Assembly (NCBI RefSeq): GCF_018977255.1
Contig: NW_024704743.1
Span: 11,410,001 to 11,474,000 of the forward strand
Direction: 5' to 3'
Length of the DNA stretch: 64,000 bases
Origin: Callorhinchus milii
Taxonomy: Eukaryota
In this document: positions 1 through 64,000 of the stretch, piece by piece
Layout: each line of letters opens with the position of its first letter
Numbering within the stretch: position 1 is the first letter of the stretch
The notes under the pieces: generated by a model
Seen by the model: the letters and a program-made list of their open reading frames with translations, nothing else
Told to the model about the DNA's origin: nothing
Databases searched by the model: none
Made by a program: the position numbers and the translations under genes

Positions 1-285
1 TTCTGTGAAACATTTTGAGACGTCTCAACGACGCGTTAAGGTGCTACATCAATTACAAGGCTTACTATTATTCTTTGATGCACACCTCTGTTTTAAATAG
101 GAGTGCATTCGATGTCACGCTTGCCAATTTCAATCACTGCTCCGGAACATTTACCCCCTCTAGGGTTGTCGGTTGTGCAGTTCCTGAGCCTGGTTGCTCT
201 GCAGGACTCCACAGCACTGCTGATGACACTATTCGAAAAGAGCAGGGAGTTTCTCCTGTTACCCTTCAGAATGATACAGATTTTT

Positions 286-858
286 TTGGTTAGCTGGAAA
301 TACGGAAACCCATCAGCATGTTTAAGAGTATCCAAATCAAATGAGAATTCCATGTATCCCACCTACACATGGAAATCCCAGAGATAGATTGTTGGAATGG
401 AATGCACACTTTCCTTGGAGGGGCACATCCTGTTTACCTAATTCTGGATAGTATTAATTGCATGTTGGCAAGAACCAAGGCTTTAGATGGTTAGATTACA
501 GCAGTTACCCCAACACACACTCCCCAGTGTGCTGTAATCTAACCATCTAAAGCCACATAGTTTGCTATTGAGAGTACTGCCTGGCAAGCTTTCCCGCAGA
601 TGGGACCACCTTACCGTTAGGGCTTTGGCTTGCAGAGTTAATGGAAACTGAGCGGGATAATCCCTGAACCCAGTGACTGATCTGCCCTTCCAAGTCCTGC
701 CAATGAGCCAGGCTGGGCTGTGCTGTCCTCAGCAGTGCCCTGGAATACTGTGGACCCACCTGGTTCAGGAACTGGATGACCAAGACTGCTACAGAGGGCT
801 GGCTCGATTCTGACATTCTGTTGACAAACATGTCACCTTGGTGCCCGTTCAGTTCCAC
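286..858 (-). mobile_element. Unclassified ~570-nt A-tailed interspersed repeat (near full-length copy)
   Basis: Homologous to 54310-54846, 16985-17550 and others; T-run at the plus-strand left end; no tRNA boxes recognised. Confidence 0.75.
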
Positions 859-989
859 CTCTCCTAATCGCCTGCCCCATGTCCCTCTGTTCCCTTCTCA
901 CTCATATAAAGTGGGAAACCCAACTTCTCTCCCCCCCGAGGAGTATAGTCGCTAGCTTGGTAATTAGGCTTTGTGTCATCTGGGGTCAG

Positions 990-1350
990 TGTGTGTCAGC
1001 CTGTGTCAATTGGTAGCACTCCTGCCTCTAAGTCAGAAGGTTGTGGGTTCAAGGTTTTGACTTGAACTCACATAGTCTAAGCTGACACTCCAATGTCTAA
1101 GCTGACACTCCAATGTCATCGCACGGATTGCCAAAATTGTATTGCCAAAAATCCCTCGGATGAGATGTTAAACCAAGGTCTCATCTTCCTTTTCAGGTAG
1201 ATGTTAAACATCCCACAGCACCACTTAAAAAGAAAAGGGAGTTTCTCCCAATGTCCTGGACAACAATCCCCCAAATATTTGTAAATTGTTTCATAGCCTG
1301 TTTGTGGGACCTTGCTTTGTGCAATTGGGTGCTGCGTTCGCCTACAAATA
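990..1350 (+). mobile_element. Older tRNA-derived Deu-domain SINE (GTGTCAGCC-head subfamily)
   Basis: tRNA-like head, Deu core (CCCATGGCACTATT..GGGAGTTTCTCC..GCTGTTTGTGGGAC..GCAATTGG-like). Confidence 0.75.
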
Positions 1351-1408
1351 AATGGCTTTATAAATAGAGGCATAAAATATAAAAGTCAGGAAGTTATGAT
1401 GAACCTTT

Positions 1409-1990
1409 TGTAAAGAATTCAAACTAGACAAAAGCTAAAGTCTAATTCTATTTAATACAAAAAGCTCATAAGTCAGTTTCCCTGCTGGGCAACCTGAGTA
1501 ACAGCAATAGTAAAAGACGCGTAATGAAACAATACTACCAGATGACTGGAGGACTTCCCTTCTATGGTCGGCACGTTCACAGCTATTAACCCACGAACAA
1601 AGACAAGTCCAAAGTTCCAGTCTCACACTTATTTATAATTAAGTGTCCCATTGTCCTCCATATAAGGTTCTTCTTCATGCAGGACACAACCGCTTCCGGT
1701 TTCCCACTCATCCTTCTGCTTTGCACTCCGCACTGCGACCTTCGTTCTGTTGTTCAGACTCGGCTGCCCGCATATCTTCCCACTCTTGTGTAGCCAAGGT
1801 CTCTGAATACCACATTCCTTCTCCATAATCAGCATCCAGTACCCTCCTTATTATTCGTCAATCAACAAACTTACTCATAAGAGTGAGAACAGCTTTTACA
1901 ATTAACATCTTACATCTGCTTTGATTGTATTTACTCATGGGACTGCTTTAACTACTATGGGATTATACAGCATATATTTTAAACATAACA
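1409..1990 (-). repeat. 3' LTR of the retrovirus-like element
   Basis: Direct repeat of 8007-8588; TGTAAAG...CATAACA on the plus strand; adjacent to the PPT. Confidence 0.97.
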
Positions 1991-2096
1991 GTCCCCACCT
2001 TGATACCGAATTAACATGAGGTATCACAAATGAATAATAAAAAAACAAAAAGAAATAACATAACTTCTTAACACATGTATTAATCTTGAGAGCCAT
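1935..2096 (-). pseudogene. Vestigial env-position ORF (ATG + hydrophobic stretch running into PPT/LTR)
   Basis: TAATG stop-start overlap with IN; upstream splice-acceptor-like TGTGTCTTTCAG|G (2116-2128); MALKINTCVKKLCYFFLFFYYSFVI. Confidence 0.4.
1991..2002 (-). promoter_or_regulatory. Polypurine tract
   Basis: Minus strand CAAGGTGGGGAC immediately precedes the 3' LTR. Confidence 0.75.
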
Positions 2097-3355
2097 TATT
2101 GCGGATGATTCGTAACCTGAAAGACACAAGTGTAATATATGTTATTAATCAGGTTAGTTTCAGCGGGATTAGCTTTCCCTTTGCAATCCTTCATTTGATT
2201 AATGTAGACCCATTTAGCCTGTTTTGGGTTCAGGGGCATATGTACCAAATAAACAGCAGGGCTAGCTTTTTCCACAATTTCAAAAGGTCCTTTCCATTTG
2301 GCATCGAAAGGGGATTTAGATTTGCCATAAATCCGAACCATAACCTTGTCACCAATGGCCTTTTCTGTCAATGGAATAGCATTATCGTAGGCCTTCTTCA
2401 TGACCTGTTTAGCCCGCCCCGTATTTTGTGCCACAAATTGATTGGTTTGTTGGACCATTCTCAGAGTGTTCCGCATCCAATTTACCTCAGCAGTTCCCTG
2501 GAGTTTGATGTTACCTGTAACCTGTGTCAGAGCTTCTTGTGTCATAATCATAGTGCACCTAGGTAACCGCATTAGTCTACCGGTCATCACCTGATAAGGT
2601 GATATCCCAGTAGTCGTATGCGGAGTGGACCGGATTGCCATTAAACACATTGGCAATGCCATGACCCATTGCGAGGGGTGATCTGCACAAAACGTTTTTA
2701 ACAGTGTGTTTAAGGTTCGATTGCTGCGCTCCACCACTCCTGAAGACTGAGGGTGGTATGGAATGTGTAATTTATGCTGGATTTCCAATAGCGTCATGAA
2801 TTTGACAAAAACATCCCCCATGAAATGGGTTCCCTGATCACTATCAAGTGTTAACGGTATTCCCCACCTGCAGATCACCTCTCGCAACAACACCCGAGCC
2901 GCGGAGAGAGCAGTACAATTTTTGGTAGGGAAAGCTTCAATCCATTTAGTGAATTTATCGATAATGACCAGGCAATATGTATATCCGCCTTGAGCAGAAG
3001 GAAGAAGACCGATGAAGTCAATCTGGACATGACTCCGCGGCCCAGAAGGCGGGGGGGCAGACTGCAATGCTGCCCGCTTAGAAAGTGGATGAGGGTTGTG
3101 TTGAAGGCATACAATGCAATTGTTGCAAAGTGCAATTAGATCAGGACCCATTCGGGGCCACCAGACGTCCTCTGCAACTTTTGCAATTGTCTTTGAGGGA
3201 GAGAAATGTCCTCCTGTAGGGTGAGAGTGATATAAAGTGAACATGGCTTCAGCACACGATGGGGACACACACACCACCATCTTATGGTGAGTGGTGTACA
3301 TGAGGATGGGATTTAAGGGTTGAGTGTAAGGGGTGTAGAGAATCATATGCCGCAT
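2096..3355 (-). pseudogene. pol: Integrase (HHCC, DDE core, GPY/F C-terminal module); frame open but upstream pol broken
   Basis: HSHPTGGH..CIVC; QIDFIG; DSDQGTHF; YHPQSSGVVERSN; KWKGPFEI. Confidence 0.95.
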
Positions 3356-3529
3356 AACACATAAGGAGGCTCAACCAAAAACCCATTCTTTTCATTTTCT
3401 ATGAACCAGGAGCGAGCCTCTTGATATGGGGAGTAGGAATCCTGCATATTGTAGAGGTCGGACAGAGAGGGGTGACAATGAGTGGCGGCAACGTGTTCAT
3501 GGGGCACACTTGGTAAGGGGCCAGGCCAA

Positions 3530-3945
3530 AGGACAGCAGTTTGTGCACCCTTTTTAGCCTCGGAGTCTGCGTGGGCATTTCCAGCAGCATGAATTCCAGT
3601 GCGAGCATGACCTGGAATCTTCCCCACATAAATTGGGGCAGAGCGGTGTTGCAACAATTCAGCCAATGCCTTTAGCAAACCAGCATGAGTGAGAGTTTTA
3701 CCGGTAGCCATACAGAATTTCCGAGCAGAGTATAAGGGTAGCAGGAGGACGGTGTTAACCACATAAGCACTATTGGACCAAATATTAACTGGCATGGACA
3801 TAGAAGACTGAACCGCTTGAATCAAAGCTACTATCTCCGCATACTGAGCCGAGAATTGAGGAGGGTGTGACCACGGCAAAACCAGTGAACACTTTCCCTT
3901 CGACATGATATGAAGAGCCGTCAATGTACACATCATCGGCAACAC
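3530..3945 (-). pseudogene. pol: Second, retroviral/cellular RNase HI-type domain (frameshifted)
   Basis: VYIDGSS..GFAVV (ORF 3785..4192), then SAQYAEIVAL..NIWSNSAYVV..KIPGH..GNAHADSEAK (ORF 3343..3945). Confidence 0.9.
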
Positions 3946-4049
3946 AAGTTTCGGTAGACTCCAAAGGGAGTTTGTTTACACCGGACTCAGAGAAGTTAAT
4001 ACACGGCAATGGACACATGTGAGGGACACCAGAGTATAACAACATTTGG

Positions 4050-4529
4050 GGAATTAAAGTGGTAGGACCCGTAACAACAGATATATCGCGATCAACGAGA
4101 GTTAATGCCCACTTTGTAAGACGTTGCGAAGATACAAGAGTGTTACCCGGGTGCAAAAGCAATTTAACCGGTGTGTGAGGAGTGGAGAACAATCTTTTGT
4201 AACCTGGTGATATACTGGAACGCGGTAACGGCCCAACACACGGCTAGTAAGTGATGCTCGCATGCGTCAAATTGTTCTTCGACCCCAGTAAGTATATGAG
4301 AAATGTACGCAATGGGCATATATTTACCATCTCGAAGTTGGGTTAAAACGGCGGCGATGGAAGACTGGCCACCTGCTACCTCTAAATGGAAAGGGGAGTG
4401 AGGATCGGAGTACTGCAGAGATGTGGCTTGTATAACGGCTTGTTTTAAATAGGAGATGGCAGAGGTGTGTGACTCATCCCAAAGCTGTGTTAAATCATCG
4501 TTAACGTCTGATTTAAGCAGGCCGTACAA
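4050..4529 (-). pseudogene. pol: Degenerate first RNase H (tether/connection domain)
   Basis: Ty3/gypsy-type RNase H fold (PFHLEV..AAVLTQ..PIAYISHIL..CEHHLLAVCWAV..LHSSHTPV..QRLTKWAL) with the catalytic TDAS replaced by EVAG. Confidence 0.8.
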
Positions 4530-5700
4530 TGGTTTAGCGAGTTCAGCAAATTGGGGTAAAAATTGTCGCTAATACCCAACTAACCCGAGAAAAGAGCGCA
4601 GAGCAGTCTTAGTAACGGGTAGGGGCAGTTGCTGTATGGTGGAAATCTTGTGTTCATCGGGAGAGATTCCCGTAGCTTTGAGTTTGATACCGAGGAAGGG
4701 AACAGAGGGAACACATAACCTGGCCTTTGTCAGATTTAATTTTAAACCAGCCTGACTAAGACGTTGTAAAACAGAGCGTAGAGCAGTTTGGTGTGCACTT
4801 TCAGTAACAGTGGCAATGAGGATATCATCAACATATTGCAACACTGCAGTACCAGGAGGCCACACAATACCCTCCAAAACACGCACCATCCGTTTCTGGA
4901 AAATAGTGGGAGAGTTATGGAATTCCCTGTGGTAAAACAGTCCAAGTGGAGTCCTGCAGCTCAGTGGTTAGAGCACTCGCTTTGCAAGCGAGAGACCTGA
5001 GTTCAATTCCAGGCAGGGCGAAACCTTGGGCAAGTTTCCTTACTCCACACAGAGCCTAATAATAATCCCTCCAAAACAAAACAATAATAAATTGGTCATT
5101 TTCAATCTATGACTGTTTGTGGGACATTGCTGTGCACAATTGGCTGCCGCGTTCGCCCACAAATATACAGTCAATTCACTTTACAGTGTGTTCTGTGAAG
5201 CACTTTGGGACGTCCTCCCGAAGTGCAAAGAGCTATATCAAATGCAAGAATTATTATTATTATTATAAGTATATTGATGACCATTAAAGGTAAATGCAAA
5301 CTTGTACTGATCATTGTGCTTAACAGGAATACTCCAAAACCCATTTGAAATATCAAGAGTGGAAAAATATTTCACATGTTGGGGCACATCTTTCAGGAGT
5401 TGATTTAAATCGCTGACAACGGGGGCACAGACAGGGGTGACTTTATTAAGTTGCCGATAGTCAATGGTAAGACGCCAGGACTGATCAGGCTTCCTAACTG
5501 GCCAAACAGGGGAGTTGGTGGTGAAAGAACCTTCTCTCAGAACACCCTGTTGTATTAGACTGTCAATAGTGGATTGAACTGCGGGAATACTCTCCTTAGG
5601 AAGGGGGTATTGTTTACAGGGAGAATGAGTGGGGCCATTAACCTCCTCTTCGTCAATCAAACGACCACAATCATGTTTGTGGGTGGCCACTGTCATGGGA
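4530..5700 (-). pseudogene. pol: Reverse transcriptase domain of pol, split by a SINE and a 1-nt frameshift
   Basis: KQYPL..NSPVWPVRKPDQSWRLTIDYRQLN..LDISNGFWSIP..FAFTF..QYT|WTVLPQG(F)HNSPTIF..LQYVDDILIA..FLG..FLGLVGY. Confidence 0.95.
4948..5266 (+). mobile_element. Young tRNA-derived Deu-domain SINE inserted antisense into RT
   Basis: GGAGTCC start, A box TAGCTCAGTGG-like, B box GTTCAATTC, Deu core GCTGTGCGCAATTGGCTGCC-like, (ATT)n tail, AAGT TSD (4944-4947 / 5267-5270). Confidence 0.95.
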
Positions 5701-5829
5701 AACTTGTCAAGCAATTGGCGAACCCACAGCAACGGAGTTTTAATGGGGGCGTAGCGATTAGGTTGCTTAATAGCCCATACAGCATGCCTATCCAAAACCG
5801 TAACACATTCATTGCCGCCTTTGTCATCA

Positions 5830-6160
5830 GACAACCAAACACATCGGTTAGTATAATCAACAGTAGCACCCTGGGGAACTAGCTCGTCACCCCAGAGAAT
5901 TCCTGATTCGGTTAAATCCGTGACTGCAATAGGTCGTGACAACGTGATATGATGCCCGGACACAAGAACAGACAATGGTCATAAAACCTGACCGTACAGT
6001 ACCTTACCTGAAACCCCATTGAAGTCAATCTCTTTGTCAGTAGAAGGGGGAAATTGATTAGTATTATTAAATCAAATAAAGGTAGCAGTAGACCCAGAGT
6101 CCACCAACATTTTGTGTGTGACTCCGTCCACCGAAATTTTAATGAAAGGCCAGGGTCCCG
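5830..6160 (-). pseudogene. pol: Aspartic protease domain of pol (stop and frameshift)
   Basis: Manual translation GPWPFIKISVDGVTHKMLVDSGSTATFI* (DSG active site near 6100); GILWGDEL-type C-terminal motif in ORF 5238..5975. Confidence 0.85.
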
Positions 6161-6219
6161 GGGTTATAAAACGGGACACAAAACCGGTTAAGATCCTTCG
6201 GCGGCGGAGTCGCACACCT

Positions 6220-7863
6220 TCATTGCGCCCCGGAAGGGGGCGCGGAGGGTGTTACGGCAGCCACTTGCTGCTGTTTCTCCTGCTGTTGTTTTAAAAGCGC
6301 CTCCCCAAGTCTAGCCAGCAGGCCAGACTCAAAAGTCTCCTTCTATTTCTCGAGTTCCTCGGTGGGGTGGCCAGCGGCATCCTTCCTAAAACCCTTATAT
6401 GGACTATCCTTTCTGCTCCCCCTTTCGGGACAATCTGGTGACCAATGCCCCCTCCTACCGCACGTGAAACAAGTGCCACTTTTAGTACGAATTGGGGCCT
6501 GATTCTGCTTTGCGCTGGGTCGGACTCCTTCAACAGCAAGGTACTCATGTTCCTGTACTGCTGAACAGTCGTCTGGCTCCATCTTAACAGTTTTTTGGAT
6601 GGCCCCATGGCAACGGACAGCAATTCCCATTAGTTGGTCCCAGAGGGTATTAGGGTCTATGCCTACTCCGATAGCCACAGCAGTCTTTTTGTTCAGTCGA
6701 CCCAACCAATATTTTTTATATCTGTTTGATGCCTGACACTGTCCCCGATCCATCACTTGTTCCTGGCTTGCAGCATACAGGGGCCATAATCTCGAATGAA
6801 AAGTCTGAGGTCCCTCCTGAGTGGTTTGCCGACACTGGGTCAAATCCTCAGTAGCGTCTGTATGCCTGCGCAGAACTTCTGTGACGGCTATTTCCAACGG
6901 CCCTAACCGTCCACCTAACACAGCCGGATCAAGGGACCCCCTCAAATCCATATCCATCATGGCTTTTAGCACCTGGATTTTGTCATTATCCGTAAGGTGA
7001 GGATTGTCATCCTTCCAAATCCCCCACCTATGGGTCCATGTTAGCCAGGAATAGCCACGGGTGAGCTTTGGATCTAGCTGAGCGCAGTGGGCATTTACGT
7101 CTACAGGGGTAAGGGCTGAAGTAATGTTATCAGTTCCACCGAAATTCCCTCCAGCAGTTAATTTCCGCGTGGTTATTATCGGGCATACTTTCTCAGTCTC
7201 ATCGTTTAAATCTCCCCACTCGGGACCCTCACTAATGATGCCGCAAATGGCAGATACCAATTGACGAGAGCGTTTTTTTTCGAATGGTTTCCTGGCCGCT
7301 AGCCTTGCGGAATTTATCTAACTCCACCTGCTCCCTTCTACATATCTCTTGAATGCGCAAGGCACCCCTCAAGTCCTGGTTCTCCTGCATGACCATACTC
7401 AATTCCTCTCTGAGGCAAATGTTTTCTTCTGCCAGGTCTCCTGTTTCACCCTTATATTTGTTAAGTTTATGGTGTTGGTGAGGTGATTGATCTGATCCCT
7501 CAATACACCATTATGTTGCTCTTTTAACTTCAATTCCTCCTGGGCTTTGAATAGGTCTTGTTTGTAATCATTACACTGAATCTGCGCAGCTTGAAGTTTA
7601 GTTTCCTGAGTAGTGCAATTTTGTTGTGCCTGTTGGCAACTCCGCATCATCCAATATTTCAAAAGTATCTTTTTACCCTTCTTTCCTAACCTCCTCAGCC
7701 TTCCCAATTCCTCAGCCGCTAAACACAATTGTTCAAATCCCCCTGCAGATCAATGGACCACATCCTCGGATATATCATTGTTGCTAGCGCCAAGTTTCAA
7801 TTTCTTAACACGCTTTACTAATTCCTTCTCCATCTGGAGAGTCCACTCCAGAGGACCGTCCAT
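6220..7863 (-). pseudogene. gag: gag (N-terminal coiled coil, capsid-like region, CCHC zinc knuckle, C-terminal PSAP); disrupted by stops and frameshifts
   Basis: ORFs 7399..7728 (heptad-rich) and 6343..7260 (CFTCGRRGHWSPDC). Reading through the TAG at 6343 continues in frame to ...AVTPSAPPSGAQ* (TGA 6220-6222). Start position approximate. Confidence 0.85.
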
Positions 7864-7985
7864 AGCACCAAACTGTGATGCTAACCCCTTTCTGAATCAC
7901 CCACTCGAAAGCTGGGGACCATACTTGAGTATAGACTTATTCAACTTATGTCAGAGACGGGACAACCTACGGGGTTATACTGACT

Positions 7986-8003
7986 ATCCTGCCGACTACG
8001 CCA
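7986..8003 (-). promoter_or_regulatory. Primer binding site complementary to the tRNA-Ser 3' end
   Basis: Minus strand TGGCGTAGTCGGCAGGAT is the reverse complement of the vertebrate tRNA-Ser end ...ATCCTGCCGACTACGCCA; lies 3 nt inside the 5' LTR boundary. Confidence 0.92.
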
Positions 8004-8006
8004 AAT

Positions 8007-8588
8007 TGTAAAGAATTCAAACTAGACAAAAGCTAAAGTCTAATTCTATTTAATACAAAAAGTTCATAAGTCAGTTTCCCTGCTGGGCAACCCGAGTAAC
8101 AGCAATAGTAAAAGACGCGTAATGAAACAATACTACCAGATGACTGGAGGACTTCCCTTCTATGGTCGGCACGTTCACAGCTATTAACCCACGAACAAAG
8201 ACAAGTCCAAAGTTCCAGTCTCACACTTATTTATAATTAAGTGTCCCATTGTCCTCCATATAAGGTTCTTCTTCATGCAGGACACAACCGCTTCCGGTTT
8301 CCCACTCATCCTTCTGCTTTGCACTCCGCACTGCGACCTTCGTTCTGTTGTTCAGACTCGGCTGCCCGCATATCTTCCCACTCTTGTGTAGCCAAGGTCT
8401 CTGAATACCACATTCCTTCTCCATAATCAGCATCCAGTACCCTCCTTATTATTCGTCAATCAACAAACTTACTCATAAGAGTGAGAACAGCTTTTACAAT
8501 TAACATCTTACATCTGCTTTGATTGTATTTACTCATGGGACTGCTTTAACTACTATGGGATCATACAGCATATATTTTAAACATAACA
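8007..8588 (-). repeat. 5' LTR of the retrovirus-like element
   Basis: Direct repeat of 1409-1990 with 3 substitutions by eye; followed on the minus strand by ATT + PBS. Confidence 0.97.
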
Positions 8589-8885
8589 CTTTATAAAACA
8601 CTGGTTAGGCCTCAGCTAGAGTACTGTTTTCAGTTCTGGGCACCACATTTTAGTAAGGATGTCAAGGCATTGGAAAGGGTGCAAAGGAGATTTACCAGGA
8701 TGGTACCAGGAATGAAGGACTTCAGTTATCAGGAGAGGCCAGAGAAGCTGGGATTATTCTCCTTGGAGCAGAGGTTAAGAGGAGCCTTAATAGAAGTTTT
8801 CAAAATTATGAGGGGATTCGATAGGGTGAACAGCGAGAAACTATTTCCACTGGCGGGTTGGTAACCCAAGGACACAGGTTGGTAA
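8589..8885 (+). mobile_element. CR1 LINE ORF2 3' fragment (continues 1350-1408; target of the LTR element)
   Basis: ERVQRRFTRMVPGMK..LGLFSLEQ..EVFKIMRGFDRV; same family as 36362-36970. Confidence 0.9.
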
Positions 8886-9784
8886 TCCCGTGAAGCGCTT
8901 TGGGACATCTACTCGACATGAACAGCGCTGTACCAAGTGCAAGGATTATTAGTGGTAAGCAATCCTTTGAGATCATTGATCCGTTCACCTCTTGTTGGTT
9001 TGGGGAATTTTGCTGTGATAATAATTGTAAAGTAATATTTACAATAATAATTGTAAAGTGAGATAGTTCAACATATAGGGAATTTTAAAAATGCAAACTG
9101 CTTTTCTTCCTATTTAACAAAGCAACTATAAAGCTAAACCACAGATACTGTAATGACACTGCAATTAAAGCATTAATGTCCTTCCCTCTCTCTTCTCTCT
9201 CTCCTTCTCTTTCACTCAGTTAGAATTACACAGAATTACAAATGGCCTGTTAAGACATGGAAACCAAAGATTTGGCCCAACTAGTCTGTGTACAAGCATG
9301 GCTCATAACATAACATGTAGGAGCAGGAGTAGGCCATTCAGCCCTTCGAGCCTGCCCCGCCATTCAATCATGGCTGATCTTTTAATCTAATTCCAGCTAA
9401 TAACCTAACCCTGCCTTATCCCCATATCCCTTAATCCCTTTTGCAATACGAAATCTATTTATCTCAGTCTTGAATATGTCTTGAATATGTTCAAGGCTCA
9501 ATTGGTAGCACTTTCACCTTTGCGTCAGAAAGTTGGTACTGTGTTGTCCAACATGACGTTTCTCAGGTGAGACATTAGACCGAGGTTTAATATTTGGACT
9601 TTAAAGATCCTGTGGCACTATCTCCCCCAGTGTCCTGGTTAACAATCTCTCAGATAAAATTGGTCACTCACTGCAACACTGATTTTGGGTAAACTGACTG
9701 CCATGTTCGCCTACAAACCTACAATGTCTACACTTCACAGCAAGATCTTGTGAAGTGCTTTGAGATGTCTCAATAACATGATAA

Positions 9785-10830
9785 AAACATAAGAAATGCT
9801 AGATGAGAAAAGACCAAGGTCCATCTAGTTCGCCTTCCACCTTCCTGTTGATCACATGCACATATGTCCCAAACTACCTATGTACTATATCCCAGAATGT
9901 TATCTCCTAAAAGAAAACTATCTAATCTGTGTTCGAAAGAATCAACACTTCCTGCTTCAACTATCTCCCCAGGGAGCCTGTTCCACAGATTCACTATTCG
10001 CTAACTGAAATAGTGTTTGCATAGTTACCCCCCTTCTGAAGTTCTGAAGTTGCCCCCCTTCAATCGCTGCCAGGGCCTCTGGTTTTACTATTCTGGACAA
10101 GTTGAAACAGCCTGTCATGATCTATATTGTCTTGCCCATTAGAATCTTAAAGACAGCAATCATGTCGCCTCACAATCTTCTCTTTTCCAGGTTGAACATG
10201 CCCAATTTACTTAGTCGTTCCTCGTAGTCCAGCTCTTCAATGCCCTCAATCATTTTGGTTGCTCTCCTCTGTATCTTCTCAATTTCTCCAATATTCTTTT
10301 TGTACTGCGATGACCAGAACTATACACAGTACTCTTACGTATGGTCTCACCAAGGATATATACAGTGGAAGAAATACCTCAATATTTTGGGTTGCTATTG
10401 TTCTTTTAATACATCCCAACATCCGATTTGCTTTACTGACTGCCACAGAGCATTGTTGGGAGAGCTTCAATTTATTGTCAGTCAGGACCCTGAGGTCCTT
10501 TTCATTTTCCATACATATTATTTTCCTTCCGTTCAAATAATAGTCTCTTCCAGGATTTTTTGTCCACATGTGAAGTACTTTACATTTCTCCACATTGAAT
10601 TTCATCTGCCACCGATCTGCCCAATTCCCAAGTATGTTCAAATCTTCCTGTAACCTATCTTTTTCAGCTTCACAATCTACCACCTTCATTAGCTTGGCAT
10701 CATCTGCAAACTTAGACACTGTGCTGGTGGCTGATAGATCCAGATCTTTTATAAAAATATTAAACAAAAGAGGTCCCAAAACAGACCCTTGTAGAACTCC
10801 ACTGGTAATCCACTTGTGGCTGTTGCAGAA
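9785..10830 (-). mobile_element. CR1 LINE 3' fragment (RT C-terminus and 3' UTR)
   Basis: GVLQGSVLGPLLFNIFIKDL..KFADDAKL..WQMKFNVEKCKV; CR1-type short-repeat tail near 9785. Confidence 0.9.
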
Positions 10831-11109
10831 ACAAGTCAACATAATAATAATAAACCTTGCATTTCATATTTCACCTTATCTAGCGCTTATTACTTAAGCT
10901 TCACAGAATATATTGTTAAGTGAATTGACTGTGTATTTTGTGTGTGAAACACGACATCCAAATGCACTGTCCTACAAAGAGTCGTCGATTTAGTTTTTTT
11001 GGAAGAGATTATTACCCCCGGAAAGGATCCACCAATCGACTAACAACCTGGACCAGTGTAATGTTAGGTAAACAGAGGCTTCTGGAGTAAAAAATGTTTT
11101 TTTTATTAG

Positions 11110-12445
11110 GTTTCTGTGTTGCTCACTGCACAGAAACAGCCCTAGTTAAGGTGACAAATGACATTCTGTCCATCTCTGACCAGGCCTCTCTTTGTTTCCT
11201 CATCCTCCTCAACCTCTCTGCTGCCTTTGTCACTGTGGACCACTCTATCCTCCTCCACCGCCTCTCCTCTCACCTCAACCTTCAAGGTTCTGTCCTTGAA
11301 TGGTTCAGATTCTATCTCTCACACCTGCTCCACTTTGTCTCCACAAATGGCTTCTCCTCCAGCCCCCGCACCAACTCGCGCGGTATTTCTCAGGGCTATG
11401 GCCTCGGTCCTCTCCTCTTGTACCCTGTACATGCTCCACTTGGTGACATCATCCGCAGACATGGGGTCAACTTCCACATGTACACGGATGACACTCAACT
11501 TTATTTCTCTGCCTCCACCCTCAACTCCAGGGCCTGTCAGGCATCAAGTCCTGGATGAGAGCCAACTTCCTACAGTTGAACGTCACCAATACTGAGGCTC
11601 TCCAGATTGGCTCGCTCCAGCGCCTCCACACCTCAGGCATTGGCAACATTAATATCCATGGATGCACACTCCACCTCACTGAGCCAGTCAGGAACCTCGG
11701 CGTCTTGTTTGACCCTCAACTGTCCTTTCTTTCCCACCACCGTGCCATGACCCACTCTGCCTTACCCCACTTCTGCAATATTGTCCGACTCCGCCACTGC
11801 CTCACCCCTCAGGCTGCTGAAACCCTCATTACATCAAGTCTTCATTACATCTAGGCTCGACTATGCCAACTCCCTGCTTTTGGGGCTTCCCAACTCTTCC
11901 CTCCACAAGCTGCAGATTATCCAGAACTCATATCACACCCACTCTCAACCCTATCACACCCACTCTCAACCCCATCACACCCACTCTCGCCCGGCTCCAC
12001 TGGCTCCCCATCCCTTGTGTTCAAAATCCTTGTCCTTACCTTCAAGACCCTCCAAGGCCTAGCCTCCTCCTACCTCTCCAACTTGCTAACCCCTTATCAA
12101 CCTCTCCACTCCCTCTGCTCAGCAGGCTCCGGCCTGCTCCATATCCCCCGGCTGACTCACCCCACCATTGGCGGTCGGGCCTTCAGCCTCTCTGCCCCCA
12201 CACTCCGGAACTCCATCCCACATTCCCTTCAACTCGCCCTCTCCCTTGCCTCCTTCAAGGCAAGCCTCAAGATCCTCCTTTTTGACCGTGCCTTCGGCCA
12301 CCCTTTCATCCTCTCTGCCCTCCATCATCCCTGACCCCTACCCATTCCCAGTCCCACTCGGGTCCTAATGACCCTGACTGTTCAGTGCCTTGGGATGTCC
12401 TCCCGACGTGGAAGGCACTTTACAAATGTAATTTTGTATTGTAGA
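11110..12445 (+). mobile_element. L2-clade LINE 3' fragment
   Basis: [53 protein letters not shown]; 3' end shared with SINE tail. Confidence 0.9.
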
Positions 12446-12584
12446 TGCATGTGATAAGGCGCCATATAAAATGCAAGGATTATTACTATTATCAGTCTCC
12501 ACCTCTCCTAATCACCTGTCCCATGTCCCTCTGTTCTCTTCTCACTCATATAAAACATAAGCCACACATACACGCCTGAAGGGT

Positions 12585-12642
12585 TGTGTATGTGTGTTTG
12601 TGTGTGTGTGTGTTTATGTGTGTATGTATGTGTGAGAGAGAT
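12585..12642. repeat. (GT)n(GA)n microsatellite
   Basis: Direct inspection. Confidence 0.85.
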
Positions 12643-13639
12643 AGGGGGAATGGAAGAGAATGTTAACTAGTTCATATTCTGCCTGAGGATATGAACGCTT
12701 CCAAGGAGACAACTGACCAGGATGGGTTGAATCAGAAGCCCATCAATCACCCAGCGTCAGTTTCTGCTTATAGCTTTACTGAGCCTTATTAAGGTGCAAT
12801 CAAGATGCACATTTTCCTGGAGCACAGATGGGTTCAATCACTCCTCATACTGAACCAGTGAATAAAGCAGGCATTGCTGAGAGGTAATTCTTTTTTTTAA
12901 TTTTATGAACAAAACCAAATTATGCACTCATCAAGGAAAATATTTAAGGGAAAGAAGGCCGTAATGCAGTGTCGCTTACAAATCTGGCTGAAATTGGCTA
13001 GGGAATGTTTGCCGTAAATAACACCAAGTTCTGTCACTTTATTAGACGTAAAATTTTGATGAAGATATAAAATAACACCTCTGAGGTTTTGCCCACTGTG
13101 TGGTTTTCTTTTTTTATGTAGGCATTGTTTACTTTTGTTTCATTTTGCCACTTTGCCAACAAACAATGGCAACTTGCATCATGTAGCAAGGCTCTATGCT
13201 TTTACCCTCAGCGCAAGGTGCAATTGATCTTTCTTCACCTGTACTTTTTTAAAAAAGCTTAACCATGCACCCGAAACAAGTGGAAACCCATCGCCATGCT
13301 TAAGAGAATCCAAACCAGATAGAGAATTCCACATATATACATCACCTATACATGGAATAGAACGTACACTATCTCTCACCAGAGGGTTGCTCACCTTCAC
13401 CTGTGGGAGGACCCGGTTTAATTCCTGTCCCGGGCAAAACCTAAGGCAAGTTTTCTTACTCAACATGCCTCTTTACTTAGCAGTAGGTAGTTAGTTGATT
13501 GGCAGATTGCTTTCTGGAGGTAATAATACCTAAAAAAAAATTACTCAATCCACAATCCTGTTTGTGCAACACTGCTATTCCAAATGGCTGCCACGTTTTG
13601 CCCACAAAATAAACTACACTAAGATACAGGATGTCACAA

Positions 13640-14015
13640 AGTGGTTAGAGCACTCGTCTCACAAGCAAGAGGACCTGGGTTTGATTCCCAGGCAGGGGAA
13701 ACGTTGAGCAAGTTCCCTTACTCCTAGTTTCCTAAATGCCTCTGTTTACCTTGCAGTATCTGGGAACCCTGTTAGTCGATTGGTGGATTGCTTTTCAGGG
13801 GTTAATAACCCTGTCCAAAAAAACAATTAGAAACAAATAATAATTTGGTCACTCAATCCATGACTGTTTGTGGGACACTACTGTGTGCAATTGGCTGTCA
13901 AGTTTCGCCCACAAAATATACAGTCAATTCACTTGACAGTATATTCTGTGAAGCGCTTTGAGATGTCTCAAAGACATGATAAGGCGCTATATCAAATGCA
14001 AGGATTATTATTATT
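13640..14015 (+). mobile_element. Deu-domain tRNA SINE (intermediate age)
   Basis: tRNA head, Deu core, (ATT)n tail. Confidence 0.8.
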
Positions 14016-15904
14016 GATATAAATACACAATAAATCCACTTTACAATATATATACTTTACAAATTCAAGGATTATTATCATTATAAGCAAGCGGAAACCA
14101 ATCGCCATGCTTAAGAGCATCCAAACTAGATTGAGAATTCCATATATGTGTACTGCCTACACAGGGAAATTTCCTCATTTGGAATGGAACACGCACTCTC
14201 TCTCACAATCTTACCTGATTCTGGGGAGTACTAGATGCAGGTTGGCAAGTCAAGGCTTGGTTCAGGAAGCAGACTACAACTCCCATCACAGAGGATTGAC
14301 ACTGTTCCAACATTCTACTGCCTAGTACGTCACCTTGGAGCCAGTTCAGCTCCAAGGAGACCCCACTTGAGGACACTGAGGAAGCACAACTTGAAGGATA
14401 TTGATGAAAGTGGAGGAGGAAAGGGTGTGTAAAGATAATAGAGCACTGAGAATCATATGTTAATAATAATGACAAGAATGATAATAATAATCCTTGCATT
14501 TGATTTAGCGCCCTATCACGTCACTGAGATGTTTCAAAGCACTTCACAGAATATATTGTAAAGTGGATTGACTGTGTATTTTGAAGCGAACCACCAGGTA
14601 GTTGTGCACAGCATTGTTCCACAAACAGCCATAAAGTGAGTGACCAATTTTATCTGGGGGATTGTTGGCCAGGACCCGGGATCTTTAATGTCCACCTGAA
14701 CCTTGATTTAAGGTCTGATCCAAAGGGTGGCAGCTGTGCATATTTTTCAAGATGTTATGGTAAAATACATGAGGGTGAAATTCTGCTGTGTATGGAGTCT
14801 TGATCCCAGATATAATTACCTGTGACATACTTACAGCTTTAGACATTGTAGAATCTCAAATTAATCTACAATCGCTGGTCAAAGAGAGCCTTGCAATGAA
14901 TTATTCACAAGAACATATAATGAGGTTGCATTCTATGATTGAGTTGGCCTTACAATGCAATAGGGGACAGGCTGATCAAAGCACAAGGAAACAGCCGAGA
15001 GATTTAATCAACTCAAAAGACCCGCTTTCCACCTCAAGGCCTACTTACTGTCTACTTCTCTGCTTCATGTCCTCCTACCTTATCTGCCCCATTATTGGTG
15101 GCTGGGCTTTCAGCCATTCTGTCAGATTCTCATTTTACCGAAAACAATGTTTGGGATGAGACATTGAACTAACGCTCTGACAAAAATTCACTCAATAGTC
15201 ACTCCATCAACAACTGATTGTGGAACATTGCTGTGTGCAATTGGCTGCTTCGTTTCACCCACAAAATACATAGTCAATTCCCTTTACAATACATTCTGTG
15301 AAATGCTTTGAAATATCTTAATGACGTGATACAGTGCTATATCAAATGCAAGGATTATTCTGTCTGTCTGTTCAGGTGGATGTTAAAGATCCCATGGCAC
15401 TATTCGAAAAGAGAAGGGAGTTTCTCTCGGTTCCTAGCCAACAATCCCCCAGATAAAACTGGTCACTCACTTCATGGCTGTTTGTGGGACAGTGCAAATT
15501 GGCTGCAACATTCAGCAACAAAACACACACACACACAGTTGTTACACTTTACAGCATATGCTGATGGGAAAGGCCCTGTATCAAATCGAAGGATTATTAA
15601 CTCGGCTCAAAATAAATCTTCTCAGCAAATACCTTTTGCAGCTGCAAAGTGGTGTGAGTGTTATTGAACGTAACTGGAATTGGTTTGTAGGTTTTGCAAA
15701 TCAAAAAAATGCCACTTCACCTGATGGGAATGAAAGCTACAAACAATAATTAGCTGATTTGGTGGTTTCTGATCCGGTTTAGTAATCTTATTAAGGCGAC
15801 AGTGTTGAATGGACAATGCAGTTCCACCAACTGCTAATAAACTCAAACAAACACCTCTTAACTGATTATCAAGACCTGTCACAAGTTGGGTGGCACTGGC
15901 CTTC

Positions 15905-16272
15905 ATGGAGCCCCCCCAGCATAATGGTTAATGCGCTCAATTGTAGGCGGGAGGATCTAGGTTCGATTCCTGGGCAGGACAAAACATTAGGTAAGTTTCC
16001 TTACTCCACACAGTTCTGTTTACCTAGCAGTGAGTAGGACCCTGGTTGTTAGTCAATTAGTCCAGATTGCTTTCCGTGAGTAATAGTCTCTCCAAAAAGT
16101 AAATGTGGTCACTCAATCTATGACTGCTTGTGGTACATTGCTGAGTGCAATTGGCTGTGCGTTTCACCCACAAAATACACAGTCAATTAACTTTACAATA
16201 TTTTCTGTGGAGCGCTTTGAGATGTCTCAATGATGATAAGGTGCTATACTAAATACAAGGATTATTATTATA
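15905..16272 (+). mobile_element. Deu-domain tRNA SINE
   Basis: tRNA head with GGTTCGATTCC B box, Deu core, (ATT)n tail. Confidence 0.8.
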
Positions 16273-16984
16273 AGCCTAGTGAAGGCCACAAATTACCCTT
16301 CTGCTCCCTCTCCTGATCCCTATCCAGTGACATCACCCTCCATCTCCCCTCTCGATCCCCATCTAGTGACATCACACATGCTTTCCCCTCCCACCAACTC
16401 CTGGATACATTCCAGGTGCTAACATTTCTTATGGTTTTAGCCTTAAGACCACCATCTTAAACTATAAGGTCGACAGAATTTTTTGAAAACTCAAGTCTTA
16501 ATTTGGAAGCCAGTTCTTTTTTAGGCCTGCTTCATGTCTACTGCCCTCTCTGCCCCAACTCCATCCCAGAGTCCCTCCGGCTCGCTCCCTCTCTCCTTCC
16601 TCTTGTTCAAGGCCAGTCTTGAAACGTACCTGTTTGACAGCGCTTTCAGTCAGCTTTTCCCCTTCCCTCCATCCCTAGCTCGAATGCCAGCCAGCTTTCT
16701 CAAGCACTTTGAGACGTCCTCCAGACGTGCTGTATAAACGTCAATTGTATTGTATTTTTCAGAACTATGAAAAAAAATGCTTGCACATTTAACACTGAAC
16801 TTAAGAATTTTCCACAATGCTGCATGATCTGAAATCTTCAGACATGGATCTCTCCATGGGGGTTGGCGAAGTAACTGTAGTTAAGCTGCCTTCAGTGGAA
16901 CATAGGAACAGGAGTAGGCCATTCAGCCCCTCGAGCCTGTTCTGCCATACTATTAGATCATGGCTGACCTGTACCTCAAGTCCA

Positions 16985-17550
16985 GTGCTTAGCTACAGAA
17001 TGTCAGAATCAAGTCCACCCTCTGTGGCAATCTCAGTTGTCTGGTTCCTGAGACAGGTGGGTCTGCATTACTCGAGGGAACTGCTGATTACAGCCCAGCC
17101 AGCCTGGCTCATCATCAGGACTTGGAGGGACAAACCAAGCATTGGGAGCAGGGATTCTTCTCACTTACCTGCTGTTAACCCTGCAAACCAAAGCCTTAAC
17201 AGGTAGGGTGGTCTTAGCTGGACAAGTAGTGGGAATGGTGGTCCTAGCTGGACAAGTAGTGGGAATGGTGGTCCTAGCTGGACAAGAAGTGGGAATGGTA
17301 GTCCTAGTTGGACAAGCAGTGGGATTGCTTGCCAGACAGTGATATCAATGCAAAGCTATGTGTTTCTTGCTGGTTGGACTCTAGCAGTTACACTAGGGAG
17401 CATCCTTTCAGGGTTAGAATATGAGTATTCCATTTCAAACACAGGGAAACTTCCACGTGATTAGGTATTTTACAATATATGGAATTCTCAATCTGGTTTG
17501 GATACTTAAGCATGATGATAGGTTTCTAATTGTGCCAGACACCTGCAAAA
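16985..17550 (+). mobile_element. Unclassified ~570-nt repeat with an internal 30-bp tandem expansion
   Basis: Homologous to the reverse complement of 286-858; GTGGTCCTAGCTGGACAAGTAGTGGGAATG repeated ~4x at 17208-17325. Confidence 0.75.
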
Positions 17551-18599
17551 GAAAACCTCTGAACTGCTGAGTGGCTCTAAGTACCTCTGAGTACTTAGTT
17601 CGAGACATTATCCTACTTGGAAGAGCACTATATAAATGGAAATTGTTGTTGTTTAACACTGAATTGTTTGACACAAAACATTTTTTGCAAATAAAGTCAC
17701 TTTGTAACACCAGTGACACCTTGTCAGATTAATGAGCGACTCACGTGAAACACCACAAATTCAGGCTCCAAGCTTGAACAATTTGGTGTTTTGCACACTT
17801 TGACTCTCTTTGAATCTTGTTTCAAGAGACTTGGTAGCTGGCTCCAGAGCTATTGACCTTGGTCAAGTCTGTTACTGTGAAATAATTTGATTTTTATTAC
17901 ATCCTGTGAAGTTGGTGAGAATTAATCCACTCGCCCAGTCTTATTGAAGTCTGTTTATGCAGAGACCTGTTATTTTCTTGAAGACTCCTGAACTGAACCT
18001 GTAGAACACAACGTGCAACCTGATCGGACCGGGTTCACATGTTACATCAATATAAGATGTAGCAAGCAGATCTAACAGTGAGTTTATTGTGGTGAGAATA
18101 TGGGACTCATTGCCGGAAGCAGAAGCATCAATATATTTAAGAGAAAATTTGATGCCTGCTTAATTGTCATCAGAAAATACACAGTCAATACACTTTATTT
18201 TGTGAAGCGCATTGAGATGTCTCAACAACATAAGGCGCTATATAAAATGCAAGGATTATGTATTATTATACATAACGCATTAAACATTTTATTATGTGAA
18301 TAAAATAACTTGGTAACACCAGTGACGTGATGTAAAATGTGTCAGATTAACTGCGTTACCCACAAAACAAACAGTCCCTACAGTTTACAGTTTATCCTAT
18401 GAAGCACTTTGGGATGGCATCCTGATGTGAAAAGTGCTGTATCAAGTGTAAAAATTACAGTATTATATAACAATAATAATGTGGAGTCCTATAGCTCAGT
18501 GGTTAGAGCACTCCCAAGCAAAAGGATCTGGTTTTGATTCCTGGGCAGGGCGAAACGTTGGGCAAATTTTCTTACTCCACGTGCCTCTGTCTACCTACA

Positions 18600-19190
18600 A
18601 CAACAACTTGCGTTTATATGGTGCCCCTCACACAGGGTGCTTGACAGTGGCGGAGCATGAAAAATGGGGAAAGAAAGGGCAAGGCGGAGGGATAGAGCCA
18701 GAGTGTTCCAGAGTTTCAGGGCGTAGTGCCTGAAAGCGCACCCACCAATAGTGGAATGGACATGCAGAAGGCCAGAGCCAGTCGAGCGGAGGCAGCATTT
18801 TGTGAGTTGGGGAGTAAGTAGGTCAGAGAGGTAGGGAGGTGCCAGGGCATGAATTGATTTGAAAACGAGTGTGAGGATCTTGAAGTCAATACGTTCAGTG
18901 ATGAGCAGCCAGTGGAGCCTGACTAGAACTCGTGTGATGGGGGTACGGCATTCAGTATGGGTATGTGGGCGGCGGAGTTTTGGATTATTGGATCCTGTGC
19001 ATGGTGGAGCTGGGGAGACCGGCAAAGAGGTCATTTGAGAAATCCAAATTGCAATTGCGGGAGATGACGAATGCATGGACGAGTGTTCGGCTGTGTCCGG
19101 GGTAAGGTACGGTCGGAGGCGGGCAATGTGGCAGAGGTGGAGCAAGGTGGTCATGGTCAGGGACTGGATGTGGGGAAGGACAGCTATGGG
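18600..19190 (-). mobile_element. L2 LINE 3' fragment
   Basis: IARLRPYL..RLHWLLITERIDFKILTLVFKSIHALAPPYLSDLL. Confidence 0.85.
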
Positions 19191-22019
19191 TCAAACCTGA
19201 TACTTTGATCTTGGATCTCTCTTGCTTGCGAGGCAAGCGCGCTAACCACTACTTTATGCGACTCCATAGTTTGGAATCCTCCATGCTTTGGAGTAAGGAT
19301 GAAACCTTCTTCCCTTAGCTGCCCTTGGCAATTATGAGTAGAGCACTGCAAGGTAGGAAATACAGAGGAAAGAGCTTTTATTGAGAAATCTAGGTGAAGG
19401 GCCTAGGGCTACATTGCAGGTCAGTGACAAAGCTGAGACAACCGGGAGAAGGATGAGACAAATTAAGCAGTAGTAATTAGCTGACATTGGGCTTGGGTTT
19501 GGAAAGTCTGAAGACTCTAAGAAGAAGTGTGGAGTGATCAAAATGAGCAGTTGTACAGAGCTATGGAATCCTGGAAGAGAATGCTGATACTTTTCTTAAC
19601 TTCCTTCAGTTCAGTCCTGATTGAGAGACCACCTTTTCCCCCTTGCATTTCTTATAGGAAAGCGGTTAACCCTTTAAGCCAAAAGCAACAACAACAAATT
19701 ACATTAGTATAGCACCTTTCACATTGGTAGAATGTCCCAAGGTGCTGGACAGTCAGGAATTTGCACCCAAGCAGGGGGTTAGGATCAAGAGGAGGGCAGG
19801 GAGGGTGGTGATAGGAAAGTGACCAATGATGAGGTTAAAGAGGAAGGTCTTGAGATGGGCCTTGAAAGAGGTAATGGAGGGGACAAAGCAAAGTGCAACT
19901 GCTTATTTCAATCATGCCACACTGGGATAGAGTTCCAAAGGGTGGGTACAAAAAGGCTGAGGGCCTGACCATTGATGGAGCCAGCTGGAGCCAACTGAGT
20001 GGAGGGAGCAGGCAGATCGGTATGGGGTTAGCAGGTCACAGAGGTAGGGAGAAGCAAGGCAAGGCAAGCTGTGTAGTTTTAGCTGGTTAAATTGCAGGAG
20101 TTAACCAACGGCTGTGGGTTCCCCAGCCTTGGTTCTTGCAACTTGTGTAAAATGCCCTTTGGAGTCAGGTAAACAGGGGGTGTCCCACCAGGGAGAGAGT
20201 GTGGATATTCCATTCCAGACACAGGGAAATGTTCATGTGTATTTGGCATGTATATGTGGAACTCTCAGTCTGAGTTCAGATTCCCTTAAGCACAGTCATG
20301 AGTTTCTACACGTGTCAAATATTAATCTGACCCTTCTAAAATACTGTTAATTATTTTACACAGAGAGTGGTGAGTATGTGGAATGGCCTTCCGTATAGGT
20401 AGTGGAGACACCTGGCTGAAGAGTAATTTAGGCAGCAATTTGGTGGCTGAATCTATTTAAGATTTTAGGAGGTTCAGGATTTCTGGAGGAATCTTTTGTT
20501 TTAATATTGGAATGTCCTTGCGCCTTTCCAATGTAAAGTTTAGTGACTGTGTGTTTTGTAGGTGAAAGCAGCAGCCAATTTTGCGCACAGCAATGTCTCA
20601 CAAACAGCTATGAAGTGAATGACCAAATTTATCTGGGGGATTGAACGATTTTATCCAGAGAGAGAAACTCCCTTCTCTTTTTGAATAGTACCGCCAGAGA
20701 ACTTTAATGTCCACTTGAACATGAAATAGTCGTCATAATTTTGACTTAATTAACACACCACAATTTTGACTCCTTGTACATACTACCTAAACGCTCTCCT
20801 CGCTGGTCTCCCCTGATCCACTATTCACAACATTCAACCAATTCAAAACTCCGCCACCTGCATTCTCAGTTAGAGGTAACTCTAATACCTCCATTACCCC
20901 ATTCCTTGTCAAACTCTATTGCCTCCCTGTCACAGAGTGGATTGATTTCAAGATCCTCACTCTTGGAATCTTGCTGAACTGTTGGGTGCAGGCAATAGTT
21001 TGCACAAGTTAAGATGTGTGTTGTTTTTCCATGTGTACAAGGGAATGCTTAACCTCAGGCAGGGAGGAAGGGAGAGAGGAATAGTTGGCAGCTGAACTCC
21101 TGCAAATATTTCCATGGGTGTCCAACAGGGAGCAAAATCCTCAGTTCCTACAGCAGAAACTAATGTCCATCTCGGAGAGGCAGGGTAATATTCGCGGCAC
21201 TGCAGGGAAAAGCAAAGTATGCTTAACGTTTGTTACAGGGCCATAAATTATCCATTGTTTTAAGTTGAGCAATTTCTAAAAGCGGAAGGCTTGTTCCAGG
21301 TTGCTGTTCGCTAGGTTTTAGTGTCTCATCGCTAATTCTTTGCTGAGACTGATAGATTTTTAAAAAACAGAGGAATCAGAGGATATGGAGATAGAGCAGG
21401 TAATTAGAGTTAGGTCTGAAGATCAGCCATGATCTTATCGAATGGCGAGGCAGGCTCGAGGGGCCGAATGGCCTACTCCTGCTCCTAATTCTTATGTTCT
21501 TATGTTCTTTGCCTGGGACTGGGGTTCTCACACACTAATATTGTCGTATTAGTACTAAAGATACTAATCTGTAGTATTCTTTTATCAACATCATCCCTAT
21601 GACTCTTTCGAGTCCTCAAAAACAAGATTTTTTAATACCTATCAATCTGTCTTTTAATATTCTGCTTCCTGTTACAACAATAATAAAAATAATAATCCTT
21701 GCATTAGATCGAGTGCTTCATCATGTCAGAAGGACATCTCAAAATGCTTCACTTGACTTACTGTGAGACGAAGTGACTGTGTATTCGTAGGCAAACGTCT
21801 CAGCACAATTGATTACAGCAATAACCCACAAACAGCCATGAAATGAGTGTCTTATTTGATTTGGGGATCATTGGCCAGGACACTCTTCACCCAGAGGGTA
21901 GTGAATTTGTGGAATTCTGTACCCCAGAAGGATGTGGATGCTCAGTCCTTGAACATATTCAAGACTGAGGTTGATAGATTTCTAAAGGATAGAGGGATTA
22001 AGGGATATACGGATAGCAA

Positions 22020-23235
22020 CAACAACAAAATTACATTTATAGAGCACCTTTCACGTCGGGAGGACATCCCAAGGTGCTGGGCAGTCAGGGGTCAGGATCC
22101 GAGCATGGGGGAGGGATGGGGGAGGGGTGAGGGAAGGCGGAGAGGGGGGAGGGTAACCGAAGTCACAACCAAAGAGGAGTGTCTTGAGACCGGCCTTGAA
22201 GAAGGCAAGGGAGGAAGCGAGGCAAAAGGCCTGTGGGATGGAGTTCCAGAGCGTGGGGGCAGAGAGGCTGAAAGCCCGGTCACTGATTGTAGGGCAGGTT
22301 GGGCGGGAGACATGGAGCAGGCCGGAGCCCATTGATTGCAGGGAGCGGACAGGTTAGTAGGGAGTCAGCAGGTCAGAGAGGTAGGGAGGGCAAGGCCTTG
22401 AAAGTGAGGATGAGGATCTTGAACTCGATCCTCTGGGGGATGGGGAGCCAGTGGAGTCGGGCGAGGGTGGGGGTGATGGGATCACGGAGCCTGGTGCGCG
22501 AGAGTACACAAGCTGCAGAGTTTTGGATGATCTGCAGCTTGTAAAGGGAAGAGTTGGGAAGGCCGATGAGGAGGGAGTTTCCATAATCGAGCCTTGAATG
22601 TAACAAATGCGTGGGAGAGGGTTTCAGCAGCCTGAGGGGTGAGGTAGGATGCCAGTAGTCCTGGAGTTGAGGGTGGAGGCAGAATGATAGAGTTGGGTGT
22701 CATTCGCATACATGTGGAAATTTACCCCATGTCTACGGATGATGTCACCAAGGGGGAGCATGTAGAGGGTGAAGAGGAGGGGACCGAGGACAGAGTCCTG
22801 AGGAACGACGCACAAGACGGTGCGGGGGCTGGAGGAGAAGCGGTTTGCAGAGACAAAGTGGAGGTGGTGTGAAAGGTAGGACCTGAACCAGTCAAGGACA
22901 GAACCTTGAAGGTTGAGTTGGGAAGAGACGCAGTGGAGGAGTATTGAGTAGTCCACAGTATTAAAGGTGACGGAGAGGTCGAGGAGGATGAGGAGGCAGA
23001 GGGAGCCCTGGTCACACATAGTCAGGATGACGTTGTGACTTTGACCAGAGCAGTTTCTGTGCTGTGGGCAGCATGGAAACCCGATTGGAGGGGTTTATAG
23101 AGGGAGTGAGAGGAGAGGAAAGAGCGAAGCTGGGAGGCAATGGCTCTCTCAAGGACCTAAGACAGAAAAGGGAGGTGGGAGATGGGCCAGTAGCTGGATA
23201 GCTGTGATGGGTCAAGGGAAGGTTTCTTCAAGGTT
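22020..23235 (-). mobile_element. L2 LINE 3' fragment
   Basis: LLDLSVTFNTVDY..VPQDSVLGPLLFTLYMLPLG..YANDTQLY..SRLDYGNSLL; (TTG)n tail. Confidence 0.9.
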
Positions 23236-23689
23236 CGAGGGGCTGAATGACCTACTCATGCTCCTACGTCTTATGGTCTTATGGACACGGGAGAGAGAAA
23301 CTCCCTTCTCTTTTCCAATAGTGCTATGGGATTTTAACATCTACCTGAACAGGCAGCAGAAATAATTAATAATAATAATTATAATAATAATTATTATTAT
23401 AAGGTGCTGTATCAAAAGCAATTAGTGGTTTCTTTTGTTACCCAGATTAGGACAACAGCGAGATCAGCAGCAATAACAGCAGAGTGAAGGAAGCAGGCTG
23501 ATCGGACAAGGTGACCTTTCAATTTCTCAATGCTTTCTGAGCAGAACACAACTCTTAGTGAAATGCTTTCTACCACCTGGGGTTTCTGTCAGGGGCTGGG
23601 AGTTGTTAACTGCCAAATTTGCTGGTTTAATGATTCAATCTCTTATCTTCACAAGCGAGGTGGTGGAAGTGACGTTAATAATAATATTA

Positions 23690-23990
23690 ATAATAATAAT
23701 CTTCGCATTTGGTACAGAATATACTGTAAAGTGGATTGACTGTGTATTTTGTGGGAGAAGTGCGGCAGCCAATTGTGCACAACAATCATGGATTGAGTGA
23801 CCAAATTCTTTTTTGAGGGATTATTACCCCTGGAAAGTAATCCGCTAATCGACTAATAACTTACTGCTAGGTAAACAGAGGCCGTATGGAGTAAGGAAAC
23901 TTGCCCCGGTTTTGCCCTGCTGGGAATCGAACCCGGGTCCTCTTGCTTGCAAGGCGAATGCTCTAACCAATATGCTACAGAACTCCACAG
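23690..23990 (-). mobile_element. Deu-domain tRNA SINE
   Basis: Reverse-complement tRNA head and Deu core. Confidence 0.75.
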
Positions 23991-24726
23991 TTGCGTTGTA
24001 CACCTGGGAACAATAACTCAGCACTTCTTTCCAAATGCTTCCCCGGTCCCCAGGGGGAAATATCCCGATTTCTGACTGGACTTTTCCAATGCTCTCCTCG
24101 CCACTCCTCCGAGAATGTACTCCACCTCACAGTATCACAATATATTCTGCGAAGTGCATTGAAATGTCTCAACAACATGATAAGGCGCTAAATCAAATGC
24201 AAGGATTATTATTATAAACCATGCTCAAGAAGGCTACAGCTTATAAAAGCCAAATTGAAGATGGAAGCTGGTTTTGCACGCTTTAAAGTTCAAGATCATT
24301 GTGCTTCTACTAGAACCTCAGCCTTTTAGTACAAACTCAATTTGTTTTGTGATTCTGTTTGAACAGCAAAGGTTAATGAAGTGTGTTTCAATATTTAAAA
24401 ACCTTTCATCTCTCTTGGGACTATAGTGCAAATATTGCTATAAGCTAACACTATATTTATGTCACTTCCCTATGGGATGTGCTCCTGGAATGCAATAAAC
24501 CGTAAGTAAGCAACACTGCACAGAAAGAAACAGTGCGCTAAGTAAGTTCTTAACTGTAATTGACCTGGGGGCTATTTTCACATGAAGAGAGTGGGTATAT
24601 TCCGGCAACGGACAAAATGAATAGTGTTTTGATTCATGCGAGAAGGGGTTGTTTTCTTGCCCATCGTGCTGTGCGCTGGCCGCTAATGGATGGGAGATTG
24701 GAATAAGTCATGTTTAAAAAAGGCGT

Positions 24727-25086
24727 GTGAAGTCCTGTAGCTTATTGGTTAGAGCACTCACCTCACAAGTGAGAGGATCTGGGTTCAATTCCCGGGTGGG
24801 TCAAAACATTAGGCTAGTTTCCTTATTGCACACACCTCTGTTTATCTAGCAGTAAGTAGGAACCAGGTTGTTAGTCGATTGGCAGACTGCTTTTGCAGGG
24901 GTAATAAATCCTTCAAAATAAAAAAAATGTCACTCAATCAATGACTGTTTATGGGACACCGCTGTGAGCAATTGGCTGCCGTGTTTTGCTCACAAAATAG
25001 TCAAGTCACTTTACAGTATATTCTATGAAGCCCTTTGAGACGTCTCAACAACGTGATCAAACACAAATGCAAGAATTATTATTATA
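24727..25086 (+). mobile_element. Deu-domain tRNA SINE
   Basis: tRNA head, Deu core, ATT tail. Confidence 0.8.
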
Positions 25087-25269
25087 ACACAAGCGAAGTT
25101 CGCGACGGCTGGGGTTTGGGATTGCAACATGAAAGGTGCTATATAAAATGTAAGGATTAATATTTTTATAGTGCAGTCAAACCTGTTTCAATCAAATGCA
25201 AATAAGACAGATTTCATTTAGAAAATAATATTTTGTGATACTGTATATGAGTCATTTGAGATGTGACAA

Positions 25270-26190
25270 TATATGGTTGGATGAACCAGGCGGAACGGGT
25301 TTGAATGTGGGGTTTGAAGGATAGCTGAGGGTTGAACAGGACACCGAGGTGCCCTATTGTCTCAGTGACATGTAGAGTGGAACCATGAATAGTGATAATG
25401 TCAGCGCCTGAGGTGAGGAGGCGCTGCCAGGAGCCAAGCAAGAGGGACTCTGTCTTGCCAACATTCAGCTGGAAGAAGTTAGCTCTCATCCAGGACTTGA
25501 TATCTGACAGACATTCTGTCAGGACAACAAGTGGTCCTGGAGTCAAGTGTGGAGGTGGCGAGATAGAATTGGGTGTCATCCGCATACATGTGGAAATTGA
25601 CCCCATACCCGTGGATGATATCACCAAGCGGGAGCATGTATAGATTGAAGAGGAGGGGACCAAGCAGACTCCTAAGGGATCCCACAAGTGACAATGCAGG
25701 AGCTAGAGGAGAAGTTGTTAGTGGACACAAAGTGCAGATGATGGGAAAGGTAGAATTGGAACCAGATAAGGACAGAACTGTTGAGGTGGAAGTGAAAAGA
25801 GACAGAATGTCATTTGTCATCTTGACCTGGGCTGTCTATGTGCTGTGAGCAGCACGAAACCCACATTGGAGGAGTCCATAGAGGGAATGCTGGGATGAAA
25901 GAGTGAAGCTGGGAAGTGACAACTCGTTCCATGACCTTGGAAACAAAAAGGTTTGAAATGGGATGGTAGTTAGGGAACAGAAATGGGTCAAGGGAAGGGT
26001 TTTTGAGGGTAGGGGTGATGACGGCTGTCTTTAGGGGGATGGGTATGGTGCTAATGGACAGGGAGAGGTTAACAAGGAGGCATAGGGATGGGGTCAAGGG
26101 AGCAAGTGGTAGATTTCATGTGGGAAATGATGGAGGTGAGTGAAGATTAGGGAGATAGAATCAAATGTATAGAGGGCAGGCTGGGTGGAT
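25270..26190 (-). mobile_element. L2 LINE ORF2 fragment
   Basis: [47 protein letters not shown]. Confidence 0.85.
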
Positions 26191-26789
26191 TCACCAGAAA
26201 GTCAACTAGATGAACCTTGGTCTTTTTTCGTCTAGCAATTCGTATGTTCCTACATTCCTATTCAAGCAAGCGCTGCCATTCAGTAACCACACATATTAAC
26301 AACCATCCTGGAACAGCCGAGACAAATTTTGCATAATAAACCACCTCTATTCAGCATATAGAGACAACCATGGAATGAGTGACTGATTTTATTTGGGGGA
26401 TTATTGGCCAGAATACCAAGAGAAACTCCTTTCTCTTTTTGAATTGTGCTCTGAGATGCTACCCAGCATGGAGGGCGCTATATAACTGCAAGTTATTGTT
26501 GTTGCCACAGATCTTAAATGTCCACCTCAAAAAACAGATGGGAACTTGGTTTAATGTTTCGTCCAAAGAAAGGCACCTCCAGCAATGTTACCACCTCCAA
26601 CATTGAAGTGCCAGGTTAGACTGTATGAGTTCCAAATCTTGCGTGGAGCTTGAATTCACAACTTTTTTTTGTCAGCTGGGTGTCTGACACATGCGGAAAC
26701 CCATCAGCATGCTTAAGAGTATCCAAACCAAACTGAGAAGTTCCATGCATCCCACCCGCACTTGAATTGGAACCCGCACTCTCCCCCTG

Positions 26790-28496
26790 TATTTCATCAA
26801 CATGTAAATAGAGCATATTGTAAAATTAATTTTGCAACCTTGTCACCCAGAGGACAGAGTACTACCCACAGACAGGTAACACCTTGCAGGCACAATGTAC
26901 TTGCACTTAAACGATGCTTAAATGGTGTGAGTTCAACGTGGGGTTGATGAATCCCACGCAGCATCGCTAGACCAGTCCATCCCTCCTATAACAGTTCGTT
27001 TGGTGCTTGCGTGATCCGGGGGTGCCATATACTCTAAATCTTCACTCGGGTATAATGAGCCAGACATGGTCGACCCCACACTACTTACCCTAGTAGATCA
27101 TTTTTTATTTTTATTTCCTGCTTTCTCTAGTTAGGTCGGCTAACCTCTAATCAGTTTCCAGCTGCGGGATTGAGGTATTAGCTTTCCCATGATCTTCCGC
27201 ATGTTTAAATTGCTTTGTTTGGCTAATTTCAATTTTTACCTCCATTCTGATCTCCCCATTATTTCCATTCTGATACTCTGTCAATTAGAATCTTGCTACT
27301 CAAAATAATCAGTCTCCTCAGCGGACTGGTCATTTCTTTCGATTCCGACTATGACTAACCCTTTGTTTGATTGGTTTGTCTTTAACTGGCGTGCCTCGTT
27401 TGCATGCCCCCATTGAGATTGCATTTTCCCACTGAGTTCATCAACAACAATAACAACTTGCGCCTTTCACATGGGGTAGCGTCATGCTTTATATCCCAAG
27501 TGTAGTGCGGATTTGCGAATGTGGTTTATTAGTATTCTATCCCAGTCATTTGCTCCGTACCCCATTATCTTATCCTTAAGTATAAGTAGTGATATATTTT
27601 CCGTTGGTCTGCTTAGTGCTCTTGAGCCCCACATTGGGTGCCAAATGCGATGGTTCTCACCCCTGAATGTTTACCTGCATTATGTAAAATGCACGGTGTA
27701 CTAGGGGGCCTCTGTGTAGATTCTTCTCTGTGACGTGCAAGTTCCCTCTCTAGTTGAAACTCCACTGCATGAGAATTAACACGATAGCAGGCAATCCCAA
27801 TGTCTTTTAGCGCCACAATGGGAATCTTCACTAAGTGTCCTTCAAACTACCAGACAGCTGATTTCCGCAGTAACCTGTTTGTATCCCTCCCTCTCTCCTT
27901 GAAGTTAACAGAGACTCGAGATGCACGTTTTAGAAAACACAATGGTATTTTATTGGTCCTTAAAACCTTATGCCTAACAAGATCAACTGTCCCATTGTTA
28001 AGAAATAGAAAAACCCTGACACCATAACTATGACTCTAGCAGCTTCACCCAAAGTTAGTAAACAAAGAAAAAACAATCTTGACCTGGAGGCAATGCTCTC
28101 AGATCAGGCACATAACTCCTTGATGAAACTAAAGGTGAAGAGCGACCCCGAGTTCAATGAACCCCCTCATTTTATATTTTTCTAACTCCTTCACTTTCCA
28201 ACTTATCACTTGATACCTTTTCCCTCCATTTCCAATCTCCTCCTCTTCCAATGTATCACTTGTTCCTGCTCCAGGACCCCCATGACCCTTTCCTGCCTCT
28301 TCTGTTGCAACAGTCATCCAGGTCGCAGACTTTGTGCTGTCAAGGCTGTATTGCTTTAAAATTATATTCTGGTCCCTAAACCATAATTACGCTTAAAGCG
28401 AGTCTTATTTCACACAAACTCTATGTATTCAGACTATCTACAACATATATCATTAGAAAGAGGTAGAACATTAATTAAAACAAGGTGACCGTGACA
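26790..28496 (-). mobile_element. Truncated ancient provirus: 5' LTR (27646-28496) + tRNA-Lys PBS + degenerate leader/gag-like sequence
   Basis: Minus strand TGTCACGG...CATCGCA then TT-TGGCACCCAATGTGGGGC; LTR homologous to 29096-30211; downstream limit uncertain. Confidence 0.7.
27626..27643 (-). promoter_or_regulatory. Primer binding site, tRNA-Lys(CUU; Lys1,2), with CpG decay
   Basis: TGGCACCCAATGTGGGGC versus canonical TGGCGCCCAACGTGGGGC; both differences are CpG transitions. Confidence 0.8.
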
Positions 28497-29095
28497 GGCT
28501 TGAACCCACAATTGTCTGGCTCAAAGGCGAGCTACCAACTGAGCCAGGCTGACACCAGCTGCATTTTAATTTCCTTTGCGGGAAACTAAGGGCAGTCAGT
28601 CATCATGGGTTATAATTTCTGTATATCACAGTGCCGAGGCCGGCTGATTAGTTAAGGAACAGTGTTGCGAGTGCCCGTCATGCTGGGATGAGCCACACGA
28701 GCTGCCTGAGGGACATAGCTACCTACTAGAGCTTGCCTGTGCTTTTCACTGGGAGACAGGTTTTTTNGGTCAGCCAGGTGTCTGACACATGCAGAAGCCC
28801 ATCACCATCCTTAATAGTATCCAAATCAAACTGAGAATTCCATACAACAACAAAAAAATTACATTTGTATTGCGCCTTTTGCATCGGAAGGTCGTCCCAA
28901 GTTACAAACATCCCACCTACACATGGAAATCTCAGAGATAGATTGTTGGAATGGAATGCGCACTCTCTCCCTGGAGGGATGCATCCAGTTTACCTAATTT
29001 TGTAGGTGAAGGTTGGCAAGAGCCAAATATTGGGTACCCCAGAGTGTGCGTTGGGGGACTGCTGAAGTCTAACCAGCTAAAACTACATAGCTTGC

Positions 29096-30211
29096 AGTCA
29101 CAGAAACCTTGTTGTTATTAATGATCCACCTTGTTCTAATTATATTTGCTGTAGATTGTCTGTGTAGAGAGAGTTTGTGTTAAATAAGCCACTTCGCTTT
29201 AAGCGCGATTATGGTACAGTAACCAAAAATATAATTTAAAGCTTACTGCCTTGAAAACACAAATCTGTGACCTGGGTGAGAGCAATAAAATAGGTGGGAA
29301 AAGGGACCGCGAGATACATTGTAAATCCCCTAGAGTGGGAACCCAGTGATACATTGGAAGGGGAGGAGTTAAAAATACATAAAAGGAGGGGTTCATTAGA
29401 CTTGGGGTATCAAGGAGTTGGGATGTTGTCTTCAGATCAAGATTGGTTATTCTTTGTTTGCTAACTTTGGATAAAACTGCTCGTGGCATAGTTATGGTGT
29501 CAGGGTTTTTCTATTTTTTAAAGTTGCAACCATTTATTATATTATTGGGCAGTATATGCGAGGCACAGGGTTGTCAGCATCAATAAAATACCATTGTGCT
29601 TTCTAAAAAGTGCTTCTCGAATCTCTGTTAAATTCTAGAGGAGTCCTGTAGCTCAGTGGTTAGAGCACTCACTTTGCAAGCGAGAGACCTGGGTACAATT
29701 CCAGGCAGAGGGCGAAACCTTGGGCAAGTTTCCTTACTCCACACAGAGCCTAATAATAATCCCTCCAAAACCAAAATAATAATAAATTGGTCATTTTCAA
29801 TCTACGACTGTTTGTGGGACATTGCTGTGCGCAATTGGCTGCCGCGTTCGCCCACAAATATACAGTCAATTCACTTTACAGTGTGTTCTGTGAAGCGCTT
29901 TGGGACATCCTCCCGATGTGAAAAGCGCTATATCAAATGCAAGGATTATTATTATTATAGAGGGAGGGAGAGACACAAGCAGGTTATTGCTGACATCAGT
30001 TGTCTGGTAGTGCGAAGGACACTGATTGATGCATCCCATTGTTACGTTATAAAGCATTGGGACCACCTAATGTTGTGTTACTTCTCACATAGTGAAGTTT
30101 TACATAGAGAAGGAACTTGCATGTCACAGAGAAGAATCCATACAGAGGCCATCTAGTACACCGAGCGCTTTACATAATGCGGGTAAACTTTTAGGAGTGA
30201 GGACTGTCGTG
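29096..30211 (+). mobile_element. Solo LTR of the Lys-PBS family, interrupted by a young SINE
   Basis: Inverted homolog of 27646-28496; TTGC TSD (29092-29095 / 30212-30215) inside the unclassified repeat; AATAAA at 29582. Confidence 0.8.
29640..29957 (+). mobile_element. Young Deu-domain tRNA SINE
   Basis: Near-identical to 42738 and 60177 copies; TAGA TSD. Confidence 0.95.
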
Positions 30212-30241
30212 TTGCCATTGAGAGCACTGCTTGGCAAGCTT

Positions 30242-30549
30242 TAATAATCCTTGCATTTGATATAGCGCTTTTCACGTCGGGAGGACGTCCCAAAGTGCTT
30301 CACAGAACACTCTGTAAAGTGAATTGACTGTATATTTGTGGGCGAACGCGGTAGCCAATTGCGCACAGCAATGTCCCACAAACAGTCATGGATTGAAAAT
30401 GACCAATTTATTATTGTTTTTGGTTTTGGAGGGATTATTATTAGGCGTGTGGAGTAAGGAAACTTGCCCAAGGTTTCGCCCTCTGCCTGGAATTGAACTC
30501 AGGTCTCTCGCTTGCAAAGCGAGTGCTCTAACCGCTGAGTTACAGGACT
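30242..30549 (-). mobile_element. Young Deu-domain tRNA SINE
   Basis: Reverse complement of the young consensus. Confidence 0.92.
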
Positions 30550-30794
30550 AAAAGCTTTCTCACTGTTTGTCCAGCTAGTACCAACCAACCCGGTCAGGGC
30601 TTTGGCTAACAGTATTAACAGGACCTGAGTGGGATGATTCCCTGGTCCCAGTGACTGATCTGCCTCTCCAAGTCCTGCCTAGAAAGGAGGCTGGCTGTGC
30701 TGTCATCAGTAGTGCCCTGCAGAACTTGGGAGGATTTTTTTCACCGCCAGACGTGGAGTAGGGTGGTGGAGAACAGAGTCCATTGTCGCTTTCA

Positions 30795-31071
30795 ATAATA
30801 ATCATTCTTACATTTGATATAGCGTGTTATCACGTCGGGAGGACGTCCCAAAGCGCTTCACAGAACACACTGTAAAGTGAATTGACTGTATATTTGTGGG
30901 CGAACGCGGCAGCCAATTGCGCACAGCAATGTCCCACAAACAGTCGTGGATTGAAAATGACCAATTTATTATTGTTTTGGGTTTTGGAGGGATTATTATT
31001 AGGCTCTGTGTGGAGTAAGGAAACTTGCCCAAGGTTTCGCCCTCTGTCTGGAATTGAACTCGGGTCTCTCG
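30795..31071 (-). mobile_element. Young Deu-domain tRNA SINE, 5' truncated
   Basis: Reverse complement of the young consensus lacking the first ~40 nt. Confidence 0.9.
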
Positions 31072-31555
31072 AAAGGGGATTTACTCTATTTTATGGGCGA
31101 AACACGGCAACCAATTGTGCACAGCAGTTTCAAGAGGGAAGTAAACAGGCATATAAAAGAGAGGGACTTGAAGGGGTATGTGGATAAAGCAGGGCGTGGA
31201 ATCAAAGTTATCTACATACTATGAGAAGTGATGCGGATCCATCTGCTCTGTTAGATTTCTACACTCCAATTATCACCACTGGTAATCATCAGATCACAAA
31301 ACACATTTCCTCCCATAATTTTTTAAAAGAAGAAAATATGTGAATAAGCAATAATTCTATCATAAACCTTGCATAGAGTCCTGTAGCATATTGGTTAAAC
31401 TTGCCTCACAACCAAGAGGGCATTGGTTCGATTCCCGGACAGGGCAAAACCTTCCCTACTCCACAAGCAGTAAGTAGGAAGCTGATTGTTATTGGCGGAT
31501 CATTTTCCAGGTGTAACAATCCTTAACAAAAATTAAAATAATAATTTGGTCACTC

Positions 31556-32373
31556 TGTGGTTTTCACTCGTTGATGTACATGCAAATTTTAGTAACGCTT
31601 TCTTACTAATTGCCCTCTGTTCTCTCCTACCCTTGTTAGTATGAGTCCCTATTTTGAAGGTGACTCAATTGAGTCAGAGTCACGCACAGTATTTCCTGGT
31701 TAACTCCAATGCCCGGTAACTGAAATGACTAATCGGAGTCCCCTTGCTCTAGCAGATCTTTGAGGTTGACAGCTACTCTCCAAAGTGCTTACTCCTTTTC
31801 TTGTTTTAGAATATTACAGACTCAAGGATACAGTCGGTAGAAACAACAGCTCTTTATTAAGACCTAGCAACCCTGGGCTACCTTGCATATAAGGAACACA
31901 GCAATTTAAGACAAACAGCAATAAGATCAAACATAATTGCCACACATAACCATATCAAATTGCAGCACAATACTACATTAGTAAAATAGATTTAAACCAA
32001 TCCGACTTGTACAGTGTTCCTGTCCACGTGAGTACGAACCAGATGATGACCATTAATTAGCGACCACGAATAGGCCTGAGGATTGCTTTTGATCGGCGTG
32101 TGGCTCCGCCCACCGGAGGATGTGAATACAGGCCATTTCCCGCGCGAGTGTCCATGTGATCTTCCACTCTCCAGGCTGCCTGTTAACTGTCAGTCAAATG
32201 GCCCGGGTCCAACACATTGGTAACGCAGGCTGTTTGCTAATTCTTTTACGAACAGCTTCTGCAACTCAATTCATTTAAAGGAGCAGGCCTCCCCATTTAC
32301 CTTAAGCAATATTATATAGATACATATGTATTATTTACAAATTACTACGGACTGCAATCGTGTAACCGTGACA
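31556..32373 (-). mobile_element. Solo LTR (third family) inserted in an older SINE
   Basis: TG...CA ends; minus-strand start TGTCACGG; imperfect TSD ACTC/ACAC; host SINE rejoins (GGTCACTC|AATCCATG); minus-strand AATAAA near 31855. Confidence 0.7.
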
Positions 32374-34979
32374 ACACAATCCATGGGCTGTTTGTGGGAC
32401 ACTGCTGTGCGCAATTGCCTTCACCCACAAAACATACAGTCAATTCACTTTACAGTATATTCTGTGAAGTGCTTTGAGACATCTCAAAGATGTACTAAGG
32501 CTCTATATCAAACGTAAGGCTCTATATCAAATAATAATAATATTATTATTATTTGATACACTATCTTTCATGTCCGGAGGACATCTTGTATTTTGCCACA
32601 AACGGAGCAGTCAATTTGTACACAGCAGTGTCCCACAAACAGGCATGAAATTAGTAACCAAGTTTATTTAGGGTATTGTTGGCCAGGACCCCGGGAGGAA
32701 CTCCCTTCTCTTTTTGAATAGTGCCATGGGATCTTTAACATCCATCTGAACAGGAAGATGGGACCTCGGTTTAATGTCTCATCTGAAGGAAAACACCTCT
32801 GACAATGAAACACACTCCCAGCACTGCATTGCAGTGTCATCACAGACCACATGAGTTCAAGTCCCAACATGAGATTTGAGAGTGCTACCACTGAGCCAAG
32901 CTGACACAAGAAAAGTCACGTAGTGTGGGATACTTGGCTGACCAAAAAAAAGGATATTAGGAGCGAGTGGATCCTGGGGTGGATGCCAGGGAGGGGCGCA
33001 GATAAAGTGAAGGGAGTCTTGTAATGCGGACTGTGGACACACAAAAACAAGTATTCAAACAAAACCTCAACAAGAACATAAGAATTTGCTAGGCAAAGGA
33101 AGGCCAATTTTATAGAATGATCAATTTTTATTTAGGGGATTGTGGGCCAGGATGCTGGAAAAAAACTTCCTTTTCTTTTTGAATAGCACCACGGGATCTA
33201 TAACATCTAAATAAGTAGACGGTAAATTGTGTTACATAAGCCCCTCATCCAACTACCCCAAACTGTCAGAACAACTGGCTGCTCATCTCATTGCTGTTTG
33301 TGGGCCATCACTAGGTGTAAATTAACTGCCGTGTTTGCTTCCACAAAAACATTCAGTTCATTCCTAATTAATCTCATTCTGTTAAGCACCACAAGACTTT
33401 ATGTGAAGGGTGCCTCTGTTGACCTAGCAGTAAGTAGGATTGAGGGATGGCTTTTTAAACACAAATTTTAAATTTGGGCATTCAATCCATGATTAATTGT
33501 GGTACACTGCTGAGGGCAATTGGCTGCCACGTTTCACTTACAAAATAAACAGTCAATTCACTTTACAATATATTCTGTGAAATGCTTTGAGTCATCTCGA
33601 AGACGAGATAAGACTATATCAAATGCAAAGATTATTATTGTTCAATTCTCTGCAGAAGTTTTAAACCCCAGAGATCGTTGTACACTGGTTGTCTCCCGGT
33701 TTCCTTTCCTCTCTCTGGTGTGACAGGCGTTTCTAAGCAGGAACGTCCTGACTGACAAGGGTAGCCATGCAAAGTGCTTACCTGTGAGGGATCCTGACAG
33801 GTGAGTACCCAACATGCAGTCAGGAGTATGTTCTCTTCTTGGCTACTTCATTAAATGCTGCACTGAACTGACAGGTCAGCAATGTCTTGATCTCAGAATT
33901 CTATATCACTCTGTACTTCGGCTCCTGCCACCGCCAAACAGCTCAACCTTCGCTTTTCAGCTCCTTGACATGATTTTCCTGTTGTTTTAATAGAAATTAC
34001 AGCAAAGAAGGCGCCTTTCAGCCCATTATTTCTAAGCTGATACTTGTTCCCCTACTATCAAAAGCTTGATTTCAAGGTTTTAACCGTCACCTATAAATCC
34101 CTTCACACACTATCTGTCCGATCCCCTCCTACAAGCCCTCCCACCCCACCCACCGGCTCACTTGTCTTGCTAACTGTCCCCTGCCCTATTATCAGTGGCC
34201 CAGCTTTCCATTTCTATTGGAGTCCAGAAGATTAATGGTTAGCCCGCTTGCCTCGCAAGCGAGAGGACCCAGGTTCAATTCCTGGGCAGGAAGGAAACTT
34301 GCCAAATGTACATGATTCCAAGTCCCTACATGGGGCTTGAACCCACAATCTTCTGACTAAGAGGTGAGAGTGCTACAAACTGAGCTAGGCTGACTGTGTA
34401 TTTTGAAATTAAGGTATGGTATAGCAATCACCAGATTTACAGCATGAAGCATCTGCAAGAGTTGAAACTGAACCAGGAAAGAGCCACGCATTGTTAGTGA
34501 CGAGGGAAATGACAGCTTTCCTCCTGAAGTTTTCTCTATCAAGACTCTCTTATAGCTCAGGACTGGTTTCCCCTGTGTGAGTCATAGATTTACCAACGTT
34601 CTACATTCAAACCCGCTACCTAACAATGTAAATTAAACACCCAGGAGCAAAACTTTACCGTGAGCATTTCAATAGTCCAAAGAAACACTTTAGAGTGGTT
34701 GTGAAAGTGAGTACCTGTGAGGCAAGCAGTTTTGCTCAATTTGTTGCTAACATTTTTGTTAAAGGGAAAACAATTGCAGCATGAAATTACACCTGCTTTT
34801 TGCCATAAAGGCTGATGTCTTGAAAAATATTCAGAATATAATAATAATACGTCTTTGAGATGTCTCAAAGCGCTTCATGGAATATACTGTAAAGTGAATT
34901 GAGACATTATGGAAGAGACATTAAACAGGTGGGCATTAAAGATCCCCAGGCATTATTCGAAAAGAGAAGGGTGTTTATA

Positions 34980-35298
34980 AATAAACAATCCTTGCATTTG
35001 ATATAACGCTTTTCACATCTAGACGTCTCAAACCACTTCACAGAATACACTGTAGAGTGAATTAACTGTATATTTTCTGGGCGAAACGCAGCAGCCAATT
35101 ACACACAGCAGTGTCCCACAAACAATCATGACCAAAGTGACCAGAGTGACCAAATTATTATTGGTTTTTTNCTTGAGGGATTATTATCAGGCATGTGGAA
35201 TAAGGAAACTTGTCCAAGATTTTGCCCTGCCGGGAATCAAACCCAGGTCTCTCATTTGCAAGACGAGTGCTCTAACCACTGAGCTACAGGATTCCTCC
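34980..35298 (-). mobile_element. Deu-domain tRNA SINE
   Basis: Reverse-complement head, core and tail. Confidence 0.85.
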
Positions 35299-36361
35299 TA
35301 GTTTCTCTCTCCTAGTGTTCTGGCCAACAATCGCCCAAATAAAATTGATCATGGCTGGTTGTGGGACATTGCTGTGCACAATATGGCTGCCACATTACGC
35401 CCACAAAATACACAGTCACTTCACAGTGAAGTGCTTTGATACATTATCCAGATGTGAAAGGCACTGTTTCAAAGAGAAGGATAATGCAGGTGTTTTTCTC
35501 TTCATCCAAATAATTCCCAGGTAACTATTGCCTTAATGAGGTTGCGAGTAAAGAGAATTCTCTTGCATATATTGCAGCAAATCTCCCACGAATAGTAAGA
35601 AACAGAAATTTAAATAAGGAAACAATATGTTACATAACCATTGGGCAGAGTGCCAAGCTGTTTGTGAATTCACATGATGTTTATGAATCTTTACGATGCT
35701 GCCCGTCTGATTACAGGCTGTAACTCACTCCTTTATTCTCTACTTGAGGCATCTTTCAATGGCTTCATTCTTAATGTGTGCTCATGATGGGGAATGGAAT
35801 TAGCCATTAGATGGGTACATGAAAACATTCACTTCACAGAGCGAGCAGAGCAGAGGAGCTCTGGGGTAATCAGAGCGCAATAAACTGGCAACGTGTTGTT
35901 AATGTGGTAATGGAATCAACACCTACAGTTATAACAAGCTTGCTGTAACACTCCACTCCAATAGCATTTATTTGCTTGCTTAATCCAAACCTCCTGCTGC
36001 TCGTGTCCTCTCCCGCAGCAAACTCCGCACCCCCACCATCCTGGTCCTTGTCACGTTCCATTGGCTCCCAATCTCTGAATGTATCAATTTCCAGCTCCCT
36101 TACCCTCACATATGAATCCTTTGACTCCCAAGAACCCCCTACCATTCATACTCTCTTTGCTCAGCTAAACCGGCAGCACTTTTCTGCCACCTCTGTGTCA
36201 CTATCAGTGGCCAAGTCTTCAGTTACTATGCCCATTATCTGGGCAACTCTCTGCCCTCCCCTTTTATCTATCCAGTAGTATGGTTAGAGTGCTCACCTTG
36301 CAAGCGAGAGGACCCTGGTTCAATTCCCAGGCACGTTTCCTTGTTCTATTCACCTCTGGTT

Positions 36362-36970
36362 ATTTGTGGTTTTATAAATAGAGGCATAGAATATAAAAGT
36401 CAGGAAGTTATGATGAACCTTTAAAAAACACTGGTTAGACTTCAGCTAGAGACTGTGTTCAGTTCTGGGCACCACACTTTAGGAAGGAATATCAAGGCAT
36501 TGGAGAGGGTGCAAAGGAGAATTACCAGGATGGCACCAGCAATGAGGGACTGCAGTTATCAGGAGAGGATAGAGAAGCTAGGATTATTCTCCTTGGAGCA
36601 GAGAAGGTTAAGAGGAGACTTAATAGAAGTTTTCAAAATTATGAGGGATTCAATAGGGTGAATAGGGAGAAACTAGGTTACCATCCCACTACTGGTGGTT
36701 GGGTTGTTAAGCCGAGGACGTCGATTTAAACAGAAACAGAGGAGACATTTTTTACACAGCGAGTTTTTCAAATCTGGAATGCATTGCCTGATTCGATAAC
36801 AACTTTTACGGGAGAAGTAGATAATTATTTAGGGAGGACATGTTTGCAGGGCTATGGGGAAAGAGCGGTGGAGTGGGATTGAATTGGATAGCTCCTTTCA
36901 AAGAGCCAGCACAGACAGGATGGGCCGAATGTCTTCCTTCTGTGCTGTATAATTCTATGACTCTATGATA
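36362..36970 (+). mobile_element. CR1 LINE 3' fragment
   Basis: KALERVQRRITRM..LGLFSLEQRRLRGDLIEVFKIM; CTATGA-type tail. Confidence 0.9.
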
Positions 36971-39379
36971 CCTAGTGGTAAGTTAGTTGATTGGCGGATT
37001 CCTTTATGGGGGTAATCATCCTTAAAAAAAGTGTTTGTGTGACACTGTTATGCAAGTGACAGCTGAGATTCTCCCACAAATACACAGTCAATCCACTTTA
37101 CAATATATTCTATGAAGAGCTTTGAGGCATCTCAACGACGTGATAAGGTGCTATAATCAAATGCAAGGATTATTATTATTTAAATCCCACCTTAAAATCT
37201 ACGCCTTTTCACCACATGGGTCACCTCCAACCCTGCACTGTGTGAAGGACACTATAACAATAATAATCCTTGCATTTGATATAGCGCCTTATCATGTCTT
37301 CAAGATGTCTCATAGCGCTTCAAGAGAATACACTGCAAAGTGAATTGACTATATTTTGTGGGTGAAATGAGGCATTAATATTATTATTATTACTTTATTA
37401 TTACATTTTCTGACTCACGGAATAAACCTGACATTTGACACCTGCGGTTCCTGACATGGCGTATCGCTGTACCATCCATACTGTGCGCTGTTGCTGGGTT
37501 CCCTGCTCTGTTTCTGTTCCATTGTAAGGGCCAGTGGGTGGGGAGAGATTAGTGCTTGCAATACATTGTCAATGCAGGAAGCTGGCAGAACCCTGCCGTG
37601 TTCCTGCTGTAAGAGAAGCTAATCCCCACGGTGTCTCATCACATTTACTATAAAACCTACAGCAGATTGTAGGGCACAGACACACCCAGCAACGTTCCGA
37701 GTTACATCTGAGAGCACGATGGATTCTAACCCCGGGAGCTGGGATAGTACTCCCGATAGGAGTGAGGGCTTGGGGGAGGAGGTATCTTAAATTCTTCCAG
37801 GACAATTTGGCAAATCTGTCAATTATTTCAGTCATTCACTCTATGGCTTTTTGTGGGGACTTTGCTGCCATGTTCGAGAATTGGCTGCCTCATTCACCTA
37901 CAAAATTTATGGTCTCCTCACTTTACTGTATATCCGATATTAAAGGAACTCTATCAAATGCAAGGAATGCCCCAAATAAAATTGGTCACTCATTTCATAG
38001 CTATTTGTGGGACATTGTTGTGCGCAATTGTGCTGCTGCATTTGCCTACAAATGCAGTCACTTCATTTCACAGTAATATCACAGTTGTGAAGCGCTTTGA
38101 GACATCCTTCCGACTCAGAGCTATACCAAATGCAAGGATTATGATTAATGGCCTGCTTCATATTTTGTAAAGCGCTTTGACATCTCAAAGTGTTTTCCAG
38201 AATATACTGTAAAGTGAATTGACTGTATATTATGTGGGCGAAACTATAGAAATGCAAGTTGTTGCATTCAATTGAGACATTGAAAGGAGCGATCAGGCCC
38301 CCTCTGGCTGTATGTGGGCTGAGCCTTACCATTTTATCGAACGATCAGGTTCTGGTCGTATCCCTCACGGCTGTTTGCGGGACATTGCTGTGCGCAAACA
38401 GCTGCATTCGCCTGCAAAATACACAGCTGCTGCACTTTACAGTGAAAATCCTGTGCAGTGCTTTGCGACATTCTCCCGATGTGAAAGGTGCTATATAAAA
38501 TGCAAGGACTATTGATTATTTATAAATAATAATTTAGAATTATTATTATGATACAGGGTTCACTAATATTAAGGCTCCCAAAAAAGGCAAGTTGTTGCAT
38601 TTATTTTATAAATTAACAGCGTGGCTGCCCCAGATCAGTCCTTTCGCTTCTCACTATTCTCCGGTTGATCTCTGCCCCCGATCCCACCCATCACTCTGCT
38701 CTCCCCTCGCTGACTACAGTTCCCGTCTTCATTCACAACATTCTTTCTTTCCGAGTGACTGGGCTGCATTGACTCCAACCAAAGTCAGAAATTATTAACT
38801 GTTCGGCTGGAGAGGATGATGATTTACAAAGTGTGTACACATGAAATAGTAAACCTACATAACGCTTTCATACATCCTGATCAATACTTCAGAGCTCTGC
38901 TCCCATAGCTGAACTCTGAATTTCATACTTCAGGTGACCAAAGCTCCTCCTGGATCTATACCTTTTCCTTACCATTTTAGAGCATTTAGAGTAATTTTTA
39001 AATAAAAAAATACTATTGTACTAATAATCTTTGTATATCATGCAGCACCTTTCATGTCAGGAAGTCGTTTCAAAGCTCTTCACAGGATATAATCTAAATT
39101 GCAGTGTCTGTGTAGGCAAACACAGCAGCCAATTTGCACATAACAATGTTTACTTTCTCAGCCCCCTCAACACCCATGAAGTGAATGACCTGATTGTTGG
39201 CCAGGACACTGGGAGAAACAGTATTTCTCTTTTTGAACAGTAGTTTAACATAACATAATATGTAGGAGCAGGAGTAGGCCATTCAGCCCTTCGAGCCTGC
39301 CCCACCATTCAATCATGGCTGATCTTCTAATCCAACTCCAGCTAATAACCTGACCCTGCCTTATCCCCATATCCCTTAA

Positions 39380-42130
39380 TCTCTGTTGCAATAAGAAATC
39401 TATCTCAGTCTTGAATATGTTCAAGGACTGAGCGTCAACAATCCTTTGGGATAGCGAGTTCCATACATTCACTACCCTTTGAGTGAAGAAGTTCTTCCTC
39501 AACTCAGTGCAAAAGGGCTGGCCTCTGATTTTAAGGTTGTGACCCCTGGTTTTAGTTTCTCCAACCAGGGGAAACAATCTCCCACTATCTACTCTATCAT
39601 GCGCTTTGATGATCTTATAGGTTTCTGTAAGATCCCCTCTAATTCTTCTATATTCTAGAGAATATAGGCCCAAATTGGTCAGTCTATCCTCGTAACTCAT
39701 CCCCTTCATCCCTGGTACTAACCTAGTAAATCTACGCTGCACCCCCTCAAAGGCAAGTACATCCTTCCTTAAATAAGGAGACCAAAACTGCACACAGTAT
39801 TCCAGGTGTGGTCTCACCAGGGCCCTATACAGTTGCAGCAAGACTTCCCTACTCTTATACTCTAATCCTTTCATAATGAATGCTAACATACCGTTCACCT
39901 TCCTAATTTCTTGCTGCACCTGCAGACTAACTTTGTGTGATTGGTGTACAAGGACACCCAAGTCCCTCTGGACGCTAACACATTCCAATCTCTCCCCTTC
40001 TAAAAAATAACCCGCTCTACTGTTTTTGCTACCGAGGTGGATGACTTCGCACTTCCCTACATTATACTTCATCTGCCACCTACCTGCCCAATCACCTAAC
40101 CTATCTATGTCTCGCTGCATTTTTTAAATGTTGTCCTCTGTGTTGATACTTCCTCCTAATTTTGTGTCATCCGTGAATTTAGATATATTGACTTCGATGT
40201 CCTCATCTAGATCGTTGATGTCGATGGTAAATAGCTGAGGCCCAAGGACTGATCCTTGTGGCATTCCACTAGTCACATCCCGCCAATCTGAAAAGGACCC
40301 TTTTATCCTTACTCTTTGTCTCCTACCCGTTAACTATTCCCCATATGCTCCCCCCAATTCCATGGGCCCTTATCTTTTGGACTAACCTTTTATGCGGCAC
40401 CTTATCGAATGCTTTCTAGAAGTCCAAATAGACCACATCCACTGATTCACCCTTATCTAGTTTACTGGAAATATCCTCAAAAAACTCTTATGAGGTTTGA
40501 CAATCGTGACTTCCCTTTTGTAAAGCCGTGTTGACTTGGCCTAATTATATTGTGCTCCCCTAAATACCGCACTACCACATCCTTAACCAACGATTCTAAC
40601 ATTTTTCCCATCACTGATGTGAGACTAACTGGCCTATAGATCCCCATCTTTTCCTTTCCACCTTTTTTAAATAGTGGTGTGACATTTGCGATCTTCCAAT
40701 CCATGGGGACTGTTCCAGAATCCAAGGAATTTTGGAAGATCAGACACAAGGCCTCCACTATCTCATAAGCTACTTCTTTTAAAACCCTGGGATGCAAGCC
40801 ATCCGGACCAGGGGATTTATCACCTTTTAGTGCTAACAGTTTCCCTAGCACCAATTCTCTACTAATGAAAATTTCCCTAAGTTGCTCCCTGTCCTTATCC
40901 CTTGGTGCATCTCTATTGTTGGCAGACTTGTTGTGTCTTCTAGGGTGAAGACAGATGCAAAGTACCCATTTAGGGACTCTGCCATGTCCTTATCCCCCAT
41001 TACAACTTCTCCCGTCTCTGACTGAAGTGGACCTACATTTACCCTCACTAGCCTATTCCTCTTAATATATTTGTAAAAACTTTTACAATCAGACTTAATG
41101 TTCCTAGCTAGCTTACCCTCATACTCCTTTTTCTCGCTCTTAATGAGTTTCTCAGTTTTATTTTGCTGGTTTCTAAAACTTTCCCAATCTTCAGATTGCT
41201 TTTCTTGGCAGTTTTATAAGCCTTTTCTTTTAATTTGATGCTTTTCCTAACTACTCTAGTTAGCCACGGATGAATTGCTTTCCCAGTACTCTTATTCCGC
41301 AAAGGAATATGCGACCGCTGAGAATTTTGCACTACATCCTTAAATATTTGCCATTGTTGGTCTACATTTTTACCTCTTAATCTTACTCTCCAGTCTATTT
41401 TACCTAAATCTTTCCTCATACCCACAAAATGAGCCCTATTTAAATTCAGAATACTTGCCTCGGATTTAACTATATTCCTCTCTAACTTAATGCAGAATTC
41501 AATCATATTGTGATAGAGGATTCTTAATACCTACGCTGCCAACTAGCCCTGTTTCGTTACACAAAACAAGGTCTAGAATGGCCTGTCCCCTAGTTGGTTC
41601 CTCAGCATGCTGCTCCAGAAAGTTATCTCTCATACACTCAATGAACTCTTCTTCTGACCTACTTTTGCCGATTTGGTTTTCCCAATCTATGTGGAGATTG
41701 AAATCACCCACTATTATCGCTTTACCTTTCCTACATGCTCCACTTATTTCTTGATTAATACCCTGTGCTATATTGTGATCAATGTTTGGGGGTCTATAAA
41801 CCACTCCCATTAATATTTTCTGTCCTTTATTATTTTTTATTTCCACCCATATTGTCTCGACCTCCTGGTCATCGGATTTCAGATCCTTCCTCTCCACTGC
41901 TTTTATTTCATCCCTAATTAACAGGACTACTCCCCCCACCTCTTTTCCCACAGTGCCTATCTTTCCTGTAAACTGAGACCCCTGGAATATTTAACTCCCA
42001 CCCTAGATCTCCTTGTAACCATGTTTCAGTGATCGCTACTAGATCGTACCCATCTGTGTCTATCTGTGCTTTTAATTCATCAGTTTTATTCTGAATGCTT
42101 TGCGCATTCAGATATAACATTTTTAATTTC
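39380..42130 (-). pseudogene. CR1 ORF2: APE endonuclease + reverse transcriptase (frameshifted)
   Basis: YLNAQSI..AITETWL; GVVYRPP..VGDFN..PTRGQAILDLVL; SPGPDGLHP..YRPVSLTS..QHGF; WQMKYNVGKC..LVRPHLEYCVQFWSP. Confidence 0.92.
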
Positions 42131-42289
42131 CTACCATTTCCTCTGCTCTGATTCCTTATCTACTTTGCCAAGCTTCTTACCCCTAGTTAACATATTCCTA
42201 TTATCTGGCATGCTATTCTGCTCTGTCATCTTTACTTTTTCTAATGCTAACTTATGGTTTCTCTTACCTTACCCCACCCCTTTACTAGT

Positions 42290-43525
42290 TTAAATTCCTA
42301 TTTATTTCCCTGTTAATTCGTTTAGCTAGGACATTTGTCCCAGCACGATTTAAATGCAGCCCTCTTCTCCGAAAGAGCTCTCTTTTCCCCCAATACTTGT
42401 GTCAATGGCCCATAAAAAGAAACCACTCATTTAGCCATGCGTTCAAGTCCTTAACTTGTTTGTTCCTGTACCAATTGTCGTATGGTACAGGCAGCAGTCC
42501 CGATATTACCACCTTTGATGATCTCAACTTCAATTTGGACCCCAGCTCTTCGAATTCCCTTCTCAAATCATCTTGGCCAACTCTACCGATGTTATTGGTA
42601 TCTATGCGAAGTACCACCAACGGATCCTTGCCCTCATGTTTTAAATTATCCTCTAGCCCTGCCGAGACATCTTTCACCCCGGCCCCAGGGAGGCAACAAA
42701 GCCTTTGAGTCTTCTGGTTGGTGATGCAGATGATTGTGGAGTCCTGTAGCTCAGTGGTTAGAGCACTCGCTTTGCAAGCGAGAGACCTGAGTTCAATTCC
42801 AGGCAGGGCGAAACCTTGGGCAAGTTTCCTTACTCCACACAGAGCCTAATAATAATCCCTCCAAAAAAACAAAACAATAATAAATTGGTCATTTTCAATC
42901 TACGACTGTTTGTGGGACATTGCTGTGCGCAATTGGCTGCCGCGTTTGCCCACAAATATACAGTCAATTCACTTTACAGTGTGTTCTGTGAAGCGCTTTG
43001 GGACGTCCTCCCGACGTGAAAAGCGCTATATCAAATGCAAGGATTATTATTATTATTATTAAGGATTATTATTATTATTGTGTCTGTCTGCCATCTCCAA
43101 TGACAACAACCTCCGCTCTTTTGCCCCAGTGTTAGAGGTAGTTTTTCCTTCCACCTCACCGGCTTCCTTGTCGATACAAGTTCCAAGGATCTCATACCTG
43201 TTGTTCAAGGTTAATGCCGGATTAACTATCACTCTTTCTGTTGTCCCCTGACCTCCTGACTGTCCATTGACCTATCTTGACCATAACCAATGTTGAGTGT
43301 ATATTCTCTCAGGGGAGTAACTGGCTACAGGATGTAGCTATCCAGGAAGCACTCACTGTCTCTGATACTCCGTAGTGTCTGCACCTCGGATTCCAGCTCA
43401 GCCACTCCGAGCTGGAGCTGCCTCAGTTGCAGACATCTTCTTCAGATGTGGTCGCCCGGGGTCAGACTGCCCTTCATCAGCTCCCATATGTCACACTCCT
43501 CACATAATACCTGCCACACCATTAT
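42290..43525 (-). pseudogene. CR1 ORF1: zinc finger/leucine zipper + SGNH esterase-like domain, split by a SINE
   Basis: CEECDIW..RCLQLRQLQLGVAELESEVQTLRSIR near 43370-43520; LPGAGVKDVS..IDTNNIGR..VVISGLLPVP..LNAWL in 42402-42700. Confidence 0.8.
42738..43076 (+). mobile_element. Young Deu-domain tRNA SINE inserted into CR1 ORF1
   Basis: Young consensus; ATTGT TSD; duplicated AAGG(ATT)n tail. Confidence 0.95.
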
Positions 43526-44245
43526 CACCTCTTCCAACCTGAGTAGGTCAATCAAATAACTTAAGTTAATTAAGTTAATTAGGTTAAGTTAATTAAGTTT
43601 TAAGTCAATCAAGTTGATCCAATTAAGTTGATCAAGTTAACTTAAACCAATCAAGGTAAGTTGATCAAGTTAAGTGGTGTGTGATGTGGTGATAGTTGTT
43701 AGTTTACTGTTGTTACTGACGTTGCTCTGATGTCACTTTTTAAGTTTCTCGCTGGTTTATTTATTTGCTGACACCGCCCCTCGCTCTCGTGCCGCTGACT
43801 GGCTGACATCCACCTGAAGAGTTAGACAGGACCTCGGTTTAACATTTCAGCCAAAGGATGCCACCTCCAACTATGCAACACCTCCCCAGTACCGCACTAA
43901 AGTGTCAGCCTGGACTGTGACTGTGAGTTCAAAGACCCGATGTGGGGCTTGAACCCACAACCTTCTGACTGCAATCAGTTCTGGTCACTACGACATAAGG
44001 GGGCTGGCTTCCTGGAACTTGGAGGCAGTGCAAAGGAGAATGAGAACGATCTCCAATGTTACCAGAATGAGCTATGAGCAACGCTTAGGTAAGCTAGGGC
44101 TCTTGAATCTTGAGAGAAGATGACTCAGAGGGACCTCATAGAGGTGTATAACATTTTAAAGGGGGTTGAGAAAGTAAACTCAGTTCAGTACTTTAGGATT
44201 CACTATGACAACAGAACAAGAGGTTGTTCTCATGGAAGGACATCT

Positions 44246-44865
44246 AGAATCATAGAATTGTACAGCACAGAAGGAGGCTATTCAGCCCATCGTGTTTGTG
44301 CTGGCTCTTTGAAAAGAGCTATCCAAATCAATCCCACTCCCCCACTTTCTCCCCATAGCCCTGCAAACGTGTAATTATCTACTTCTCTTTTAAAAGTTAT
44401 TATCGAATTCCACCACCCATTCAGGCAATGCATTCCAGATCTGAACAAATTGCTGCATAAAATTTTTCTCCTCACCTCCTCTGTTTCTTTGCACAACTAT
44501 TTTAAGTCAGTGTCCTTGGGTTAGCGACCCACTCACCAGTGGAAATAGTTTCTCCTGTTCACCCTATCGAATCCCCTCATAACTTTTGAAAACTTCTATT
44601 AAGTCTCCTCTTACTCTTCTTTGCTCAAGGAGAATAATCTTAGCTTCTCTATCCTCTCCTGATAACTGAAATCCCTCATTCCTGGTACTATCCTGGTAAA
44701 TCGCCTTTGCACCCTCTCCAATGCCTTGACATCCTTCCTAAAGAACTGAACACAGTCTCTAGCTGAGGCCTAACCAGTGTTTTATAAAGGTTCATCATAA
44801 CTTCCTGACTTTTATATTCTATGCCCCTACTTATAAAGTCTAGTATCCCATATTCCTTTTTATAG
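44246..44865 (-). mobile_element. CR1 3' fragment nested antisense in another CR1 fragment (43985-45000, +)
   Basis: Reverse complement of the 36362 family; host has RDLIEVYNILKGVEKV..RTRG. Confidence 0.8.
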
Positions 44866-45279
44866 ATTTACTTATATCTACTAGAAGGCCAGGTTACTGG
44901 GACAAATTTAAAAAGCAGCTCATGGTTGGGTGGGTGTTCTGGAAGGATGAGATCAGATGGGCCAAAGGGCCTTTTTCATCTGAGCTGATCTTATGAATCA
45001 GAAACGAGAGTGTTACCAAATATGCCAGGCTAACACACTAATGCAGGAACTCCATTAAATGCACCAGTACCTATGTTTGTGACATTACTGTCTGGTAACA
45101 TTTCCCTCTCATCTGAGCTACTCAGTATGGATCAAGCTGCCCTTTTCCTTATGGCTCACTATCAGGATTGATCTCACGCCCAATGCAGTGGATTTGTTTG
45201 AATCATACATCAGCGCAGGATAGAGCTTGTAATATTTATCAAGACTGGGAGCCCATAATTGAGGTTTGAACCAGAATGT

Positions 45280-45696
45280 TACCCTGGCTTAGTTGGTAGC
45301 AGTCTCACCTCTGAGTCAGAAGATTATGGGTTCAAGCCCCACTTCAGGACTTGGAACTCATATAGTCTAAGCTGACACTCCAACACAGTACTGGGAATGT
45401 GCTTTATTGCTGGAGATGCCATCCTTCCAGTTTGTACCTGTTCAGGTGAACATTAAAGATTCTGTGGCGCTATTCAAAACGTGGTGGGAGTTTCCCCAGC
45501 ATCATGGCCAACAATCTCCAGATAAAATTAGTCCTTCACTTCATGACTATTTGTGGGACATTGTTGTGTGCAAATTGGCTGCCATGTTTGCCCACACAAA
45601 AAAATTACTATCCCTTATCCCTTATCCTGTGAAGCACTTTGAGATGTCCTCCCGATATGAAAGGCAATGTATCAAATGTAAGGATTATTATTATTA
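45280..45696 (+). mobile_element. Older Deu-domain SINE
   Basis: tRNA head, Deu core, ATT tail. Confidence 0.75.
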
Positions 45697-48600
45697 AAGT
45701 CTTTGTCCCTTTTGTAACCAAGCTTTTAAAATTTAGGTCCTGCCTATTCATGACTCAGGAGGTTCTAGGATATTTTTAGCATTTTAAAGAAAAGTAAGCA
45801 TTTTTCTTTTAGGCTTCTGTCTTAAGTTTCCTCCTTATCCAAAGTCATCACAAAATTCAAACTAATTGGTTATCCATCTCTGACTTTAACCTATGGGCTA
45901 ATGCCAACCACCTGACCGCTCGCTCCCAGTCCCCGCGTGTGCATTATGGCTGCCGCTCTAACCCGAGCCCCCTCACCCCCTCCCTCCCTCCCCCCAATGC
46001 ATCTCTCCCGCTCTGTCCTCCTCTCTCTCCGTCCCCCTCGCCTTCTATCTCCACTTGACCCTCCCTCAACCTCCCTCTGTTCCTGCCTGGGAATCCTCCG
46101 CCTGGCTCACCGTGACACTCAGCGTTGGCTGTCCAGCAGCAGCCTCACCGAATGCCCCATTCCCCACCACACTCGCTTCTCTTTGACCGTGCCTTCAGCT
46201 CCCCTCTCGACTCTCTACCCCCTCCTCGCTCCCTCCCTTCCCTCACCGTGACCATTTCCCTCCTGAGCGGGTCCTGACCCAACTGTCCAGCACCTTGGGA
46301 CGTCCTCCCGACGTGAAAGGCGCTCTATAAATGAAATCTTGTTGTTGTTGTTGTTAACGTCTCATACGAAGGATGGCACCTCCAACAATCCAACGAAACC
46401 CCAGTACAATATTAGACTATATGGGCTCCAAGTCCCAACATGGGAGTTGACGCAGAAACTTCTGTCTTACTACAACAACAACAAGATTACATTTGTATAG
46501 CGCCTTTCACGTCGGGAGGACATCCCAAGGTGTTAGAGGTGAGTGAACTGAGCCAAGCTGACACAAATGGGATAGAGGAAGTAAACATGGAGCAGTACTT
46601 TCAACACCAGCAACTTGCATTCATATGGTTCCCATCACGAGGAGTAGAGTCGGAGTGCTTTCCACATGTGCTTTGTCAGCACTTTTCATATACACCAAAG
46701 TAACTGGAGAAGAGGACACAAGTTCCAGGATTGTGAAGGCCAAGGTTAAGCCACACCCCCAGGAAGTACACACAGAGGGCGAACGACAGTTTGAACCAGG
46801 AACAACGTACATTTATATAGCCCTTCATGCAAGGTAGTGTCCTAGACACTTGGCAATGGCAGAGCACAACGCTGAGTCAGGGGAGGTGTTCGTAGGTATG
46901 GTCACAGCGGAAGGTTTCCAGGTGCATGTATATGGGTAAGTAGCGGACAAGGCGGATGGATTGAGGGAAAGTGTTCCAGAGTCCTGGGACACAGTGGCTG
47001 AAAGAGTGGTCACCAATGGTGGAATGGCGGGCGTAAGAGACATGCGGGCAGCTGGAGTCAGTCGAGTGGAGTCAACCAGTAGTGGGTTGGGGAGCAGATT
47101 GGAGAGGTAAGGGAGGTGCCAGGGCATGAAGGGATTTGAAATTTTAACTTTTATATTTCTTTTATACAATTTATCTACGATCTGACAGCAGAAATCAACC
47201 TCAAGACTGTGCCCGGTTGTGTAGAGCTCAGAGAGAAAGAGATCTGTCCCACGCCACACCTGCTGACTCCTCCCAGGCCGGTGGTCGGGAAGGGGTGTGG
47301 GATCTTGAAATTGATCCATCCAGTGGTAGGGAGCCAGTAGAGAGTGGCTAGAACTGGTTAGAACTAGTGTGATAAGGATACAGAATTTATAACAACTACA
47401 ACTAGCATTCATATTGTGCCTTCACACAAGGTAGAGCTTCGGAAGGATGGTGGAGGTTTAGGTCCTAGTCTCATTTAAAAACAGCTTAATGTGGGATGGG
47501 AGGCTTGGAACAAGTTACAAACCAGAAGTTGAGAGCAGAGGTCATAGGCAGTAGAATGGAGGATCTTCCGTAAGCAGGGTCACGTATGAAAAGACCACAA
47601 CTAACATGACAAAGATCCGTCCTACTCTTTGACTGTGGTTTCAGTCATCCCTCCCACCCGGCTCCCACCTGCACCTCACGTACCAAACTAGGGTTGTTAA
47701 GCACCTTGGGATGTCTTCCATAAAGACATTATATAAATGTAAATTTATATTGTATTGTAACTTGGCTAACATAGAGAAATGTAAATTCTATTGTATTATA
47801 ATGCAATTTACATTTATTTAGCACCTTTCACATGGGGAAAACATCGCAAAGCGCTTGACAATGCAGGGTGGGCACCCTGAGCTTGGGGATGGAGCCGAGG
47901 GGGTTTAGGAGGTGGGGAGAATAATGCAACTAACTTGCACCTCTATTAATATTTCCATTGTGCTCATATGACCCTGCCATTCGACAAGGACAAGTGTTGT
48001 GTTTCTAAGTGAGAAATATTCTGCTCTCCAGTGTATTTATCATTTGAGACTGTGAATTTCTAAAGAGACATTGAAATCTTCCAGCTCTGAGATATCCCTA
48101 CCTCCATCTCCAGGCTTCTATTAATTGGCCTCAATGCAACCCAAAGAGACATAAACAATATTGCTCTCGCTCTCTGGAGATGAACCAGAGAAAACTCCAA
48201 ACTCCTCTTGGGCAAAAAGCTACAGAAAGGAAAAATGGGAATGAAAAGGACCTTCAACTTGCTTCACTGTCTCTCCAGTTATTGCTGGTATGTAAACCAA
48301 CATTAAAATTAACACAGGAGATTAGTGTAACAATTGACCTAGTTGTCTTCTTGAAGTGAAGCTCTTTGAGATAGAGCAGTCCATCTAGTTTGTCCGAATA
48401 TCTACAAAGTGACAACATTCTGGTGAAGTTTGCAATGTTCCATGTATTAATTAACATGTGAAATGCTAATTAGCCCATTCATTGAAATAGATAATTAGCA
48501 AAAGAATCAGAGGGGAGATGAGGAAACATTTTTTTAACCCAGAGAGTTGTTACAGTCTGCCTGAAAGGATGGTGGAAGCAGATTCGATAATAGGTTTCAA

Positions 48601-48949
48601 AAGGGAATTAGATATGTACGTAAAGGAAAAATCCGCAGGGCGATGGCATAAGAGTGGGGGAGTGGGACAAGTTGGATAGTTCTGGACAGGAACGATGAAC
48701 CGAATGGCCTCCTTCTGTGCTGTAAAATTCTGTGATTCTATCTACCTAATGATAATTAACACACTGACTGCTCCCCAGGTATATTGAAATCAGTCCACTC
48801 ACACTTCCCTCCTCCTCCTCCATTCCTAGGCTCCTTGTGATAATAAAAATAATATTCCTTCCATTTGGTATAACTCCTTTCACACCCAAAGGACGTATCA
48901 AAGTGATTCACAGGATTTTACTGTAAGTGAGGTGACTGGATATTTTATA

Positions 48950-49582
48950 TTGCTTTCTTCCACCTCCACCATAACGTTTGCTTTCGACCATACCTCACAC
49001 CCAACGCAGCTGAAAGCTTCATTCACACTTTAGTCTCCCCCAGCTTTGATTTTTCCAATGCCTTCCTTGCTGGTCTCCCCAGCTCCACCACCCACAAAAT
49101 CCAACTGATCTAAAACTCTGCTGCCCATATTCTCAACTCTACAAAACCCTGCACCCCCATCATCCATTACCTTGCCAGACTCCACTGGCTCCCTATTGCA
49201 GAATGGATTGATTTCAAGATCTTTCCACTTACTCACAAATCAATTCATGCCCTGACACCTCCCTACCTCTCCGATCTACTTACACACCATTCCATTACCT
49301 ACCCCTTCACTCAGCTGGTTCCAGTATCTATATGTCCCTCATCTCCACCGCTCCAACATCAATGGCCGTGCTTTCAGTATGCACTATGCCCCGAAACTCA
49401 GGAACTCTCTGCCCTGAACCCCTCCATCAGCCCCTTCCTTGCCCAACTTCAGATCACATCTGAAGACCTTCCTCTTCAAACACACCTATGGCCAACTCCT
49501 CTTTCATCCTGGTTCGGCATCAAGCTCTGCAACTGTTAATATTACCCACATAAAGGGTGTTATATAATATAAATTGTTGTTG
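48950..49582 (+). mobile_element. L2 LINE 3' fragment
   Basis: Homologous to the 11800-12440 region ([13 protein letters not shown]). Confidence 0.75.
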
Positions 49583-49756
49583 CTTATAGGTGATTGCGTG
49601 TGTTAATGAATGCATCCCATGTCAAAATTATCATATCTCTACCTCTTATTTCACCCACATCTTCCTGATGTGAAAGGCGCTATATAAATGCAATGTATTG
49701 TTATCACTTCTCTTGTTAAGCTTCTATCCAGCGAATTTGCACACAGCAAATTCAAG

Positions 49757-50022
49757 CTAACCAAACCCAACCCAATCCAGCCCAATCCAATCCAATCTAT
49801 TCCAATCCAATGCAACTCAACCCAACCGAACCCAATCTAATGCACTTTCCAATCCCATCTAAACCAACTCAATCCAACCAAACACAATTGAATCTAACCA
49901 AACTCATTCAAACCAAAATTAATCAAATCCAATACTATCCAACTAAATCTAATCCAGTCTAACCAAATCCAATCTGATTCAACCCAATCCAAACCAATTC
50001 AAACCCAATCTAACCAAATCTC
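49757..50022. repeat. Degenerate (CCAAT/CCAAA)n pentamer simple repeat
   Basis: Direct inspection. Confidence 0.85.
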
Positions 50023-52449
50023 AAAAAGTCAGATAATCCCAAAATTTGTCTGGATGAAAAGACCCTTCTGCCCATCCGATCTCATCCCTCCAGACCTCCC
50101 ACAATATCAATCTCCGATCACTGTATCAAGATGCTTTTTAAATGAGTCTAGGCCTCTACTAGTCGTTGATTATCCTCTGCATAAAAAGATCCTCCCGGCA
50201 TCTGTCCTGAAATTGCTGTTTACAACTCTAAACCTGTGTTTTCTTGTTCCAAGGTCTTGATGCACTTCTATGAGATTCCCCCTCTGAGTTATCTTCTCTC
50301 ATTCCTGAAGAGCCCTAGGTTGTCTAATTGTGGATCGAAGTTCATTCCTCTAACACTGAGGATCATCTTTGTTGTGCTCCTCTGCACATCTCTAGGCCTA
50401 GCCCCTCATTTTATGACCAAAACTGTATGCAGCACTCAACATGTGGTCTGACAGCAGTGTACAGCCTGTGTATCAAGTCTGGGGACATAAACTCAACTGA
50501 TTTTGCAATATAGCCTAACATTATGTTTGCCACTATGTTCCAATGAGCCACAATGCAAGCTCGAGGAAGAGCATCTCATTTAGCAGCTAGGGATCTTACA
50601 GCCCTCTGGCCTCAATATTGATTTCAACAATTTCAGACCATAACAAGTCACTTTTCCCCCCCCTCTCTTCTGTGACCATTACCACATCATCCGGGTCCCA
50701 GACACATCTTTACTCTCTCTGGCCTGCCTATTTTGTTGCCATTTTCCCCCACTTTTGTTTTGCATTATTAACACTTCTATTCCCCTGTTTTGTTGCATTC
50801 CACCCCCTTTGTTTCGATCATTAACACCTCTTTAACCCAAACATTGACTCACTTTCCTTTCTCTATAGATGCTGAGTGATGAGTGATCCCAGCAACTTCT
50901 GATTATGTTTGCCTTGTTTATTGCAACCTCACACTGTTTGACACAATGACATTGTGGAGTCCTGTAGTTTTGTGGTTAGCGCAATTGCCTCGCAAGCGAA
51001 AGGACCTGGGTTCAATTCTCGGGCAGGGCGAAACATAAATCTTTGCTCCTCTATTTACCTAGCAGTAAGTAGGAACCAGCAGATCACTTTTCTGGGGTAA
51101 TGATTCCTTCAAAAAAAGTAAGAACACTTGGTCACTCAATCTATCACTACTTGTGGGACACTAACATAAGAACATAAGAAATGCTAGACGAAAAAAGACC
51201 AAGGTCCATCTAGTTCACCTTCCAACCTCTTGGTGGTCGCATGCACATATGTCCCAAACTACCTATGTACTAGATCCCATAATGTTATTTTCTATAAGAA
51301 CATAAGAAATACTAGACACTGTTGTGCGCAATTGGCTGCTGCATTTTGCCCACAAAATATACAGTCAATTTACTCTACCGTATAATCTGTGAAGCACTTT
51401 GAGACATCTAGAAGATGTGATAAGGCACTATCAAATGCCTTATCATTGATTATTATTATCATTACAGTGAGTGATGAGTCAACTAACCCTCCTATCCTGA
51501 AGCCATCAATAATTATTGAATATATTTTTAATTTTTTTAACAGATTTCCATGTGATAATTATCTCATGTTAAAATACCACATGTTTCACAACTTCACTAA
51601 ATTGCTGAAAAATGATTAGAAATGTAACTATCCATACACCATCCTAGATGATTGGGTACAGCTCTATCTGACACATGCAGAACCCTCACCATGCTTAAGA
51701 GTATCCAAACCAAGCTGAAAGTTCTACGTATCCCACCTACACATGGAAATCCCAGAGATAGATTGTTGGAATGGAATGCACACTTGGAGGGACACATCCT
51801 GTTTACCTAATTCTGGAAAGTATTAGGTGTAGGTTTGCATTAGTCAAGGCTTGGGGACCCCAGAGTGTGAGTTAAGGTACTGGTGGAGTCTAACCAGCTA
51901 AATCCATTGATATCACTGTCTGACAAACTTTTCTGCTGCTTGTCCAGTTAGGACCACCCTACCCATTAGGGCTTTGTCTTGTGTTAACAGGAACTGAGTA
52001 GAATGACTCCCTATCCCCAGTGACTGGTGGATATGCTGCTTGTTGATGGGGACCTGCAAGCCCTAAAGTGATTGTAAAGTGGTATCAGGACATCATGACA
52101 CTTTGCAAAGTGTTGGCTGCCACTGCTCCGGGTAGTGATCTGGAAGAAAGGTAATGAGAAAGTGCAGCTGCTGTTTGCACATGTCCATAAACACCATCTG
52201 CCTGGCTCATTAATCTGTTCCAGCTCACAACACGTAGATTTACAGGGTACACCTAGGCTACCCATCAAATCCTGTCTCTCTGTCTAATCTCTCTCTTTAT
52301 CTATCTAATCTTCCTAGTTATTCATCTAATTTCTCTCCAGTTATCAGTTTATTTTGTCTCTCTAGTTATCGGATAATCTCTCTTTAGTTATTTATCTAAT
52401 CTCTTTGGTTGTCAATCTAATCTCTCTCTAGTTATCTATCTAATAGTAA

Positions 52450-52810
52450 TATAACAATAATTCTTGCATTTAATATAGCACCATGTCACGTCTTCGAGAC
52501 ATCTCAAAGCATAGAATATACTGGAAAGTGAATTGACTGTATATTTTGTGGGCGAAATGCAGCAGCCAATTGCACACAGCAGTGTCCCATAAATAGTTGT
52601 TCACTGAATGACCAAATCATTATTTACATTTTTTTNGAAGGGATTATTATTCCCAGAAAAGCAATCCACCAATGCACTAACAGCTAGGTAAACAGAATAA
52701 GGTAAACAAAGTAAGGAAACTTGCCTAAAGTTTCACCCTGACTTGGAATGGAACCCAGGTCCTCTCGTTTGGGAGGCGATTGCTCTAACCAATACGCGAG
52801 AGAACTCCAC
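52450..52810 (-). mobile_element. Deu-domain tRNA SINE within a degenerate (TATC/TCTC) low-complexity tract
   Basis: Reverse-complement head, core and tail; the low-complexity tract flanks both sides. Confidence 0.8.
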
Positions 52811-53871
52811 TAACCTTAGTTAACTAATCTCTCTCTAGTTACACCTCTAAACTCTCTTTAGTTCTTTCTGTAATCTCTTTCTAGTTATCTAATCTCTGTA
52901 ATGCTCATTGTTCATTGTTGCTTTTACTGTTTCTAAATTGTCATCTGCCAAATTGACCACCACTTGAATACAGGCAATATAAATGAATAACTGACCACTA
53001 GTTGAAAGTGTACTAGCTGGTGAGTAACATGTAAGTAAATGACTTTAAATCTGAAGTTAATGAGAATCTCAGATGTGACTGAGGCACACTTACACCAATC
53101 AGTCATATCATTACAGCCCACTGTATGCTATATTCAGTGTCCTGATTTTTAAGCAGATCAAATTACCTACACAGCTCAGTGGTCTCACACAATTACTCAC
53201 ACAGTCTCATTTCAATCCCAATTTTGTTCTGTGTGGAGATTTGTAAGAGAGTGTCAGAGCTCACTGATGACCACATTTACTGCCAGTTATAAGGTATAAG
53301 ATGGCCCTTAGCTGGGGGAGTGTCTTTTATGAACGGGACATCAATCCCCCATCCCATCTCCCGACACACACATCTCTAAGGAACTGTCTGTCCCCACACA
53401 GCTCTTGAAGAGAAAATAACTGGATTTATGTCAGGCAGGCAGGCAGGCAGACAGACACTTCACATAGCATTGGTGAGCTTTATTTTTCACCTTTATCGAG
53501 GAATCATGACCAACAACAATAGCACAGAACTTGCACTTACACTGAGTTTCAACAACAAAACAACACTCGCATTTATATAGCGCTCTTTACATGGGATAAT
53601 AATAAGAATAATCCTTGCATTTCATACAGTGTCTTATGTTCAAACATCTCAAAGCGCTTCACAGAATATGCTGTAAAGTGAATTGGCTGGAGAACCATAG
53701 CAATTTATAGTGCAGAAGAAGGTCATTTGGCCCATTTACTGTGAAAACAACAAAATTACATTTGTATAGTGCCTTTCACTTTGGGAGGATGTCCCAAAAG
53801 GAGTGACTGTGTATTTGCAGGCAAATTCAGTAGCATAATTGCTCACAGTAATGTCCCACAAAAAAGAGAAA

Positions 53872-54195
53872 CAACAACAACAAAATTACATTTCTAGAAC
53901 GCCTTTCACATCGGGAGGACTTCCCAAAGCGCTGAACAGTCAGGTGTCGGGGCCCGAGTATGGGGGAGGGATGGTATAGGGGTGAGGGAAGGCAGAGAGG
54001 TGGGAGGGAGACCAAAGGCACGGTCGAAGAGAAGGGTCTTGAGACCGACCTTGAAGAAGGCAAGTGAGGAAGCGAGGCGAAGGGACCGTGGGATGGAGTT
54101 CCAGAGAGTGTAGCGGCAGAGAGGCTGAAAGCCCGGCCACCGATGGTAGGGCGGGTCAGGCAGGAGATATGGAGCAGGCCGGAGCCTGGAGCAGG
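53872..54195 (-). mobile_element. L2 LINE 3' end
   Basis: LWNSIPRSLRLASSLAFFKVGLKTLLFDRAFG; (TTG)n tail. Confidence 0.85.
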
Positions 54196-54309
54196 CCGAA
54201 ATAGAGAGAGAGAGAACCTGTGCAGTTAGGAAAAACTTAATAGACTTTAAGATCTGAAACCTAGGACACTGATGGTGGTGCGGATACATTGGGAGATTTT
54301 TTCTTTATC

Positions 54310-54846
54310 AGTGGGCATTTGACTCATGTGGAAATCCATCACCAAACATCCAAACCATGCTGAGATTTCTATGCATCCCATCTACACATTGAAAATCCCA
54401 GAGATAGATTGTTGGAATGGAATGTGCATTCTTTCCCTTGAGGGACACATCCTTTCTGGAAAGTATTAGGTGCCGGTTGGCAAAAGCCAAGGCTTGGGGC
54501 CCCTAGAGTTTGCGTCGGGGTACTGCTGGAGTCTAACCAGCTAAAACCACATAGCTTGCCATTCATATTGCTGTCCGGCAAGCTTTCCTGATGCTTGTCT
54601 AGCTGAGACCATCCTATCCGTTAGGGCTTTGGCTTGTTGGATTAACAGGAGCTGAGTGGGATGATTCCCTGCCCCCAATTTCTGGTCTGCCTGCTGATGA
54701 AGCAGGCTGGCTGTGCTGTCAGCAGTGCCCTGGAATACTACAGACCCGCCTGGCTTAGGAACAGGACTAGAGACCGTCACAGAGAGCGGGCACAATTCCA
54801 ACATTCTATTGCCAGGCATGTAACCTTGGAGCCAGTTCAGCTCCAA
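54310..54846 (-). mobile_element. Unclassified ~570-nt A-tailed repeat (near full-length copy)
   Basis: Minus strand begins GGAGCTGAACTGGCTCC; T-rich run at 54297-54308. Confidence 0.8.
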
Positions 54847-55794
54847 GTAGCCCCCCCCCGTTTATATTGGGATACATGCAGCAAGCCTGAATGAGGGGGA
54901 GGGGGCAATCAGAGGAGGGGGCAGGAGATCAGAGAGATAGGGTTTTATAAGTGACGCTGATGACTTTGAAATCGATCAACTGGAAGACGGTGAAATCATG
55001 GGTGATGGGCATGTGGAGTTTGGTGTGGGTGAGTTTGCCAGTTGGTGGAGTTTTGCATGAATTGAAGATAATGATTGGTGGATGATATCTTGAACCATTT
55101 CATAGAGTGGAGTGCGAGCCTGGAGTAGGTTAGGAGGTATGGGCTGTCGGAGGGAGGTGACCAAAGTACAGTCAAACAGGTAATGTTTTGGAAGGGTTTT
55201 GTAAACAGATTGAAAAGAATCCCATTTACACCACTAATTAGGCCCTTTTAAAAGAAATTCCTTCAAAGTACACAGTATTACACTTTGCCTGCAGTGCTCA
55301 CCTACTAAAATCACAGTCACTACGCTTTATGGTAAATCCTGTGAAGCGCCTTGACAATAAAAACAAATTACATTTGTGTAGTGCCTTTCATATTGATTTG
55401 CTGATCCTGCAAAATGCTTTGACACGTCCCCATGACATGAAAGGTGCCATTTCAAATGCAAGGATTATTTATTAACTGTGAAGAGATGTGACAGAATCTG
55501 AGGTGATTCACTGAGCAATTTATGAGCAATGTCAATAGCAGCAGATCCTGTGCTCACCTGCCCTGAACTCTTGGTTTCTCACTACCCCTCAGGAGACCCT
55601 ATTTCCATTTAATATTCCCAAGGTACAACTGACTTTTATCACTTTTTTTAACAAGTACTATATATTCTGTGTTATAAATAAATTTGAAGCTGGGTGAAAA
55701 TAGTGCATGGATTACAATTGAGTTCCAGCTGCAATATGTGTGTGTTTGTCAGCCTGGCACAGTGGTAACACTTTCACCTCTGAGTCAGAAAGTT

Positions 55795-56190
55795 ATGGAG
55801 TCCCTTAGCTTAGTGGTTAGCGTGCTTGCCTCGCAAGTGAGAGGACCTAGGTTTGATTCCTGGCTGGGGCAAATCCTTAGACTTGAGAGGACCTGGGTTC
55901 AATCCCTGGGTGGGGCAAAACCTTAGGGAAGTTTCCTTACTCCACATGCCTCCGTTTACCTAGCAGTAAGTAGGAACCCAGTTATTAGTTGATTGCCGAA
56001 TTGCTTTCTGAGGGTAATTATCCCTTCAAAAAAAATTTAAAAATTGGTCACTCGACTGATTGTGGGAAACTGACGCAATAGCTGCCACATTTCACCGACA
56101 AAATATATTTACAATATATTCTGTGAAACTCTTTGAGACGTCTCAACAACATGATAAGATGCTATATCGAATGTCAGGAATTTATAATCT
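55795..56190 (+). mobile_element. Deu-domain SINE with duplicated B-box segment
   Basis: GAGGACCT.GGTT..ATTCC.GG.TGGGGCAAA.CCTTAG present twice (55840-55926). Confidence 0.75.
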
Positions 56191-59100
56191 TTATCATCTT
56201 TAACGTCTTCCTGACCAGGCAGAAGGGGGCTTGGTTTAACATTTCATCGAAAGGACGTCATCTCTACCAATGTAGCAGACTCCTAACAATGCATTAGAAT
56301 CTATGAGTTTAAAGTTTTGTTCGCAAAATATATAGTAAAAAAAACTTTACAGTATATCCTGTGAAGCTTTGAGACATCTCAATGAGGTAAAACGACACTA
56401 TTGCAAATGCAAAGATTATTATTATAGCTCTGACATGGGTATTGCACCCACAACCTTCTGACGCAGAGGTGCAAGTGCTACCCCCTGAGCCAACTGATAC
56501 ACAAGATTCCATGTGAAAAGATAAGAGTTTTTTCGAGTGTCCTGCTAGCAATCTGTGCACAGTTTTTTTAAAAATTGTCATTTCATAGCTGTTTGTGGGA
56601 TGTTGCTGTGCACGAGTTGGCATGCTGGTTCGCCTACAAAACACACAGTCATTACACTTTACGGTAAAGCGATGTGAGATGTTCTCCCAAAAGACTTTGC
56701 ATCATATGTAAGGATCATTATAGTTATTTTTTATTGAGGTTTGCTCTTAAATAAGTTGGCGTGTTTTACCTTAAACCGAAACAGACTGAACGTAAGACTT
56801 TTCACAACTCTTTGGAAACTCTTTACCACTTTCTCTTGGAAAATGGTGTGACAGGCTAAGACCAGGTGGAATTTGGGAGTGGTGGGGAGAGGAAGGGGGT
56901 TGGAATGAAGTTTGCCTGCCTGTGACTTGCGGGCAGTGCCAAACGCTCACTGTTGAGCGGGTGTGTGTGTGTCCTGCCTGCATCCGGTCTGTTTGAAGCT
57001 CCTCTGGGAATCTCCTCCCTCATCCCAAAGTAATCAATCATCCTCAGGGATATGACAATCTCCCGGAGCAGAGTGGGAGAGCAAAAGGCAATAATGGTGA
57101 CGGAATGTGTGTCTGGGCAGCTGCACTTTGTACAAAGACAGAGGGAGAGGACTGAGCATTGAGACATCTGGTCACTGGCTAACGCATTCCTCAGCTTTGT
57201 TTGGGTCTCGGTTGGCAAACAGCGGCAGAGAGGCAGCAACACAAAGAGAAGGGTTCCTGCAGGCAAGGTGCTGCAGACAATTACATTTCTTTGATTTCAG
57301 AAGCCGTTGCCCCACAAAGTGGATGCACCTGATATCACCAGGCCAGCATTGCAGAGGCTCACACCACTCTGGTGACTACTACTCTTGGGACACTTTTTAA
57401 AATGATTGCCCCCTCCTTTTCCCTCCCTGTTTCGCTTCCCTCCTCCCCATTTGTCTCCTTCCAAAGCCTCCTGAAATATCAGTGTAACTGAGAGTGTAAA
57501 TGGCCATCCACAAACAGCAGAAACACTACTTCAGTGAGCAAGTAGTAAACGCACAAAACAGGCTCCCTAAGGAGACAGTGGAAGCAGAAAGTGTCAAATC
57601 TTTCAACAACAACAACAAAACTACATTTGTATAGTGCTTTTCATGCTGGGAGAATGTCCCAAGGTGCTGAAGGACAAATTAGATAGATTTCTGTTAGGCA
57701 ACAATATCTCGGAATACAATATCTAGTTTGGGACACGACATGTCGTGCGATGCAAGGATGGTGGAAGATGATCTGGATGGACCTGGGTCTTCCTTTGCCA
57801 AGCAAATTCTCATGTTCTTGTGTTCTTTCCAGTCCCTCCCTCCAGTGGGAGACGCATGTTGAGGTTTTTGTTTGAATACGTGTGTCCGTAGTCCGTATTC
57901 CCTCTACACAAGGCTCACACTACATGCGCCCCTCTTTGGCTCTGCTGGCTCCCAATATCCTTTTTTTTGGTAAGCCAAATATCCTACACCAGGTAACTTT
58001 TCTTGTGTCATCTTGGCTAAGTGGTAACACTGAAATCCCATGTCGGAACTTCAAATCCCATAGTCTAAGTTGACACTGCATGCAGTGCTGGGAGTGTATT
58101 GCACTGTCAGAAGTGCTGTACTTCAGATGAGATGTTAAAACAAGGTCCCATCTTCCTGTTCAGGTGAATGTTAAAGATCTCATGGCATTATTTGAAAAGA
58201 GAAGGGAATATCTCCCGGTATGCTGAACAACAATCCCCCAAATAAAATTGGTCACCAACTTCATGGTTGTTTGCTGTGTACAGTTGTTTGCCTATAAATA
58301 CACAGTCAATCTATTCAACAATAATTCCCATGAAGAACTGTGAGATATCCTTCTGACAAGATAAGGTGCTATATTATAAGCAAGGATTATTATTATTATT
58401 ACTAGTGTAAACCCACCCACCTGCTTAAGAATGTCCAAACCAGACTGAGAGTTTCACATGTGTAAGCCACCTTACACACAGAAATTTCCCATTGTCTGGA
58501 ATGCCTCCTCTGAATAGAAGCTCCCTGCTTACCTAATTCTGGAGAGTATCAGGCACAGGTTGGCTAAGGGGATCCTAGAGCAGGCATTGGGGTAACTGCT
58601 GAAGTGTAACCAGCTAAAACCACATAGCTTGCCATTGAGAGCACTGTCTGGCAAGCTTTCCCACTGCTTCTACAGCTAAGATTAAAGACCCTGGCCCTGG
58701 AAAGGGACGATGTGCCCCAAAACAGAATCTATTTGGTTAGAGTTAAGGTGTAGAAAAGGAGCGGTTACTCTATTAGGTGTAAACAATACACCATCAAATA
58801 GTAGGAAGGAGATAGACAAGTTAATCTGCAAGCAGATTTCAGAAAGGTGCAAAACCAATAGAGTAGTGATAATGGGGGACTTCAATTATCCTAACATAAA
58901 CTGGCAAAATAACAGTGGGGCCAGGAGGGGGAAGGATTCCTGAAATGTGTGCAGAATAACTTTCTGTATCAGTATGTTTCCAGCCAGCGAGGAAGGAAGC
59001 AGTGCTGGATCTAGTTCTGGGGAATGAAGTGGGGCAAATGGAGCAGGTTTCAGTAGGAGAGCATCTGGACAACAGTGATCACAACATCATTAGGATTAGT

Positions 59101-60176
59101 GTACTTATGGAAAGGGACAAGGAGCGATCAAAGGTGAAGGTATTCAATTGGAAGAGGATTAATTTCAATGAGTTAAAAAGGGACCTAGCCAAGGTGGATT
59201 GGAAAGAAATATTGGCAGCTGAAACAGCTAACAAGCAGTGGGAAGCCTTCAAGGAGGAGTTAGTTCAGGGACAGAACAAATACATTCAAAGGGGGAAGGT
59301 AGGGCATCCAAACCTCCCCGGATGAATAAGGAAATTGGGATTAAAATAAAACAGAGAAAGGAAGCTTATGATAAATGTCAGGTCCAAAATACAAATTCAA
59401 ATAGAATATAGAAAGTATAGAGTGAAACTGGAAAAGGGAATAAGAGGGGCAAAGAGATTGTATGAGAAAAGATTTGTGGATAACATTAGTGGATAACATA
59501 AAAGGGAACCCTAAGGTATTTTATAAGCATATAAAGAATAAAAGGTTAGTCAAAGGTAGGGTGGGTCCAATTAGGAACCAAAGAGGAAATCTTCTTGTGG
59601 AGGCTGACGTACTGAATGAGTACTTTGTATCTGCTTCACAAAAGAAGAGGATGCAGCCAAATGCCACAGTATCGGAGGAGAGGGTACAGAAATTGGATAA
59701 GAATAAACCGAGATACTAAAAAGGTTGTCGGTGCTCAAGGTAGATAAGTCACCCGGTCCGGATGGGACGTATTCGAGGTTATGAGGGAAGTAAGGGTGGA
59801 AATATTGGAGGCTCTGACCACAATCTTTCAAACCTCCTTGGACACTGCGGTGGTGCCAGATGACTGGAGAGTTGCAAATGTTACTCCCCTATACAAAAAG
59901 GGGCAGAAAGATAAACCTTGGGAACTACAGGCCAGTCAGCCTAACTACAGGTTCAGTCAGCCTAAGTAGTGGGAAATCTTCTAGAGACTTTCATCTACTA
60001 AATAAATTTTCACTTTGAAAAATGTGGGTTAATAAAGGACAGTCAACACAAATTTGTTAAAGACAAATCATGTCTAACAAACTTGATAGTTTTTTGATGA
60101 AGTAACGGAGAGGGTGGATGTAGTTTATATGGATTTTGGACTCGTGGAGTCCTGCAGCTATATTATATGGACTCGT

Positions 60177-60497
60177 GGAGTCCTGCAGCTCAGTGGTTAG
60201 AGCACTCGCTTTGCAAGTGAGAGACCTGAGTTCAATTCCAGGCAGAGGGCGAAACCTTGGGCAAGTTTCCTTACTCCACACAGAGCCTAATAATAATCCC
60301 TCCAAAAAAAAAACAATAATTAAATTGGTCATTTTCAATCTACGACTGTTTGTGGGACATTGCTGTGCGCAATTGGCTGCCGCGTTCGCCCACAAATATA
60401 CAGTCAATTCACTTTACAGTGTGTTCTGTGAAGCGCTTTGGGACGTCCTCCCGACGTGAAAAGCGCTATATCAAATGCAAGGATTATTATTATTATT
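60177..60497 (+). mobile_element. Young Deu-domain tRNA SINE with an abnormal 5' junction
   Basis: Young consensus; ATTTT duplication; extra 5' sequence at 60138-60176. Confidence 0.95.
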
Positions 60498-61254
60498 ATT
60501 TTCAAAAGGCGATTGATAAAGTGCCACATAAGAAACTTGTAAGCAAAGTAGAAGCCTAAGCCCATGGTATTAAATGGACAGTGGCAGCATGGATACAGAA
60601 CTGGCTCGGTGACAGAAAGCAAAGAGAGAGAGTGGTGGTGAATGGTTATTTTTCTGACTGGAGGGAAGTGTGCAATGGTGTCCTCCAGGGGTCAGTATTG
60701 GGACCACTGCTGTTTTTGATCCATATAAATGACATGGACTTGGGTATAGGGAGTACAATTTCTAAGTTTGCAGATGATGCTAAGCTAGGAAAAATAGTGA
60801 GGAGGATAGAAGAAGAAATAGACATAGACGGACTGGTAACATGGGCCGACATGTGGCAAATGAAGTTTAATGTGGAGAAATGCAAAGTGATGCATTTTGG
60901 GAGGAAGAATGAGGAGAGACAATATCAGCTGATGATAAAGGAGGTGAAGGAACAGAGAGACCTGGGGGTTCATATAAGTAAATCTTTGAAGGTGGCAGGA
61001 GAGGTAGATAAGGCTGTTAAAAAAGCATATGGGATACTAGGCTTTATACGGCATAGAATACAAAAGTTAGTAAGTTTGGTTAGGATTCAGCTAGAGTTCT
61101 GTGTTCAGTTCTGGGCACCACACTTTAGGAAGGATGTCAAGGCATTTGAGAAGGTGCAAAGAAGATTTACCAGGATGGTACCAAGAATGAGGACTTCAGT
61201 TATCAGGAGAGGTGAGAGATGCTGGATTATGCTACTTGGAGCAGAGAAGATTAA

Positions 61255-62160
61255 TCATAAAATCATATAGCACAGAAAGAGGCCATTCGGTCCATCGTGT
61301 CTGCACCAGCTCCGAAAAGAGCAATCCAATTCAATCCCACTGGCCCGCTTTCTCTCATAGCCCTGCAATCCTGTCCTCCCCAAATACCCATCTACTTCTC
61401 TCTTAAAAGTTGTCATTTAACCAGCTTCCACTATCCTTTCAGGTAATGCATTCCAGATCCGAACAACTCGCTGGGTGAAATTTTTTTCCTAACTCTATTT
61501 CTTTTAACAACTATCTTAAATCAATGTCCTCGGGTTACTGACCCACATGCCAGTGGAAACAGCTTTTCCCGGTTCAACCTATCAAATCCTCTCACGATCT
61601 TGAATACCTCTATTGAATCCCCTCTTAATCTTCTCTGCTCTAGGGAGAATAACCCTAGTTTCGCTAACGTCTCCTCAAAACTAAGGTACTTCATTCCTGG
61701 TACCATCCTGGTAAACCTCCTTTGCAACCTCTCCAATGCCCTCACATTTTTCCTAAAGTGCGGTGCCCAGAACTGAACGCAGTACACCAACTGAGGCCTA
61801 ACCAGCATTTTATAAATATTCAACTTTTGAATTCTCTGCCCCTATTTATAAAGCCTAGTATCCCATATGCTTTTTTAACAGCTTTATCTACCGGTCCTGC
61901 CACCTTCAGAGATTTACTTATGTGGACTCCAAGGTCTCTCTGTTCCTTCATCCCCTTTAAGATTGTACCATCATCTTATACTGCCTCCTCAATCTTCCTA
62001 CCAAAATGCAACACTTTGCATTTCTCCACATTAAACCTCATCTGCCACGTTTCTGCCCATTTTACCAATCTGTCTAAATCCTCTTGGACTGGTGATATCC
62101 TCCATTAACTACTTTTCCTAGCTTAGTATCCTCCGCAAATTTGGAAATTGTGCTCCCTAT
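61255..62160 (-). mobile_element. CR1 3' fragment nested antisense
   Basis: LVRPQLVYCVQFWAPHFRK..LERLQRRFTRM..TRGH; host CR1 resumes at ~62165. Confidence 0.88.
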
Positions 62161-63549
62161 ATCCAGGAGGAGACTTAGTTTTCAAAATTATGAGGAGATT
62201 CAATAGGTTGAACAAGGAAAATCTATTTCCACTGGTGGGTGGGTTGGTAACCCAAGGACACCAACTTATAATAGTTATTCAAAGAAACAGAGGAGGTGAG
62301 GAGAATTTTTTTTGGATCTGGAATGTATTGATTGAAAGAGTGATGGAAGCTGATTAGATAACAACTTTTAAGAGCAAAGTAGATCATTATTTGGTGAGGA
62401 CAAGTTTGCAGGGCTACAGGGAGAGAGCGGGGGAGTGGATTTGAATTGGATAGCTCTTTTCAAAGAGCCGGCATAGATGCGATGGGCTGAATGGCCTTCT
62501 TCTGTGCTGTATTCTATGATTCTATGATAAGACCATCCTACCCGTTAGGGCTTTGCCTTGCAGGGCTAATAGGAGCGGGGTGGGATGACTCCCTGCCCCA
62601 GTGTCTGTCTGTTCTTCCAGGTCCTGCCAATAAGCCATCATCACTGTGATGTCATCAGTAATGCCTTGGAATACTGCAGACCCTGTGGCTCAGGATTTGT
62701 ACTGCTGAGAACATCACAGAGAGATGACTCCATTCTGACCTTCTGTTGCCAAACATGTCACCTTGAAGTCAGTTTAGTTACAAAGAGACTCTGCTTATCA
62801 TACCATCCCCCATCCAATGCAGACCCATATCCCACTGGATTGACTTTACGATCAGCGTTCAAACCTTCAATTTGCCCTCTACTTAGCTCTGCAATCTTCT
62901 CCAGCCCAATTCTACTCTCTATTTCCACCACTCCACCAACTCTAGTCATTGTAAAATAATAAAGTCTATTAATCAGTTAGGGTTAGGGTTCAGGTTAGGG
63001 GTTGCTGTTTCCTTGCAATCTCAATCCAAGTAGACATTAGGGAACCCATAGCACTATTCAAAAGAGAAGGGAGTTTCTCTCTCCCAAAGCCTCAATCCCC
63101 CAAATAAAATTTGTCATCCACTGCATGGCTGTTTATGGGACAATTGCTGTGCCCAAATTGTCAGAGCCAGCTGAGAGGAGGTTGCAGACAGGTCTATATG
63201 GAGTTAGCAGGTCACAATGGTAGGAAGGAGCAAGCCCATGGAGGGCTTTGAAGGTGAGGAACAAGGATTTTGAGCTATCCTCTGGGTATCCTATGGGAAA
63301 CCAATGGAGCAGAACAAAGATGAGGGTACACAATCACCACATGTCACAGTAAACCTCCAGTAAACCTCCATGCATAGAGATACAGTGTGTCACAGAGGTG
63401 ATGGGAATCACTGAACAGGGAAGTAAGGATTGGTGCTGACTAAACATTTGTTTGAGGATTTTGAAAATGGAGAGAAAGTGCTTGGCGGAGGACCAAAGCA
63501 TGGGGAAGGGAATAAGGGGAGTGGCTGGAAACTTTGCACCCAATTGAGG

Positions 63550-63830
63550 GGTGGATGAAACCCTAGTCCATGCCTTTGTCACCTCTCGGCTGAACGGCTC
63601 TAACGCCCTCCTTGTCGGTCTCCCATCCACTACCAGCCATAAAATCCAAATCATTCAAATGCCGCCCGCATTCTTACCCACACAAAACTCCAATCCCCGA
63701 TCACCCCAGTCCTTGCCAGACTGCACTGGCTGCCTATCCCAGAGAGGATCGATTTTAAGATCCTCACCCTTGTATTCAAGTCCCTGCAATCCTCTACCCC
63801 CCACCCCCTACCTCTCTGACCTCCTCTTTC
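63550..63830 (+). mobile_element. L2 LINE fragment
   Basis: ETLVHAFVTSRL..NALLVGLP..KIQIIQ. Confidence 0.8.
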
Positions 63831-63837
63831 CTCAAAA

Positions 63838-64000
63838 AGTCCTGTAGCTCAGTGGTTAGAGCACTCGCTTTGCAAGCGAGAGACCTGAGTTCAATTCCAG
63901 GCAGGGCGAAACCTTGGGCAAGTTTCCTTACTCCACACGCCTAATAATAATCCCTCCAAAACAAAAAAAAAACAATAATTAAATTGGTCATTTTCAATCT
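63838..64000 (+). mobile_element. Young Deu-domain tRNA SINE (cut by the window edge)
   Basis: Young consensus head. Confidence 0.9.

What the first reader, a model, noticed from the sequence alone, without database searches (positions are those of the whole stretch)
1409..8588. Complete LTR element with retrovirus-type dual RNase H but no env (lokiretrovirus/Odin-like)
Seen: pol has a gypsy-fold RNase H with its first catalytic motif destroyed (EVAG instead of TDAS), followed by a second RNase HI-type domain (YIDGS..SAQYAE..GH..GN..AD). It also has YVDD RT, IN with a GPY/F module, a 4-bp TSD and a tRNA-Ser PBS. Established: tether + second RNase H is the hallmark of Retroviridae and of their closest relatives (lokiretroviruses, which carry a fusion-protein-like env, and env-less Odin elements), not of ordinary Ty3/gypsy. 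Inference: this is a basal retrovirus-like lineage in a probable cartilaginous fish, a host group from which I do not recall such elements being described (needs verifying).
Basis: partly seen in the sequence, partly recalled or inferred. Interest (0 to 1): 0.82.

Follow-up and report, generated by a model that had tools for sequence, protein, structure and literature searches.

The report
Envelope-less endogenous retrovirus in a chimaera
This is a broken, envelope-less fossil of a true retrovirus from a family already reported in the elephant shark, not a lokiretrovirus or Odin-type missing link, although another branch of the same family carries an unusual envelope gene worth a closer look.

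Summary
The anatomy is real: a 7.18-kb minus-strand element with 582-nt LTRs (3 mismatches), 4-bp TSD, tRNA-Ser(AGA) PBS, CCHC gag, YVDD RT split by a SINE, tether plus second RNase H, integrase with GPF, and no env. The loki/Odin reading fails. Dual RNase H is standard in all retroviruses. The RT lacks loki/Odin signatures and falls inside canonical retroviruses (99/99); grouping it with lokiretroviruses is rejected (AU p=0.025 and 0.016). RT, RNase H and integrase all place it beside same-genome elements with the same PBS, one of which matches Han 2015's CmiERV lineage I (SnRV-like) and carries a gamma-type env. It is therefore most likely a dead, env-lost member of an early-branching, already described shark ERV family; cartilaginous-fish hosts are not new. 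Side result: another branch of this family (10 places) carries a non-gamma, Ig-domain envelope ORF whose layout, and a weak collinear match, resemble lokiretrovirus/foamy F-like Env. This is unproven. True lokiretrovirus copies in the assembly look like lamprey contamination. Two look-ups showed no earlier scan note of this element.

The parts
1405..1408 (.). Target-site duplication, left copy (4 bp)
1409..1990 (-). 3' LTR, 582 nt
1991..2035 (-). Polypurine tract (1993-2001) and a ~45-nt box nearly identical in env-bearing relatives
2036..2095 (-). Short spacer where env lies in relatives; no env trace
2096..3270 (-). Integrase: HHCC 3098-3229, D-D-E 3008-3022 / 2831-2845 / 2726-2740, GPF 2282-2290; one unbroken frame
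3565..3928 (-). Second, retroviral-type RNase H, split over two frames; best PDB hits are MLV/XMRV and foamy RNase H
4188..4481 (-). Tether: degenerate gypsy-type RNase H lacking catalytic Asp residues
4570..5618 (-). Reverse transcriptase, YVDD at 4824-4835, interrupted by the SINE and a frame change
4947..5265 (+). tRNA-Ala-derived SINE inside RT; 93-97% identical to many genomic copies; absent from the 89%-identical relative L064
5800..6110 (-). Aspartic protease region (DSG 6093-6101), broken; boundaries approximate
6343..7863 (-). gag in several pieces, one CCHC zinc knuckle at 6430-6471; start approximate
7986..8003 (-). Primer-binding site for tRNA-Ser(AGA), 3 nt from the LTR
8007..8588 (-). 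5' LTR, 582 nt
8589..8592 (.). Target-site duplication, right copy; the target is a high-copy LINE (CR1-type label recalled)

Best explanation
A defective endogenous retrovirus of an early-branching canonical lineage (non-class I, non-class II; called SnRV-like, clade Huo or class III-related in the literature). It is a sister subfamily of CmiERV lineage I of the elephant shark, and it lost env secondarily. It worked like any retrovirus: tRNA-Ser-primed reverse transcription, an inert tether spacing the active second RNase H, and integrase insertion with a 4-bp duplication. Without env it could only copy itself inside germ-line cells or travel with a helper. Shown: anatomy, tree placement, env in relatives, solo LTRs. 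Inferred: env loss rather than primary absence; and, because about nine to ten lesions sit between LTRs only 0.5% apart, that the genome was already damaged when it inserted (mobilised in trans) or that the LTRs were homogenised later.
For: Best database relative of the integrase is a Xenopus tropicalis Pol (51%), ahead of loki Pols (36-40%); summed tblastn bits against the window are 1104 versus 576. RT tree, 56 rows, LG+G4: both window RT halves join L013/L017 (100/100), then Xenopus P0001 (97/82) and frog/coelacanth Pols (96/94), inside canonical retroviruses (99/99), with loki outside (100/100). A mixture model on 36 rows agrees (99/97). IN and RNase H give the same sisters (100/99 each). 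AU rejects family+loki (p=0.025) and lineage+loki (p=0.016). L017 matches the published CmiERV_Scaffold 2 over 330 nt with 2 differences by eye and shares the PBS. Gamma-type env is long in 4 family loci and a remnant in 3, of 25 loci scanned; the class I element L029 also hit (Pfam TLV_coat, CX6CC and TM). Internal env deletions are visible in L014/L015 and L078/L079. 7 of 8 full-length solo LTRs have perfect 4-bp TSDs. SnRV, WEHV-1 and a gamma-type Pol show the same PF17919+PF00075 pair.
Against: My trees do not recover a clade with SnRV itself: deep nodes are open, and AU neither rejects lineage+SnRV (p=0.245) nor lineage+foamy (p=0.19). In the IN tree, loki nests weakly (81/89) among frog/coelacanth relatives of this lineage, and in the RNase H tree the lineage lies on the loki+foamy side (91/92). 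The window holds no env remnant, so loss is argued by parsimony only; the two closest copies (89-90% DNA identity) lack the 3' region in the stretches fetched. No Odin, class II, ERV-L or fish foamy-like reference was in the trees. The AU tests used LG+G4, which by the tool's own simulations sometimes rejects true clades.
Confidence: 0.85

Rival explanations
1. A lokiretrovirus or Odin-like element, primarily env-less, at the retrotransposon-retrovirus boundary.
For: The tether still scores strongly on the gypsy RNase H profile (76 bits; loki 94, SnRV 46, gamma 42) and its first motif resembles loki's. IN and RNase H trees leave the lineage near loki at weak support.
Against: Loki and Odin RTs share an SRWP motif and a PFGY.NSP motif (supplements); the window lacks SRWP, and its close relatives have LPQG like canonical retroviruses (the window's own letters there are disturbed by the SINE). 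RT trees and AU tests exclude it from loki. Relatives carry env.
Confidence: 0.03
2. A member of the shark/frog foamy-like group (CmiFLERV with XtrFLERV) of Aiewsakun and Katzourakis 2017, for which only pol was detected.
For: That paper found elephant-shark and X. tropicalis sequences clustering together; the closest outside relative here is also from X. tropicalis. The best PDB integrase hit is foamy virus. Lineage+foamy is not rejected (p=0.19).
Against: Gag has a CCHC knuckle, said to be absent from spumaviruses (PMC8278194 passage). Free trees never join the family to foamy viruses. The CmiFLERV sequences were not in the supplement text I could search, so identity was not tested.
Confidence: 0.08
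3. A canonical-retrovirus lineage whose branch never had env, with env gained separately in the other branches.
For: Several branches (window, L020, L025, L022/L028) have only 157-390 nt between IN and the pre-LTR box and no env trace. The two env types in the family look unrelated.
Against: The Ig-type env occurs in the first-branching subfamily and also in L129 on the other side of the split (90/90, unstarred; L129 is a long branch). Env deletions are directly seen within the gamma-type subfamily.
Confidence: 0.04

Closest known systems
CmiERV lineage I of Callorhinchus milii (Han 2015, PMC4422223; whole text and supplement passages read)
   Same: Same PBS; sister in RT, RNase H and IN trees; 65-72% DNA identity over pol blocks; near-identical pre-LTR box and PPT.
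   Different: Different LTR family; gag only about 40-43% identical; no env, so Han's env-dependent screen would not have picked it as a seed.
SnRV-like / clade Huo / class III SnRV-related ERVs with gamma-type Env (PMC6001957, PMC4977317, bioRxiv 2021.11.23.469661; passages read)
   Same: Non-class I/II canonical retrovirus of fish and amphibians, YVDD RT; env/pol incongruence is described as common in anamniotes.
   Different: No supported clade with SnRV itself in my trees; the relatives' env shows no hit to SnRV env.
Lokiretroviruses (Wang and Han, PMC7947760; parts 1-3 of 4 and supplement parts read)
   Same: Tether plus second RNase H; gypsy-like tether.
   Different: RT outside the loki clade; lacks loki RT signatures; no F-like env in this copy; loki reported in 0 of 3 chondrichthyan genomes (supplement row).
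Odin retrotransposons (PMC9040795; parts 1-2 of 4 and supplement passages read)
   Same: gag-pol only, dual RNase H, no env.
   Different: Odin RT has loki-type signatures and F[VI]DD; sea-anemone hosts; env-lessness here looks secondary.
XtERV-S, ERV3 and ERV4 (PMC8278194, PMC4299795; passages read)
   Same: XtERV-S also uses a serine tRNA and pairs a class III pol with a class I-like env.
   Different: XtERV-S has YIDD, dUTPase and no zinc finger; ERV3/ERV4 typically have 5-bp TSDs, no zinc finger and no GPF/Y. This element has YVDD, CCHC, GPF, a 4-bp TSD and no Pfam dUTPase hit.

Membership tests
Canonical Retroviridae (ERV) | LTRs, TSD, PBS, PPT, gag-PR-RT-RH-IN order | tested here: met
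Canonical Retroviridae (ERV) | Tether plus second RNase H | tested here: met
Canonical Retroviridae (ERV) | RT inside the canonical retrovirus clade | tested here: met
   99/99, 99/97, 99/98
Canonical Retroviridae (ERV) | env gene | tested here: not met
   Absent in this copy; present in family members. Filed as an env-lost ERV on that basis.
CmiERV lineage I family | Pol sister to the published lineage I element; same PBS | tested here: met
   L017 equated with CmiERV_Scaffold 2 by eye over 330 nt
SnRV-like / clade Huo | Pol clusters with snakehead retrovirus | tested here: inconclusive
   Not recovered, not rejected (AU p=0.245); Han 2015 reports it for lineage I
Lokiretrovirus | Dual RNase H | tested here: met
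   not diagnostic
Lokiretrovirus | RT in the loki clade | tested here: not met
   loki rows identified by matching published RT text by eye
Lokiretrovirus | F-like env | tested here: not met
   No env in the window copy; only a weak resemblance in another subfamily
Odin | Dual RNase H and no env | tested here: met
Odin | Loki/Odin RT sequence signatures | tested here: not met
   by eye against supplement text
Odin | Tree placement with Odin sequences | not testable with these tools
   No Odin sequence was available as a stored record
Foamy / FLERV | No CCHC knuckle in Gag | tested here: not met
   zf-CCHC at 6430-6471
Foamy / FLERV | RT clusters with foamy viruses | tested here: inconclusive
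   Not recovered; AU p=0.19; fish FLERVs and CmiFLERV not in the tree
ERV3 / ERV4 | 5-bp TSD, no zinc finger, no GPF/Y | tested here: not met
   4-bp TSD here and at 7 of 8 solo LTRs; CCHC and GPF present; criteria
Ty3/gypsy (Metaviridae) | Single catalytically intact gypsy RNase H; RT among gypsy | tested here: not met

The most novel reading that the evidence does not exclude
The window element belongs to one of the earliest-branching canonical retrovirus families, and that family's older envelope, seen in its first-branching subfamily in this genome (L018, L019, L024, L075, L122-L124, L129), is a class Ib F-like fusogen with an added N-terminal Ig-like domain, related to lokiretrovirus and foamy Env. 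One branch replaced it with a gamma-type env and others, including this one, lost env. One family in one genome would then record the switch from F-like to gamma-type envelope, and F-like Env would be ancestral across loki, foamy and basal canonical retroviruses. Basis: furin site to TM about 413 aa, against about 406 (loki), 389-390 (foamy) and 130-144 (4 of 5 gamma-type; the fifth lacked a detected site), no CX6CC; collinear but weak profile matches to both halves of loki Env (E=0.038 and 0.0024; score 31.9 against 11-18 in 6 controls; HH probability only 12%). Against: no Pfam or PDB hit, fold unusable, and SnRV env may have a similar layout (357 aa from its nearest site).
Probability: 0.3. 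Interest if true: 0.72.

Novelty: new member of a known kind. Interest (0 to 1): 0.33.

Why it matters
The element itself adds a complete env-less subfamily to a known but thinly described shark ERV family, which is modest. It is a caution that dual RNase H without env does not diagnose Odin or loki. Two by-products matter more. The family shows three envelope states (gamma-type, an unassigned Ig-domain type, none), which makes the open question of how often retroviruses gained or swapped env (scenarios in PMC7947760 and PMC9040795; F-like foamy Env in PMC11468914) testable within one family. And the assembly holds lamprey-type lokiretroviruses on small contigs that could be misreported as the first chondrichthyan lokiretroviruses.

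Tried and rejected
Viral-contig search with P0001 alone found nothing; an alignment query and a short foamy RT pattern then gave references. The representative-protein search was crowded by long multi-domain gypsy proteins but gave P0291, about 80% identical to the window's RT. CmiFLERV and XtrFLERV sequences were not in the supplement text. The paper on cartilaginous-fish foamy viruses (PMC9972966) is not held. The conserved pre-PPT hairpin folds no better than shuffles (z=-0.53), so no structure is claimed. Ig-type env: Pfam 0 significant hits for 5 L019 pieces and none for the read-through; PDB only contactin-2 at E 0.02-0.03 for the Ig part and nothing for the rest; Atlas no usable hit; single-sequence AlphaFold pLDDT 33.6, so no fold search was run. 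My first reading that L021 shows gamma-type env in a second subclade was wrong: the remnant follows an IN copy of the L013 subfamily. Empty-site joints were set aside because the target is a high-copy LINE. No RNA holder is listed; expression was not assessed. Rows dropped before trees: near-duplicates, surplus gypsy and class I rows, two long plant rows (lists); RT and IN pieces shorter than the cut-offs. Earlier scan notes did not bear on this element.
Full report
Observation. The element lies on the minus strand at 1409-8588. The LTRs are 582 nt with three transitions, and CTTT flanks both ends. The PBS (7986-8003) matches tRNA-Ser(AGA) genes of the same genome, and a PPT abuts the 3' LTR. 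Pfam finds a CCHC knuckle, RT in two pieces, a gypsy-type RNase H-like domain, a second RNase H, and integrase; motif places are. The first RNase H-like domain lacks the acidic residues that gypsy rows keep. The second hits MLV/XMRV and foamy RNase H structures. A tRNA-Ala SINE (about 4947-5265) interrupts RT. Only 181 nt separate the last integrase motif from the pre-LTR box, with no env hit, and contigs from 4 of 4 public runs (2 studies) cover that junction and several of the internal breaks with few differences. The description is accurate and is not an assembly artefact.

Dual RNase H is not diagnostic. Wang and Han (PMC7947760) state that retroviruses in general carry tether plus RNase H, and SnRV, WEHV-1 and a gamma-type Pol give the same Pfam pair. 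Placement therefore rests on sequence. The integrase's best database relative is a Xenopus tropicalis Pol (51%), well ahead of proteins whose RT text matches published lokiretroviruses (36-40%). Further relatives come from frogs, coelacanth and bowfin.

Trees. References were stored records only: loki proteins and L026, SnRV (L083, identified by its RT text), foamy, gamma and epsilon contigs and gypsy proteins; the gypsy, gamma and epsilon labels are mine, from Pfam make-up, motifs and source names. The two window RT halves, entered as separate rows, join same-genome L013/L017 at 100/100, inside canonical retroviruses at 99/99, with loki outside. A mixture model agrees. AU tests reject union with loki for the five-row family (p=0.025) and the eleven-row lineage (p=0.016), but not union with foamy (0.19) or SnRV (0.245). 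IN and RNase H trees give the same sisters, with deep nodes weak and loki sometimes close. Loki and Odin share RT signatures that the family lacks. Odin itself could not be put in a tree.

Known relative and host. Han 2015 (PMC4422223) described CmiERV lineage I from the elephant shark as clustering with SnRV. Its published sequence around the PBS matches L017 over 330 nt with two differences by eye. The host is thus very probably Callorhinchus milii (inference), and the family is in print. Whether this exact copy was among Han's short fragments I could not tell.

Envelope states. Of 25 loci scanned with a gamma-type env profile, four family members have a long hit and three a remnant; all fall in the L013/L017 subfamily where they could be placed. 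That env has TLV_coat, CX6CC and a TM, with nearest relatives in sharks, a ray and a sturgeon. Within that subfamily L014/L015 and L078/L079 show shared internal deletions, so env loss followed by further copying is seen directly. A different subfamily carries, right after IN, a broken ORF of about 2.1 kb with an Ig-like domain (Pfam E=2e-4), a furin site, helical and Cys-rich parts and a TM-like end, found at 10 places, 8 with pol adjacent. It branches first within the family in the RT tree (family 100/97, remainder 90/90) and is unresolved in the IN tree. With env on both sides of the window's branch, loss is the simplest reading. The fold of this second env is not established; the evidence for and against an F-like assignment is in the section on the most novel reading.

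History of this copy. LTR distance is 0.0052, or about 1-12 million years over three assumed rates. About nine to ten lesions in 6 kb is more than that distance predicts, so the RNA was probably already defective and packaged in trans, or the LTRs were homogenised (inference). The subfamily is small: two partial relatives at 89-90% and eight full-length solo LTRs, seven with perfect 4-bp TSDs; these searches give lower bounds.

Literature seen: PMC4422223 whole text and supplement passages; PMC7947760 parts 1-3 of 4, supplement searches and parts 68, 70, 71; PMC9040795 parts 1-2 of 4 and supplement passages; PMC5512871 passages, section 5 and supplement searches; PMC10699275 part 2 of 4; passages only of PMC12440569, PMC4299795, PMC6001957, PMC4977317, PMC8278194, PMC11468914 and bioRxiv 2021.11.23.469661. 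Ten searches were run. Repbase and subscription papers were not searchable, so this subfamily may already have a name.

Verdict. Observation confirmed; interpretation partly supported. A dead, env-lost member of a known early-branching shark ERV family: new member of a known kind, interest 0.33. The upside lies in the sister subfamily's unassigned envelope, not in the loki/Odin claim.

Noticed in passing
L019:833-2961 (-); also L018, L024/L127, L075/L125, L122, L123, L124, L126, L128, L129: A subfamily of the same ERV family has, after integrase, a broken ~2.1-kb envelope-like ORF with an Ig-like domain, furin site and TM-like end; not gamma-type; layout and a weak collinear match resemble loki/foamy F-like Env.
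   Followed up: partly
L026, L027, L056, L058, L059, L061, L062 (G000 contigs C548, C466, C364, C909, C771, C556, C1182, C333): Lokiretrovirus copies whose RT differs from the published lamprey Loki-Lca by 1-2 of 151 residues by eye. All 9 strong matches are on high-numbered contigs (the two with known length are 56 and 62 kb). The host SINE is in 0 of 12 such small-contig loci against 10 of 12 other loci, though many loci are mostly element. Probably lamprey contamination; a recent transfer is not excluded.
   Followed up: partly
L030, L031, L032 and many contigs numbered above C80: Near-identical gypsy elements with long open frames, 54-61% GC in the three loci measured, on high-numbered contigs; same suspicion of foreign DNA.
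   Followed up: no
L014, L015, L078, L079: Two pairs of copies share internal env deletions, suggesting that env-less derivatives multiplied after the deletion.
   Followed up: partly
window 1991-2035: About 45 nt before the 3' LTR are nearly identical across subfamilies that are only 65-72% alike in pol and have different LTRs; probably a cis signal. Its hairpin is not significant against shuffles.
   Followed up: partly
L029 (G000:C2:91874000-91883500): A class I-like ERV family with long open pol frames at several places on large scaffolds; probably CmiERV lineage II or III, not checked.
   Followed up: no
window 24732-24803, 35222-35293, 42741-42810, 63839-63908: Further ARAGORN tRNA calls (one Val, three Ala); the Ala calls are probably heads of the same SINE family.
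   Followed up: no
window 39245-40123 (-), 60560-61270 (+): The only other stop-to-stop frames of 200 aa or more in the window; not examined.
   Followed up: no
window 479-554: A perfect 25-nt inverted repeat with 26 nt between the arms.
   Followed up: no
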